Origin: Candidatus Magasanikiibacteriota bacterium
GTDB taxonomy: Bacteria; Patescibacteriota; Patescibacteriia; Magasanikbacterales; UBA922
Direction: 5' to 3'
Assembly (NCBI GenBank): GCA_018652595.1
Contig: JABIBU010000022.1
Location: 50,346 to 114,345 of the forward strand
DNA: 64,000 nucleotides
The number at the start of each line of letters is the position of its first letter. The first letter of the stretch is position 1. Of this stretch, positions 1 to 64,000 are shown piece by piece. The notes beneath the pieces are model-generated. The model saw only the letters and a program-made list of their open reading frames with translations. It ran no database searches and had not been told where the DNA came from. Made by a program: the position numbers and the translations under genes.

Positions 1-1
1 T

Positions 2-145
2 TTAGTTATTACCTTAATAATAACACCGCTCACAACTGCCGCACCAGTGATTTTGTATAGTGAATTAAAAAAAGTTCCACTAGGCACAGACAAACCAACA
101 CTTCCAGATCAAATTGAGACTCCTGCTGAACCGCCGATTAAATAA
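2..145 (+). CDS. 3' end of a hypothetical (probably membrane) protein, truncated by window start
   Basis: Open frame LVITLIITPLTTAAPVILYSELKK...PPIK* ending TAA at 143-145, followed by a terminator hairpin. Confidence 0.6.
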   Translation, partial: LVITLIITPLTTAAPVILYSELKKVPLGTDKPTLPDQIETPAEPPIK

Positions 146-169
146 TATAAAATATTAAAATCAAAAACT

Positions 170-193
170 AAAGACCCTCTACTGGGGTCTTTT
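170..193 (+). terminator. intrinsic terminator
   Basis: AAAGACCC-N7-GGGTCTTT(T) hairpin. Confidence 0.7.
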
Positions 194-249
194 CAATTCC
201 CCCTGTTAATGGTAAAATGGACTTATGTTAACATTCTAAATAACTTGAT

Positions 250-1785
250 ATGAAATATACATCCATAATCGGCATGGAAGTCCATGTAGAGTTAAAAACC
301 AATTCCAAAATGTTTTGTTCATGCAAAAATGACCCTAATTTTGCTAATCCCAATACTAATATCTGTGAAATCTGTACTGGTCAGCCGGGGACTCTTCCTG
401 TGCCAAACAAGACTGCAATTGAATGGACTGTAAAAGTAGGCAAGGCTCTAGGTTGTGATATCCGCAAACTATCAAAATTTGATAGAAAACACTACTTTTA
501 TCCAGACCTACCAAAGGCCTATCAAATATCCCAATATGACGAACCAGTTGCAGAAAATGGTGAAATAACCTTAAGTTTTACAGTAGAGGAAAATATCAGA
601 GATATTGCCAAAATTGGCATAGAAAGGGCACATCTAGAAGAAGATACAGCCAAACTACTACATGACGATAAAAACGCCACATTGGTTGATTTTAACCGTG
701 CAGGCACCCCTCTGGTCGAGATTGTGACCAAACCAGACTTCAAAAGCTCTATGGAAGCCAAAGTGTACTGCCAAGAGCTCCGCACCCTTCTTCGTTACCT
801 AGGGGTGAGCGATGCTGATATGGAAAAAGGTCATATGCGCTGTGAAGCCAATATATCTGTTCAAGAGGCTGGTAAATTTGAAATTGATGACAAATTAGTA
901 AAGCCACTTGGAAATTATAAAATAAATCACAAAATAGAATTAAAAAACCTTAATTCTTTCAAAGCAGTGGAGCGAGGAATTGAATATGAAATAAAACGCC
1001 AGACAGAGCTACTAGAAAAAGGCGAGACTTGGGGACAAGAAACTCGTGGTTGGAATGATGACAAAGGCGAAACAGTCTTGCAACGTGTAAAAGAAAGCTC
1101 TGCAGACTATAGATATTTCCCAGAACCAGATATTCCCCCATTTCATCCCGAAAAAATCTCTGGCGTTGTTTCACTTCCAGAATTACCACAGGCCAAGCGT
1201 GCAAGATTTCACAGCGAATATGATCTGTCTTATGCTGATGCCAAATTACTTAGCGAAAACAAAAGTTGGGCCAATTTTACTGAAGAAGTAATGAGCGAAC
1301 TGACCGAATGGCTAGACTCTCTACCAGAAACAAAAAACAAAGCTGAAAATGTCCCACAAAAAATCGCTCGCCTAGCTGGGGCTTGGCTTACTAGTAAACT
1401 AATGGGAGTTTTGAAAGAAAAGAAATTAGATATTGATCAAATTAATTTTTCAGCTGAAAATTTTGCCGAGCTCATTGCTCTTATTTATACTGGCAGAGTA
1501 AACGGCACAAACGCTTATAAAATTCTTCTCATAATGGCAGGAAGCGACAAAGACCATGACCCAACTCACCTTCTAGAAGACAAAGGCTGGGGCCAAGTTT
1601 CTGATGAGGGTAAAATTAATGAAGTGGTGGACGAAGTAATAAAAAGCCATCCAAAACAAGTAGAAGAATTCAAATCTGGCAAAGAAACTGTTTTGAAATT
1701 CTTGATCGGAATGGTAATGAAAGCTACAGAAGGCAGTGCTGACCCTAAAGTTGTTGAGGGTGTTTTGCGAGGAAAGTTAGCGTAG
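250..1785 (+). CDS. gatB: Asp-tRNA(Asn)/Glu-tRNA(Gln) amidotransferase subunit B
   Basis: IGMEVHVEL, RKHYFYPDLPKAYQISQ, HLEEDTAK, DFNRAGTPLVEIVT, DYRYFPEPDIP motifs. Confidence 0.98.
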   Translation: MKYTSIIGMEVHVELKTNSKMFCSCKNDPNFANPNTNICEICTGQPGTLPVPNKTAIEWTVKVGKALGCDIRKLSKFDRKHYFYPDLPKAYQISQYDEPVAENGEITLSFTVEENIRDIAKIGIERAHLEEDTAKLLHDDKNATLVDFNRAGTPLVEIVTKPDFKSSMEAKVYCQELRTLLRYLGVSDADMEKGHMRCEANISVQEAGKFEIDDKLVKPLGNYKINHKIELKNLNSFKAVERGIEYEIKRQTELLEKGETWGQETRGWNDDKGETVLQRVKESSADYRYFPEPDIPPFHPEKISGVVSLPELPQAKRARFHSEYDLSYADAKLLSENKSWANFTEEVMSELTEWLDSLPETKNKAENVPQKIARLAGAWLTSKLMGVLKEKKLDIDQINFSAENFAELIALIYTGRVNGTNAYKILLIMAGSDKDHDPTHLLEDKGWGQVSDEGKINEVVDEVIKSHPKQVEEFKSGKETVLKFLIGMVMKATEGSADPKVVEGVLRGKLA

Positions 1786-1841
1786 TGCAAACATGGCAGT
1801 ATCCTGATTACGCATTATATATAAATTTTATTTCAAAAACT

Positions 1842-2615
1842 ATGAAGGTTCCCAAAAAGGCTTATTTTTTTATTGTCCCCTTATTAATAGCCGTATTTTG
1901 GATAGTCAATATCTATTCGAGTAAAATTACTGTATCAATTTATGATGGAACGACTGGGCAACCACTTATCGGAGCGGAGATTCAAGTTGATACATACTAC
2001 ACTTTTTTTGATAGTACAAAACATGACACTCAAATTATTTACACAGATGAAAATGGTAAAGCTACAGTTTATCCAACTCACAATAATCTTTCTAGTATCA
2101 CAGTATTCCACGAAGGCTATTTCCCAGAATCCATTGGTGGTAATACTCAAAAATATATATTAGCCATGTCACCGATTGAAGATTCTGGTCATTTTGTTAA
2201 TTTTTCATACACTTTTACCACTCCAAATGGAGATGAAATTGACTACAATCGTTTGAAATCGCAAAAACCACTTGATGATTATCTTTCTGATTCATATTTT
2301 AAATATTGGAGCTGGTTAGCAAACAAAAAGAAAGACTATTTATTGTGTGAAAATATCACTGAGATCAAAGACCATGACGACTGCTTAGTGTCTGTAGCCG
2401 AAACTACAAAAAATTATACTATTTGTGAATTAATTGATAAAAATACTTTTTGTTTTGCATCAGTTGCTTACAACACAAATAATGTGTCTATTTGTGATAA
2501 ATCTCATGATGTTGCATATTGTGAGTTATTATTTCAGTCAAAAAAAGGCATATGTTTGTCAGTAGAGGAAGCGAAAAAACTTGATATGAAAGTTCCGTGT
2601 ATAAATAATAAATAA
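1842..2615 (+). CDS. membrane-anchored exported protein with an Ig/carboxypeptidase-regulatory-like domain and Cys-rich repeats
   Basis: Likely start MKVPKK at 1842; N-terminal TM segment; VYDGTTGQPLIGAEI...TDENG-type motif; three repeats of the form C-x2-I...C-x3-VA. Confidence 0.65.
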   Translation: MKVPKKAYFFIVPLLIAVFWIVNIYSSKITVSIYDGTTGQPLIGAEIQVDTYYTFFDSTKHDTQIIYTDENGKATVYPTHNNLSSITVFHEGYFPESIGGNTQKYILAMSPIEDSGHFVNFSYTFTTPNGDEIDYNRLKSQKPLDDYLSDSYFKYWSWLANKKKDYLLCENITEIKDHDDCLVSVAETTKNYTICELIDKNTFCFASVAYNTNNVSICDKSHDVAYCELLFQSKKGICLSVEEAKKLDMKVPCINNK

Positions 2616-2634
2616 CAACAACACTAAAAAAATA

Positions 2635-2664
2635 AAAAAGCCTCACAACATTGTGAGGCTTTTT
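2635..2664. terminator. bidirectional intrinsic terminator
   Basis: AAAAAGCCTCACAA-CA-TTGTGAGGCTTTTT between convergent genes. Confidence 0.8.
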
Positions 2665-2676
2665 GATATTATATTA

Positions 2677-5502
2677 CTAAACTGGTTCTGGCTGTGGTTG
2701 AGGCATAGGCTGTGGTTGGGGTGGTTGATTTGCACTAGAATCAACAGATGGTAGTGGAGGAGGTAATTGTATATCTTCTTTAGGTGTAAGAGGAGCAGGA
2801 AGAACATTCGGTGGCATCTGATCATTATGGAATTCCTCTCTAACCATATCCCCACGGTCAAAATCTCTAGGCTCTGGTCTGATATAATTATCAGGTTTAT
2901 CAAACCTAACTTCTTCATCTTTTTGAGGCATTTCATAACGATTATCGTGAATTTCTCCTACGGGTAGAGGTCCTTCTGGTTTTATTTCTAGTCGTCTTTC
3001 TTCTGGACGAAATTCTGAAGGAGGCGGGTGCGGAAGAGATGGGTCAAGTGGTTCCATCTGTCCCCCATCCTGTATACGACGTTCTTCTTCCCAGCGACGC
3101 TCTTCTTCTTTACGTCGCCCATCTTCTTCTGTTAACCTTTTTTGATCTTCAAACACATAGACCTCTTGTTTAATATTCTCATATTGATACATCTCATCCA
3201 TTTCTTGCCTTCTCTTTTCAAGACCACCATCCATGGTTTGATTAAATAGCTGTTCTTCTTCTCTTCTACATTCATCATCACAAAATGGATCAAATGATAA
3301 ATCTTTCTTAAATGTTTGTTTGCGTAGTTCAAATTCCTTGTCCATAACAGCTTGCCTAGCTCGCCTTTCTTCTTCTCGAACTTGTTTTAATTCTTCTTCA
3401 CCTTTGGCTGAGCCATATTTTTCTTGGAAAATACGCTCAATATTTCTATTTTCTTCTTGAATTTTATCGTGTGCTTTTCGTTCTTCATCACGTAATTCTT
3501 GCCCACGAATCATGTCTTGTTTATTATCCAGGCGTCCACGAAAATCTATACCGTTCTGATTAAGTTTTTCAAACACATCTTCATCAGCCCCAACAAATTT
3601 TTGTTTAAATTGAAGAAGTGCTTCTGGGTTATCAATATGTTCCACATAGTCTGTAATAAATCCTGACTGATGTTGAATTGCTTGGTCAAAAAACCTTCCA
3701 CCACCCACAAAAGGAGGAGGACCAAACCCATCAGGACCTACACCGGGAGGGGCAAATCCTTCTTCATCCCCAAATGGAGGTGGAGGTGGTGCAAAAAACA
3801 TTTCTGGATTTTGGGCAAATTCTTCTTTCAATCTTTGAAGTGTTTCAATATCCTCTGGATTATTTGATTCAATTTGTTGAAAAAATTTCTCACCTTCCGA
3901 TCTGGCGCGCTCAATAAATTTTGTCTTTACTTCACGTTCCATTTTATCCATAAATTCTCTCTGCTCTGGGGTTAATTCTTTTTCTAACTCTTCAATCAAT
4001 CGAAATGCGGTTGGGTCGGGATTATCTGCCATTTGTTTTGAAAGTTTTTCAAACCTATCAGCAACATCTTGTGCGCCTGTATCTCCAGAAAATGCCTCGC
4101 GAAATCTATTTAACCCTTCTGTGTGCCGCTGTTCCATTTCTTTTTGCAAATCTTCATCTTCAAAATTAACTCGCTGTCTTATTTCTTCCATCACACGCAT
4201 CTTTGCTACATCAGGTTCATTCTCTTTGAATCTGGCAAACTCTCGTTCTCTCATCCTATCCCTAAACTCTTGTTCAAAGTTGTCTCCTTCAAATCTCTCC
4301 ACGTTATTCTGTATCCTGCGTGCGGCAATATCTTTTGCTACTTCAATTTTTTGACGCAATTCCTCTGGAACATCCTCCAATTGTCTGATACGGTCAAAAA
4401 TTTCCATATGAATTGTCTCATCACCACCAACGTCTCTAACATATGACTCAAACTTTTCAGCATGCCGGGCTCGATCTTCCTCTGGTATTCGTTCAAATTC
4501 TTTGTTAAAACGATTCAAAGCGTTATCTTGTGCCCGAAGAATTGCTTCACGAGCTTGTTCTGGTACTCTTTCTCCAATTTGTTGCAAAACTTCCAAATTA
4601 CGAAAGTTTTTAAATTCACTTCCACGCTGTTTTTTAAGCACACGGTCAATTCTTTCAGTTAGATGCTCACCATCTTCTCCTACCTTCGAAAAAACATCAC
4701 CAACCGCTCTTGCAGACTTCTGTCTTGCCATATCTGCTTTTTCAAAAAGCCTTTGTGCTATTTCTGGTTCATAATCAAGTGCTTCTTCTCCAATTTTGGA
4801 AAAGATCTTTTGTTGCTTAATTTGGGTATCAAGCACATCATCCAAAAACCCATCCACTCTTACATCTCCTTCTTCTTGACCTTTATGCAAATCGTCCACT
4901 CTCTTTACAATTTTTTCAATTCTTCTGTTTACATTATCTATTTCCTTTATAATTTTTTCCACACCCTTTTGGTCGTCTATTCCCTCTCCCCATCTGTGCT
5001 GAAGTTCGACCAAATCTTCTCTCATAAACTGCAGGTCAAGCTCGCTGTCTTTTACATCATCAAATGTGACTGCTTTTTTAAAAAATCTACCAACTTTATC
5101 AAACAATCCTACTCTTGACCCTTCTGCCACTCCCAAATCCTCATTTGTTACAAATTCATCTTGAGCAGCCTCTTCTGATGTTCCAAAACCATCATCACCA
5201 ACTACCATGTCAGTTTCACCACCAGACAAAAGACCATCATCAAACTCATCGGTTCCTGCTGTCTGTTCAACATCTTCAGTCAATTGTTCATATTCACCCT
5301 CAAGACTTTTATGATCTTCTGGGCCCAATGTACCATTTTGCAAAGGCAAATCTAATCCACCTGTCTCACTAGATGGCTCATCCACTTCTGCTAGCGCTCC
5401 GTCTTGCCCCAAATCTAATGCCTCGGCTTCCTGTGCATTTGCAGGAAGAACAAATAAAAAACCAGCTATCAGCAATAGAACGCCTATTTTTTGATATTTC
5501 AT
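2677..5502 (-). CDS. large secreted helical protein (DUF5667-like N-terminal region, Pro-rich segments)
   Basis: Signal peptide ending ANA|QE; segment GLFDKVGRFFKKAVTFDDVKDSELDLQF resembles DUF5667; E/R-rich coiled coils; Pro-rich tail. Confidence 0.6.
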   Translation of the reverse strand: MKYQKIGVLLLIAGFLFVLPANAQEAEALDLGQDGALAEVDEPSSETGGLDLPLQNGTLGPEDHKSLEGEYEQLTEDVEQTAGTDEFDDGLLSGGETDMVVGDDGFGTSEEAAQDEFVTNEDLGVAEGSRVGLFDKVGRFFKKAVTFDDVKDSELDLQFMREDLVELQHRWGEGIDDQKGVEKIIKEIDNVNRRIEKIVKRVDDLHKGQEEGDVRVDGFLDDVLDTQIKQQKIFSKIGEEALDYEPEIAQRLFEKADMARQKSARAVGDVFSKVGEDGEHLTERIDRVLKKQRGSEFKNFRNLEVLQQIGERVPEQAREAILRAQDNALNRFNKEFERIPEEDRARHAEKFESYVRDVGGDETIHMEIFDRIRQLEDVPEELRQKIEVAKDIAARRIQNNVERFEGDNFEQEFRDRMREREFARFKENEPDVAKMRVMEEIRQRVNFEDEDLQKEMEQRHTEGLNRFREAFSGDTGAQDVADRFEKLSKQMADNPDPTAFRLIEELEKELTPEQREFMDKMEREVKTKFIERARSEGEKFFQQIESNNPEDIETLQRLKEEFAQNPEMFFAPPPPPFGDEEGFAPPGVGPDGFGPPPFVGGGRFFDQAIQHQSGFITDYVEHIDNPEALLQFKQKFVGADEDVFEKLNQNGIDFRGRLDNKQDMIRGQELRDEERKAHDKIQEENRNIERIFQEKYGSAKGEEELKQVREEERRARQAVMDKEFELRKQTFKKDLSFDPFCDDECRREEEQLFNQTMDGGLEKRRQEMDEMYQYENIKQEVYVFEDQKRLTEEDGRRKEEERRWEEERRIQDGGQMEPLDPSLPHPPPSEFRPEERRLEIKPEGPLPVGEIHDNRYEMPQKDEEVRFDKPDNYIRPEPRDFDRGDMVREEFHNDQMPPNVLPAPLTPKEDIQLPPPLPSVDSSANQPPQPQPMPQPQPEPV

Positions 5503-5622
5503 ATGTTTGTATCTAAGTTAATTAACACACTATGAGTATAGCACGGAAAACAAAAAATAAACAAAATCTATCCCCACCCCCACCCTTTGCAAGATAAGAC
5601 AAAACTGTTACAATTAATAAGT

Positions 5623-5694
5623 ATGAAATACAGAAATGACAACCTGCAAGGAGGGTTGCCACAAAACAAAGGACTTATTGCACATAAAATATAA
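5623..5694 (+). CDS. putative leader peptide (23 aa, MKYRNDNLQGGLPQNKGLIAHKI)
   Basis: ATG 8 nt after an extended -10 (TGT-TACAAT); stop codon lies 1 nt before a terminator stem. Confidence 0.5.
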   Translation: MKYRNDNLQGGLPQNKGLIAHKI

Positions 5695-5695
5695 T

Positions 5696-5717
5696 ACCGC
5701 CTGTCTGGTGGTTTTTT
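5696..5717 (+). promoter_or_regulatory. attenuator-type terminator upstream of the guaB/guaC-purA operon
   Basis: ACCGCC-TGTCT-GGTGGT followed by a T-tract, between promoter and first gene. Confidence 0.55.
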
Positions 5718-5748
5718 CTTGTCTTAAATAATAACTTTCTAATAATAT

Positions 5749-8492
<2,744 letters not shown>

Positions 8493-8543
8493 TCCGCCGA
8501 CTGACGGACGAGAAATTCCTTTTCATGACTAGAACTATAAAAC

Positions 8544-8574
8544 AAAATAAACCCTTCTTAGAAGGGTTTATTTT
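8544..8574. terminator. intrinsic terminator after purA
   Basis: AAAATAAACCCTTCT-T-AGAAGGGTTTATTTT. Confidence 0.75.
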
Positions 8575-8709
8575 TATAAAAATTATTTAAATGAAGAACC
8601 CCGCACATCATCTTGCCGAAGCAATAGACGTACGGGGCTCGAAAACCAGTAAGGCACCGACCAAGAATCTAGATGACCAGTGGGTCAATAGATCCGAGAT
8701 ACAAGTATC

Positions 8710-9225
8710 CTACTTAGAGCAGGGAAGCAAGTCGATCTTCCGCCAAACGTTGATGAGTAGACGGAAGTACAGCTTCCAGCAACCACCCTCATAACAGAGG
8801 GAGGCTATGTTGGGGCTCCTCCTCTCATCCAGGAAAATGGTACCAGACAAAATGATGTACTTCCTGTCTCTCAACTCCTCCGGGATGTCGGCCTGCTCAG
8901 CAAGAAAACGTACCGCATCTGAAAGACCAAAGTTGGCCTTGAGCGCAACAGCACGCTCACGCATTTCCGGTCCCTGGATCGAATTCTTGTCCCCGTCAAA
9001 ACAGGGGACAAATTTCAAATCCTCAACCTTAATACGTCTCGGAAGAACGTCTTCCACAACCTCCCAACCCGTCGGGATAAGCTCCGGACAGAGAATCTCT
9101 GCCGGAAAAAAAGTTTTGCCTGCCTGCTTTCCATCCAGAAAAGCCTGCAAACCTTCGCGGTTAACCCGCTCGGACCGAATTTGGTCCCCCAACTCCAACA
9201 ATTGCTCCAATGTTACCTTGCTCAC
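8710..9225 (-). CDS. hypothetical protein (GC-richer orphan)
   Basis: ORF 8710-9261; best start is GTG 9225 behind GAGGAG; long hairpin downstream at about 8596-8642. Confidence 0.65.
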   Translation of the reverse strand: MSKVTLEQLLELGDQIRSERVNREGLQAFLDGKQAGKTFFPAEILCPELIPTGWEVVEDVLPRRIKVEDLKFVPCFDGDKNSIQGPEMRERAVALKANFGLSDAVRFLAEQADIPEELRDRKYIILSGTIFLDERRSPNIASLCYEGGCWKLYFRLLINVWRKIDLLPCSK

Positions 9226-9422
9226 GACACTCTCCTCACCCATAGGTAGACAACTAAGCACTGAGCATCACCTGATGCACAATACCATAGCTGATACGCC
9301 TACAAGCAAAATAGCCAGGAACCACTCCCAGCCAAATTTCTATCTTTTTGGCTAAAATAAGATAAAAATTTGACTAGGATTTAATGACGTATAACTAATT
9401 TTATAAAGAACTTATAATATAT

Positions 9423-11561
9423 TTATAACACATTTAGGTGGTTTTGTCTATACTTAAAATACTCATCAATAGCGCCGTCAACAAGTCGCACAGCCAGACC
9501 AATATAATCCTCTGGATGTAATACTGTCAAAATTTCTTGTTTAACTACATCTTCCACATCTAGACCTGTTACAAACCTACGCAAATCTTCTAGAGTCACC
9601 TGCTTGCCACGTGATTCTTTTTTTACTATTTCATAAGCATCAATTCGACCATATTTTCTGAGGATTGTCTGTATTGCTTCAGTTATTATTTGTGGATTAT
9701 TATTAATTTCTTCGCGAGCAAATTCCACATTAGGACGGATAAGATCAAAAGCAATTTGTAAGTGTTTCAGAGCTACATATACATAACCAATAGCCTCACC
9801 ATAAGACTTTTCCAAATCATGATCAGACAAATCACGCTGTAAACGAGATACATCTAGCTCAGATGAAAAGACATTGAATAATGCGTTGGCTTTTTTTATA
9901 TTACCCTCTGCCACCTCAGCAAACCAAGGATTTATTTTGTGTGGCATTACAGACGAACCCACGTGGCTCTCCACCTTTGTAAAATACATTGTACCAAAAC
10001 CAGCATAGAGCGACATGTCTACAGCAATATCGCGAAGTACATTACCAACTTCTTGCACTGCTTGTAGTTTGGAAATCATATCCACATGTGTCCCCCGCTG
10101 ATCAGTCCAAAGTTCACACTCTAAATTTAAACGCTTGGTTAATTCTTTTGAATATTTTATCCAATCCAAATCTGGATAAGCCGATACAAAACTATTATAA
10201 TTCCCAACTGCTCCATTTATTTTTCCAGTCAATTTTACTGATTGCATTTTTTGCAAACCATTAGTTAGTCTAACTAAATAATTGGCAAATACCTTACCAA
10301 AAGTAGTCGGGCTCGCGGGCTGTACATGAGTCCTGGCCAAAAGTGGATTGTTTTTATATTTTTCAGACAAACTTTTCAACACTTCAGTTGTTTCCAATAC
10401 ACTTGGAACAAATAATTCACTCATTCCGTCATTCAGCATCATTTTGTAGGCCAAATTATTAATATCAGCCGAAGTCGTAAACATATGTACAAAACTGGCA
10501 ACATCTGATAGACTCGTGTTTTCCATTTTTTCTTTTATCCAAAGCTCGCATGCTTTCATGTCATGTTCAACAGGACCAACACCATTTCTACCCAAGTGAT
10601 CATACTGCAAAACTTCGTAAGCTGAACTTTCGGAAAAATTATCTGCCAAATCTTTTAACCATTCCTTTTCTTTTGGTGTAAATAATCTCACTACTTGCCC
10701 ATCAAAAAAATCAGATAAGCAGAGTAGATGTTCTATTTCGGCTTTTACACGATACTTGTGCAGTGCATACTCAGAAAAATAGTGGCGAAGTGGTGCGGTC
10801 ATTTCTCCATGTCGCCCATCCAAGGCTGAAGTACTTTGCAAAGATTTTTTATAACGATCTACTTTTATTACTTCTTCTAAAATATTTTCTATGTTTTCCA
10901 AATTCTTTACAATCAAAGCATCTTCAATACCCATCTCATGAAAATCTTCTCTAGTCGTTTGCCCTTGGCAAACCCCAACAAATTTTATTTTTTGATAAAA
11001 ACTGGAATAATAATCATCACTGTGATCACCAAACATTACAGTCTGTTCTGGCTTGATACCAATATTTTCTAAATGTTTAATAGCTTCTTCAAAAGCTCTT
11101 GGGTGTGGCTTTCTAAATTCCAGCTCAGGCGGAATATGCATAAAAGCAAAATCATCAATATCAAAACCAGCCTGAGCCAGTCTCTCTGACAACATTCTCA
11201 CTCTGTTCGTCACCAACCCAACGACTAAACCAGCCTGCTTTAGACTCTTTATTGCTTCTAGAGATCCAGAAGTAGGATCATACTTTTCACTTGGAGAGTG
11301 CTCTCTATAATTTCCCAAAACTACTTCCCACAATTCCTGTCCATTGCTAACACCAAGGAATAATTCCTTAAAAATATCTTCAAATGGCAAATTCTTTGCT
11401 TGAATCCGATAAATATCGTCTTTTGTTGGCTTAGATACAGAAAAACCACCCTTAATAAGGCGGTCTACAGTTTTTGTAATATTTTTTACCACAAAATCAT
11501 TAGAGGCAATCAAAGTATTGTCTACATCAAATATAACTGCTTTTATTTCTTTGTCTATCAT
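9423..11561 (-). CDS. purB: HAD-family phosphatase fused to adenylosuccinate lyase
   Basis: N-terminal FDVDNTL, VTN, KPHP, FGDH..D HAD motifs; C-terminal SALDGRH, SEYAL, RTHVQPA, GSSVMPHKINP, SRLQRDLSD (E. coli-type PurB). Confidence 0.9.
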   Translation of the reverse strand: MIDKEIKAVIFDVDNTLIASNDFVVKNITKTVDRLIKGGFSVSKPTKDDIYRIQAKNLPFEDIFKELFLGVSNGQELWEVVLGNYREHSPSEKYDPTSGSLEAIKSLKQAGLVVGLVTNRVRMLSERLAQAGFDIDDFAFMHIPPELEFRKPHPRAFEEAIKHLENIGIKPEQTVMFGDHSDDYYSSFYQKIKFVGVCQGQTTREDFHEMGIEDALIVKNLENIENILEEVIKVDRYKKSLQSTSALDGRHGEMTAPLRHYFSEYALHKYRVKAEIEHLLCLSDFFDGQVVRLFTPKEKEWLKDLADNFSESSAYEVLQYDHLGRNGVGPVEHDMKACELWIKEKMENTSLSDVASFVHMFTTSADINNLAYKMMLNDGMSELFVPSVLETTEVLKSLSEKYKNNPLLARTHVQPASPTTFGKVFANYLVRLTNGLQKMQSVKLTGKINGAVGNYNSFVSAYPDLDWIKYSKELTKRLNLECELWTDQRGTHVDMISKLQAVQEVGNVLRDIAVDMSLYAGFGTMYFTKVESHVGSSVMPHKINPWFAEVAEGNIKKANALFNVFSSELDVSRLQRDLSDHDLEKSYGEAIGYVYVALKHLQIAFDLIRPNVEFAREEINNNPQIITEAIQTILRKYGRIDAYEIVKKESRGKQVTLEDLRRFVTGLDVEDVVKQEILTVLHPEDYIGLAVRLVDGAIDEYFKYRQNHLNVL

Positions 11562-11608
11562 AAATTTATCTAATCAGCCACTCCTTTCTTTTAAATCACC
11601 AATACTCG

Positions 11609-11636
11609 TCCTGCGTAGCCGTAGGCGAAGCACGGA
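11609..11636. repeat. CGTAG/CGAAG palindromic repeat in the purB leader
   Basis: TCCTGCGTAGCC-GTA-GGCGAAGCACGGA; same family as the copies at 29903, 31979, 42953, 53196 and 53281. Confidence 0.65.
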
Positions 11637-11749
11637 TCCCTCCTGCCTAAGGTATATTAGACTATCATGCCAATATAGTCAAGAAAAGCTAAGGCCGTCG
11701 ATTCCGAGGAACCGACGGCCAGATGAAACAATGGCTGACCCGAAGAGTT

Positions 11750-12070
11750 CTACTCCTCGAAGACGAAGTTCGCCATAAGGAGAGCCTCGCGAACCACACG
11801 AAGAACAACTTTAAAAACATCGTTTGACAAGTCATCCTCCTTTTGAGCCATGGCACGCGTCTCTTCCAAGATTGCTGGAGCGTCATTGTAGATGACAACG
11901 GTCATCGAGTCCATCACCTGTAGAACCGTGAACCCCGCCGCTACCAGGCTTGTTGGTAAACCATGTTCGTTGAGATGCATCTCGAGACGCAAACGCATCT
12001 CGCCCACATCCTCAGGAAATCTGGAAACTAATATGCCGATCTCTTCACGAAGCTCTTTAATTGTGCTCAT
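11750..12070 (-). CDS. hypothetical protein (GC-richer orphan)
   Basis: 106 aa ORF; GGAGG SD; TTGACA-17-TATGAT promoter; GGCCGTCG..CGACGGCC hairpin downstream. Confidence 0.7.
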   Translation of the reverse strand: MSTIKELREEIGILVSRFPEDVGEMRLRLEMHLNEHGLPTSLVAAGFTVLQVMDSMTVVIYNDAPAILEETRAMAQKEDDLSNDVFKVVLRVVREALLMANFVFEE

Positions 12071-12202
12071 TGCATTCTCCTCCGAAATGAACGTTATATT
12101 ATGCCAAAATCATAACATAGAAAAACTAGACTGTCAACATACCCAAATATCCACAAAATACCTCTTGCGCTAATCTAAAAAAACTGATAAAATATGGAAG
12201 AT

Positions 12203-12277
12203 ATGAAGAATAAATATATACAAAAAGAAGGTCGTTTCAAATTGCCAGCCGAGGCAGACCAATTCATTTATTTCTAA
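12203..12277 (+). CDS. putative pyr leader peptide (24 aa, MKNKYIQKEGRFKLPAEADQFIYF)
   Basis: Follows TTGCGC-17-TAAAAT promoter; ends 6 nt before a terminator stem. Confidence 0.55.
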   Translation: MKNKYIQKEGRFKLPAEADQFIYF

Positions 12278-12283
12278 TAATTC

Positions 12284-12310
12284 CACCCCGAAAACATCGG
12301 GGTGTTTTTT
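12284..12310 (+). promoter_or_regulatory. attenuator terminator upstream of the pyrimidine operon
   Basis: CACCCCGA-AAACA-TCGGGGTG-TTTTTT directly abutting ATG 12311. Confidence 0.7.
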
Positions 12311-13282
12311 ATGCAAGATTGGAATTTAAAAAATAAATTTTTAACAGCTGTAAATACTAACGGTGGATTTGTAAATTGCCATGGACATTTTGATAAAGCC
12401 TTTTTTATCAGTCCAGAGAAATTAGATAATTCTATGCTTGACATGCAAGCTAAGTGGCAATTGAGTGATGATACAAAAAGAAATAGTTCAATTGATGAAA
12501 TAGCTGATAGAATTAGATGTGCTCTTGATATTATGATTGATCAAGGTGTAAAAACAACTCTAAGTTTTATAGATGCTTACTCAGCTGTCGGACAAAAAGC
12601 AGTAATAGCTGCCAATCAAGTTAAACAAGAGTATAAATATAAAATAAATTTTTTAATCGCCCCTCAGCCAATAGGCGGATTACTAGACCCCGAAGAAAGA
12701 AAAATATTTGAACTGGCAGCTAGTAAATCTGACATAGTCGGAGGTCTACCCTCACGAGATCGTCCTTACATACAAAAAAGTTTTGATATTCTTTTTTCTA
12801 TTGCAAAAAAACTAGACAAACCAATACACGTCCACATTGACCAAGAAAATAATCCAGATGAAAGAGACACTGAAACACTGATTTATTATACAAAAAAATA
12901 TGGCTATGAAGGCAGAGTAGTTGCAATTCATGCTGTATCAACTACCACACAACCAAAAAAATATAGAAAGCACTTGTACAAGAAAATGGCAGAACTCAAA
13001 ATAAGTGTGGTTGTTTGCCCGTCAGCAGCGCTTAGCATGAAACCAACAAATAATAAATTATCACCTATTCGTAATTCAATTGCTCCAATTTCAGAAATGA
13101 TAGAAGCTGGAATTACTGTTGGACTAGGCGTAGACAATATATATGATTTTTACCAGCCTTTTGTAGACGGGGATCTATGGTTTGAGACTAGAATGTTGAT
13201 GGAAGCTACTCGCTTTTATGATTTTGAAAAAGTTTTAAAAATTGTAACTGAAAATGGAAAAAAAATATTAAATATTAAATAA
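12311..13282 (+). CDS. metal-dependent amidohydrolase, cytosine-deaminase (CodA)-like, atypical
   Basis: NCHGHFDK (HxH), HVHIDQ, VAIHAVS, GLGVDNIYD; the HxxE glutamate is replaced by Q; lacks the N-terminal beta-sandwich. Confidence 0.85.
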   Translation: MQDWNLKNKFLTAVNTNGGFVNCHGHFDKAFFISPEKLDNSMLDMQAKWQLSDDTKRNSSIDEIADRIRCALDIMIDQGVKTTLSFIDAYSAVGQKAVIAANQVKQEYKYKINFLIAPQPIGGLLDPEERKIFELAASKSDIVGGLPSRDRPYIQKSFDILFSIAKKLDKPIHVHIDQENNPDERDTETLIYYTKKYGYEGRVVAIHAVSTTTQPKKYRKHLYKKMAELKISVVVCPSAALSMKPTNNKLSPIRNSIAPISEMIEAGITVGLGVDNIYDFYQPFVDGDLWFETRMLMEATRFYDFEKVLKIVTENGKKILNIK

Positions 13283-13301
13283 TATAATTATTAAATAAAA
13301 T

Positions 13302-14939
13302 ATGGAACAAGACAAAAATACATATGCCCATATCGCCTCATATGAGCCAAAAAACAAAGAAGAGGTAAAAAAAGTAGTATTATTATATTCCGGTGGATTA
13401 GATACTTCGGTAATGCTCAAATGGATTAAAGATTTTTATGAAGCAGAAGTAATTGCTCTGTGTATTGATATTGGACAGCAGGTAGATGATTTGGATGCAA
13501 TAAAACAAAAAGCATTGGATTTGGGAGCAATAAAATCAATTGTCATTGACGCAAAAGACGAATTTGCTGATAAATACATCTCTCGTGGCATAAAAGCCAA
13601 TGGTCATTATCAGGGTGACTACAACTTAAGCACCCCAATAGGCAGACCACTCTTAGCAAAATTGGCTGTCCAGGTGGCCATGGAAGAAAAAGCCGACACT
13701 ATTGCTCATGGCTGTACTGGCAAGGGCAATGATCAAGTCAGAATTGAAGGTACTGTAGTTACCTTGAACCCAGATTTAAAAGTTATTGCCCCAGTAAGAG
13801 AATGGGGGATGGGTCGTGATGAGGAAATTGAATATGCCAAAAAGCATAATATTCCTATCCCCCACACAATTGACAAATCATATTCGTCTGACGACAATAT
13901 GTGGGGAGTAACCAGCGAAGGTGGTGAAATAGAAAATCCAGAACTTGTCCCACCAATGAAAAAAATTCTTCAGGTCTGCACACATCCGGCTGACGCACCA
14001 GACGAAGAAGAGTTGGTTGAAATTGAATTTGTCAAAGGTATTCCCACAGCTCTCAATAACGAGGAAATGAAATTAAGCGAACTTATTATAAAATTGAACA
14101 AGTTGTCCGGCAGACACGGTATTGGTATTGCCCACCATATTGAAGATCGAATCGTAGGTCTAAAAGTTAGAGGCATTTATGAACAACCGGCTGCTCACAC
14201 AATTATAAAAGCTCACAAAGAATTGGAAAAATACGTTTGCACTCGACACGAAAATAAATTCAAAGAATTAGTTGATCAGGAATGGGCATATCTTTGTTAC
14301 GGTGCTTTGTGGTTTGAACCGTTGATGAAAGATCTGTCAGGTTTTATAGACACCATGAATGAAAAGGTGAACGGAAAAGTAACTCTGCGCCTATTCAAGG
14401 GCCACTGCGACACAGTTGCACTAAAAACTCCAGACGCTCTATTTGACGAAAAACTAGCCACATTCATGAAGGATGACCTATTCAATCAAAATGCATCATC
14501 GGGCTTTATTGAACTATGGACCTTGCAAATGAAGATGGCAAAACAAAGCAAAAAGAATGTTCTACTTACTATAGGCGGACAAGAAAACAAAGAAGGTCTT
14601 CTCCCAGAAATAAAAGCACTTGAAAAATTGAATTGTGTGCTGTATGCTACCGAACATACGAGTGAATTCTTGGATAAGCACGGAGTCAAAAATCGGATGG
14701 TTTATAAGATATCCAATGGCGATTCTGAAAAAAGACCTAATATAGCAACACTACTAAGAGAAAGAAGATTTGATCTTATCATAAATATTCCCTCAGCCGA
14801 AAGAAACTTTACAACCGACACAGATGGTGAAAAAATTCGTGAATTAAGCATAAAAAGCAACGTGCCTTTGGTAACAAATATAGACGTTGCCAAACATACT
14901 ATCACTCAATTGCAAGATGTAATAGAAAACAAAATGTAA
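13302..14939 (+). CDS. argG: argininosuccinate synthase fused to a C-terminal MGS-like (CarB allosteric) domain
   Basis: LYSGGLDTS, HGCTGKGNDQVR, IEDRIVGLKVRGIYE; C-terminal LYATEHTSEFL...DLIINIP...DGEKIRELSIKSNVPLVTN is an MGS domain. Confidence 0.92.
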   Translation: MEQDKNTYAHIASYEPKNKEEVKKVVLLYSGGLDTSVMLKWIKDFYEAEVIALCIDIGQQVDDLDAIKQKALDLGAIKSIVIDAKDEFADKYISRGIKANGHYQGDYNLSTPIGRPLLAKLAVQVAMEEKADTIAHGCTGKGNDQVRIEGTVVTLNPDLKVIAPVREWGMGRDEEIEYAKKHNIPIPHTIDKSYSSDDNMWGVTSEGGEIENPELVPPMKKILQVCTHPADAPDEEELVEIEFVKGIPTALNNEEMKLSELIIKLNKLSGRHGIGIAHHIEDRIVGLKVRGIYEQPAAHTIIKAHKELEKYVCTRHENKFKELVDQEWAYLCYGALWFEPLMKDLSGFIDTMNEKVNGKVTLRLFKGHCDTVALKTPDALFDEKLATFMKDDLFNQNASSGFIELWTLQMKMAKQSKKNVLLTIGGQENKEGLLPEIKALEKLNCVLYATEHTSEFLDKHGVKNRMVYKISNGDSEKRPNIATLLRERRFDLIINIPSAERNFTTDTDGEKIRELSIKSNVPLVTNIDVAKHTITQLQDVIENKM

Positions 14940-14945
14940 TAATAC

Positions 14946-15860
14946 ATGTCTAAATTAAAAACCAGATTCCTAGACAAAGAATTCAAAAACCCCATTGTCC
15001 TTGCATCGGGCATCTTAGGGTTAACCGCGGCCAGCATGAACAATGCGGTGAATAATGGGTGTGGTGGTGTGACTGTAAAATCTGTTTCCAAAGATGCTAG
15101 ACCCGGACACCCAAATCCTACTATGACCGGCACTGATCATTATTTTATCAATGCGGTTGGGCTATCTAATCCAAGTGTGGCCGAAGGAATAAAAGAATTT
15201 GCAAAATTTAAGGAGATGACTAATGCGCCTTTGGTTGGTAGTATTTTTGCTGGAACACCAGATGAATTTGCTGAGGTAACTGAAATAATTTGTCAGTCCC
15301 CGATTGATTTTTTGGAAGTAAATGTTTCTTGCCCAAATGTAAGCAAAGAATTTGGCACACCTTTTGCTTACGATACCAAAGCGGTTGAGGTAATTACAAA
15401 AAAAGTAAAAGAAAAATCCACTGTACCAGTTATAATAAAACTTACTCCCCAAGCTTGGAACGTGGCTGAGATTGCAAAAGTAGCAGAAGATGCTGGCGCT
15501 GATGCTATTTGCGCTGGAAATACTATTTCTGGCATGGCAATAGATATCAGAGCAAGGAAGCCAGTGTTACACAACAAACAAGGTGGTGTATCTGGCCCTG
15601 CTTTATTTCCTGTGGCTTTGAAGGCTGTTTATGATATTTATAAAACTGTAAAAATCCCAATCATCGGCACTGGTGGAATTACCACAGGCGAAGATGCCAT
15701 CGCCATGGTTATGGCTGGGGCAAGCTTACTAGGTGTTGGTTCTGCAGTCTACTATCGAGGACAAGATGTATTTGAAAAAATAAATAATGAAATGACAGAA
15801 TTCATGAAAAAAGAAAATATAAATTCACTTGAAGAAATTAGAGGAATAGCTCATAAATAA
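14946..15860 (+). CDS. pyrD: dihydroorotate dehydrogenase class 1B catalytic subunit
   Basis: NPIVLASG, NAVGLSNP, NVSCPNV, GGVSGPA, IIGTGGI. Confidence 0.95.
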   Translation: MSKLKTRFLDKEFKNPIVLASGILGLTAASMNNAVNNGCGGVTVKSVSKDARPGHPNPTMTGTDHYFINAVGLSNPSVAEGIKEFAKFKEMTNAPLVGSIFAGTPDEFAEVTEIICQSPIDFLEVNVSCPNVSKEFGTPFAYDTKAVEVITKKVKEKSTVPVIIKLTPQAWNVAEIAKVAEDAGADAICAGNTISGMAIDIRARKPVLHNKQGGVSGPALFPVALKAVYDIYKTVKIPIIGTGGITTGEDAIAMVMAGASLLGVGSAVYYRGQDVFEKINNEMTEFMKKENINSLEEIRGIAHK

Positions 15861-15861
15861 T

Positions 15862-16698
15862 ATGGAAAATAATAATCCACAATTTATTCCGATATCAAAA
15901 ATAGTTGAAGAAGCCCAAGATATTAAAACTTTTTATTTTGAACATAGTTTAAATTCCAAACCAGGACAATTTATAATGCTTTGGGTACCAGAGCATGACC
16001 AGAAGCCATTTTCTATTGCGTATGATGATGGTAAATCTTTTGGTCTAACTTTTTTCAAACGTGGCCCAACCACGACAAAACTTTTTGATATGAAAGTTGG
16101 TGAAAGAGTTGGGATTGAAGGTCCGTTTGGCACGAGCTTTTCTCGTAAACCCGATACTCACTACATCATGGTCGCTGGAGGTTATGGTGCGGCACCGTTG
16201 GGGTTCTTGGCAGAATCGCTTTTGTCTCCCCCTGCCGGAGGGGGAGATGCCCGCAGGGCAGAGGGGGTGGGAGTAGACTTCTGTGTTGGTGCTAGAAATA
16301 AAGATTTAGTTTTATTTAAAAACAGAATAGAAAAAATTCCAAATACAAAACTTCATATCGCGACAGACGACGGTAGCGAAGGACATAAAGGATACATCAC
16401 TGATATATTATCAAACTTAATTGATAGCGCTGAAAAAAAAGTATTAGTTGTCACTTGTGGTCCAGAACTTATGGAAAAAAAGATTTTGAATATCTGTAAT
16501 GAAAAAAATACCGATTGCGAAATAAGCATTGAGAGATATATGAAATGTGGAGTTGGTATTTGCGGACAGTGCGCAGTTGACCCAATTGGAATTTGCATGT
16601 GTAAAGAAGGTCCAGTAGTAAAACGCGAACTGGCCAATAAAATAACTGAGTTTGGAAAATACCATCGCGATAAAAGTGGAAAAATTATTTATTTTTAA
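15862..16698 (+). CDS. pyrK: dihydroorotate dehydrogenase electron-transfer subunit
   Basis: PGQFIMLW, KPFSIA, AGGYGAAP, TDDGS, CGPELM, ERYMKCGVGICGQC (2Fe-2S). Confidence 0.92.
   Translation: MENNNPQFIPISKIVEEAQDIKTFYFEHSLNSKPGQFIMLWVPEHDQKPFSIAYDDGKSFGLTFFKRGPTTTKLFDMKVGERVGIEGPFGTSFSRKPDTHYIMVAGGYGAAPLGFLAESLLSPPAGGGDARRAEGVGVDFCVGARNKDLVLFKNRIEKIPNTKLHIATDDGSEGHKGYITDILSNLIDSAEKKVLVVTCGPELMEKKILNICNEKNTDCEISIERYMKCGVGICGQCAVDPIGICMCKEGPVVKRELANKITEFGKYHRDKSGKIIYF
16225..16268. repeat. GC-rich palindromic element inserted in frame in pyrK
   Basis: TCTCCCCCT-GCCGG-AGGGGGAGA TGCCC-GCA-GGGCA GAGGGGGT, encoding SPPAGGGDARRAEGV. Confidence 0.75.
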
Positions 16699-16708
16699 TT
16701 TAAAAAAT

Positions 16709-17302
16709 ATGAAAGATTTAACACTAAAACTACACGAGATAGACGCGATTAAATTCGGAGAATTCAAACTCAAAAGCGGTATCATATCACCAATTTATAT
16801 TGACTTACGTGTGACAGTCTCCTATCCAAAAGTTTTGAAAATGGTTGCAGGTGCAATGTGGGAAAGAGTGAATAATATAAATTTTGACTTACTCTGTGGA
16901 GTACCCTACACTGCACTACCTTTTGCAACGGTTATGTCTGCAGAACATGATAAACCAATGGTCATGCGCCGCAAAGAAGTAAAAGGCTATGGAACTCGAA
17001 AAGCAATAGAGGGTTATTTTGAAAATGGACAAAATTGTCTCATTGTCGAAGATTTGATAACTAGTGGATCAAGTGTGTTTGAAACTATCGAACCGTTAGA
17101 GCATGAGGGATTAAAAATAACTGACATCGTAGTCCTGGTAGATCGTGAACAAGGCGGTAAAAAACATATTGAAGGCAAAGGATACAATCTACACTCCGTC
17201 TTAACAATTTCACAAGTCTTGGAAACGCTAGAGGTAGAAGAAAAACTAGACAGTGAAATGGTAAGCAAAGTAAAAGAATTTATCACCTCTAACCAAGTTT
17301 AA
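16709..17302 (+). CDS. pyrE: orotate phosphoribosyltransferase (UMPS-like)
   Basis: [43 protein letters not shown]; start ATG 16709. Confidence 0.95.
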
Positions 17303-17303
17303 T

Positions 17304-18068
17304 ATGCAAACATACAAACAACGCGCTGAACTCTGTTCAAATCCTACCGCTCACAGACTTTTTAAACTAATGGAAGAAAAGCAAACCAATTTGGCAATTG
17401 CGGCCGATGTAATATCAAAACAAGAGTTAATAAAAATTGCCGACGAACTTGGGCCTGAAATTTGTGTACTAAAAACTCATATAGATATTATAGAAGACTT
17501 TGATGACGACCTAGTAATACAATTGCAAAGACTATCCGAAAAACATAACTTCTTACTTTTTGAAGATAGGAAATTTGCTGACATCGGCAACACAGTAAAA
17601 CACCAATATGAAAATGGGGTCTACCATATTGCAGACTGGGCCGATATTACCAATGCTCACACTGTACCAGGACCAGGAGTTATCGAAGGGTTGAAAGAAG
17701 TCGGACTCAGGAAAGGACGGGGGCTTCTGCTCCTTGCTGAGATGAGCCCAAAAGGAAATCTGGCCACTGGTAGCTATACTGAGGCCAGCCTAAAGATGGC
17801 AGAGGAGCACAAAGACTTTGTTATAGGTTTTATAACAATGAAAAAATTACTTGATGATCCTTGTTTTATAAATATGACTCCGGGCGTAAAGCTCGTCCAA
17901 GGTGGAGATGCACTAGGTCAGCAATATAATACACCAGAAAAAGTGATCAAGGAGCAGGGTAGCGATATAATAATTGTAGGCCGAGGAATTTATCAAGCAG
18001 ACGATCCACTAGCCGAAGCAAAAAAATACCGAGAAGCTGGCTGGCAGGCATATCAAAATAGATTGTAA
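17304..18068 (+). CDS. pyrF: orotidine-5'-phosphate decarboxylase (URA3/UMPS-like type)
   Basis: [46 protein letters not shown]. Confidence 0.96.
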
Positions 18069-18084
18069 AATAATAATTAAAAAA

Positions 18085-18112
18085 GTAGAAACGTGCCATG
18101 ACACGTCTCTAC
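18085..18112. repeat. GTAG-type REP-like palindrome acting as bidirectional terminator
   Basis: GTAGAAACGTG-CCATGA-CACGTCTCTAC flanked by A and T tracts. Confidence 0.7.
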
Positions 18113-18127
18113 TTTTTTAATTATTAT

Positions 18128-18823
18128 TTAGTGTGGCAACTGATCAATCATTTTCTTAAAATCCTGCACATCCTGCTTACTGAACCCAACTTTACCTTTA
18201 TCTTTCTTAATTTGTTTTTTCATACTCTTTCTTACCAATCTACCAAAAGATCCGCCAGTTGGTAATTTACTTGCATGAGAATCAATCAGTTGTAAAATAT
18301 ATTCTCTGTCTTTCGCACTTAAATTCTTATAGGTCGCCGGGCTTTTCATTACAGCCCGACGCAATTTCATCTTCATGCCCTGTGTACCGCTCATACGGCT
18401 TAATTTTCCAGTGCTAAATCCAGCCTTCTCAACAGCTTTACCATAAACATCTTTAGCTCCTGTTTCTGCATTTTTCAAAGCTTCAGCCTTTTCTTTTGCT
18501 TGTCTAGCTTTTACCATTCTACGAATATAATTATATCGCAACTCATCTCTCTCTTGATCTCCCATATTTTCTCTGGACAGTGATTCATCAACTTCGGCAG
18601 GTCTACTAATAGATGTTGTGGCTTTCTGACCAATTCCTTCTGGGTGTGTAATTGAAGTACTTATTTTTGTGCTTTCACCCATAGCCCGACTCATAGAAGT
18701 TTTAGCTCTCTTAATTGAATCCCTACCCAAATGGGTAGTAGAAAAACTCTGAGCTCTTCCTGACTGTGATGAGCCAGAAGTCTTATTAAAAATTGGTAAG
18801 TTTTTTAGAGGTCCGATTGGCAT
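18128..18823 (-). CDS. hypothetical basic protein
   Basis: 231 aa ORF co-oriented downstream of miaA; rich in S/K/R. Confidence 0.7.
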   Translation of the reverse strand: MPIGPLKNLPIFNKTSGSSQSGRAQSFSTTHLGRDSIKRAKTSMSRAMGESTKISTSITHPEGIGQKATTSISRPAEVDESLSRENMGDQERDELRYNYIRRMVKARQAKEKAEALKNAETGAKDVYGKAVEKAGFSTGKLSRMSGTQGMKMKLRRAVMKSPATYKNLSAKDREYILQLIDSHASKLPTGGSFGRLVRKSMKKQIKKDKGKVGFSKQDVQDFKKMIDQLPH

Positions 18824-18839
18824 AATATAAATTTAATAA

Positions 18840-19784
18840 CTATTTTTCACTTAAAAAATCTTTTACTAGCTTCTCTGCTTTTTTATAATCCTTACACCAT
18901 TTAATTCTATCATCTCTCTTGAACCAGGTAAGTTGGCGCTTTGAATAACGACGAGTATCACGTTTTAATAATTCAATTGCCCTATCCAAATCATACTCAC
19001 CATCAAAATATCCCTTGAACTGACCATAGCCAATACCGCTCATGCTAGATAGTCCCCAACCATACTTTTGCTTTACTAGACCTTCCACTTCTTTCAAAAG
19101 TCCCAACTTCATCATTTCATCCACGCGACTGTTAATTCTTTTGTATAAAACTTCACGAGGTGTGTCTATTCCAATTTGCAAGACATCAAAAATAGGCTCG
19201 CCTTTTATTTGTTGCTCTGAAAAAGGTGTGCCACTGAGAATACAGACTTCCAAAGCCCTAATTATTCTTCTCGTATTATTTGAATCAACATTATTAGCCG
19301 ACTTTGGATCCAAAGCTTTCAACAATTTCATCAACTCTTGATTGCTTTTGTCTTTCAAGCTTTTTCTTAGCTTCCTATTTGGAGCCACACTTGGTATTTT
19401 CAAATTATCAACCAAAGAATGAATATAAAGCCCTGTACCGCCAGCCACTATCGGAATCCTTCCGTTCTTATGTGCTGTTTTGGACCACTTAACAGCCTTG
19501 TCCCTAAACTCCGGTACTGCAAAATTCTTTCCTGGATCCAAAAAATCAATCAAATGGTGTGGAACACCTTCTACATAGTAAGTCTTACGCAAACCGTCTC
19601 TTTTCCACTCACCCTTAGCTTTGGCAGTGCCTATGTTCATTTTTTTGAAAATCTGCCTAGAATCAGCAGAGATAATTTCACCATCAAACTTCTTTGCCAA
19701 TTTCAAACCCCAAGTGGTCTTCCCACCTGCTGTTGGGCCTAATATTACAATCAGTTTGGGTAATTTTCTTGTTTCTTTACGCAT
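18840..19784 (-). CDS. miaA: tRNA dimethylallyltransferase
   Basis: GPTAGGKT, ISADSRQ, GTAK, GGTGLY, RRIIRALEV, KRQLTWF; start ATG 19784. Confidence 0.96.
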   Translation of the reverse strand: MRKETRKLPKLIVILGPTAGGKTTWGLKLAKKFDGEIISADSRQIFKKMNIGTAKAKGEWKRDGLRKTYYVEGVPHHLIDFLDPGKNFAVPEFRDKAVKWSKTAHKNGRIPIVAGGTGLYIHSLVDNLKIPSVAPNRKLRKSLKDKSNQELMKLLKALDPKSANNVDSNNTRRIIRALEVCILSGTPFSEQQIKGEPIFDVLQIGIDTPREVLYKRINSRVDEMMKLGLLKEVEGLVKQKYGWGLSSMSGIGYGQFKGYFDGEYDLDRAIELLKRDTRRYSKRQLTWFKRDDRIKWCKDYKKAEKLVKDFLSEK

Positions 19785-19803
19785 AAAGCATTGATTTCGC
19801 AGA

Positions 19804-20208
19804 TTATTTACTGATTCCACTGAATTTCTTGTAATTTTTATAGTTAGCCAAACGTTTTACTTCTAAACTTTGGTTATTAAAATTTATGAGTAATCCTATT
19901 TCCAAGCCACTTGCTTTTAAATAGGATATAGTTTGAGTTTGAAATATTTTTGGCATCTCTCCTACTACCGCCTTTAGTTCAATTATGACCCTATTTTCTA
20001 CTACCAAATCTACTCGAAAAATTCCAATCCAAACATCTTCAAAATGTATATTATATTCTTTCTCACTCTCGATAGATATACCTTCTCTATCTAGAGCGAC
20101 TATCATTGCCTGATGATATACTTTTTCTGGAAAACCAGGGCCAATCTCACAATGTATTTTCATGGCAACACCAATTATTTGCCCTGTTAACTCACTCTCT
20201 TTATACAT
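19804..20208 (-). CDS. GxxExxY (PD-(D/E)XK-like) protein
   Basis: GPGFPEKVY, FRVDLVVENRVIIELKA, YLKASGLEIGLLINF; start MYKESELT. Confidence 0.9.
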   Translation of the reverse strand: MYKESELTGQIIGVAMKIHCEIGPGFPEKVYHQAMIVALDREGISIESEKEYNIHFEDVWIGIFRVDLVVENRVIIELKAVVGEMPKIFQTQTISYLKASGLEIGLLINFNNQSLEVKRLANYKNYKKFSGISK

Positions 20209-20248
20209 AATCTGTGAAATCTTTTTATAATCAATATAATCAATGCTA

Positions 20249-21628
20249 TTATACCATATCCCCCTCAAGAAGCCATGTGTCGGCTTTTTTGATTTTTACT
20301 TCGACAATCTTACCAACCAAAGATTTATCACCAGAAAAATGAGTAAGTCTCATCTCACTGGAATTACCGGCACAAATCCCATCTTTGTATCTTTCTACCA
20401 ATACTGAGGCTGTCTTGCCGATAAATTTTTGATTTTTCTTGTAAGTAATTTCTTTCATCAGGTCTTGCAACACAAACCAGCGTCGTTTCTTTTCTTCAAT
20501 GCTTACATCGTCCTTAAAAGCCTTGTCTGCTACAGTACCAGAGCGCGTAGAGTATTTTGCTGGATAAGAAATATCAAAATCACATTCCTTATACATATCT
20601 ACAGTATCTTGAAATTCTTTTAAACTCTCACCACAAAATCCTACAATAATATCTGTGCCAATAGAAATACCTGGCTTTTTGGCTTTAATTTTCTTTATAA
20701 GATCAATAAAAAACTCCCGGTCATGTTTGCGATTCATTTTTCTAAGTACTTCTGTACTACCAGACTGAACCGGCAGATGAAGAAAGTTTATTTGCTTTGG
20801 AAGTGTAAGTGCGTCAATCACCTCATCATCCATATATATTGGATGCGGACCAGTCCAATGAATTCTCTCTATTCCTTCAACCTGATTTACCTCCCAAAGT
20901 AATTTGGCAAAATCATTTTTGCTATATTTATTTTCTTTAGAAAAAAATTCAGGGTCTAATGCCACGTAATGATTTACAATCTCACCTAGCAAAGTTATTT
21001 CTTTGCAGCCATTTTTTGCTAGTTTTTTTATTTCTTCCAAAATATCTTGCAAAGGTCTGTTTTTTTCTCTGCCTCTGGCATAAGGCACAGCACAATATGT
21101 ACAAAAATGATCACACCCAGTCTGGATAGGAATAAAAGCTTGAAAATCATTTTTATACTTTGGTGTAATTTTTAAGTATTCGCTATCTAAACCCAGCACC
21201 AATTTATCATCTGTAGATAATAAATTGGTGCTGGCTAAATTTATTTTTCTAAAATCAGGATTCAATTTGCACAACATGTCAGGAAGTTTTACCATGTCTG
21301 CCGTTGGAAAATATAGATCAACCTTTTGTAATTTTTTAAAAAGCTTTTTATCCTTGTCTCGACCAGGCATACAGCCAGTCACAGCCACAATTAAATTTGG
21401 TTTATTTTTCTTAAGCTTTGCAAAGTTTCGTGCACCACCAAATATGCGGTCTTCTGCACTATCGCGCACTGAACAACTATTCATAATTATCACATCAGCC
21501 TCTTCTGGTGTACCAACCTTTTCCAAACCCATATTACACAAAACAGACTCCATGCGTTCGCTGTCGTTCTTATTCATCTGACATCCAAAAGTAATTATAT
21601 TGTATTTATATTGCATATATTTATTCAT
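20249..21628 (-). CDS. miaB: tRNA-2-methylthio-N6-dimethylallyladenosine synthase
   Basis: TFGCQMN, NSCSVR, GCDHFCTYC radical SAM motif, HLPVQSGS, C-terminal TRAM domain. Confidence 0.95.
   Translation of the reverse strand: MNKYMQYKYNIITFGCQMNKNDSERMESVLCNMGLEKVGTPEEADVIIMNSCSVRDSAEDRIFGGARNFAKLKKNKPNLIVAVTGCMPGRDKDKKLFKKLQKVDLYFPTADMVKLPDMLCKLNPDFRKINLASTNLLSTDDKLVLGLDSEYLKITPKYKNDFQAFIPIQTGCDHFCTYCAVPYARGREKNRPLQDILEEIKKLAKNGCKEITLLGEIVNHYVALDPEFFSKENKYSKNDFAKLLWEVNQVEGIERIHWTGPHPIYMDDEVIDALTLPKQINFLHLPVQSGSTEVLRKMNRKHDREFFIDLIKKIKAKKPGISIGTDIIVGFCGESLKEFQDTVDMYKECDFDISYPAKYSTRSGTVADKAFKDDVSIEEKKRRWFVLQDLMKEITYKKNQKFIGKTASVLVERYKDGICAGNSSEMRLTHFSGDKSLVGKIVEVKIKKADTWLLEGDMV
21193..21234. 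repeat. 42-bp palindrome inserted in frame in miaB
   Basis: CCAGCACCAATTTAT-N12-ATAAATTGGTGCTGG (perfect 15-bp arms), encoding ASTNLLSTDDKLVL. Confidence 0.75.
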
Positions 21629-21795
21629 CCCTACCCTGAACTGACTGAATGATAATGAAGTCTAGTTCAGGGTGACAACCAAATGTTATAACATGATACT
21701 TATAACTCATAGTACACCCATTATATAGAAATTTGATAAAAAATCAAGCCTTACACCCAAAAAAGAAGAAACGCAGGCCTGTTGGGCTCGCGCTT

Positions 21796-22206
21796 CTAAC
21801 TCCTCGAAAACAGACTCACCACCTTTGCGGGTGGCTGGTCCGTCTTCCCGTTGTTTGTTGTAGAGGGTCCGCACCCCCGAAGGAACGACACACTGGTTAA
21901 ATCCTCGCCCTTTTTATACCACTCTTCCACGGTAAAGACGAGGGCAAAATCCCCAACATGATCTGGGAAACGACTTCGTGGAGTGGTTATATCTAGATAT
22001 ACCAACTCCAAGAGAGTCACTTTTTGCCCCAGATAAACAAAGGAGGGGTCTTGTCTTATTGCTGACTCGACCCACTTTTTCACATCTGCTTCACTGGGAA
22101 CATGACCATCTCCTGCCTCAAACAGGAGTTGCAACAGAGGACCATCCCGATCCTCACATGTTTTTTGATACCCCCAACTTTGGAGGTGTTCCAAGATTGC
22201 GCTCAT
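21796..22206 (-). CDS. hypothetical protein (GC-richer orphan)
   Basis: AGGAGGT SD; TTGACA-17-TATATT promoter; hairpin plus T-tract downstream. Confidence 0.7.
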   Translation of the reverse strand: MSAILEHLQSWGYQKTCEDRDGPLLQLLFEAGDGHVPSEADVKKWVESAIRQDPSFVYLGQKVTLLELVYLDITTPRSRFPDHVGDFALVFTVEEWYKKGEDLTSVSFLRGCGPSTTNNGKTDQPPAKVVSLFSRS

Positions 22207-22341
22207 AGCACACCTCCTTGATTTTGGGGAACATTATAATATAGCGCACTTTCTTGGCTTTGTCAAGCCAAAAACTTGACAAAACTGTGGAAAAGTGCTA
22301 TACTATAGCATAGATAACCCTTTATTTTTACCCAGAATCAT

Positions 22342-23169
22342 ATGAATAGAGAGAATACAGCTCACCAAACAGAACCGCAGTCAACCCCCGAGGCAAAACC
22401 TACACACGATCTTAGTGGTGTTTTGGTAGAAAAAATGCATAAAAAGAAAGAAAAAATAGGCAAAACAGAAAGAAAGAGACTTGAGAGAGAGAAAAAAGCA
22501 AAAGAAAAAGCTGCAAAAGAAGCAGCCAGAAAAGCCCAGAGTGAAGCATCAAAAGGAGTAGCACGTGCCAAGGAAGAAATAAGAGTAATACCAACCACGA
22601 CAAGAGACAAAAAAGAAGGTGATTTATTTAGTGATTTTTCAAGTGAAATTCCTGTGACCACCCATCATGAAATTAAGGAAGATGAAGAGGGAGTTTTGGA
22701 CATAGGAGATGCTTATCGTAGGCCTGCAACAAAAAGAGAAATGCGGGAGGCTTATAGTAAATTACCTCCAACTGAAGAAGAGCAGCGACACATTGACGAA
22801 GGCACTGCCTCTTATGAAGAAGAAACACCTTTCAAAAAAGAAAAATTTAAATCAACAACACCTGTGGACGAAATCTCAAGTCCCGATTGGCAAGTTGAAG
22901 AAGGCTCAACACTAAAACAAAAGGATACGCTTGAAGAACCTTTTAAAGAGGGTGTAATAAGCAAAGGAATATCTTCAATAAAAGGTAAGTATGACTCCAG
23001 TGCTGAAGCAAAAATGAAAAAAAGAATTGACTCAACCCTAGAGCACAAAGGAGAGAAAATGATGAAAGAATCAGAAACCGCTGAAGAGCCAAAACCTGGT
23101 TTATTCGCCAGAATAGGGAATAGATGGAACAAATGGCGTGGTAAAAAAATGCTGAACAAAACAAAATAA
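22342..23169 (+). CDS. hypothetical charged low-complexity protein
   Basis: 275 aa K/E-rich ORF with TTGACA-17-TATACT promoter and a terminator. Confidence 0.7.
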   Translation: MNRENTAHQTEPQSTPEAKPTHDLSGVLVEKMHKKKEKIGKTERKRLEREKKAKEKAAKEAARKAQSEASKGVARAKEEIRVIPTTTRDKKEGDLFSDFSSEIPVTTHHEIKEDEEGVLDIGDAYRRPATKREMREAYSKLPPTEEEQRHIDEGTASYEEETPFKKEKFKSTTPVDEISSPDWQVEEGSTLKQKDTLEEPFKEGVISKGISSIKGKYDSSAEAKMKKRIDSTLEHKGEKMMKESETAEEPKPGLFARIGNRWNKWRGKKMLNKTK

Positions 23170-23180
23170 TTTTAAACAAA

Positions 23181-23211
23181 AAAACACCCTTCGAAAATCG
23201 AAGGGTGTTTT
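23181..23211. terminator. bidirectional terminator
   Basis: AAAACACCCTTCGA-AAA-TCGAAGGGTGTTTT. Confidence 0.8.
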
Positions 23212-23248
23212 TATTTTATATCTCACCAAGAAAATATAACAATATAAT

Positions 23249-25042
23249 CTATTTCCTCTCCTTCATCTCGCCCAAAACTCTTTCAACAAACTTATCCTTA
23301 CTCATGCTTTCCTGATCTTCTTGTCCACGAACACGAATCATCCAATCTTCGCCGTCTAATTCCTTATCGCCTACTACGACTATATAAGGAATTTTTTGTT
23401 TAGAGGCTTTTCTGATTTTATTGCCAACTGTTTCATCAGCGCTGTCAAATCCGACTCTAATGCCCGCATCAAATAATTCTTGTTTTATTTTCTTGGCACC
23501 CTCTACATGCTTTTCTGAGACAGGAACTAGATGAACTTGGACTGGTGCGAGCCAAGTTGGGAATGCTCCAGCATAGTGTTCAATCAGAAATCCGATTAGG
23601 CGCTCGTGAGTAGAAAGCGGTGCACGATGAATACAAATTGGGGTCTTTTCTTCGCCACCCTTATCAATATAAGTGAGATTAAATCTCTCTGGCACAGCAA
23701 AGTCCAATTGATTTGTTGATAAGGTAAACTGACGACCAATCACTGACCAAATCTCTACGTCAATCTTTGGCCCATAAAACGCAGCCTCATCTTCTACTTC
23801 TGTATAAGGCATGTCAGCTTTATTAAGTGCATTTCTTACTTGTTCTTCAGTCTTGATCCATAGAGCTTCATTGTCTACATATTTTTTACCAAGACCTTCT
23901 TTGCCATGCTTGGATAATCTCATCTGATATTTTTCAATTCCAAATAGATCGAAATAGTATTTGTACATTTCGAGTACTTTGATAAATTCCTCTTCAAACT
24001 GCTCTTCTGTACAATAAATATGGGCATCATTCATATTTAGAGACCTCACACGCATTAGGCCAAATAAGGCGCCGGAATCTTCAAAACGATAGCAATGACC
24101 ATATTCAGCCAAACGAACCGGCATTTCGCGATAACTGCGCTTGTGAGTGCCAAAAATCTTATGATGGTGCGGGCAATTCATGGCCTTTAGGTAATAAGTC
24201 TCATTATCCAGCTTCATTGGTGGAAACATACTACCCTTATAATATGGCAAATGACCTGAGCGAAGATATAGTTCTTCTTTTGCTATATGTGGAGTCTGTA
24301 CAATACTATATTCATATTTGCGCTCTAGTTCTTTGGCAAGTTTTTCAATTTCTTCAATAAGTACTGTGCCATTGGGATGCCAGAGAGGAAGACCTGGACC
24401 CACTTCATCATCAAAACTATAAATATCGAGGTCTTTGCCAAGCTTTCTGTGATCACGCTTCTCAGCCTCTTTCATCATCTCTTGATATTCTTTTAATTTT
24501 TCTTTGCTCTCAAAACAAACTCCATAGATTCTTTGCAGTTGCGGATTATTTTCATCCCCACGCCAATAAGCTCCTGCCAATTTTGTAAGCTTGAAAGCGC
24601 CAATTTCTTTGCTAGATTCCAAATGCGGACCACGGCAAAGGTCTACAAAATCTCCTGTCTTATATAGACTTACCTTTTCTATATCTGAACCAAGATCTTG
24701 CATTTCTTCTTCTGATAATTTGGTAGTTCCTTTTTCTTTCAAATCTTTTAGTAATAGTACTTTATAATCCTGACACTGCTTATCAAAAAATTTGATAGCC
24801 TCATCAATATCCATTTCTTGTCTTTCAAATCCTAAACCTTTTTTTGCCATCTTTCTGGCTTCCTTTTCAATTTTCTTTAAATCTTCGTCTGAGATATTTT
24901 CAGGAAAACCTATATCATAATAAAAACCATTTTCGACTACTGGCCCCACACCAAACTTGGCACCAGGAAATAATTTTTCTGCGGCCGCTGCTACGAGATG
25001 CGCGCATGAATGACGCATTACTTCCAATTCCTTATTTTCCAT
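23249..25042 (-). CDS. thrS: threonine--tRNA ligase
   Basis: RHSCAHL, DLCRGPH, RDHRKLG, MNCPHH, GPKID, IHRA; start MENKELE. Confidence 0.98.
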   Translation of the reverse strand: MENKELEVMRHSCAHLVAAAAEKLFPGAKFGVGPVVENGFYYDIGFPENISDEDLKKIEKEARKMAKKGLGFERQEMDIDEAIKFFDKQCQDYKVLLLKDLKEKGTTKLSEEEMQDLGSDIEKVSLYKTGDFVDLCRGPHLESSKEIGAFKLTKLAGAYWRGDENNPQLQRIYGVCFESKEKLKEYQEMMKEAEKRDHRKLGKDLDIYSFDDEVGPGLPLWHPNGTVLIEEIEKLAKELERKYEYSIVQTPHIAKEELYLRSGHLPYYKGSMFPPMKLDNETYYLKAMNCPHHHKIFGTHKRSYREMPVRLAEYGHCYRFEDSGALFGLMRVRSLNMNDAHIYCTEEQFEEEFIKVLEMYKYYFDLFGIEKYQMRLSKHGKEGLGKKYVDNEALWIKTEEQVRNALNKADMPYTEVEDEAAFYGPKIDVEIWSVIGRQFTLSTNQLDFAVPERFNLTYIDKGGEEKTPICIHRAPLSTHERLIGFLIEHYAGAFPTWLAPVQVHLVPVSEKHVEGAKKIKQELFDAGIRVGFDSADETVGNKIRKASKQKIPYIVVVGDKELDGEDWMIRVRGQEDQESMSKDKFVERVLGEMKERK

Positions 25043-25058
25043 AAAATTATAGTTAGAT

Positions 25059-25595
25059 TTATTTTTTATATTCATCTTTTAATATACTCATAATTCCATA
25101 ACTTATCTTTCTTTTCAATAATTTATTATATCCATAATTCCTTACTACTCCTTCCAGCTTAAAACCTGCTTTTTTGTAAGCTTTTAATGCTTTTTTATTA
25201 CCCATTTCCACGTTCAATTCAAACCTCTCGCCTTTTAATTTTTTAAAGAAATAATCAGCACACAAATTAATAATCTCTACGGCGTAACCCTTGCCCCAAT
25301 GGTCTTTTTCACCAATTATAATTCCCCAAGCCGCCACTTTGTTTTTCTTGTCTAATTTTAAACCAGTACCACCAATATGTTTTCCGCCTATCTCAATAGC
25401 CCAATTTACACTATCTTTATTTCTTTGCATTTTACGAATCGCCGTTTTTTCTTTTTCTAAGCTTATTTGCCAAACATCTTGGTTAAAATATTTCATTACT
25501 TCTTTATCACTAAACCAGCGCACATAATTCTCTGCGTCTTTTACCTTTAGCGGTCTCAAAATGACTCTAGGGCCTTTTAGTGCTGGTATTTTCAT
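25059..25595 (-). CDS. GNAT (RimJ/RimL-type) N-acetyltransferase
   Basis: VILRPL, GIIIGEKDHWGKGYA, N..ALKAYKKAGFKLEG. Confidence 0.88.
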   Translation of the reverse strand: MKIPALKGPRVILRPLKVKDAENYVRWFSDKEVMKYFNQDVWQISLEKEKTAIRKMQRNKDSVNWAIEIGGKHIGGTGLKLDKKNKVAAWGIIIGEKDHWGKGYAVEIINLCADYFFKKLKGERFELNVEMGNKKALKAYKKAGFKLEGVVRNYGYNKLLKRKISYGIMSILKDEYKK

Positions 25596-25609
25596 AAAGA
25601 TTAATTAAA

Positions 25610-25775
25610 CAAAAACCCCGATGCATAACTTCAACCAAAAGATTAAAATTACACACCGGGGTCCTGATTTTTCAAGACGGTTCCACCCGTTGTTTTACTC
25701 ATTAAATTGTCTCCAGCTTAGCCTTAATAGGACCCTTTGGGTAGGTACTTGGTAGGCACCTCAATCGCTAGTAGT
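25610..25775 (-). promoter_or_regulatory. T-box riboswitch (Thr) with antiterminator and terminator
   Basis: Minus strand GGG-TGGAACC-GTCTTGA-AAAA-TCAGGAC-CCC antiterminator; overlapping long terminator ending CGGGGTTTTTG; ACC codons in a short stem I; TTGACA-17-TATAGT promoter. Confidence 0.8.
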
Positions 25776-25832
25776 AATACTATATAATATATCTAAAAAT
25801 CTGTCAACATCACTAAATTAATAATTACTCAG

Positions 25833-26969
25833 TTACTCTACTTTCTTCACCACCACATTCACATGCTCGGCCACATGAGGCACACTTAGCATCCAGGCAG
25901 GATTAAACTTGATCTCTACACCCTGCACATGATCTAGTGAAAGCAAATAACGGCGAACTTCATCCTTTGTCTTTCCAAAGAAAAGCATTTTTTGTAATTG
26001 TTTGCTTTCTGGATCCAGCTCTACTAAGCCAGCATAAAATATATTCAAGACTGCCATTTTGTTATCCAGATCATAATCTCCCAAAGTAACTGTGGGCTCT
26101 GAATCACAAGGAGATACTTTTTCAATATCGCCCACGACTCGTTTTTCTAAACCTTTTTTGGCAATGCTTAACACCTCGTCTTTGTCATAAAAAACTCCGA
26201 CCACAGTAGCGCTTCCGCTCAGATCAAACTCTTCTATTTCTTCATCTGTGCCTACATCAGTCTTCACCTCATGTTGCACCACAGAAAAGACACCCTCTAG
26301 CCCAGGATTTATTTCCAAAAGATCTTCTATACCCTTATTTTTCAATTCCTCTACCAATTCTTCTTCTGCTTTTTTCAAATCTGCACTAGTTAGCACTCCA
26401 TAGGTTCTCACTCCACCTTTCATAGACTGCTCACTAGTTGCATAGATAAACTCCTGTGTGTCTTCACGCAAACCTGGAATAGTAAACTTGGTAGGACCTA
26501 TTTCACTCTTCTTACCTTCTTCATCAGCATAGACTTCTGCATCTATCGCACCTTGGGCCGGCACAGTTACCCTACTTTTTAGTCTAAATAAAATTCCATC
26601 TGGACTAAGCAGTCTGGTAGTTGCCACCAAGGGTTGGGCAAAATCTTTTTCATTATGCAGTGTGACAAATCCAATGGCGACAGAGACCTCTTCTTTGGTA
26701 GACTCTGGTTTGAAGGTCTTTTGTAGACTAACCTCTGTGGTGACTATCTGCCCATTACCACCCTCATCTTTATTATTAATCTCCAAAGTAGAATTAACCT
26801 CAACCGGATCTGGCTTGGTGATTACAGTGATTGTCGCCCGCTTGGATGACATGAATACAATAACTGCCAATAGTGCGATTGTCAAAAACAAAAATGACAA
26901 AGCTACAATTTTGTAAAATCTAACTGATTGGCCCCCATCCAAATTGGTCTCTTTTCTTCTTGGAGTCAT
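25833..26969 (-). CDS. membrane-anchored protein with baseplate-J-like domain (common CPR family)
   Basis: Single N-terminal TM; PLVATTRLLSPDGILFRL...VPA...FTIPGL...GG pattern. Confidence 0.65.
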   Translation of the reverse strand: MTPRRKETNLDGGQSVRFYKIVALSFLFLTIALLAVIVFMSSKRATITVITKPDPVEVNSTLEINNKDEGGNGQIVTTEVSLQKTFKPESTKEEVSVAIGFVTLHNEKDFAQPLVATTRLLSPDGILFRLKSRVTVPAQGAIDAEVYADEEGKKSEIGPTKFTIPGLREDTQEFIYATSEQSMKGGVRTYGVLTSADLKKAEEELVEELKNKGIEDLLEINPGLEGVFSVVQHEVKTDVGTDEEIEEFDLSGSATVVGVFYDKDEVLSIAKKGLEKRVVGDIEKVSPCDSEPTVTLGDYDLDNKMAVLNIFYAGLVELDPESKQLQKMLFFGKTKDEVRRYLLSLDHVQGVEIKFNPAWMLSVPHVAEHVNVVVKKVE

Positions 26970-27000
26970 AAAAATAAAGTTTATTGGTTTAATTGTTTAT

Positions 27001-28764
27001 TTAATCAATAACACGGAATACTTCGTCTAAAGAAGTCAGACCTTCTAGTGCTTTTATAATTCCATCTTGAACCATTGTCACCATGCCTGCATTAATTGCA
27101 GCTTGCTCAATATCGTGTTCTGCTACATTACCTGCAAGCACCATCTGCTCTATATCTGTATTCATAAGTAAGATTTCATAAATACCAATTCGCCCTTTGT
27201 AACCAATTCCACCACAGGCGTCACAACCACCACCCTTATAAAAAACTAATTCTTTTTTGGTAGTCTCTGCTTTTGCTTTTTCTGGCATAGTAGCAATAAA
27301 TTTTTCTACTTCTGCTTTTTGTTTATCGTCCAACTCAATCTTTTCTTTACATTTTTCACAGACACGGCGCACCAAACGCTGGCCGATAATAGCATTCAGA
27401 GCCGGAGCTAACAAAAATGGCTTCACCCCCATAGATACAAAACGCGGTATTGCCCCAGCTGCGCTATTTGTATGAACAGTAGAAAACATAAGGTGACCAG
27501 TGAGGGCTGCCTGGACAGAGGTGTCAGCAGTATCAAGATCACGAATTTCTCCGACCATTACAATATCTGGATCTTGACGCAATATTGAACGCAGACCCTT
27601 GGCAAATGTAAATCCTTTGTCAGTATCTATCTGACTCTGGTTAATTCCTTCCATTTTATACTCGACCGGATCTTCTAGAGTAATAATCTTTACGCCCGGT
27701 TTATTTAATGTTTCTAAAACCGCATAAAGTGTTGTAGTCTTACCAGAACCAGTCGGGCCAGTAGTCACTATCATGCCATTTGGTCGTGTAATCTCTCGTC
27801 TCAATTTTTCTTCGGTATCTCCATATAAACCAAGACTGGACAACTCTAATCCCTTTCGCGACTGATCCAAAAGACGCATCACAATGCTCTCACCATAAAC
27901 AGTCGGGATAGTAGAAACACGCACATCCACATCCCCTTTTTCTAGTTTTATTGTAAAACGACCGTCTTGTGGTTTGTTGGTAATGTTAATTTTTAAAGAT
28001 GAAAACAACTTAACTCTAGAAACCAACTTTTTGTAAACTTCTTTTTTCAAAGTTGCAGCATCATGCAAAATACCATCCAAACGAACCCTAACAACGATCT
28101 CTTCTTCCTCGGCCTCAACATGGAGATCAGACGCCTCCAATTTTAATGCCGCACCCAAAAGAAGTACAACTAAATCGGTCGTGGACTGCTTATCAAGTAT
28201 TTTTTGAAAGGAGGAAAAATCTTTAACATCAGCTTGTACTTTTTTTAAATCTTCTTCTTTTATCTCCACATCCTTGCTAATTGCCTTTATTATCGGCAGG
28301 TTGGCATAAAGCTTCAAAGTCCTATCCAAACTATTTTTGGATATTACATAGAGGGCCCCGCTAGCATGTTTTTTTTCTTCAACCTGATGAAATAGTTCTC
28401 TCACCTCTTCGTTGTCTGGCTGGGTACTACCCAATCTAAACTCGTCTGGGGTAGAAAAAAAACAAATTGTACCAAGACGTTTCGCATCATCAAATGAGAC
28501 CTGCTTCAAAGCTTCTTGTCCGATTGGAAACTTTTCTAAATCAATATGAGGAAGTCCCAATGAAGCTGCAAAACCGGCCGCCTCTCTCTCGCGTTCCTTT
28601 ATGGCTACTTGTCCCATTTTCTTTTTGAACTTTTTTTCTATTTCTGGAGAAGAAATATGCAAATCAACGTGATCTTTTGTTTCTTCTGGAGTATCCAAAG
28701 CCTGCCCATCGTCATTCGCTGGCTTCTCTTTTAGCAAATCATCAATTGTTGACAAATCAGACAT
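27001..28764 (-). CDS. pilB: type IV pilus/T2SS assembly ATPase (PilB/GspE)
   Basis: ASDLHVE, PQDGR, GPTGSGKTTTLY, LRQDPD, TGHL, Zn-binding CxxC..CxxC. Confidence 0.92.
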   Translation of the reverse strand: MSDLSTIDDLLKEKPANDDGQALDTPEETKDHVDLHISSPEIEKKFKKKMGQVAIKEREREAAGFAASLGLPHIDLEKFPIGQEALKQVSFDDAKRLGTICFFSTPDEFRLGSTQPDNEEVRELFHQVEEKKHASGALYVISKNSLDRTLKLYANLPIIKAISKDVEIKEEDLKKVQADVKDFSSFQKILDKQSTTDLVVLLLGAALKLEASDLHVEAEEEEIVVRVRLDGILHDAATLKKEVYKKLVSRVKLFSSLKINITNKPQDGRFTIKLEKGDVDVRVSTIPTVYGESIVMRLLDQSRKGLELSSLGLYGDTEEKLRREITRPNGMIVTTGPTGSGKTTTLYAVLETLNKPGVKIITLEDPVEYKMEGINQSQIDTDKGFTFAKGLRSILRQDPDIVMVGEIRDLDTADTSVQAALTGHLMFSTVHTNSAAGAIPRFVSMGVKPFLLAPALNAIIGQRLVRRVCEKCKEKIELDDKQKAEVEKFIATMPEKAKAETTKKELVFYKGGGCDACGGIGYKGRIGIYEILLMNTDIEQMVLAGNVAEHDIEQAAINAGMVTMVQDGIIKALEGLTSLDEVFRVID

Positions 28765-28767
28765 GTT

Positions 28768-29742
28768 TTATTTTCCAAAGTAATGCATTACCCTACTCTT
28801 TACTCCTGTCTTATGCATTTTCATAAATAAATAGGTCCAAGTAGAAATTATAAAGACAGAAAAAACACTAGCTACAAGCATAATAAACAAGGCGTTTAGT
28901 CCTACCCCCACCATAAGTCCGACAAACCACAACGAAAGACTCCCAGTAACATTAACTATTGCCCAACTAATTAGTGTAGGTAAAAAGAGAATCATCATAC
29001 CAAACAACACTGCTAGAGCCAATACCAAATTCATCAACAGAGTAATCAAACCAACTTCAAATGAGACTAACCAGTGACCAGTAAACAATTTCCAAGCAGC
29101 TGCCCAAGCCTCTCCAAAACTATATTCCTCTACCACCACATAGCCCGCTGCATAAATAGCCAAAAATGAAATTACCATACCCACAAAAGCGGCTATGACA
29201 AATACTAATAAAAATAATAATGACAAACCAACACCGTTACTAAACATCAGCTTCCAAGCTACATATCCTACTGGCAAAGCCATCAAACAGTAGGCTACTT
29301 TTTTTATTAAATTTATAAAAAACATTCTCCAAAAGTGCTCCACACCCACATGCCACTCTTCTCCAGCATTTGGAAGTTTTTTGTGCTTTACAGACACGGC
29401 TGCAGCTTTTATTAGTGCGCCCTGAGAAACAACTGACACAAAGATAAGAAGCAAACCAAAACCAACTAAAACAACCATAAGACTAACAAACCAAAGCCAG
29501 CCATCCAAAGGCAGCTTCATTTGGGCTGTTCCAGATAATAGTTCTTTACCAAAAGTAAACCAACTAGACCAAACAAGGTGAATTGGTCTACCAGAAGCTG
29601 ACATTCCTACCTTACTTAATAATTCCAAAATTCCCATCTGCCCCAAAAAGACAGAAAATAAACCAAAGACCCAGAGTATTTTATGTTCTTTGGCAAATTG
29701 CCAACTGTGAGATAAAGCCTCACGATAGAGTGGAGTTTTCAT
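28768..29742 (-). CDS. multi-pass membrane protein
   Basis: Six or more hydrophobic segments. Confidence 0.8.
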   Translation of the reverse strand: MKTPLYREALSHSWQFAKEHKILWVFGLFSVFLGQMGILELLSKVGMSASGRPIHLVWSSWFTFGKELLSGTAQMKLPLDGWLWFVSLMVVLVGFGLLLIFVSVVSQGALIKAAAVSVKHKKLPNAGEEWHVGVEHFWRMFFINLIKKVAYCLMALPVGYVAWKLMFSNGVGLSLLFLLVFVIAAFVGMVISFLAIYAAGYVVVEEYSFGEAWAAAWKLFTGHWLVSFEVGLITLLMNLVLALAVLFGMMILFLPTLISWAIVNVTGSLSLWFVGLMVGVGLNALFIMLVASVFSVFIISTWTYLFMKMHKTGVKSRVMHYFGK

Positions 29743-29835
29743 ACTAAAAAATTACAAACCTATCTGCTGACAGGCAAGATTAATTATAAAATTATTGTAA
29801 GTATATTATATCACATTTTTTGATAAAATAAAAAA

Positions 29836-29861
29836 AGAGACACAAAATTTTGTGTCTCTAC
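29836..29861. repeat. GTAG-type REP-like palindrome / terminator after ftsH
   Basis: AGAGACACAAAA-TTTTGTGTCTCTAC. Confidence 0.65.
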
Positions 29862-29880
29862 GATATAATCTTGATTTTCT

Positions 29881-31746
29881 TTATTTTTCAGCCTCTACTT
29901 TATCCGGCATAGCTTCAGCGGAGCCGGACATAATCTTACTAAACACATCTTGTTCCACAGTTTCTTTTTCCAACAAAACTTTTACTAGATCATCCATTTT
30001 ATTCTTATTTGTCTTTATTACTTCCTTCGCAGTTACCAAAGCATTGTTTAGCAATTCATTAATCTCTTCGTCAATCATCTCAGCTGTTTTTTCACTGTAA
30101 TTTTTCTTTTCATGAATATCTTGGGCCAAGAAAATAAGTCCTTCATTGTCAGCATACATGCGAGGTCCGAGCTTGTCACTCATACCATAATGCATTACCA
30201 TTTTCTTTGCCATCTGAGTTGCCTTCTTTAGATCGCTTGATGGCCCGGTAGAAAGTTGGTCATCTCCATAAACAATTTTCTCAGTCATATATCCACCCAA
30301 TATCATAGCAAGATCATCTTTGAACTTGGCAATGGTAGAATAACGAATTTCTTTTTCCGGCATTGATAAGGTATAGCCACCAGCCATACCACGACCAATG
30401 ATTGAAACTTTTCTTACTGAATCACAGTTCTTTAAAAAGTGCCCAACAACAGCATGCCCAGCTTCATGATAAGCAGTCATCTCACGCTCTTGATCGCTCA
30501 TAACACGTGATTTTTTCTCCGGCCCAAGCATTACCTTTTCAATACTATCTAATACTTCTTCTTCATCGATCTTTTTCTTACCAAGACGAACTGCCATAAT
30601 GGCTGCCTCATTCAAAAGATTGGCAAGATCAGCACCAGAAAATCCTGGCGTACGCTCGGCCACCTTACGCAAAGAAACTCCTTTGGTAAGTGGTTTGCCC
30701 TTGGCGTGAACTTTCAAAATTTGTTCTCTATCTTCTATATCTGGCATATCTATAACAACACGGCGATCAAAACGACCAGGCCGAAGCAGGGCAGGATCTA
30801 ATACATCAGGACGATTGGTTGCGGCGACTACTATCACACCCAGATTTGGATCAAAGCCATCCATCTCAACCAGAATTTGATTTAAAGTTTGTTCTCTTTC
30901 ATCATGAGAACCACCAAGGCCGGCACCACGCTTGCGAGCGACAGCATCAATCTCATCTATAAAGATAATAGACGGAGCAGCTTTTTTGGCTTTATCAAAT
31001 AAGTCACGAACACGCGAAGCCCCAACACCAACGAACATTTCTACAAACTCAGATCCTGAAATATGGAAAAACGGTACGTCAGCTTCACCAGCTACTGCTT
31101 TGGCAAGTAAAGTTTTACCAGTACCAGGCGAGCCCATTAGGAGCAACCCCTTAGGGATTTTGGCACCCATCTCTGTAAACTTTTTTGGGTTTTTTAAGAA
31201 ATCTACTACTTCATTCAGTTCTTCCTTAGCTTCTTTGGCGCCGGCAACATCCTTGAATGTCTTTTTACTTTTATCATCTGGTTTATTTTGTTTGGCCTTA
31301 GATTGCCCGAAGCCCATAGCCTTATTATTCATGCCTTGCATCTGGCGAGACATAAACCAAATAATACCGATAATAAGAAGAATCGGCAACATGGCTGGCA
31401 AAATCAAAGTCATCCAGTATGTAAATCCAGACTCTTCTTTTACTAATAAATTTACCTTCTGCAATTTTTCTGACTCAACACCATAATCACTCATCAATTC
31501 TGCAAACGATTGGCCTGGTTCCTTTTTTACTTCTAATACTTTTTCTTCTTCACCTTTCAGAGTAGCTAACAAAAAGTCACCACGAACTTCTACTTCTATT
31601 ACTCGCTCTTCATTAATGTTTTGGATTAGTCTATTAACGCCAACCTTTTCTGGTTCTACATCGCCAGAATAAGTAAAACTAAGAATTGCTGCAAAAGTCA
31701 GCAGAACGATAAAAATTATACTAAAGTTTTTTATCAAATTTTTCAT
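29881..31746 (-). CDS. ftsH: ATP-dependent zinc metalloprotease FtsH
   Basis: Two TM segments, [26 protein letters not shown]. Confidence 0.98.
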
Positions 31747-31856
31747 AGATTAGATTTTTGCCTGCTCACAAGTGAGAAAGGCTATTTCTTAATAAATTAG
31801 TCCCTTAATTATAGCGGAATTGTGGGAAAAGTCAAGCTGTGCACCATATTAACAAA

Positions 31857-31882
31857 AGAGACGCGAATTATTCGCGTCTCTA
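31857..31882. repeat. GTAG-type REP-like palindrome / terminator after rpsA
   Basis: AGAGACGCGAAT-T-ATTCGCGTCTCTA. Confidence 0.65.
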
Positions 31883-31902
31883 GTCAATTACCTGAAATCT
31901 GG

Positions 31903-33216
31903 TTACTTTTTTTCTTCTTCACTCTTATCCTCACCTTCGCTCTTAGCTTCGGGAGACTTCGCTTCGCTCGCTTCCTTGTCCACCGTAGCCTTGGCGGAGG
32001 TGGATTCCTTCTTAACTTTCTTCTTTTTATCAGCCTTTTCTTTCTTCTCTTCCTTCACTTCTTCAGCTTTTTCCTCGATGACCTCTTCTTTTGGCTCTTC
32101 GGCCTTTTCTTCTTTTACAACTTCTTTAGTCTTTTTGTCGCCCAATAGCTTTAGACCTAGACGATGTTCAGAAGGTTCAATTGAAATTACTTCGAAGTCT
32201 GATTTTTGGCCAATTGTAAATCTCTCACGTAACTCAGCAGCATCTCTGGCGCTTAGCTCAGAGATATGAGCAAGTCCGTGAATATCCTCGTCTAGCTTTA
32301 CCATTAGACCAAAATTTTCAATCTTGTGGATTTCGCCATTCAAAGTTTCACCTACTTTATATTTTTCTTTTACACTCTTCCAAGGATCATCTACCAAACG
32401 TTTTACAGAAAGATAGATCTTGGATTTGTTGATATCAATGATTTGGGCATTTACTTTTTGGCCGACTTTCAAAACATCACGGGGATGATCAATTCTCTGC
32501 CATACAATTTCGGAAATATGTACTAGACCTTCTAGACCTTCGCCAAACTTGATAAAAGCACCAAAGGAGGTTAGGGCGCTTACTTCGCCCTCTACTACAT
32601 CACCAACATTGAATGAGTCAAGAACAGCTTTTTGTTCATCTTCCCAAACAGCCTTTTCTGAAATAATTAATTTTTCATCTTTTTCAATAGCGTCCAGAAC
32701 CTTTACTTGCATCTTCTTGCCAATCAAACCGCGCAAGTGTTCCAAGATTCTATTCTTGTCTCCACCTTGGACACGAGGATAGTTATCTGGTGACAATTGT
32801 GAAACAGGCATAAAACCTACTAAAGCATCTAACTGCATCATTAGACCGCCTTTGTTGGCAGCTAAGACTTTTCCTTCTAGAGTAATACCGTCTTCGGCAT
32901 TTTTCTTCATTCTAGACCATACAAGATGATGTCCAGCAACACGGAAAGAAAGTTCCATCTCACCATTTTCATTTTCTTTTTCTAGGATAGTTGCTTCTGC
33001 TTCATCACCAACTTTTACATTGGAAAATTCTTTTGACTCAGCAAATAACTCTGGACCACGAACTATACCGGTGACAACACCTTCTATATCCAAGCGGACC
33101 TCACCGTTATCGACTGAGATTACTATACCTTTTACCAATTCACCTTCCTTTGGTAACACGGCAAAAAAGTTCTTTAGCAAATTTGCGAATGAACTAGGGT
33201 TTTTTTCGTCTGACAT
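31903..33216 (-). CDS. rpsA: 30S ribosomal protein S1 (four S1 domains plus charged tail)
   Basis: Repeated S1 domains, FGAFIK..EGLVHISEI. Confidence 0.92.
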   Translation of the reverse strand: MSDEKNPSSFANLLKNFFAVLPKEGELVKGIVISVDNGEVRLDIEGVVTGIVRGPELFAESKEFSNVKVGDEAEATILEKENENGEMELSFRVAGHHLVWSRMKKNAEDGITLEGKVLAANKGGLMMQLDALVGFMPVSQLSPDNYPRVQGGDKNRILEHLRGLIGKKMQVKVLDAIEKDEKLIISEKAVWEDEQKAVLDSFNVGDVVEGEVSALTSFGAFIKFGEGLEGLVHISEIVWQRIDHPRDVLKVGQKVNAQIIDINKSKIYLSVKRLVDDPWKSVKEKYKVGETLNGEIHKIENFGLMVKLDEDIHGLAHISELSARDAAELRERFTIGQKSDFEVISIEPSEHRLGLKLLGDKKTKEVVKEEKAEEPKEEVIEEKAEEVKEEKKEKADKKKKVKKESTSAKATVDKEASEAKSPEAKSEGEDKSEEEKK

Positions 33217-33540
33217 AAATTAAGAATTATATTTAACCTGTTGGTGACGAAACCAGACAAGCTTCCCGATTAATTCGGGATTAATAAGTGGGGAGATTAT
33301 ACAATATTACAAAAAAAATGTCAACCCCGCACCATTTTCACTAAGTTTTACCTTGATAAAAGTGTTGGGGGGGGCAAGAGTGACGTTTTTCTGTTGAATT
33401 CATTCCCAAAGAGGAATGTCCTGTGGGTATTAGAAACTAGGGTGGTAGGGTACTCATTTTGAACTCGTGGACGACCCTACCAGGAAGACTAGCTTCCGAG
33501 GAAAGAATTCGTCCATGAGTTGGACTATGGTGGGGGGGTG

Positions 33541-34083
33541 CTAGTCGTGAGGAATGATCCCCTCGCACTTCTCCATATTGGGGTTAAGTAGCATCTGAAG
33601 ATCCTCCTGAATGAAGAACCTGTAGGCCTCCCGACCATTGGTTAGGGTGCGAACAGGCTGGTTGTCGTACCATTTGCCCCGAGGAACTAGGACGCAGCCC
33701 CTGCCCCCAATCGGCTTCATCTCGAAACCGACGTCCTGGGTGTTACCGGTCTTGAGGACCAATACCCTTGCTAGGACATGTGTGTCCCCGCAGTTCTCCG
33801 GCATGGAGAAAGCGTAATAGGTAGAGGTCTCATCAACGAGCCTCAGCTCCTCCCCGTAGGAGAATGAACTAAGAAGGGTAGTCTCCCTAATCTCGAGCAT
33901 GCTGACCGGTACGGCCATCACACTAGGAGGTGAAACCGAAAAGTCTACTGTAATGACTCCGCCCCACATGGTCTCCGCCTTGGTAATCACCTGCTCAAGA
34001 GAGCTTGTTTTGCCTTGGGCCAAGGGAGTAGAAACAATAAAACAACTAAACATAACCACTACGAGAAGGTGCCAGATCTTCAT
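33541..34083 (-). CDS. secreted hypothetical protein (GC-richer orphan)
   Basis: Signal peptide; AAGGAGG SD; TTGACA-17-TATAAT promoter. Confidence 0.7.
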   Translation of the reverse strand: MKIWHLLVVVMFSCFIVSTPLAQGKTSSLEQVITKAETMWGGVITVDFSVSPPSVMAVPVSMLEIRETTLLSSFSYGEELRLVDETSTYYAFSMPENCGDTHVLARVLVLKTGNTQDVGFEMKPIGGRGCVLVPRGKWYDNQPVRTLTNGREAYRFFIQEDLQMLLNPNMEKCEGIIPHD

Positions 34084-34377
34084 AACTCCCTCCTTATAGG
34101 GGTTAAAAAACTAAAATAGAGTACCCACCTTAATTTCTAATATAAATTTTAAAGAACCCCAACAATGGATTATAGTCTGTTTTAGGGCTTTTGTCAAGCC
34201 CCGGTGCCCAACTTAGATAACTTAACCAATTGGAAACACTGTGTTGGCTTGTTTTTTGCTAAAATAAGCCAAAAATATACCCCCCATTCACAGCCTATAA
34301 CCACTTGCGGTTTTACAATAAATAATGTATAATATAGCCACTTTTTACTTTATACTTTGTAACTTTTAACTAAATTT

Positions 34378-34992
34378 ATGCATATCTCATGGCTGGGCAA
34401 TACTGCCGTAAAAATACAAGTAAAACCTTTTGATAAGGACGTAACTATAGTAATAGACCCTTACAAACCAGAAAAAGGCTCTTTTCCACGAAGTCTAACC
34501 CCAGACATCGGCCTCTACACCAAGGGTGAGAAAGATTCCATAACACTGTCTGGAGATCCTTTTGTTTTGGATACTCCTGGTGAATGTGAGACAAAAGGCG
34601 TATTAATAACCACTGTACAGAGCGAAAAGGCCGAAGATATAAAAATTAGATTAGATGCTGAACAAATGAGTGTAGGGCATTTGGGATTGGCAAATAAACA
34701 ACTAACAGAAAAAGAGTTAGAGGTTTTGGCAGATGTAGATATTTTGTTGATACCAGTAGGAGGGGATGACTGCTACGATGCTCAGACTGCAGCAAAGGCT
34801 GCGACCTCAATTGAGCCAAAAATTATTATTCCAATTGCTTTTAAGTCTGATAATAATACAAATGCTAGACCGGTAGAAGACTTTTTGAAAGAAATGGGTG
34901 TGGCTAGCACAGCACCAGAAAAGAAATTTATTATAAAGAAAAAAAACCTACCGACCGAAGAAACACAGGTAATAGTCTTGGCCAAAGAATAA
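34378..34992 (+). CDS. metallo-beta-lactamase-fold protein, degenerate metal site
   Basis: MHISWLG, IDPY, PGE.E.KG, DILLIPVGG, EPKIIIP; HxHxDH motif absent. Confidence 0.8.
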   Translation: MHISWLGNTAVKIQVKPFDKDVTIVIDPYKPEKGSFPRSLTPDIGLYTKGEKDSITLSGDPFVLDTPGECETKGVLITTVQSEKAEDIKIRLDAEQMSVGHLGLANKQLTEKELEVLADVDILLIPVGGDDCYDAQTAAKAATSIEPKIIIPIAFKSDNNTNARPVEDFLKEMGVASTAPEKKFIIKKKNLPTEETQVIVLAKE

Positions 34993-35013
34993 AAAAATGT
35001 AATTTTTCAAAAT

Positions 35014-35766
35014 ATGCCTGTCAAAAAAACACCAAAGAATAAAAAAAGTGGTAGCCCTTCGAAAAAGAAAGTTTCCAAAACTAAACCTGCTGTTAAAAAA
35101 ACCAAAAAGAAGAGGGTTTCTCCAAAAAAATCTACAAACAAGGTAAATAAAAAAGAATTAAAAAAAGCAGTAGACAGACTACCGGGTTTAATTGCAGAAA
35201 AAGCAAAGTTAGAAAAAAAAGAAATCGCACCAGAACAAATAACGGAAAGACCTAGAGATGTGATAGAAATTCGAGAACTAAAACCAACAGGAGAGACAAA
35301 GACAAGGGTAGGTCAAAATTATGACGATGGCCGAGACAAAAAATGGCTAATGTGGCTAGGGGTAATAATTTTTGCCACTGCCATACTTGCGCTCTGGGGA
35401 TGGAATTTAATAGTAAAATTTCAAGATACAGCAAAAATAGATAACCTTGGAATAATAAAGGAAGTAAAAGAAGAAATCCAAACAACTTTGAAGGTGTCTG
35501 AGACAGAAGAAGACGAAGAAACAAATGAAGCAGAGTCCGTGAACCCACCACCTGAGGGAGAAGACGGTGAAAGCCTGAAAGAAAAACTAAAACAAAACAT
35601 AGCCAGCATTATAACAACAATAAAAACTGGCACTACAACTCCAAATGTAGAAAAAGAAGACGCTGGATTTCCAACAAATGCGAGCAGTACCAACACAGAG
35701 ATTATAGAAAAGCTAGATAACACTATAGAAAAAAATAATAACGAAATAATAACACCTTCATTGTAA
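35014..35766 (+). CDS. hypothetical single-TM protein with Lys-rich N-terminus
   Basis: ORF in an operon with gyrA. Confidence 0.7.
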
Positions 35767-35770
35767 AATT

Positions 35771-38278
35771 ATGGCCAAGAAAAAAATGATTTCAAAAATA
35801 AAACAAGACAGATTAGAAATCGATCCGGTAGGAAAAATTGAACCTATTCAACTGGTAGATGAGATGAAAAAATCTTATCTAGACTATGCTATGAGTGTAA
35901 TTGTATCTCGTGCTCTACCAGATGTCCGAGATGGATTGAAACCGGTACACAGAAGAATCTTGTACGCCATGTGGAATGTAGGCTTGAAGTCTAATGCAAA
36001 ATTCAAAAAGTCTGCCCATGTAGTCGGTGAAGTAATGGCCAAGTACCATCCCCATGGTGACTCTGCTATTTATGATTCTATGGTGAGGATGGCTCAAGAC
36101 TTTTCTATGAGAACACCCTTGGTAAATGGCCAGGGTAACTTTGGTTCTATGGATGGTGACAGTGCTGCTGCCATGCGTTATACAGAGGCCAAACTACAGT
36201 CTGTGGCCGAAGAACTACTTCACGATATAGACAAAAATACTGTAAACTTTAGACCAAACTACGATGGCTCTACCAGGGAACCTACCGTACTACCCAGCAA
36301 GCTACCAGGATTATTATTGAACGGTTCTATGGGTATTGCAGTTGGTATGGCCACCAATATTCCACCGCACAACCTAAGTGAATTATGCGACGGCATCACA
36401 GCTCTTATTGATAACCCAAAAACTGCCGTGGAGGGATTGATGGAACACATAAAAGGACCAGACTTCCCAACTGGCGGTATTATTTATAATAAAAAAGATA
36501 TTGCTGCAGCTTATGCTACTGGTAGAGGCGGAATAGTACTCCGAGCCAAGACTGAAATCCAAGAAAGTAAGTCTGGACAATTTCATATTATAGTCACAGA
36601 AGTTGCCTATCAAACAAACAAAGCCACACTACTAGAAAAAATTGCCGGACTTGTCCACGAAAAGAAAATTGACGGCATCAAGGACCTAAGAGACGAATCA
36701 AACAAAGATGGCGTACGCGTGGTTATTGATTTGAAAAAAGATGCTTATCCCAAAAAGGTTTTGAATCGATTGTACAAGCTCACTGATTTGCAGACTACTT
36801 TTCATGTAAACACTTTGGCACTGATCGATGGAATCCAACCACGTGTTTTAAACTTGAAAACAATTCTAGAAGAATATATCAAACACAGACAAGAAGTAAT
36901 CAAACGCAGAACTCAGTTTGACCTAGACAAAGCAAAAGACCGTGCTCATATTTTGGAAGGCCTCAAAAAAGCATTGGATAAAATTGATCTAGTAATAAGC
37001 ACGATTCGCAAATCAAAAGATAAAGACGAAGCCAAAGTAAACTTGATGAAGAAATTCAAATTTACTGAGAGACAAACTGTTGCAATTCTAGAAATGAAAC
37101 TGCAACAACTTGCCAATTTGGAAAGAAAGAAAATTGAAGACGAATTGAAAGAGAAAAAAGCATTAATAAAAGAACTGGAAGCATTACTTGCTAGCCCAAA
37201 AAGAATTCTAGGCGTGATTAAAAAAGAAATAAAAGAAGTAAAGGAAAAATTTGGCAATGAAAGACGCACCAAAATCATCCCCCATGGTGTAAAAGAATTC
37301 AAAATCGAAGATTTGATTCCAAATGAACCAACTATTATTATGGCCACCAAGGATGGCTACATCAAGCGCCTACCGCCAGACACATTTAAGACTCAATCTC
37401 GTGGCGGCAAAGGTGTAATTGGCCTCACCACCAAAGAAGAAGATGTAGTAGACCTCATGATCACTACTAACACTCATGATAATATTTTGTTCTTCACCTC
37501 TCGTGGACGAGTATTCCAACTTCGAGCCTACGATATCCCAGAAGCCAAGCGTACTGGAAAAGGCCAGGCATTGGTAAACTTCTTACAACTTGCACCAAAT
37601 GAAAAGGTCTCGTCAATTCTATCCATGAGTGACATCAACAAATACAAGTTCTTAGTCATGGTAACAAGCAAGGGCAACACAAAGAAGACTGCCCTTACAG
37701 ATTTTGACAATGTAAGGCGCTCTGGTCTAATTGCTATCAAACTAAAACCAGAAGACAAGCTAGAATGGGTCCGTCCATCTACTGGTAAGGATGAGGTTAT
37801 TATCGCTACCTCTCTTGGTCAAGCTATTAGATTCAAAGAATCTGGTATTCGTGCAATGGGCAGAACTGCTAGCGGTGTTCGTGGTATCAGACTAAAATCT
37901 AATGACGAAGTTATTGGTATGGATGTGGTAGACCCCGAACTAATAAAAAAGAAGGTTTTGGAAATGCTAGTAATATCAGAAAATGGTCTTGGCAAAAAAA
38001 CCAAGATATCTGAATACAAAGTTCAAGGCAGGGGTGGGTCTGGTATCAAAACCATGTCTATCACTACCAAAACTGGAAAACTAATCGCCATGAGAGTGAC
38101 AAATAATACCGAAGATCAAGACCTCATGATGATCTCAGTAAAAGGCCAAGTAATCCGCACCCCACTAAAAGCTGTCTCCACTCTCGGCCGAGCTACTCAA
38201 GGTGTGAGGATCATGCGATTCAAAGCCGAAGGCGACAAGGTGGCGAGCATAACACTACTTGAAAGCATAAAAGAATAG
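35771..38278 (+). CDS. gyrA: DNA gyrase subunit A
   Basis: [29 protein letters not shown], GyrA-box QSRGGKG. Confidence 0.98.
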
Positions 38279-38374
38279 AAACACTTAAACAAATATAAAA
38301 AATCCCCGGGAAGAGGGATTTTTTATTTGTTTATTATCTGTGTAATCCTTTAAAAATCTATTTGAATCAGTGTA

Positions 38375-38950
38375 TTATTTACCAGCACCCTTCAACGCTT
38401 CCCTCAACAACTGTTCACCAGTCTTACCCTCTACATCCAAATCTTTAACAACCTGCCTCGCCTCTTCTTTGGAATAACCCAGAGAAACTAAACCATCAAT
38501 CGCATCACCCATAACACTCCCCGCCTTTTCCACAACTTTTGACTTTTGAACTTCCACTTTCGATTTGAGTTCTACTGTCAATCTTTCTGCAGTTCTCTTC
38601 CCAACCCCACTTACTTTTGTAAGATAATCAACATCACTATTAGAAATTGCATTTTGAATTTCGTCTAAACTTCCCAGACCAAGAATATTCAAAGCACTTT
38701 TTGGTCCGATGCCATTAACAGAAATTAAAAGCTCGAAAAAATCTTTTTCTTCCAAAGTTTCAAACCCATACAAGTCCATTGCATTTTCTGATACTCGTAA
38801 ATAGGTATGGAGCCCCACCTCATTACCCACTTCCAAACTGGCGCACTTTTCAGTTTGCAAACCTACTTCGTAGCCAACCCAGCCAGCTGTCAAAACAGTA
38901 AGGCTATTTTCTTTTTTAGTAATAATTTTTCCTTGTATAAATGATATCAT
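38375..38950 (-). CDS. ruvA: Holliday junction DNA-binding protein RuvA
   Basis: GYEV, LYGF, VNGIGPKSA, GVGKRTAERL, LVSLGY. Confidence 0.95.
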   Translation of the reverse strand: MISFIQGKIITKKENSLTVLTAGWVGYEVGLQTEKCASLEVGNEVGLHTYLRVSENAMDLYGFETLEEKDFFELLISVNGIGPKSALNILGLGSLDEIQNAISNSDVDYLTKVSGVGKRTAERLTVELKSKVEVQKSKVVEKAGSVMGDAIDGLVSLGYSKEEARQVVKDLDVEGKTGEQLLREALKGAGK

Positions 38951-39112
38951 AATATTTAATCAACTTCTCCACAGCAAGCTGATGGAGTATAGATAGGTAG
39001 TTTCAAAGCAAGTTTCTAGAAATTAAACTCTCTTGTCCCGACAATAGTCGGGATTAAAGTAACCTGGAGGGATTTGCCAAATTGCAAACCCCACCGCTCC
39101 TTCCTGTGCCTC

Positions 39113-39331
39113 CTAAAGCTTGAGTTTGCCAAAGTGAATACGCAAAACGGTAGAGAAATCTGCCACGCTACAAGAGCGCGGAGGTGTCTTAGGGTCTGTA
39201 TCGACATCTTCCAGACGATAGTTGATGACACCATCGCTGATGGCATAACCAGACCAACTCAAAACATGTCTAGGGTCATCCCCCTTATTAACCCAGACGA
39301 AATCTTCTCCCTCAAACGTTCCTCTCTTCAT
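39113..39331 (-). CDS. small hypothetical protein (72 aa), translationally coupled
   Basis: ATG overlaps the upstream TGA (TGATG); AAGAGGT SD. Confidence 0.55.
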   Translation of the reverse strand: MKRGTFEGEDFVWVNKGDDPRHVLSWSGYAISDGVINYRLEDVDTDPKTPPRSCSVADFSTVLRIHFGKLKL

Positions 39332-39543
39332 CAATACGACCTCTTCTTGAATTTCTGCGGAAACCACCTTCTCAAACAAGAAGAAAGCTGTCCGATAGGA
39401 ACATCAGATTCACCACGACCCTCAACAAACACTCGCACCACGACCCCTCCAGGAAGCAGTGCGGAAATAATCTTGGCCCGATGAACTATGTCATCAGGAG
39501 TCATCCAATGTTCCACATAAACACGGGCGCTCTGTTGCATCAT
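39331..39543 (-). CDS. small hypothetical protein (70 aa, SH3/Tudor-like pattern)
   Basis: TTGACT-17-TATTAT promoter; GGGGG before ATG. Confidence 0.55.
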   Translation of the reverse strand: MMQQSARVYVEHWMTPDDIVHRAKIISALLPGGVVVRVFVEGRGESDVPIGQLSSCLRRWFPQKFKKRSY

Positions 39544-39611
39544 ACCCCCAAAAAAACATATTGAAGTTCATCTTCCACAATCTAATAATAGCAACTTTCT
39601 TCGTGTAAGTC

Positions 39612-39637
39612 AAAACCGCCCTGAAGGGCGGTTTTTT
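39612..39637 (-). terminator. terminator after tsf
   Basis: AAAACCGCCC-TGAA-GGGCGGTTTT. Confidence 0.8.
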
Positions 39638-39659
39638 AAATATCTAATGTAAAATATTT

Positions 39660-40310
39660 TTATTCTCCCATTTGCTCAGCCACTTCTTCGGCAAAATCAC
39701 AGGCTTTCTTTTCAATGCCCTCACCCAGCTCAAAGCGGGAAAAACGACGCAAGGTAACCTTTTCACCAATTTCGGCACTGGCCTGGACCAACACCTGCTC
39801 CACTGTTTTGTCTTCGTCTTTGATAAAGGACTGCTCTAGAAGACAAATTTCACTATAAAATTTACCCAATTTTCCTTCTACAATCTTTTCAATCATCTCT
39901 TCTGGCTTGCCTTCGTTTTTCAATTGCTCGGCATAAACATCCTTTTCTTTTGCAATCTCGTCTTCTGACACTTCTTCACGACTTAGATATTTTGGTGATA
40001 CAGCTGCGATATGCATAGCCATATCATGAGCCAAATCCTTAAACTTGTCGGTCTTGGCAACAAAATCTGTTTCACAATTAAGTTCAAGTAAAACTCCGAT
40101 CTTCCCATTGCCGTGGATATAGCTATAGACCAAGCCTTCGGCTGCAATTTTGTCAGCACGCTTGGCAGCTTTTGCAATACCTTTTTTCCTTAGCTCATCA
40201 ATAGCCTTATCAATATTTCCATCAGCCCCTTCTAAGGCTTTTTTACAATCCATCATACCTGCTCCTGTTTTTGCTCGGAGCGCAGCAATGTCTTGTGCGG
40301 TAATACTCAT
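39660..40310 (-). CDS. tsf: elongation factor Ts (short form)
   Basis: LRAKTGAGMMDCKKAL, ELNCETDFVAK. Confidence 0.97.
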   Translation of the reverse strand: MSITAQDIAALRAKTGAGMMDCKKALEGADGNIDKAIDELRKKGIAKAAKRADKIAAEGLVYSYIHGNGKIGVLLELNCETDFVAKTDKFKDLAHDMAMHIAAVSPKYLSREEVSEDEIAKEKDVYAEQLKNEGKPEEMIEKIVEGKLGKFYSEICLLEQSFIKDEDKTVEQVLVQASAEIGEKVTLRRFSRFELGEGIEKKACDFAEEVAEQMGE

Positions 40311-40357
40311 AATTTTTATTTTTAATATTTTGAAATAAATTTAACTAACAGAATCCA

Positions 40358-41074
40358 TTACTTGGATGGGTTTTGACCGATTGTTTTTTCTTGTTGATCA
40401 ACCCCTATCTTTATTGCATCAGATACTAGACTCACCATCATCTTGATGGAGTTAATAGCATCGTCATTTGCGGGAATAAATAAATCTGCTTTATCAGGAT
40501 TAGCATTAGTATCAGAAATTCCAATTACAGGTACTTTCATTTTTGTTGCTTCTGTTACAGCTGTCTTTTCACGCTGTAGAGAAGGGATAAACAAAGCATC
40601 TGGTAACTCTTTTAGACCAGCCAAACCAGATAGGCTAATATCCATCTTTATAAGTTGCTTGGCAATATCAATTTGTTCTTTTTTGGTATATTTTTCAAGT
40701 TCACCACTGGCCTGCTCTTCTTTCAATTTGTTGTATCTAGCGATAAGTTTTTTGATCTCTGAAAAGTTGGTAATAAGACCACCAACCCAACGATCTACTA
40801 AATAAGGCATACCACAATTAATCGCGGCTTCCTTTACGATTTCTTTGGCTTGGGGGTTGGTAGAAACAAATAAAATTTTCTTACCGTCCTTTGCCATTTT
40901 TTGGACTTCTACCAAAAATTCTTCTGTCATTGTTTTGGTCTTTTCCAAATCAATAATATGTACACCATTACGCTTGGTAAAGATATACTCGTCCATTTTT
41001 GGATGACGTCTGGTAGTCTGGTGCCCAAAGTGAACTCCAGCCTGCAACATCTCCAAAATACTAGGTATTTTCAT
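40358..41074 (-). CDS. rpsB: 30S ribosomal protein S2
   Basis: AGVHFGH, RWVGGLITNF, DTNANP, PANDDA; start MKIPS. Confidence 0.97.
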   Translation of the reverse strand: MKIPSILEMLQAGVHFGHQTTRRHPKMDEYIFTKRNGVHIIDLEKTKTMTEEFLVEVQKMAKDGKKILFVSTNPQAKEIVKEAAINCGMPYLVDRWVGGLITNFSEIKKLIARYNKLKEEQASGELEKYTKKEQIDIAKQLIKMDISLSGLAGLKELPDALFIPSLQREKTAVTEATKMKVPVIGISDTNANPDKADLFIPANDDAINSIKMMVSLVSDAIKIGVDQQEKTIGQNPSK

Positions 41075-41282
41075 AGTTTTTTCCTTATTCCTCTCTATCA
41101 CGACCTTTTGGGATGGCCAAAAGGAGGAAAAAATGCGATAGATGAGGGATTAATTAGTACTTTTCGCGAACACGAGAAGTGACAATATAATACAATATTT
41201 TAACTTTTTTGTCAAGAGAATAACATTTAAGTACATTTTATGATATAATACTATTAATCTAATAAATTATTAAGATAACCTT

Positions 41283-42353
41283 ATGCCAAAAGTGAATAAA
41301 AATAAACTAAGTTTTACAAAAATGCGGTCTAGTTTTTTCTTTGGACTGATCATTATTTTGACTATTTCTATACTATACATATTCAAGCCGTTTATTTATC
41401 CGATATTTTGGGCAGCTGTAATAGCAATGATGTTTTATCCGATTTTTAGTTGGCTCAACCGCTACATGAAGGCACCAAACCTGTCTGCCTTTATTGTTCT
41501 AATACTCGTAATAGTAACCATTTTCTTGCCTTTGGTTTTGTTATCTAGCCTACTTGTGAATGAATCCGTTGATCTATATCAATCAGTATCAAAATGGGAC
41601 CTAAGCGATCAAGTTCAAGATGTATCAATCTGGGTAGAAAAAACATCTTTTGCCCCATATATAGAAAAAGCCCAAACAGAGTGGGCCAACTATGCGGCCA
41701 ATACAGCCAAAAGTGTAAGTGTATTTCTATTTAATAATATTAAAAGCGTAACTCAAAATTCTCTACGCTTTATATTCATGATGTTTATAATGCTTTATAC
41801 CTTGTTTTACTTTTTGAAAGATGGTGAAAAAATGTTAAAACGCCTAATGCACTTATCACCCCTCGGAGACAAATACGAAAAAATGCTTTATGAAAAGTTC
41901 CGTTCTGCCTCTCGTGCGACCCTGAAAGGAACATTTATTATTGGTAGTATCCAAGGTATTTTAGGTGGAATACTTTTTTGGGCCACTGGCATAGAAGGTG
42001 CTTTTATCTGGGGTATTATTATGGTGGCACTATCTATCATCCCAGCTATAGGCTCTGTGATTATTTGGTTCCCTGCTGGGATTATAATGTTGATAATTGG
42101 AAATATTTGGCAGGGTGTTGTCATCTTAGTAATCGGCACACTGGTTATTAGCATGATAGACAATCTTCTTAGGCCACCTATGGTTGGAAAAGATATTCAG
42201 ATGCATCCTTTACTCGTATTATTTTCAACCCTAGGCGGAATACTAATATTTGGAATTTCTGGATTTATTATAGGTCCAATACTCGCGGCTCTGTTTGTTG
42301 CTATTATGACTATCTATGACCATCATTATAGGAATGAATTGCAGAATAATTAG
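41283..42353 (+). CDS. AI-2E family transporter
   Basis: FYFLKDG, IDNLLRP, GFIIGP. Confidence 0.9.
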   Translation: MPKVNKNKLSFTKMRSSFFFGLIIILTISILYIFKPFIYPIFWAAVIAMMFYPIFSWLNRYMKAPNLSAFIVLILVIVTIFLPLVLLSSLLVNESVDLYQSVSKWDLSDQVQDVSIWVEKTSFAPYIEKAQTEWANYAANTAKSVSVFLFNNIKSVTQNSLRFIFMMFIMLYTLFYFLKDGEKMLKRLMHLSPLGDKYEKMLYEKFRSASRATLKGTFIIGSIQGILGGILFWATGIEGAFIWGIIMVALSIIPAIGSVIIWFPAGIIMLIIGNIWQGVVILVIGTLVISMIDNLLRPPMVGKDIQMHPLLVLFSTLGGILIFGISGFIIGPILAALFVAIMTIYDHHYRNELQNN

Positions 42354-42417
42354 TACACATCGTAGATAAAAAAATAGTACGTACTTTAGTGCGTACTATT
42401 TTTAATTTGTAAAAAAC

Positions 42418-42882
42418 TTATTCCTTTATACTTTTTATCATCTTCTCAATTGACTCCTCTGCCTTTGTCCTCAAGTCTTCCTCGCTCATATTTATAGCAA
42501 CACCTTTTTCTAGCTCAGCCATTTCTTCGCGTATCAAATCCTCTCTCATTTTCTCCACTTCCACCACATAATCTTTTATTTTTAATTTTAATTCTTCAAC
42601 TTTCTTCTTATCTTGTCGAATAGATGTCGGATCATCATCGTCCTGTACCAACTGCAATTGCGCTCGTAGATTCCTAATCGCCTGTGTCACTTCTTGCATG
42701 TGCAAAACAATATTTTGCATCTGTTTTTTACTAGATTTTACCTCCTTTACCAAAAAATCTGCTTTTTCCATAGCGGAGGCGCTTTTTAGTTCAGCATCAA
42801 CTTCACTTTCCTTTGACTCACGAGATTCATGGCTCTTCTCCTGCTCATTCGAATAAATTTTCTTTTCTGCTTCTAAAGACAT
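42418..42882 (-). CDS. hypothetical coiled-coil protein
   Basis: 154 aa E/K-rich ORF; bidirectional terminator at about 42371-42403. Confidence 0.7.
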   Translation of the reverse strand: MSLEAEKKIYSNEQEKSHESRESKESEVDAELKSASAMEKADFLVKEVKSSKKQMQNIVLHMQEVTQAIRNLRAQLQLVQDDDDPTSIRQDKKKVEELKLKIKDYVVEVEKMREDLIREEMAELEKGVAINMSEEDLRTKAEESIEKMIKSIKE

Positions 42883-42977
42883 AGTAATACTATTGTAACA
42901 TTAAAGTATTTTACTTTCAAACAAAAAACTCCCAAAATGAGAGTTCTGATTGCTGGGCATAACGCAGTGAAGCCCAG

Positions 42978-43060
42978 TGCTCGGGGCGGGACTCGAACCC
43001 GCACAGTATTGCTACCAAGGGATTTTAAGTCCCTCGTGTCTACCATTCCACCACCCGAGC
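42978..43060 (-). tRNA. tRNA-Leu(TAA)
   Basis: GCTCGGG acceptor stem, GGAATGG D-loop, CTTAAAA anticodon loop, long variable arm, GTTCGAG; CCA not encoded. Confidence 0.95.
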
Positions 43061-43108
43061 ATTATTGTACGAAGAGATTATAGCAAAATAATGAAAATAA
43101 AACAAGAC

Positions 43109-43648
43109 CTAGCCCTTGACCCAGCTTTCTTCCTTAACGCCCTCTTGCTTATTCAGCCATCTACCTAAAACAAACAACAAATCACTTAACCGATTCAAAT
43201 ATTGTTTAATTAAATCATCAACTTCATATTTTTCTGACAATCCAATCATTACTCGCTCAGCTCGACGACAAACTGTTCGCGACTGATAACTTAGAGCCGC
43301 ACCCTCACAACCACCGGGCAAAATAAAATTATTAAGCTCTGGCAAATCTTTATTCATCTCATCAATCCAGTTTTCCAAATATTCTACATCTTCTTTTTTT
43401 AATTTTGGCAGACTATCCAAATCGGTCTGCAGGCCAGCAAGATTTGACCCAATAACAAAAAGCTTGTGCTGAACCTGAACTAACTTTTCCCCAACCTCAC
43501 TATCTAATTCTGCAATCAAAACACCCAAACCAGCATTGAGCTCATCCACCTCACCAATCGCTTCCATTTCCAAACAAGACTTGGAAATCCGTTTCCCACC
43601 AAGCATTGATGTCTCCCCCTTGTCTCCGGTTTTTGTGTAGATCTTCAC
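43109..43648 (-). CDS. pduO: cob(I)alamin adenosyltransferase, PduO type
   Basis: KIYTKTGDKGET, GEVDELN, FILPGG, RTVCRRAER, YLNRLSDLLF. Confidence 0.95.
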   Translation of the reverse strand: MKIYTKTGDKGETSMLGGKRISKSCLEMEAIGEVDELNAGLGVLIAELDSEVGEKLVQVQHKLFVIGSNLAGLQTDLDSLPKLKKEDVEYLENWIDEMNKDLPELNNFILPGGCEGAALSYQSRTVCRRAERVMIGLSEKYEVDDLIKQYLNRLSDLLFVLGRWLNKQEGVKEESWVKG

Positions 43649-43701
43649 AGAATTATAGATTATGAATTATAGATATTAAACCACATTTAAATAGTCATAG
43701 C

Positions 43702-43843
43702 AAGTCGCAGAAAAAACTTGGGGGTTTGGGGGTAAAACTGTTTGAGCCCCCACTCGCGTTGTAAATGATTATTTACTTAATAGCTATGGGGCGAGTTTTT
43801 TATCCCCAAAACTTTTTGTTGCTTTTTGGTTACAAAAAGTAAA
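43702..43843. repeat. degenerate MITE-like structured intergenic repeat
   Basis: Minus strand TTACTTTTTGTAACCAAAAAGCAACAAAAAG...AAACTCGC...GCTCAAACAG, a pattern I recognise as a widespread bacterial intergenic repeat. Confidence 0.45.
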
Positions 43844-43930
43844 GGCACTGATGTCGCTATACCCAAAACCCGACTTAGCTAGTCGGGCTTAATTTATTTA
43901 ATCCTAATGCGCCTACTGCGGTGCTAAAAG

Positions 43931-43958
43931 GGGTCCCTCGGCTGCGCTCGGGATGACA
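43931..43958. repeat. TGTCATCCCGAGCG-type palindromic repeat
   Basis: Reverse complement TGTCATCCCGAGCGCAGCCGAGGGACCC; related degenerate copies at about 8482 and about 21632-21677. Confidence 0.6.
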
Positions 43959-43969
43959 TTGGTGATTGA

Positions 43970-46900
43970 CTAACTACACCCCAAACTATCCCCACAATTC
44001 AAACACTTATAGCAAGTACCATTCCTAACGGTAACATGTCCACAAGTAGGACAAGCAGGAGCATCGCCCATCATCTCTGACAAGGCTGCGCTACTAGCAT
44101 CTTGTATAGCCTCTTCTTTTTCCATGGTTGGCAATGTGGCCTGATCCTGAACTTCACTAACTTCTACTTCTTCCTTTTTTTCTGGCAAATCCATCGTTTC
44201 TTGTGGAGCTGTGGTCTCTGCTAGTTTGGCAAGATTTTCGAATTTCTTTTTTTGAATTCCTTTTGGAAGAACTTGCACATAGTCTGTCCGTCCGAGATAC
44301 TCCATTCCCAAAACTTTGAAAACAAAATCTATTACAGAGGTGCAGCTCTTGATATTGGGATGATCTGTAAATCCACTAGGTTCAAACCTAGTAAACAAAA
44401 AGTTTTCTACATACTTTTCTAGTGGCACACCATATTGCAGCCCCATAGAAACAGAGATTGCAAACATATTTAGTGTACTTCTAAATCCAGCGCCTTCCTT
44501 GTACATGTCAATAAAGATTTCTGCTAGGCGTCCGTCTGGATATTCGCCAGTTCTAAGCCAAATTTGCTGAGTACCAATTTTGGCAGAGACGGTGATACCA
44601 CCACGCTTTGCTGGAACTTTTCTTTTTTCTCCGTGCAAATAAACTCTTCTCTCGGCCACCTCACCATCTTTACTGTATGATTCCATTGGTGTTTGAATCC
44701 CGACATGTTGACTCAAAATCTCACTAGCCTGTCTAATTGCGTCATCTTCATCATTTGTTTCCACCATTCTAGATACCTGAATTACTTCTTCTTTTTTTAC
44801 TACAACCTCTTCTTTTAGCTCTACCTTATCTTCTACCTCTTCTTTATCTTCATCACCTTTATTTTTTGAAGAAGTTGAGAGTGGTTGGCTCAATTTACAA
44901 CCATCACGATAAATTGCAACTGCCTTTAGAGCTAATTTCCAAGACTGTTCATAAGTATATTTTACATCTTCTAGGGTTGCCTCATTTGGCATATTAATAG
45001 TTTTGGAAATTGCACCGGACAAAAATGGTTGGACAGAAGCCATCATATTCACGTGGCCCATAAAGTGGATAAATCTTTCGCCTTTTTTACCATTTTTATT
45101 TGCAGTATCAAATACTGGGTAGTGCTCTTCTTTCAAATGTGGCGCACCCTCAACTGTCATAGATCCGCAAACATATTGGTTGGCCTCCTCGATCTGCTCT
45201 TCTGTATAACCCATGGCTTTTAGCATATTAAAGTCAGGGGCATTATATTCTTCTGTCTTAAATCCAACTCGTTTCATACAATCTTCTCCCAAAGTCCAAA
45301 CATTGAAAGCAAACTTAATTTCAAAAGCACCTTTTAGAGCTTTATTTAGACTAACAATATCTCCATCGTTAAATCCTTTGGCTTTCAAGCTCTCTGCGCT
45401 AACATGTGGAGAACTTGTTATGTCAGCCGTACCTTTGGCGTAGTCTAAAATACCCCCTATCTCCTCATCGCTGTATTCTAGATTTTCTAGCGCCAATGGC
45501 ATTGCTTCGTTTGCAATACGAAAGTATCCGCCACCTGCCAATTTTTTAAACTTTACTAGTGCAAAATCTGGCTCTACTCCTGTAGTCGCACAGTCCATAA
45601 GTAAACCAATTGTTCCAGTTGGTGCAAGTAGTGTAGTCTGAGCATTGCGATACCCATACTTTTCACCCATAGACAGAGCATCATTCCAAGATTCACGAGT
45701 AGCAGCTAGTAAATAGGCAGGAGCATGCTGAGGATCAATACCAACTGGCATCACTGTCAATTTTTCATACTCACTATTATCAGCATTGAACGCTGCTCTA
45801 CGATGATTACGCATTACTCGAAGCATATCTTCGCGATTGTATTCAAACTTTGGAAATGGACCAAGCAATCTAGACATCTCAGCACTGGTCTTGTAAGACT
45901 CGGCTGTCATAAGAGATGTAATAGAACCAGCAAAAGCACAGGCTTCTTCTGACTCATAAGGAATGCCATTCATCATAAGCACAGAACCAAGGTTGGCATA
46001 GCCAAGACCTAGTGTTCTAAAATCATAACTACCTTGAGCAATTTCTTCACTTGGGAATTGCGCCATGAGAATACTAACTTCTAAAACAGTAGTGACGAGT
46101 CTAGTAGCATGTTTGAACTGTTCTATTTCAAAATTTCTATTTTTTACATCAAAAAACTTGAGCAAATTGAAAGATGCCAAATTACATGCGGTGTCATCCA
46201 AAAACATATATTCGCTACATGGATTGGAAGCATTGATTCTGCCTGACTGAGGACAAGTATGCCAGTCGTTGATAGTACCATCAAACTGAATACCTGGATC
46301 AGCACAAGCCCAAGCTGCATAAGAAACTCTTTCCCACAGGTCTTTGGCTTTCATTTTTTTACAAGTACTACCGTCAGTTCGCCAAGTAAGATTCCAAGAA
46401 CCATCATTTTTTACTGATTCCATAAACTTATGTGGCACACGGACAGAGTTGTTGGAGTTTTGACCAGAAACTGTTTGGTATGCTTCCCCCTCATAGTCTG
46501 ATGCATAACCAGCGGCAATCAGAGCTGCGACTTTTTTTTCTTCTTTTACTTTCCACCCTACAAATTCTTCAATATCAGGATGGTCCATGTCGAGCACAAC
46601 CATTTTTGCCGCACGTCTGGTAGTACCACCGGATTTTATAGCTCCGGCGGCTCTATCGCCAATTTTGAGCCAACTCATAAGCCCTGATGATTGACCACCA
46701 CCCGACAGTGACTCACCAGATCCACGAAGTCCTGAAAAATTAGTGCCCGTACCAGAGCCGTATTTGAAAAGACGCGCTTCCCTAACCCACAAATCCATAA
46801 TACCACCTTCGTTTACCAAATCGTCTTTGATAGATTGTATGAAACAAGCATGTGGTTGAGGATGAGTATAAGCATCTTTGGCTTTTGTCATGACTCCGGT

Positions 46901-47479
46901 GTCAGGATCTACATAATGGTGACCTTGGGGACTACTGTTGATGCCGTAAGCCCAATTGAGTCCAGTATTAAACCACTGCGGAGAATTTGGCGCCACCATC
47001 TGTTTGAGATGCATTACCACCAACTCATCATAAAAAATCTCTGCATCCTCTGCACTAGCAAAGTAGCCATATTTTTCTCCCCAATAACGCCAAGTACCCA
47101 CTAGACGATGAATGGTTTGTTTGGTGCTAGTCTCGGGTCCAAGCACGGGCGACCCATCCACTTTTAATTTTGGGTTACCTCTATCATCATATTGGGGCAC
47201 ACCTGTTTTTCTAAAATATTTTTGAGCAATAATATCAGTTGCCACTTGCGACCACTCTTTTGGGATCTCAATATCTTTCATTTCAAACACAACTGTACCA
47301 TCTGGCTCACGAATGATAGATAATCGCTTTTCATACTCCACTGAATCATATGGACTTTGTCCTTCTTTGCTAAAAACACGCTTAAAACGTAGGCCATTTT
47401 CAGTATTATACTTGAAGTTTGTATCTGTCTCTTGGCCAAGATGTAAATCTTGAATCAATTTGGAATCAGTCGGCCCCAT
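43970..47479 (-). CDS. nrdJ: vitamin B12-dependent (class II) ribonucleotide reductase with C-terminal TSCPD/Zn-ribbon domain
   Basis: PNSPQWFN, HACFI, GGTTRRAA, ASNPCSE, APTGTI, GAISKT, CPTC..CYKCLNCG..GCS. Confidence 0.95.
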   Translation of the reverse strand: MGPTDSKLIQDLHLGQETDTNFKYNTENGLRFKRVFSKEGQSPYDSVEYEKRLSIIREPDGTVVFEMKDIEIPKEWSQVATDIIAQKYFRKTGVPQYDDRGNPKLKVDGSPVLGPETSTKQTIHRLVGTWRYWGEKYGYFASAEDAEIFYDELVVMHLKQMVAPNSPQWFNTGLNWAYGINSSPQGHHYVDPDTGVMTKAKDAYTHPQPHACFIQSIKDDLVNEGGIMDLWVREARLFKYGSGTGTNFSGLRGSGESLSGGGQSSGLMSWLKIGDRAAGAIKSGGTTRRAAKMVVLDMDHPDIEEFVGWKVKEEKKVAALIAAGYASDYEGEAYQTVSGQNSNNSVRVPHKFMESVKNDGSWNLTWRTDGSTCKKMKAKDLWERVSYAAWACADPGIQFDGTINDWHTCPQSGRINASNPCSEYMFLDDTACNLASFNLLKFFDVKNRNFEIEQFKHATRLVTTVLEVSILMAQFPSEEIAQGSYDFRTLGLGYANLGSVLMMNGIPYESEEACAFAGSITSLMTAESYKTSAEMSRLLGPFPKFEYNREDMLRVMRNHRRAAFNADNSEYEKLTVMPVGIDPQHAPAYLLAATRESWNDALSMGEKYGYRNAQTTLLAPTGTIGLLMDCATTGVEPDFALVKFKKLAGGGYFRIANEAMPLALENLEYSDEEIGGILDYAKGTADITSSPHVSAESLKAKGFNDGDIVSLNKALKGAFEIKFAFNVWTLGEDCMKRVGFKTEEYNAPDFNMLKAMGYTEEQIEEANQYVCGSMTVEGAPHLKEEHYPVFDTANKNGKKGERFIHFMGHVNMMASVQPFLSGAISKTINMPNEATLEDVKYTYEQSWKLALKAVAIYRDGCKLSQPLSTSSKNKGDEDKEEVEDKVELKEEVVVKKEEVIQVSRMVETNDEDDAIRQASEILSQHVGIQTPMESYSKDGEVAERRVYLHGEKRKVPAKRGGITVSAKIGTQQIWLRTGEYPDGRLAEIFIDMYKEGAGFRSTLNMFAISVSMGLQYGVPLEKYVENFLFTRFEPSGFTDHPNIKSCTSVIDFVFKVLGMEYLGRTDYVQVLPKGIQKKKFENLAKLAETTAPQETMDLPEKKEEVEVSEVQDQATLPTMEKEEAIQDASSAALSEMMGDAPACPTCGHVTVRNGTCYKCLNCGDSLGCS

Positions 47480-47623
47480 AGATTTATATTATTAAAAAAA
47501 TTTATAATTAGTTAATCTGAAAGCTTATTTTATCAGTTATTTTCTATTACCACAAGCACACCACAAAGCGATAAAAAAACGCCTCTAAAAAATATAAAAT
47601 GGCGCCTTTCAAAAATCATCGTA

Positions 47624-47672
47624 GTACAACATGTAGTGTTTGATTTCTTTTTCAAACCACTACATCTTGTGT
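47624..47672. promoter_or_regulatory. tandem NrdR boxes
   Basis: gtaCAAcATgTAGtgt (47624-47639) and ccaCTAcATcTTGtgt (47657-47672), about 3 helical turns apart, upstream of nrdJ. Confidence 0.75.
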
Positions 47673-47805
47673 TTAAAACAGGCTAAGCATATTATAGCAT
47701 ATATACAAACCAACCACCAAATAATTGTCGCGACACTATATTTTTGGCTTGGCTAAGCCGTGGTATGATGTTTGCACAAGCTTAAAACACAGCTTATCAA
47801 GTTAG

Positions 47806-47814
47806 TTATCCACA
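47806..47814 (+). promoter_or_regulatory. perfect DnaA box
   Basis: TTATCCACA in the nrdJ/ruvB intergenic region. Confidence 0.4.
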
Positions 47815-47898
47815 GCACACCATTCACGAAGCCACAATGCACTTCAGGCAATGTAAAAAGTTGTCAAAAAAGCTCAAAAAAGGTACAATACAGCTACT

Positions 47899-48951
47899 AT
47901 GACTGAAGAATTTTATAAGTTAGACGAAGATCTAAATCCTCGTCTAGTTGACCCAAAAGAACAAGCTGAAGAGGAAGTAATAGAAATAACACTTAGACCA
48001 CAAACCTTGGGTGAATTTGTTGGACAAAAACAAATAAAGGCGCCACTAAATATCTCGATCGAAGCCGCAAAGAAACGTAGTGAGCCAATTGAACATGTCT
48101 TGCTCTACGGCAATCCTGGGCTTGGAAAAACTACTCTGGCCAATATTATCGCCAAAGAAATGGGAACCAACATAAAGATAACCGCTGGACCAGCCCTAGA
48201 GAGAGTGGGTGATCTGGCTGCAATTTTATCAAATCTAGAAGAAGGTGATGTTTTGTTTATTGACGAAATTCACCGAATGAACAAAACTATTGAAGAGGTT
48301 TTATATTCTGCCATGGAAGATTTTGCTATTGATTTGATACTTGGAAAAGGTCCAGCTGCCAGAACAATGCGCATGCCACTAGACAAATTTACTTTGATCG
48401 GCGCGACTACTAAAATGAGTTTATTATCGGGGCCACTAAGAGATAGATTTGGACATGTATTTCATCTTAACTTCTACGAACACAGTGATATTGAAAAAAT
48501 AGTTACTCGTAATGCAAAAATTTTGAGTCTAGACGCTCATCCAGAAGCTTGCGAAGTGATTTCCAAACGTGCCAGAAGGACTCCTAGAGTGGCCAACAGA
48601 CTTTTAAAACGTGTCAGGGACTTTGCTGAAGTCAAATTTGATGGTAAAATAGATAAGGACATTACTCACCAAGCGCTGGAGATGCTAAGCATAGATGAAC
48701 ACGGTCTTGATGAAGTGGATAAAAAAATTCTAACTGCAATAATAGAAAAATTTGAAGGTGGTCCAGTAGGCCTAAATACTTTGGCTGCAGCAGTAGCAGA
48801 AGAAATGGATACCATAGAAAGCATCTACGAACCATACCTATTACAGACCGGGATGATCGAACGAACACCACGCGGCAGAAAAGCGACCAAGCTGGCCTAT
48901 GAACACCTAGGAATAAAGCTAAACAAAAAACAACAAGAAGGACTACTCTAA
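47899..48951 (+). CDS. ruvB: Holliday junction helicase RuvB
   Basis: LRPQTL.EFVGQ, GNPGLGKTT, FIDEIHR, LRDRFG, TPRVANRLL. Confidence 0.98.
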   Translation: MTEEFYKLDEDLNPRLVDPKEQAEEEVIEITLRPQTLGEFVGQKQIKAPLNISIEAAKKRSEPIEHVLLYGNPGLGKTTLANIIAKEMGTNIKITAGPALERVGDLAAILSNLEEGDVLFIDEIHRMNKTIEEVLYSAMEDFAIDLILGKGPAARTMRMPLDKFTLIGATTKMSLLSGPLRDRFGHVFHLNFYEHSDIEKIVTRNAKILSLDAHPEACEVISKRARRTPRVANRLLKRVRDFAEVKFDGKIDKDITHQALEMLSIDEHGLDEVDKKILTAIIEKFEGGPVGLNTLAAAVAEEMDTIESIYEPYLLQTGMIERTPRGRKATKLAYEHLGIKLNKKQQEGLL

Positions 48952-48960
48952 CTTATACAT

Positions 48961-49221
48961 ATGCTAACAATCCCACTATATACTTTCCTCTTCCTCTACT
49001 TGATCTTCCTAGTAGTCTTTGTGGCTTTTGCTATTATGAATTTTTATCATATTATCATGACTGCTTCTTTTACCCTAGCAAGTTTTATTATTACTTTTTT
49101 TACCTTTACACTTACAATTTTGACCCTATACTTCACATGGCAAGTAATAAGTATGGCAAATTGGCAAGCTGAGGTGCTATTATTTAATACTGAATGGCTG
49201 ACTGGGTCAGTAATTTTTTAA
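48961..49221 (+). CDS. small membrane protein
   Basis: Two hydrophobic helices. Confidence 0.65.
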   Translation: MLTIPLYTFLFLYLIFLVVFVAFAIMNFYHIIMTASFTLASFIITFFTFTLTILTLYFTWQVISMANWQAEVLLFNTEWLTGSVIF

Positions 49222-49226
49222 GGCCT

Positions 49227-49763
49227 ATGCAAATCTCCCATTTAATAAAACAAAAAGCTTACGAAAAAATAGAGTATCTGTTACGCAGGCATCCTATTAC
49301 TTTTATACCTATTTTATCTTTGTTTATAGTGCTGTGCCTAGTTCCAGTAGCCTTGTATTTCTTGATAACTTTTATCTACCCACAGATTCTAGTCGGCCCT
49401 ATCTCTTTTCCACTCCTAGCCCTATTTGCTAGTCTATACTACCTAAGTATTTACTTATTTTTTTACGCACAATTTATAGACTTTTATCTGGATCTCTGGA
49501 TTGTAACAAATGATAGAATTGTAGACATAGAACAATTTGGGCTTTTTTCAAGGACAACATCCGAGCTAGATCTTTATAGAATCCAAGATGTGTCTGTACA
49601 TGTCACAGGATTTTTCCCCACAATATTCAAATATGGAAACATACACATAAAAACTGCCTCTAGTAATAGCGATATTGTCTTTAGAAATGTTCCCAATCCA
49701 AATCAGGTACGACAGGGGTTGATACAACTGTCAGAACAAGATTTGAAATTTCATCATACATAA
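49227..49763 (+). CDS. membrane protein with bacterial PH domain
   Basis: WIVTNDRIVDIEQ.GLF, RIQDVSV, YGNIHIKTA. Confidence 0.85.
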   Translation: MQISHLIKQKAYEKIEYLLRRHPITFIPILSLFIVLCLVPVALYFLITFIYPQILVGPISFPLLALFASLYYLSIYLFFYAQFIDFYLDLWIVTNDRIVDIEQFGLFSRTTSELDLYRIQDVSVHVTGFFPTIFKYGNIHIKTASSNSDIVFRNVPNPNQVRQGLIQLSEQDLKFHHT

Positions 49764-49771
49764 ACCAGCCG

Positions 49772-49813
49772 TAAGTTATAAGCTGTAAGCTGTAAGCTGT
49801 AAGCCATAAGTAT
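49772..49813. repeat. 7-bp tandem repeat (TAAGCTG)n, 6 units
   Basis: taagtta taagctg taagctg taagctg taagcca taagtat. Confidence 0.8.
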
Positions 49814-49814
49814 T

Positions 49815-50114
49815 ATGCACAACCTGTCTTTGTGGTTCACAAATCTATCGCTCCAAACACAATTTTTAATTATATATTTAATTGTGATAAACATTATCAC
49901 TTTTTTTTATTTTGGATTAGACAAATTGAAATCTCAACTACAACATCGCCGTATTAGTGAAAAAATTCTGTGGATTTTATCTGCAGTCGGAGGATCAGTC
50001 GGGGCGCTACTAGCAATGAACTTCTTTCGTCACAAGACCAAAAAACTATCTTTTCAGGCGGGCATTGCCATGATTTTGGCTGGGCAGATATTGATTGTTT
50101 TGTTTTTGATTTAA
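49815..50114 (+). CDS. DUF1294 family membrane protein
   Basis: GLDK, RISEK.L, GGSVGA, FRHKTKK. Confidence 0.9.
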   Translation: MHNLSLWFTNLSLQTQFLIIYLIVINIITFFYFGLDKLKSQLQHRRISEKILWILSAVGGSVGALLAMNFFRHKTKKLSFQAGIAMILAGQILIVLFLI

Positions 50115-50183
50115 AAATTTTAATAATAAAAAACAATCCTCTCATGGGATTGTTTTTTATTATGTGTATTTTGTATCGTGTAA

Positions 50184-50750
50184 TTATTCCCCCGCCCTAC
50201 AACTATAGTCTCCAGTCTCAGTATTCACTAGAATCTCTTCGCCTTCTTTTATAAAAATCGGGGCATGAATCTTTAGTCCATTATCAAGTCCAATTTCTTT
50301 TGTTACATTGCCACTGGCAGTATCACCTCTTACTGCCGGAGGTGAATCTACCACCTTATATTGCACCTTCTTTGGTAGCTCAATCGCCACCACACCACCT
50401 TCGTGCATTAAGGCAATTACTTCTAGACCTTCTTTTAAATATTTTGCGTCATCACCCACAATACCAGAGTTAACTTCCAAGGTCTCATAATTATCATTAT
50501 TCATAAAAGAATACATCCCACCACTTTCATATAAATATTGTAAATTTTGTCTATCAACTCTCACATTATCTATTGACTCACCAGACTTATAGGTGATCTC
50601 AACAGTCTTGCCAGTAGATATGCTTTTTAGTTTAGCCTTTGTAAAAGCTTTTCCCTTACCAGGATTGGTAAACTGAAAAGTGGTGACCACAAACAGATCC
50701 CCATTACGACGAATCACTGCTCCTTTTTTTATATCAGTTGTATCTCCCAT
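50184..50750 (-). CDS. efp: elongation factor P
   Basis: NPGKGKAF, QYLY, VRGDTA, PIFIKEGE; start MGDTT. Confidence 0.96.
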   Translation of the reverse strand: MGDTTDIKKGAVIRRNGDLFVVTTFQFTNPGKGKAFTKAKLKSISTGKTVEITYKSGESIDNVRVDRQNLQYLYESGGMYSFMNNDNYETLEVNSGIVGDDAKYLKEGLEVIALMHEGGVVAIELPKKVQYKVVDSPPAVRGDTASGNVTKEIGLDNGLKIHAPIFIKEGEEILVNTETGDYSCRAGE

Positions 50751-50892
50751 ATTTTTATATTTTAATGTAAAGCCCAATTATAGTAACATACCATCAATAT
50801 TTTGACAACAATAAAACTACCCACTCCTACTTCTAATCCAAAAAGATTGAACCAAAAGTAGTTTCGGGTAGCCTCATTATAAATTCCCTCCG

Positions 50893-51189
50893 CTACCTTT
50901 TTCTCCCAAACAACCGAGAGAAAAACCCACCCTCATCGCCCTCGTCGGGTTGTTCTAAATTGTACTTGCAATCTCCAGCATCTTTTTTTGGGCAAGCAGT
51001 GGTCATGCGAGACAGCTCGGCGGGCCTGGTGCCCTTTTTGCAATTACTGCATACTCCAAAAACATCACACCTACTGCCCCTAGCAATGACATGGCATTCT
51101 ACTACTTTGAATACCTGTGAGGAATTGCATTTGGGACACACTGTCTTAAATTCTCTAGCCCCAACTTGGGACTTCTTGTCTTCTGGCAT
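50893..51189 (-). CDS. small Zn-ribbon hypothetical protein (orphan)
   Basis: CPKC...CSNC plus extra Cys residues; G-run SD before ATG 51189. Confidence 0.6.
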   Translation of the reverse strand: MPEDKKSQVGAREFKTVCPKCNSSQVFKVVECHVIARGSRCDVFGVCSNCKKGTRPAELSRMTTACPKKDAGDCKYNLEQPDEGDEGGFFSRLFGRKR

Positions 51190-51509
51190 ATCCCCCCCCT
51201 TTTTTTTGTGCGAGTAATTATATATACAGTAAAACATGTATTATACAAAAAGTCAACACAAAGCAAAAACCCGCCTTAACAGACGAGTTTTGCCATACAG
51301 TATTTGGGCACCTTCAGTATTTCTGAATTAAACCCACGATTATTATACACTATTTGCAAAAATCATGCAAAATAGCTGTGGATTACTCTGAAACAGAGTA
51401 ACCTTGAGCTGGATAAAATCCAACATTAGAGACATTATACAAGAGATGTGTTTTTTTGTCAACAGAGTTGACAATGTTGATAATTTAATGTAAAATAATG
51501 TTCAGTTAT

Positions 51510-51581
51510 GCGGGTATGGTATAATGGTTATTATCTCAGTTTTCCAAACTGATGATACGGGTTCGATTCCCGTTACCCGCT
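51510..51581 (+). tRNA. tRNA-Gly(TCC)
   Basis: GCGGGTA/TACCCGC acceptor stem, TCAGT-TTTCCAA-ACTGA; TTGACA-17-TAAAAT promoter. Confidence 0.95.
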
Positions 51582-51637
51582 CTACACCTTGACATTTTGT
51601 CTAGGGTTTGATATAATTATCAACACAATTTACATAT

Positions 51638-51710
51638 CGCGGGGTAGAGCAATTGGCAGCTCGTTGGGCCCATAACCCAAAGGTTCTCGGTTCAAGTCCG
51701 AGCCCCGCAA
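51638..51710 (+). tRNA. initiator tRNA-fMet(CAT)
   Basis: C1:A72 mismatch; three G-C pairs closing the anticodon stem; loop CCCATAA. Confidence 0.95.
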
Positions 51711-51716
51711 CAAAGT

Positions 51717-51790
51717 GCGGTAGTAGTTCAGTTGGCTAGAACGTCTCCTTGCCAAGGAGAAGGTCGCCAGTTCGAGTCTGGTCTACCGCT
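51717..51790 (+). tRNA. tRNA-Gly(GCC)
   Basis: TCTCC-TTGCCAA-GGAGA; U73. Confidence 0.95.
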
Positions 51791-51918
51791 CACAAAAAAA
51801 ACATCGCTAAAAAATAGCGATGTTTTTTTATACATTTTTTACCATACACTACTTTACAAAATCATACACATATGGTAACTTTATGTTATCTACCACAACA
51901 AACCTGAAGAGGGAAGAT

Positions 51919-52128
51919 ATGCCATGGAACAGAGAATTACCACTTACAGTGGGAACAAAGGTACTCCGTGATGTCAACGGAAAAACAGGAACAATAAAGA
52001 AGTTGGTCAGGAAGAAAGATGGGAGCATCACCAGAATTGTAATATTGATGGACGGAATGAGGATAGATCTAAATTTCCGTAGCGTCGCCTTTATGGCAGA
52101 CTTCTCGATAGCCCCCGAAAAAGTATAG
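51919..52128 (+). CDS. small hypothetical protein (69 aa, SH3/KOW-like)
   Basis: MPWNRELPLTVGTKV...GKTGTIKK; GAGGG SD. Confidence 0.6.
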   Translation: MPWNRELPLTVGTKVLRDVNGKTGTIKKLVRKKDGSITRIVILMDGMRIDLNFRSVAFMADFSIAPEKV

Positions 52129-52169
52129 TGCCCCAACCTCTCTCGCATGCTTATACATTGTGCGGTAGG

Positions 52170-52246
52170 CTAAAAACAACCCCATGCCTACTTAAATTCT
52201 AATATTACTTTAGAATTTGAGTAGGGAGGATAGGGGTTGTTTTTAG
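52170..52246. other. long two-stem inverted repeat
   Basis: 14-bp perfect outer stem and 16-bp inner stem with one G-U pair. Confidence 0.75.
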
Positions 52247-52345
52247 TTTATATTAATTCTAAAATCACAGTTATCATGCTCACAAAAACCCCTCTTACTT
52301 AAGATGGGGTTTTGTATAAAAATAAAAAATGTCTTACATCATGTT

Positions 52346-52774
52346 CTATCTTCTTTTGCCTTTGGTCCACTTATTGTCATTAAACATCAAAACTACCAAA
52401 AGTAAGAATGTAAAAATAATTGCCTCACCATACCAACCAATACCAACTGCCATACCAATCGCAGACACTGCCCAAAGCCCGGCAGCAGTAGTTAGGCCTT
52501 CTATTGTACCTCCATCTTTGTGTATAATAATACCAGCCCCCAAAAAACCAATACCGGTTAAAATCTGCGCTGCAACCCTAGTTGGTTCACCATTAGCAAA
52601 ACCATACAGAGACATCATGGTAAAAAGTGCAGCACCCGCCGCTACCAAACCATAGGTTCTAGGGCCTGCTGACTTACCAATGTGCTCTCTTTGCCATCCT
52701 AAAATCCCACCAAGGAATAAGGCTAATAATATTTGTCCGGCAAAAATTAAATAGTTTAAGATTGCTGTCTCCAT
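52346..52774 (-). CDS. MgtC/SapB family protein
   Basis: GWQRE..KSAGPRT, RVAAQILTGIGFLGAG, GLTTAA. Confidence 0.93.
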   Translation of the reverse strand: METAILNYLIFAGQILLALFLGGILGWQREHIGKSAGPRTYGLVAAGAALFTMMSLYGFANGEPTRVAAQILTGIGFLGAGIIIHKDGGTIEGLTTAAGLWAVSAIGMAVGIGWYGEAIIFTFLLLVVLMFNDNKWTKGKRR

Positions 52775-52904
52775 ATTTTTTTAATTAATTTTTAAGACTC
52801 TCTATATTTTACCATAAAAAAGATATAATTCACACATCATCAACACTTACACCACAGATAACTTGACTTTTTATAGCCGATTTGATATAATTATCTCGTT
52901 TTAT

Positions 52905-52978
52905 GGGCCTGTAGCTCAGCTGGTTAGAGCACCTGCTTTGCAAGCAGGGGGTCAGGAGTTCGAATCTCCTCAGGTCCA
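52905..52978 (+). tRNA. tRNA-Ala(TGC)
   Basis: G3:U70 pair; CCTGC-TTTGCAA-GCAGG. Confidence 0.96.
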
Positions 52979-53003
52979 CAAAAGTCTAAAATAAAAACAA
53001 AAA

Positions 53004-53021
53004 GCCGAGGTAGCTCAGGGG
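53004..53021 (+). pseudogene. duplicated 5' fragment of tRNA-Phe
   Basis: GCCGAGGTAGCTCAGGGG is identical to 53123-53140 and shares the upstream TCTAAAATAAAAA. Confidence 0.75.
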
Positions 53022-53122
53022 CCCGCCCGCAACGCCTGAGCAAGCTCTAAACTTGCGATGGCGGGCGAGCATAGTGTGCCAAAAGACATCTTTTGTAAAA
53101 AAAGTTTAATCTAAAATAAAAA

Positions 53123-53194
53123 GCCGAGGTAGCTCAGGGGTAGAGCAGTGGACTGAAAATCCTCGTGTCGGCGGTTCAAATCCGCCCCTCGGCA
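53123..53194 (+). tRNA. tRNA-Phe(GAA)
   Basis: GCCGAGG/CCTCGGC acceptor stem, CTGAAAA loop. Confidence 0.95.
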
Positions 53195-53313
53195 CTAGGG
53201 CTTCGTTTGTCTTTCAACAAACTATGCCCTATAAATTTATTCCGTTTTAATTATAGCTACGACCTGTAACTGAGTTTACGATGCGTAGTCCTGATTAAAA
53301 CAGGACGAAGCAT

Positions 53314-53387
53314 CGGAGTGTAGCTCAGTTGGCTAGAGCACTGCGTTTGGGACGCAGGGGTCGAAGGTTCAAGTCCTTTCACTCCGA
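53314..53387 (+). tRNA. tRNA-Pro(TGG)
   Basis: CGGAGTG/CACTCCG acceptor stem, CTGCG-TTTGGGA-CGCAG; terminator at 53391-53418. Confidence 0.95.
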
Positions 53388-53440
53388 CGAAAAAACTTCC
53401 TTAAATAGGAAGTTTTTTATTTGTTCTAAAATTTAAAATC

Positions 53441-55141
53441 CTAACTGTCATGCGCCCCCATAGTAAATCTCAACTTCATTTCGTCTTTTTGTTCTTTTTT
53501 CAGTACTTTAAATGTTCTTTTGGTCCAAGGATGGTCCTTCAAAATCTCGGCAACCCACTGACCACCAAGGAGGTGTGGCATCATTACATAATTGGCGCCT
53601 GCTTCGTACAAATCATCCAAGAAAATATTGTGATACAAGTTGGCAACAATTAGTGTTTTACTATTTTGTTTTCTGACATGCTTTATCATATTTTTTTGAT
53701 CATCCGCCTCAGGAATAGTAGATATAATCAATTTTGATTTTTCGATGGGTAAAGAATCCAAAAATTCTACATCTGCTATATCACCAAAAAAAGCTGGGAT
53801 ACCCCTATGCTTGAGACGAGAAATTGCATCTGGATTATAATCAATTACTGCAAATTTTATTTTCTTCTCAGCTAGAGCTTCGCAGACCTTCCAGCCAATC
53901 CTATGATAACCGATAACCCAGACTTTATAGGGATCAACACTTTCCTTGTCCCTGTGCTCCTCTATGCTACCAAACTTATTTAAGAGTGGTAAAATCTTAC
54001 GATATACTTGTTCGTTGTAAGTAATAACATAAGACGACGCAACAATAGTAATCAAAGCCACCATAGTCAAAATAGCCAATTCATTACCGTGTAAATAACC
54101 GGTTTCTTGAGCTTTAAAAATCAAAATAAAGCCAAACTCACTAACCTGAGCAGCTGTAACGCCGGCCAAAAAAGCACTGCGCTTGGTGTACTTAAACCGC
54201 CTCATTACAAAATAAAGGATTACTGGATCAGCCACTAAAACAAAAATTGATAAAACAATTGCAGGGACAAGGGCTGTCTGTATATCACCAAATTGTAATT
54301 CACTACCTAAAACAACAAAAAACAATACAATAAAAAAGTCTCTAAGTGGCTTGATACGACTACTAATTTCTGGCTGATAGACAGACGCACCAAGAGAAAT
54401 ACCGGCAATAATTGCACCAATCTCTATACTAAAGCCTGCCCGATAAACCAAACTAGCGATCCCAAAACACCAAGCAATCGTAAAAATAAAAAGCATCTCT
54501 CCATTCTGAGCAACCTTATCCATTATTTTTGGTAACAGAAACTTTGCCATAAGGAATACAAAAGCTACCAAAAATATTCCTTTTACCAAAACAGATAGAG
54601 CTGTCTCGTACCACACGACTCCATCAACGCCAGAGGTGTTTAAAAAAATCATTATAGAAACTGCAATAATATCCTGTACCAAAAGCAAACCAATAACATA
54701 ACGACCGTAGACTGATTCTAAATCTTTTTTGTCTGATAATAATTTGATTACAATAATGGTACTAGAAAAAGTAACGGCGATTCCTATAAAAAAAGATGTG
54801 ATCAAACCAAAGCCCAATAATTTCATTATCAAAAATCCCAAAACAGCCGTAACTGTAAATTGAATTCCACCACCAACAAATACCGCTTTGCCAACTTTTT
54901 TTATATAATCAAAATTGAGACTAAGTCCCACAATAAACAAAAGCAAGACGATTCCAAATTGAGCAAAAGTTTGAAAGAATTCTTCTCCACCGTGAACGAG
55001 ATTCAAAAATAGAGGCCCAGCAACTAACCCAGCAATAATATACGCCACTATGAGTGGTTGTCTGAGAAAACGTATCACAAAAGCAATACTAACAGTAATG
55101 CCCAATATAATACTAATTTGTAGAAAAATATTTTCTACCAT
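53441..55141 (-). CDS. CPA2 cation:proton antiporter with C-terminal TrkA-N/KTN domain (KefC-like)
   Basis: FSSTIIVIK, LLVQD, QVSEFGFI, IGYHRIG. Confidence 0.9.
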   Translation of the reverse strand: MVENIFLQISIILGITVSIAFVIRFLRQPLIVAYIIAGLVAGPLFLNLVHGGEEFFQTFAQFGIVLLLFIVGLSLNFDYIKKVGKAVFVGGGIQFTVTAVLGFLIMKLLGFGLITSFFIGIAVTFSSTIIVIKLLSDKKDLESVYGRYVIGLLLVQDIIAVSIMIFLNTSGVDGVVWYETALSVLVKGIFLVAFVFLMAKFLLPKIMDKVAQNGEMLFIFTIAWCFGIASLVYRAGFSIEIGAIIAGISLGASVYQPEISSRIKPLRDFFIVLFFVVLGSELQFGDIQTALVPAIVLSIFVLVADPVILYFVMRRFKYTKRSAFLAGVTAAQVSEFGFILIFKAQETGYLHGNELAILTMVALITIVASSYVITYNEQVYRKILPLLNKFGSIEEHRDKESVDPYKVWVIGYHRIGWKVCEALAEKKIKFAVIDYNPDAISRLKHRGIPAFFGDIADVEFLDSLPIEKSKLIISTIPEADDQKNMIKHVRKQNSKTLIVANLYHNIFLDDLYEAGANYVMMPHLLGGQWVAEILKDHPWTKRTFKVLKKEQKDEMKLRFTMGAHDS

Positions 55142-55257
55142 AATCTTATTTTAACACTTATATATTTTTATACCTGAATTATAGCACAAAATTAGTGTTT
55201 TGTCTTTTTTGAAAAATAAAAAAACAGCTGTTAGCTGCTAATAATTATATAAGTCAT

Positions 55258-55290
55258 CTCCAACCGGCGCACTATGTGCGCCGGTTGGAG
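55258..55290. terminator. perfect 15-bp hairpin ending an orphan unit
   Basis: CTCCAACCGGCGCAC-TAT-GTGCGCCGGTTGGAG. Confidence 0.6.
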
Positions 55291-55311
55291 CCTCCGCAAG
55301 CCCGTGGTTCC

Positions 55312-55464
55312 TCAATCCACGAACTCTTCCTCGTCGCTCTTGGTGAGGTGCGCCGGGATTCCTCCTTGCGCCGCCACACAACAATTGACGGGGTGCTCAC
55401 GCGCCCTTCGATCATCATCACTCTCTCGAGTGTCGACACCTTGATTACCGTTATCCTGAGTCAT
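55312..55464 (-). CDS. small hypothetical protein (50 aa, not in ORF track)
   Basis: MTQDNGNQGVDTRESDDDRRAREHPVNCCVAAQGGIPAHLTKSDEEEFVD; GGAGG SD; overlaps the end of the upstream ORF. Confidence 0.45.
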   Translation of the reverse strand: MTQDNGNQGVDTRESDDDRRAREHPVNCCVAAQGGIPAHLTKSDEEEFVD

Positions 55465-55774
55465 CTACTTCCTCCATTTCTGTTTCGACCACCCAGACCT
55501 CCTGGGTTGCCGTTGATTCCTTTTCATTACGAACCATGCGTCGCCCGAGCCCCCAACAAAAAATCGGAATCCAACTCTCGGCGAACTCCTGCGGGCAACG
55601 CGCTGAAAAGGTCCAAGCATGATCGCCCGGAACTTTCACTTCGACCCAGTCAACAGTGCCATCATCCTTCACCGCACCACGGCGAAATAGATTGACACGA
55701 CCATTCTGGGTACTACGCACTACCCTACGAACCCCCATGGCTCGATGAGCAATAAAAAACTGGATACGATCCAT
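55451..55774 (-). CDS. hypothetical protein (GC-richer orphan)
   Basis: 107 aa; G-run SD; TTGACG promoter overlapping the stop of the upstream gene. Confidence 0.6.
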   Translation of the reverse strand: MDRIQFFIAHRAMGVRRVVRSTQNGRVNLFRRGAVKDDGTVDWVEVKVPGDHAWTFSARCPQEFAESWIPIFCWGLGRRMVRNEKESTATQEVWVVETEMEEVDDSG

Positions 55775-55841
55775 ATACCCCCCTTAAAAACGTAAAAAAA
55801 GAAAAGCTCTTATTTATATATACCATAATAAAGCAAAGCCG

Positions 55842-58800
55842 TCAACCCTTTCTACGTTTCACCACCGCCACAGCCACACCAGTCATGCGCCTAGCAAAAC
55901 CTACCACCCCAGCTCCGCGTGCTTTGGCAAAAAGACCTACTAGAATAGAAGTAAGCCCGCCAGCTGTAGCCGTAAGATACTTTTCAACTGTTTCTTTTTT
56001 CTCTTCTCCTTCCTCATTTTCAATTTTTGTTACAAAGCTTTCTGCTACGCCTGTTTTTTTGATATCCTCTTGCGAGCGTGGTAATATTTGATAACCTGTT
56101 TTTGTTTGTGCTAGCAGACCAGAAACTTTGACCAAATCACCCGCCTGTAAAATCTTTTTGTTTATACCTGCTCCCCGTTTGAAATATACTTTTATCTCTT
56201 CAGTTCCATCATCTACATACATATATGAACTTTTTAGCTCTGTTATTTCGCCGCTGACCTGGACCAGCCAACCTTCGTATGGTTCTTGTAGATCAGCTAT
56301 CTCAACTGATTTTGGAACTGGACTAGCCTGATGATCAATTACTTTTATATCACCACGATCAACCAGCTTAATTCTAGTCTCACCATAAGCCTCGGAAATT
56401 TCTCCTGTCACTTCTACCCTATCACCGACCTTCAAGTCTGGGAAATCTTTTTTGTACATGTAAACCTGAACACCAGGACTACCTACTATATAAAAATATT
56501 GTGAACCCAAAACCCCTGGCTCAACCGCCACGATACCTACAACTTTTACCTTGTCCCCAATATCCTCGTCGCGTAATTTTTCCAAAGTTGTATTTATAAT
56601 TGGCTTTATCATTTTTGATTTTGCCCGACTGACTGTTTTTGTTTTTGCAAGAAGCGCCACACTACTAATTATATTTTCTTTTCCAGCCGTAACGGCAGAT
56701 GTCCAAAGCCATTTCTCATTTTCATCAGCAATATAACTAGCACCCTCTAGCACATCATCGTATCTTACTTCTTGTAAGATTGTACCATCGGGATAAAGCA
56801 AACGCACCGAATCACTAGTGTTGTTCAAAGCTAATTTACTGTCTTGCCGACCTACGATAAAATATTCTCCAGGTTGAATAATAGTTCCATTGGGAAAAGT
56901 GTAAGCTCGCGATCCTCCTTCTTCGTCGTCTATCTTTATTCCGGATAGATCTATCTCTTCATCCCCAGAATTATACAATTCAATAAATTCTGTAGTGTCC
57001 GAACCTTCTGGATTGGGAATAAACTCAGATATTTTTATTTTTGAAATATTTCCAGATTCAAAATAACCACCCACAAAATCCAGAACATTTTTAACTGTAA
57101 TAATTACCTGCTTTTCTGAAACATTACCCGAACCATCAGTGGCTTTGAGTTTTACACCATAAACCCCCTCATTATTAAAAATATGCTCCACAACAATACC
57201 CTCATCATTAGTCCCGTCTCCAAAATCCCACTCAAAACTCATTTCTTCTGCTTCTGGGTCAGTCGTATCTGACGCATCAAAAATTACCGATTCACCTTGG
57301 GCAACTTCCGTATCCACATCTATAGAAATTATTGGCGCGGCACTTACTCCCTCTATTATATTTGCCTTGCCAGAGGTGGTCTTAATTGTCCAGGCCCAAG
57401 TACCATCATCTTTGCGTGCATAAGTCTCAGACTCCCCTGCTCTGCCGGCATATTTTACTGAATCAACCAGGCTACTGTTAGTTGAATAAAGTTTTACTTC
57501 ATCACCACCAGTATTATTTAATGCAATTCCAGTCATGGAGCGCTTGAAAACTATAAAATCTCCCGACTTAATACTACCTTGGGTTATTTTATATTTTTTA
57601 GAAGTAGAATCACTCAAAAACCAATTTTTTAAATTAATAGTTTCGCTACCTTCATTTTTTAATTCTATAAACTCATCCTCATTGTCAGATCCGACCGGAT
57701 TTGGCATGATTTCATTTATTTTTATTTGAGCTGATGTAAGAAGTTGCTCGACGACTTCACCACCCTCGGTTACCACAGAGACAATATTACTACTACCCGG
57801 CGTAATAGTAGAAGTTAAGACAAAATCATAGTAATCATTATTACCATCCTGTCCATCAATTTTTCTAATCAGACTTAGTGGATCATCTGGTGCGGGTGCG
57901 TTGTCTGATATGTTTCCATCATCCCATGTACCATAGGTTACTTGGTCGATCTTCGTGCCATCTGGAGCAAATAAAACAATACTATCTCCACTATTATTTA
58001 AATTACCCTTAGGGCTTTCTATTGTTTTAAAACTTCGCACAGAAATATTACCATTCAGATTTGTTTTGCTCTCACCACCATCTTCGATCCACCAGCCAGC
58101 CAAATCTACTGAACTAGCAGTACGATTATATAGCTCGACAAACTCAACAGCCCCATCTGTTGGGTCGCTGACGATTTCATTTATAACAACCTCGGATCGA
58201 CTATAGGTCACCGTAGGAGCAGGCTCTACTGTTCCACCTCCACCCCCTCCAGAACTTGGCACGGAGACTACTGGTGCAGCTATTTGATTACTTGCACCTT
58301 TTGTAACTGTAGTAGTTTCAGCAAAATCATTTTTATTATTTCCAGTGTTTTGTCCATTTATAATTCTAGCTATTGAATTTGGATCACTTACTGCTAATGC
58401 ATTGTCTGATGTGTCACCATCATCCCAATCTCCGTAACTAACAGAATCAACAATTTCATCTAAATCATTTTTTAAAATAATTATATCACCACTATTATTT
58501 AACTTGCTTGAACTTAGTTCTATTACAAAAAACCCACCGGCTTCTATTGTGCTAGTAGGCGAAGCAATACTGCCCATACCGTCGTATAATTTCCAACCTG
58601 TCAAATCAATACTTGAGGTGGTTGGATTATAAATTTCAATCCATTCATTCTCTCCTGACACGGGATCAGACACAAACTCATTAATAATTAAACCCGAAGT
58701 TGTAGTAGCTACAGCTTCGGGCTCTTCTTCTTTCTCAGATTCAACTAGCACACCCAAACTAGTAGAGGCAAAAGCTCCGTCATCATCTTCTATATTTAAA

Positions 58801-59561
58801 ATTAAATTAAAAGTCCCAGTCGTTGTAAAAATATAATTTAAAATACCACTACCACCAACTGAGACACCATCCAATAACCACTCGTAACTTGAAATAATTC
58901 CGTCTAGATCAGACGAATCACTCGCATCAAACATTGCTTCCTGATCTATATACGCTGTTGAACTACCAGCAATTACAGCCGTCGGAATCTGATTCTCTTC
59001 CGTGTCTTCCGTGTTCCAATAGTTTGGCTGTCCAGCAGTATGTGAGCTGACATGCTCTTGCCAATTATTTTCATCTGTAATTAATTCTGCTGAATCTTTT
59101 CTCTCCAAAGAAAAATTAGAAATTGCCTGATAAGTAAATTGTTCTGTTAGATCGCCCGCAGAATTTTTCAGAGCAATCTCTTCTCCGCTTTTATTTAGAG
59201 TGCCCCAAGAAGAATCAAAAACCGTACTAGTAACATCTGGATTATCCTCAAAAAAATAAAGATCGTTTTGTACGATCAATGCATATTCCCCAGATTGTAT
59301 TATAAAATCTTGTTCTGTACTAGATGACGCCAGACTCAAACTATGATTTGTCTCATCTTCATAAAATTTCCAACCTGTTACATCTGTGGCCACTGTTCCC
59401 TTATTGTAAATCTCAATCCACTGGTGACCACTGCTGGCACACCCTGTTGAGCATATTTCATTTATTACAATATCTGAATTTTCTGAACGAACTGAATTAA
59501 AAAATAAAAAAATCGCCATTACAAAAACGACGAATAAGATCGTAGGCTTAAAATTTTTCAT
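55842..59561 (-). CDS. large surface protein: about 5 lamin-tail domains, 2 PKD domains, 2 OB folds, C-terminal anchor
   Basis: Repeated INE...EWIE/EFIELYN...L.GW...LNNSGD; FDAS.S.D PKD motifs; GDRVEVTG OB folds; signal peptide. Confidence 0.88.
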   Translation of the reverse strand: MKNFKPTILFVVFVMAIFLFFNSVRSENSDIVINEICSTGCASSGHQWIEIYNKGTVATDVTGWKFYEDETNHSLSLASSSTEQDFIIQSGEYALIVQNDLYFFEDNPDVTSTVFDSSWGTLNKSGEEIALKNSAGDLTEQFTYQAISNFSLERKDSAELITDENNWQEHVSSHTAGQPNYWNTEDTEENQIPTAVIAGSSTAYIDQEAMFDASDSSDLDGIISSYEWLLDGVSVGGSGILNYIFTTTGTFNLILNIEDDDGAFASTSLGVLVESEKEEEPEAVATTTSGLIINEFVSDPVSGENEWIEIYNPTTSSIDLTGWKLYDGMGSIASPTSTIEAGGFFVIELSSSKLNNSGDIIILKNDLDEIVDSVSYGDWDDGDTSDNALAVSDPNSIARIINGQNTGNNKNDFAETTTVTKGASNQIAAPVVSVPSSGGGGGGTVEPAPTVTYSRSEVVINEIVSDPTDGAVEFVELYNRTASSVDLAGWWIEDGGESKTNLNGNISVRSFKTIESPKGNLNNSGDSIVLFAPDGTKIDQVTYGTWDDGNISDNAPAPDDPLSLIRKIDGQDGNNDYYDFVLTSTITPGSSNIVSVVTEGGEVVEQLLTSAQIKINEIMPNPVGSDNEDEFIELKNEGSETINLKNWFLSDSTSKKYKITQGSIKSGDFIVFKRSMTGIALNNTGGDEVKLYSTNSSLVDSVKYAGRAGESETYARKDDGTWAWTIKTTSGKANIIEGVSAAPIISIDVDTEVAQGESVIFDASDTTDPEAEEMSFEWDFGDGTNDEGIVVEHIFNNEGVYGVKLKATDGSGNVSEKQVIITVKNVLDFVGGYFESGNISKIKISEFIPNPEGSDTTEFIELYNSGDEEIDLSGIKIDDEEGGSRAYTFPNGTIIQPGEYFIVGRQDSKLALNNTSDSVRLLYPDGTILQEVRYDDVLEGASYIADENEKWLWTSAVTAGKENIISSVALLAKTKTVSRAKSKMIKPIINTTLEKLRDEDIGDKVKVVGIVAVEPGVLGSQYFYIVGSPGVQVYMYKKDFPDLKVGDRVEVTGEISEAYGETRIKLVDRGDIKVIDHQASPVPKSVEIADLQEPYEGWLVQVSGEITELKSSYMYVDDGTEEIKVYFKRGAGINKKILQAGDLVKVSGLLAQTKTGYQILPRSQEDIKKTGVAESFVTKIENEEGEEKKETVEKYLTATAGGLTSILVGLFAKARGAGVVGFARRMTGVAVAVVKRRKG

Positions 59562-59698
59562 ATCCCCCTAGTTAAGATTTAAAAAATATATCTTTTTCCC
59601 AATTAATGGGATTATTTTTTATATTCTTATCATTATACCACTTAAAAAACAAAAAACCCACCTCTCGGTGGGTTTTGATATCTAAAAAATCTATGACT

Positions 59699-60760
59699 CT
59701 ATTTCTCTACACTCTCCTTCTCACCTGGTTTTCCTTCTTCCTCATCTGGTGCGTCACCCTGCTTTACTGCCTCCCAAATTTTGGCTTTAATTTCTTTCAT
59801 CAATTTTGTATTCTCTCTCAAATACATTTTTGCTTTTTCGCGACCGACCCCAAACTTTTCTTCGCCATAAGAATAGCTGTTGCCAGACTTATTAATAATC
59901 TTGTGTTCAATGCCGGCATCCAGCAAATCACCCGACAGAGAAATTCCTTCGTTGTACATAATATCAAACTCGGTAGTTTTAAACGGAGCAGCTACTTTAT
60001 TTTTCACCACCTTAGCTTTTACACGATTACCAATAATTTTATCGCCTTGTTTAATCTGAGCACGACGACGAACTTCAATCCTTACCGAACAATAAAACTT
60101 TAGAGCATTACCACCGGAAGTGGTCTCTGGACTACCAAAGAATACTCCAATCTTGTGCCTGATTTGATTTATAAAAATAACAATTGTATTTGATTTACTA
60201 ACAACACCTGTCAACTTGCGCAAAGCCTGAGACATTAGCCTAGCTTGCAATCCCATATGTGAATCACCCATGTCACCATCAATTTCCTTTTGTGGGACAA
60301 GAGCAGCTACTGAATCTACTACCACCACATCCACAGCATTGGAACGAACAAGGGTCTCCAAAATCTCCAGAGCTTGTTCACCGGTATCTGGCTGAGAAAT
60401 AAGCAAATTATCCACATCCACGCCTATTTTCTTAGCATAGTCGGGATCTAGTGCATGCTCGGCATCAATAAATGCTGCGATACCACCCTCTTTTTGGACC
60501 TCTGATATAATGTGCTGGGCTAATGTAGTCTTACCACTAGCTTCTGGACCAAAAATCTCAATAATACGCCCCCTAGGCACACCACCAACCCCTAGTGCGA
60601 TGTCCAGTGTTATTGAGCCAGTAGAAACAGCAGGGACTTGCATGGCCCTGGCCTCTCCAAATTTCATAATGGCGTTTTCACCATATTTTTGTCTAATTTG
60701 ATCAATTGCAGTCTGTGCCACTTCCAATTTTATCTTGCTTTCTTCTTTATTTTTGGCCAT
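59699..60760 (-). CDS. recA: recombinase A
   Basis: [36 protein letters not shown]. Confidence 0.99.
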
Positions 60761-60921
60761 ATCTTTAAATGATTATATTTATTACTAAGTCGTCTTTTAG
60801 ACTTTTTTATTTATTTGCCCCACTAACTTTCCTATTCATTGTTATATAGTTTAATATAAAAAGTGAGGGTATACACTCCTCACTTCATAGAATACATTGT
60901 TTTAAAAGGGGTGTCAAATGC

Positions 60922-61596
60922 CTAATTATCCTCAATTTTGAGCGTAACGTGACGCACCTCCCTGGTAGTTTTACCGTGTTTTTTTCTAGCCTCGATTGTC
61001 AGAGTGTTCACCCCAGGAGACAAATCTATAACTTCTTCAAAATTACCCTCTTCGTCAGTGCCAATGTCCTTTCCGTTGAGTGATACACTGACCTCTTTGT
61101 CTGTCTCACCATTCAACACCATAGACATTTCATTTGTTATGAAACCTTGTGGAGGTGAGTAGACTTCCAATCTTGGTGGTTCTACTATATTTTTTACTTG
61201 CATGCCTAGATAAAAAAACAAAGAAAGTAAAAATATAATCACAAAACCATAACGTAAAAATGCAGGCAGGTCATGCAAATAATTTCTTTTCACTTCTTTG
61301 TTTGGGTGAACCATTTTCTTTTTTTTGTCTGACTCTTCAGACAAGTATTGCTGTAAGTAAGGACCTGGATCAATAGACAAGGCCTCTAAATAGCTTTTTA
61401 CAAAATTTTTTTGATAGATTTCTGCTTTTGGCAAATCCTGAAACCGGCATTCCTCCAGAGCTTGCAAAAAATCCTTACTTATCTTGGTTTTTTTTGATAA
61501 CCTCTCCAAACTAAAACCACAACTCTCTCTCGCCTCTTTCAAACGAAGACAAACTCTCTTTGGTGGGTTTAGTTTTTTTTTCTTGAAAACTGACAT
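60922..61596 (-). CDS. RodZ-like XRE HTH membrane protein with C-terminal Ig-like domain
   Basis: LKEARE..G.SLE.LS..TKI...FLQALE; single TM; located between ftsK and recA. Confidence 0.8.
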   Translation of the reverse strand: MSVFKKKKLNPPKRVCLRLKEARESCGFSLERLSKKTKISKDFLQALEECRFQDLPKAEIYQKNFVKSYLEALSIDPGPYLQQYLSEESDKKKKMVHPNKEVKRNYLHDLPAFLRYGFVIIFLLSLFFYLGMQVKNIVEPPRLEVYSPPQGFITNEMSMVLNGETDKEVSVSLNGKDIGTDEEGNFEEVIDLSPGVNTLTIEARKKHGKTTREVRHVTLKIEDN

Positions 61597-61600
61597 AAAT

Positions 61601-64000
61601 CTAGTACTTCATCTCTTCTTCCTCATCATCATCGTCGTCATAACCATCTTCGTTATCCTCATCCAAGCCTTCGTCTTCTTCATCGTCTTCCAAATCATCC
61701 TCATCTTCTTCGCTTTCTTCTTCCAACTCCTCATCTTCATTCTCGTCATCTTCTAGGTTTTCATCATCTTCATCGTCAAACACATTCAACTCACCGCCAG
61801 CGTCCATTGCTTCCTCTATCACTCGCTCAGTAATTAAAATTTCTCGTGGCTTGGCACCATCTGCCGGACCAATAATACCAGCAGACTCGAGCTCGTCTAG
61901 AATCCTAGCTGCACGCGCATATCCAATTTTCATACGACGCTGCAAAAATGACGCACTCGCCTTTCCAGCATCTAAAATTACTTCTCTGGCCTGATTAAAC
62001 AGAGCATCTTGATCGTCTGATGGGCCACCAAACATGCTAGATGTTCCGTTTCCACCCTTTTCTACAATTGAATCATCATACTCTACCTTTTCACCAGATT
62101 TGAGATAGTCCACTACGGCATTTACTTCATTTTCTGAAATAAATGCACCTTGTACACGCTTTGGCTTGGACATGTCTGCTGTAAGGAAGAGCATGTCACC
62201 ACGGCCCAACAGCTTGTCTGCGCCAGGACAATCCAGGATTGTACGCGAATCAATAATGGACGCAACTGAAAAGGCAATCCTAGCTGGAATATTAGCTTTC
62301 ATTAGCCCAGTAATAATATCTACTGACGGTCGCTGAGTGGCTACGATCAAATGAATACCAACAGCACGAGCCATTTGGGCCAAACGAATAATCCCAGCTT
62401 CAACTTCGGATGCAGCCGATGCCATCAGATCTGCCAACTCATCGATAATAAATACCAAGCGAGGAATTTTATCATTTGGGTGTTTTTTATTATAAGAGCC
62501 AATATCACGACTTCCATCAGCTGCAAGCATTTCAAATCTCCTGTCCATTTCCCCAGTTGTCCATTTCAAAGCATTTACTGTTTTTTGGACATTGGTAATA
62601 ACAGGAGTAAGTAAGTGCGGAATGCCATTGTATAGTGTTAATTCAACTCGTTTTGGATCTACCATTATAAAACGCAGGTCCTCTGCAGTATTTTGATATA
62701 GCAGACTCATTATAATCGTGTTGATACAGACTGTCTTACCAGCACCAGTAGCACCAGCAACGAGCAGATGAGGCATCTTTGGTAAGTCTGCAAACCAGAC
62801 TTTACCGGCCACATCTTTTCCAAGAGCAATCATCATATTGTGATCACGGCGAACAAATTCTTTTGATTCCAAAGTCTCCTTTAGGGTTACCATGGCCGCT
62901 TTATGGTTTGGCACTTCTATTCCAACTAATGATTTACCAGGAATTGGCGCTTCCATTCTAATTGGATGAGCTGCCAAAGCCAAAGACAAATCATTTGATA
63001 GAGACGTAATCCTAGAAAGCTTTATGCCTTTATCAGGTTTTAGAGAGTATTGTGTAACGGTCGGACCAACTCGCACCTCACCTACCTCAACACCGATATT
63101 AAATTCGGAAAAAGTATCGTGAATAATCGCTGCGTTAGCCTTTATATCACCACTGGTTGGCTTGCTTTTTTTGGTGGTAAGCAGGCTAACTGGAGGAACA
63201 TTTTTTATAACAACCTTTTTGTCCCAAGGTGAAGACTCGTGCTTTTTTTGTTTTCCTCCATCTTCTTCGTCTTCTTCATCCTCATCTTCTTCGTTCAATT
63301 TCTTTTTTGCAAAAATAGATTTCTTTTTGGGCTCATCTTCCTCATCTTCTTCCTCGTATTCATCTTCTTCGTCCTCGTACTCTTCTTCATCTTCATATTC
63401 ATCATAGTCCCCCTCTACTTCTGTCCGTTTTTCCCCCTTACGGACAAAGACACTAAATGATCCAACAATCACTCTACCAATCCAACCTAGACCGGCAAAT
63501 AATTTTTTGTTTATCATTATAAAATGAGTAACCGAAGTATTAAAAATCAAAAAGACCGACACTGCCACCATGCCAACCAGAATAACACCCCCAGCAACAG
63601 TACCGAGATATTCACGCAGTGGCCAAGCCATCATACCAAAAATTCCACCACCATGACCTTCTAGTGCCATTCTCCACATTTCATTTGTCTCAAAACCAAT
63701 ATGCATCAAGCTAGACATGGCCAAGAAAAAAATAATAGAGCCAATGCCGTGAGTCGACTTGTAGTCGTACTCGATATCCTTGAATAGGAAAAAGGCGAAA
63801 ATAAATAAAATAAATGGCACAGTAAATCGAATTGAACCAAACAAAAAGCTGAGGGCATACTCATTGAGCATTATTCCCACAGCACCGGCCTTTTCAAAAA
63901 AACTAAGCCCTACTATCACAGCAAAAATTACAAGTACAATTGCTATAATCCCCCTAGATAAAACTGGGTCCAAACTACTTTTTTTACGACGATATTTTCT
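61601..64000 (-). CDS. ftsK: DNA translocase FtsK/SpoIIIE (5' end lies beyond the window)
   Basis: Four TM segments, PHLLVAGATGAGKT, IDELADLM, ATQRPS, gamma domain LQRRMKIGYARAAR; frame stays open to the window end. Confidence 0.97.
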   Translation of the reverse strand, partial: RKYRRKKSSLDPVLSRGIIAIVLVIFAVIVGLSFFEKAGAVGIMLNEYALSFLFGSIRFTVPFILFIFAFFLFKDIEYDYKSTHGIGSIIFFLAMSSLMHIGFETNEMWRMALEGHGGGIFGMMAWPLREYLGTVAGGVILVGMVAVSVFLIFNTSVTHFIMINKKLFAGLGWIGRVIVGSFSVFVRKGEKRTEVEGDYDEYEDEEEYEDEEDEYEEEDEEDEPKKKSIFAKKKLNEEDEDEEDEEDGGKQKKHESSPWDKKVVIKNVPPVSLLTTKKSKPTSGDIKANAAIIHDTFSEFNIGVEVGEVRVGPTVTQYSLKPDKGIKLSRITSLSNDLSLALAAHPIRMEAPIPGKSLVGIEVPNHKAAMVTLKETLESKEFVRRDHNMMIALGKDVAGKVWFADLPKMPHLLVAGATGAGKTVCINTIIMSLLYQNTAEDLRFIMVDPKRVELTLYNGIPHLLTPVITNVQKTVNALKWTTGEMDRRFEMLAADGSRDIGSYNKKHPNDKIPRLVFIIDELADLMASAASEVEAGIIRLAQMARAVGIHLIVATQRPSVDIITGLMKANIPARIAFSVASIIDSRTILDCPGADKLLGRGDMLFLTADMSKPKRVQGAFISENEVNAVVDYLKSGEKVEYDDSIVEKGGNGTSSMFGGPSDDQDALFNQAREVILDAGKASASFLQRRMKIGYARAARILDELESAGIIGPADGAKPREILITERVIEEAMDAGGELNVFDDEDDENLEDDENEDEELEEESEEDEDDLEDDEEDEGLDEDNEDGYDDDDDEEEEMKY

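Follow-up and report, generated by a model that had tools for sequence, protein, structure and literature searches.

Making pyrimidines de novo is usually regarded as requiring ATCase and dihydroorotase, and the locus described here raises the question of how a bacterium in which neither was found could arrive at dihydroorotate. The locus lies in a 64,000-nucleotide stretch of DNA (the window) from a Magasanikbacterales genome (G000), whose assembly of 964,590 b in 27 contigs is 95.1% complete. An earlier note on this DNA had proposed that an amidohydrolase (AMH) and an ArgG fused to an MGS-like domain stand in for the missing upstream enzymes of a pyrimidine operon. From profile searches, alignments and gene neighborhoods across genomes, most of which are MAGs, we conclude that G000 probably builds the pyrimidine ring from argininosuccinate, with AMH replacing both ATCase and dihydroorotase.

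The operon and the enzymes absent from the genome

The order AMH, argG::MGS, pyrD, pyrK, pyrE and pyrF, described earlier as a tight six-gene operon, was confirmed by coordinates and profile identities (Table 1); all genes lie on one strand, with intergenic gaps of 19, 6, 1, 10 and 1 nt. A single public contig, possibly from the source sample itself, covers positions 11500-18300 with zero differences. Neighbors inside the window include purA, purB and guaB.

The attenuator-type leader claimed for the operon was also found, as a short ORF and one terminator-like hairpin with a T-run (0.2 in shuffles) upstream of AMH. The ORF is a probable attenuator leader, presumably comparable, by analogy, to pyrL. 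In two genomes of the same genus (G091 and G127) an open leader of 24-25 codons with the same ending precedes pyrB, and most related cassettes have a similar hairpin and T-run upstream, as judged by eye. Searching the leader against Rfam gave no match, with sub-threshold matches only, at the 3' hairpin. A candidate PyrR-like loop within the leader was rejected because relatives do not conserve it.

The absence of CarAB, PyrB, PyrC and argH from operon and window, as first noted, extends to the whole G000 assembly. Profile searches returned no transcarbamylase (PF00185), no match for CarB or CarA (PF02786 and PF00988, both 0) and no match to the PyrC profiles TIGR00857 and TIGR00856, the sole PF01979 match being AMH itself and the sole PF00206 match purB; tblastn with the PyrB, PyrC, PyrI, CarA, OTC and ArgH of relatives found no orthologue either. 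This leaves the canonical de novo set without CarAB, PyrB and PyrC, and the lower pathway (PyrD/K/E/F) whole. The arginine module argF-argG-argH is likewise incomplete, with ArgH and OTC not found in G000. Neither arginine deiminase nor any source of citrulline was found in the genome, so citrulline is probably scavenged.

Table 1. Features of the operon and its leader, in positions of the window
Feature	Positions	Strand	Description and evidence
Leader ORF (probable attenuator leader)	12203..12277	+	24 codons, T-rich tract at end; sequence, counterpart in same-genus relatives
Intrinsic-terminator-like hairpin and T-run	12284..12310	+	stem-loop 12284-12304, directly before AMH start
AMH (amidohydrolase, PRK06886)	12311..13282	+	323 aa, barrel only
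argG::MGS, whole gene	13302..14939	+	
ArgG (argininosuccinate synthase) domain	13302..14546	+	profile matches and residue alignment
CarB-type MGS-like allosteric domain	14556..14939	+	residue match to E. coli CarB
pyrD, family-1 dihydroorotate dehydrogenase	14946..15860	+	TIGR01037, 329 bits vs cut-off 270
pyrK, electron-transfer subunit	15862..16698	+	NF000796, 267 bits vs cut-off 224
pyrE, orotate phosphoribosyltransferase	16709..17302	+	NF010382, 231 bits vs cut-off 208
pyrF, OMP decarboxylase	17304..18068	+	TIGR01740, 206 bits vs cut-off 92

The two proteins at the head of the operon

AMH scores over the cut-off of NF005365/PRK06886, a family named 'hypothetical protein' (370.6 bits vs 340), which was over cut-off in 0/14 control genomes. 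Its closest solved structure is that of AtzC, an N-isopropylammelide isopropylaminohydrolase (PDB 2QT3, 4CQB; E 1e-19), with cytosine deaminases next. Equivalents of AtzC H60, H62, H217, D303, H249, K65, Q160, N304 and D127 (the last counted from the pairwise AMH-AtzC alignment) are retained, so that, by the residue roles given in PMC4577212, AMH keeps the metal ligands and the catalytic His, together with the Lys, Gln and Asn that bind the ring. The metal ligands H24, H26, H207 and D275 occur in 72/72 aligned sequences and the catalytic-His position H175 is kept in 69/72; among the ring-binding positions, K29 is Lys or Arg in 72/72, Q119 is kept in 65/72 and N276 in 67/72. Beyond its sequence distance and its nucleotide-operon setting, AMH differs from AtzC at two further ring-binding positions, with an invariant Asp177 for His219 and a Tyr281 (Tyr/Phe in the family) for Trp309, and it aligns to AtzC 53-353 only, the small beta-barrel domain (residues 2-55 and 358-403) being absent. 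Invariant motifs of its own are K48-W49, G144-L-P-S-R-D150 and D177-Q178. The ESM Atlas model of AMH (pTM 0.92) retrieved amidohydrolase clusters only, including an AtzC-named one (TM 0.79). The family has >1,000 database clusters; plasmid and phage collections yielded only distant amidohydrolases, 24-31% identical.

In the fusion protein, ArgG spans residues 24-412 and MGS residues 433-525. The ArgG part is over two equivalog cut-offs (TIGR00032, 458 bits vs 268; NF001770, 514 vs 334), and the alignment to T. thermophilus ArgG matches SGGLDTS, T139, N143, D144, R147, Y107, S195, E206, E281, Y293 and Y333, at positions that we take to be the ATP loop and the aspartate- and citrulline-binding sites. 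The citrulline-binding motifs read from the sequence earlier are present on this alignment with one departure, Pro112 for Ser89, a residue presumably near the amino-acid end of citrulline; Ser182 is Thr204. Pro at the Ser89 position is common to the plain Patescibacteria ArgGs compared, including ones adjoining argH. On the MGS side, K430, T450, T453, K469, N495, D508 and R513 correspond to E. coli CarB K954, T974, T977, K993, N1015, D1025 and R1030, of which the first six are invariant in 43/43 cassette MGS domains. PMC6245113 connects CarB T977 and K993 with the binding of UMP and inhibition by it, and the fused domain probably makes the ArgG step UMP-sensitive. The substrate-site positions of ArgG and the UMP-linked positions of MGS are both kept; unlike an ordinary ArgG, however, this one lacks an ArgH in its genome, is fused to a nucleotide-sensing domain and sits in a pyr operon, and unlike the MGS of CarB, the same cassette-MGS clade is fused elsewhere to AMH, at its N-terminus. 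In a quick tree, ArgG::MGS and MGS::AMH have MGS domains that cluster together, separate from CarB (SH-aLRT 96), in a group in which the lone 'CarB' row is an AsnRS-like fusion.

Distribution of the cassette

The AMH cassette is an in-place swap, because in G091 and G127, whose PyrD is 89-90% identical, pyrB-pyrI-pyrC-OTC occupies the same slot before pyrD, behind the same leader. In G100 and G162 the corresponding slot holds carA-carB-pyrB-pyrI-pyrC. Full-length AMH occurs in 19/201 genomes of the order; 3 of these 19 have a transcarbamylase of any kind, all OTC-type by score, and none has ATCase. PyrC was absent from the AMH genomes tested, in both its multifunctional (0/16) and dimeric (0/11) types, and AMH was found in none of the 33 genomes of the order with two full transcarbamylases (own tabulation). 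Both expectations that the earlier note set for the pair are borne out: its linkage to pyr operons is conserved, and within the order it does not occur alongside ATCase. In one genome (G183) the cassette has decayed as one unit. PyrD, for which G003 gave no match, proved a poor pathway marker in the order, being present in 109/201 genomes with many unlinked copies.

The genome searches covered 50 of 69 AMH loci, the 19 left out being near-duplicates and short contigs. Among unfused AMH loci, 44/48 have argG (14) or argH (31) within two ORFs, the ArgH partners scoring over the argH cut-off, and ArgG-partnered and ArgH-partnered AMHs intermingle in one clade (FastTree). Argininosuccinate is the metabolite common to ArgG and ArgH, and this exchange of partners, a genomic inference, supports the version of the route first put forward, in which citrulline and aspartate give argininosuccinate and ornithine is then released. 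aspA, which links aspartate and fumarate, is found in 4/48 of the same loci.

In free-living bacteria, AMH is fused to an MGS domain of the same UMP type, and most such genomes fit the same replacement. Of the 30 with MGS::AMH, 3 have a PyrB and 3 a PyrC above the cut-off, with both absent in 26; CarB is present in 29, ArgG in 26, PyrF in 29, and PyrD in 5/5 tested. One of them is an Electronema chromosome assembled as a single contig, in which the two PF01979 members besides AMH are of deaminase type. MGS::AMH also occurs in the cultured planctomycete Telmatocola sphagniphila. As a control, PyrB was found in 146/151 Desulfobulbales and both AMH carriers fall among the 5 without it, the two being kin from the cable-bacterium group, not independent and known before the control was made. 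Free-living carriers keep CarB, OTC and ArgG and appear to route carbamoyl phosphate through citrulline. PyrB is kept in 13/50 of the AMH genomes searched, including 10/20 with unfused AMH, most of which also have PyrC and CarB, so AMH does not stand in for PyrB in every carrier. In genomes that have PyrBC and ArgH and lack ArgG and OTC, AMH may run backwards to make arginine. Viral AMH loci (n=80) have argH nearby in 2, pyr genes in 2 and purA/purB in 4.

A candidate reaction, its alternatives and its meaning

We consider it quite probable, judging from gene content and conserved residues, that AMH converts argininosuccinate to dihydroorotate and ornithine, a reaction whose formulas balance exactly. 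Argininosuccinate would come from ArgG by known chemistry (citrulline, aspartate and ATP), assumed to operate here. In the proposed new AMH step, the likeliest route would have the aspartyl beta-carboxyl close the ring onto a guanidino nitrogen, and an AtzC-like metal-bound water attack C2 so that ornithine leaves, with the half-steps in either order; PyrD/K, PyrE and PyrF would then carry dihydroorotate to UMP. In AtzC an alkylamine is displaced from a ring (cyclic) amidine carbon (PMC4577212). Relatives with ArgH would feed AMH by running ArgH in reverse, from arginine and fumarate, and in free-living carriers CarAB, OTC and ArgG would feed it in turn, ornithine being recycled as a carrier and MGS::AMH standing at the branch point. 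Argininosuccinate can form cyclic anhydrides, on which a literature search found no paper. Against the reading stand the AMH genomes that keep PyrB, those with AMH-argH but without PyrF (G079, G159, G187 and G209), G003 without a PyrD match, the gene order in G226 described below, the invariant Asp177 at AtzC H219, the rarity of argH and pyr genes at viral AMH loci and the assumed source of citrulline; nor do we know of a precedent for two activities in one AtzC-like site. Carbamoyl-aspartate and dihydroorotate had both been offered as products; the latter is more likely because PyrC is missing too.

Half of this job might instead fall to AMH, which would release carbamoyl-aspartate and ornithine and leave ring closure to an unrecognised enzyme, or act as a non-orthologous dihydroorotase beside a moonlighting ArgG, ArgH or OTC. 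In one genome (G226), where ArgG was not found, a truncated pyrC stands immediately before MGS::AMH and the operon retains pyrB-carAB, an arrangement that fits a plain dihydroorotase role; another (G212) has PyrC without PyrB. AsnRS/AsnA-like genes, which could adenylate the beta-carboxyl, lie after AMH-argH at 4 loci, and a fifth locus has one joined to MGS. However, the G000 operon has no spare gene, AMH is its genome's only PF01979 member, and the one match to AsnRS-like queries in G000 is an unlinked gene on contig C11. Profile comparison of AMH with PyrC (hhalign) found no similarity (probability 1.4%), and the dihydroorotase version would call for moonlighting by three different enzymes, ArgG, ArgH and OTC, depending on the genome. 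We consider this explanation unlikely.

We give less credence to AMH as a nucleobase or nucleoside deaminase, serving salvage or purine metabolism, with dihydroorotate or orotate scavenged and the operon position incidental. Database names ('cytosine deaminase', 'adenosine deaminase'), the nearby purine genes in the window and at the few viral loci, and genomes keeping AMH-argH without PyrF (G079, G159, G187 and G209) would suit it; yet uracil phosphoribosyltransferase (Upp) was not found in G000 or G035 and was not over cut-off in G145 or G239, matches to CodA-type profiles are weak (79-90 bits vs cut-offs 403-483), and CodA Glu217, Asp314 and Thr66 are replaced by Asp177, Asn276 and Lys29. 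It also leaves unexplained the argG/argH linkage, the UMP-type MGS fusion and why 26/30 MGS::AMH genomes retain the lower pathway yet have neither PyrB nor PyrC. Least likely is a carrier other than ornithine, with ArgG or ArgH turning a small ureido or guanidino compound (urea, carbamate, guanidine) into guanidinosuccinate or carbamoyl-aspartate, while AMH releases ammonia in the manner of a cytosine deaminase: the rank of cytosine deaminases after AtzC, the Pro at Ser89 and the undetected citrulline source favor it, but ArgG and ArgH are over equivalog cut-offs with the remaining citrulline-site positions kept, plain ArgGs adjoining argH share the Pro, the only ArgG in most free-living carriers is an ordinary one, and OTC lies within the cassette in G168 and G106.

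Conversion of argininosuccinate by AMH would share with the canonical pathway its ring atoms, from aspartate and a carbamoyl group, and in G000 the lower four genes, chromosomal slot and leader are shared with same-genus relatives; it differs in lacking ATCase, dihydroorotase and carbamoyl-phosphate synthetase, and the C-N bond would instead come from ArgG and the ring from an AtzC-like enzyme. The ArcE/ArcB system of Thermococcus kodakarensis, an arginine- or citrulline-fed carbamoyl phosphate supply (PMC13260591), likewise draws the pyrimidine ureido group from the arginine/citrulline skeleton without CarAB, and G091 and G127, with their pyrB-pyrI-pyrC-OTC operons, look like cases of it, but it passes via carbamoyl phosphate, PyrB and PyrC, none of which the G000 route has. 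The suggestion of a carbamoyl-phosphate-independent route suited to a symbiont stands for genomes like G000 and is too narrow for the key enzyme, which is also found in free-living bacteria. A literature search, mostly of openly available papers, found no description of the route or of PRK06886.

For the family as a whole, we lean towards the view that PRK06886 catalyses an undescribed reaction, argininosuccinate ⇌ dihydroorotate + ornithine. This would amount to a second way of making pyrimidines de novo, in which neither ATCase nor dihydroorotase takes part. Patescibacteria would use it, fed by citrulline via ArgG::MGS or arginine via ArgH; free-living bacteria from several phyla would run it as a UMP-controlled cycle with ornithine as the carrier; and in jumbo phages and giant viruses it would be represented by one auxiliary gene alone. 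The novelty would lie in the reaction and the pathway, the parts coming from known folds. If true, there would be a second entry route to pyrimidines and a new enzyme reaction, with the arginine and pyrimidine pathways meeting at argininosuccinate; the pyrB/pyrC gap would be filled in cable bacteria (Electronema), Beggiatoa-group sulfur bacteria, Competibacteraceae and some Verrucomicrobia; and the PRK06886 family, along with a viral auxiliary gene, would gain a function. Models of Patescibacteria would change as well, in that the host would supply citrulline or arginine, not pyrimidines.

The pyr operon and the gene content of the host

The reading of a six-gene operon with gaps of 1-19 nt is borne out by the gene coordinates. 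Its first gene encodes an amidohydrolase (AMH) of 323 aa, belonging to the uncharacterised family PRK06886 (370.6 bits against a cut-off of 340), and is followed by a complete ArgG with a MGS-like domain, the CarB-type allosteric domain, at its C-terminus (argG::MGS), and then by PyrD, PyrK, PyrE and PyrF. The operon is preceded by an ORF of 24 codons and by a hairpin resembling a terminator, which ends just ahead of the AMH start; this arrangement suggests attenuation. The inverted repeat behind pyrF (sub-threshold matches only in an Rfam search) is probably a two-way terminator.

The absence of carAB, pyrB, pyrC and argH, noted earlier for the window, holds across the 965-kb, 95% complete host assembly. 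Family searches, with each family detected in 14/14 control genomes, found no transcarbamylase, carbamoyl-phosphate synthase (CPSase) large or small chain, second amidohydrolase or ArgH, and tblastn of the host genome with genes of relatives gave the same absences; neither uracil phosphoribosyltransferase (Upp) nor arginine deiminase was found there. The lower pyrimidine pathway is therefore without canonical supply, and ArgG cannot serve arginine synthesis. Citrulline would be taken up by the host.

Coordinates of features in the window and in compared loci (L) and genomes (G); double colons mark fusions
Feature	Location	Strand	Remark
ORF, 276 aa	window 1785-2615	+	no Pfam match
ORF, 941 aa	window 2677-5502	-	no Pfam match
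HAD-family hydrolase::adenylosuccinate lyase PurB, 712 aa	window 9423-11561	-	long ORFs in L102-L104 resemble it
Long inverted repeat	window ~18069-18128		between pyrF and convergent 231-aa ORF
ORF, 231 aa	window 18128-18823	-	no Pfam match; 3' of pyrF again in relatives
AsnRS/AsnA-like catalytic-domain gene	L036:12332-13183		3' of AMH-argH; also in L037, L039, L043
AsnRS-like::MGS	L097:10889-12304		within argG::MGS-AMH-[AsnRS-like::MGS]-pyrD
carA-carB, unlinked	L232:6249-9996 (G173)		CarB 949 aa, no MGS domain; genome has AMH-argG::MGS
Decayed cassette	L364 (G183:C31:7000-11500)		AMH residues 1-55 adjoin C-terminal part of MGS, then broken OTC
ArgG N-terminal 131 aa::ArgH	L119:7728-9296 (G100)		immediately 5' of carA-carB-pyrB

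Cassette exchange upstream of pyrD

The slot immediately 5' of pyrD holds alternative cassettes in related genomes, and in two genomes of the host's own genus (G091, G127) the leader ORF and terminator ahead of pyrB are the same as those ahead of the host AMH.

Cassettes found immediately 5' of pyrD (OTC, ornithine transcarbamylase)
Cassette	Genomes
carA-carB-pyrB-pyrI-pyrC, with or without OTC	G100, G162
pyrB-pyrI-pyrC-OTC	G091, G127, G059, G153
AMH-argG::MGS	G087, G119, G117, G145, G173
AMH-argG::MGS-OTC	G168, G106
AMH-argG::MGS-aspA	G035
AMH-argH	G177, G137
AMH-argH-aspA	G129, G178
AMH-argH-argG::MGS	G132

The ArgG::MGS fusion recurs at 74-81% identity in eight other genomes, two further copies being divided between contigs. 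Across the order Magasanikbacterales, full-length AMH is present in 19 of 201 genomes, and a remnant in one more (G183). Transcarbamylases occur in 70 of the 201, only three of these among the 19 AMH carriers, and all three are OTC-type by score, though two fall just short of the OTC cut-offs. PyrC was found in none of the 16 AMH genomes searched (G079, G159 and G187 lie outside the 16), and CarB in one of 11, G173, where it lacks the MGS tail and where no transcarbamylase was matched. Both patterns to be looked for, conservation of the AMH-argG::MGS pair in pyr operons and its anti-correlation with pyrB/pyrC, are seen in the order, and the comparisons as a whole show an in-place swap, linkage to argG or argH and near-exclusion of PyrB and PyrC.

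The ArgG-ArgH fusion of G100 is probably a deletion remnant of argG-argH. Four pyrB-pyrI-pyrC-OTC operons (L234, L235, L241, L242) stand in genomes without CarB, which suggests that carbamoyl phosphate comes from scavenged citrulline, with OTC running in reverse. Many genomes of the order also carry, away from the pyr cassette, a dihydroorotate dehydrogenase with an open frame of 350-420 aa.

Partners, active site and allosteric domain of AMH

The partner survey took in 87 loci, 18 from the order and 69 others. AMH is unfused in 48, with argG or argH at most two ORFs away in 44; the other four are a contig end (G174), a stand-alone gene (G210, whose argH lies elsewhere in the genome) and two copies beside carA. 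ArgG-partnered and ArgH-partnered AMHs are intermixed in one clade (6 and 4 label changes, FastTree), and the same enzyme therefore appears to work with either partner. Argininosuccinate is the only metabolite common to ArgG and ArgH, and its formula, as computed, equals the sum of ornithine and dihydroorotate. AMH would take argininosuccinate as substrate and release dihydroorotate, as its direct product, together with ornithine, a reaction that we consider likely. The AsnRS/AsnA-like genes could serve aspartate supply or activation of the beta-carboxyl for ring closure.

The solved structure closest to AMH is AtzC (N-isopropylammelide isopropylaminohydrolase), with cytosine deaminase (CodA) behind, and a comparison with PyrC gave no detectable similarity. 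In AtzC the Zn ligands are H60, H62, H217 and D303, H249 is also used, and the ring is bound by K65, Q160, N304, H219 and W309 (excerpts of PMC4577212). AMH H24, H26, H175, D275 and H207 stand at the first five positions, and K29, Q119 and N276 at ring-binding K65, Q160 and N304, whereas D177 replaces H219, Y281 replaces W309, and the small beta-barrel domain of AtzC is missing. Seven MGS residues, invariant in 43/43 cassette copies, match E. coli CarB K954, T974, T977, K993, N1015, D1025 and R1030, of which T977 and K993 have been linked to UMP inhibition and binding (excerpts of PMC6245113). Catalytic and allosteric residues are thus conserved at the level of sequence, and UMP may control the MGS-fused enzyme. 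The MGS domains of both fusion types form one group apart from CarB (support 96 in a quick tree of 124 columns). The claim that ArgG retains its citrulline-binding positions stands for the substrate site except at Ser89, which is Pro here and also in plain Patescibacteria ArgGs.

Free-living carriers, dissenting genomes and the proposed route

AMH is fused to MGS (MGS::AMH) in 39 of the 87 loci, from Gammaproteobacteria, Desulfobulbaceae, Verrucomicrobia, Planctomycetota and others. Among 30 such genomes searched for gene content, PyrB and PyrC each exceeded the cut-off in three and 26 lacked both; the sub-threshold matches of G225, G230 and G234 belong to dihydropyrimidinases or allantoinase. 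Of the 30 genomes, 29 gave a match to CarB, 26 to ArgG and 29 to PyrF, and PyrD was matched in 5/5 searched; argG adjoins MGS::AMH in G222, G235 and G240 (in G240 as a match within locus L196). The Desulfobulbales provide a baseline: PyrB is present in 146 of their 151 genomes, and the five that lack it include both AMH carriers (hypergeometric 0.0009, an overstatement, since these carriers are related to each other and had been known beforehand). The simplest route in free-living carriers runs from carbamoyl phosphate through citrulline and argininosuccinate to dihydroorotate, with ornithine recycled. Such a route would explain why MGS sits on AMH, at the branch point, where ArgG also works for arginine synthesis, and on ArgG itself where that enzyme serves pyrimidines alone.

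Several genomes count against this reading. PyrB is kept in 13 of 50 AMH genomes searched; ten of the 13 are small, with unfused AMH, and PyrC is above cut-off in nine of the ten, while ArgG is absent in five and a second transcarbamylase in five. In these small genomes, speculatively, the two enzymes AMH and ArgH might channel carbon from arginine into pyrimidines or work in reverse to make arginine; on rough thermodynamics the AMH reaction may be close enough to equilibrium for reversal. AMH-argH occurs without PyrF in four genomes, and one AMH genome lacks PyrD. The rival explanation, that AMH acts as a dihydroorotase, has its best case in G226, where MGS::AMH follows a truncated pyrC, pyrB-carAB is intact and no ArgG was matched.

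AMH is also found on large viral contigs (91 copies found, 80 kept as L284-L363, GVMAG records included), with mostly uninformative neighbours: argH in two (L292, L293, as AMH-argH), pyr genes in two (L308 with pyrD/E/F-like genes) and purA/purB in four (L287-L289, L352).

A literature search, with most subscription papers outside its scope, returned no account of an argininosuccinate route to pyrimidines. The closest published idea is the arginine-derived carbamoyl phosphate of T. kodakarensis, a route that, in the excerpts of PMC13260591, still has carbamoyl phosphate feeding pyrimidine synthesis. The novelty centres on AMH. Overall, the main reading of the earlier note, pyrimidine entry through ArgG and an amidohydrolase, is supported and extended, and with fairly high probability argininosuccinate is, in one form or another, the source from which the cassette provides the pyrimidine ring; the note called the route suited to a scavenging symbiont, but the novelty extends well beyond symbionts to the free-living carriers of MGS::AMH.
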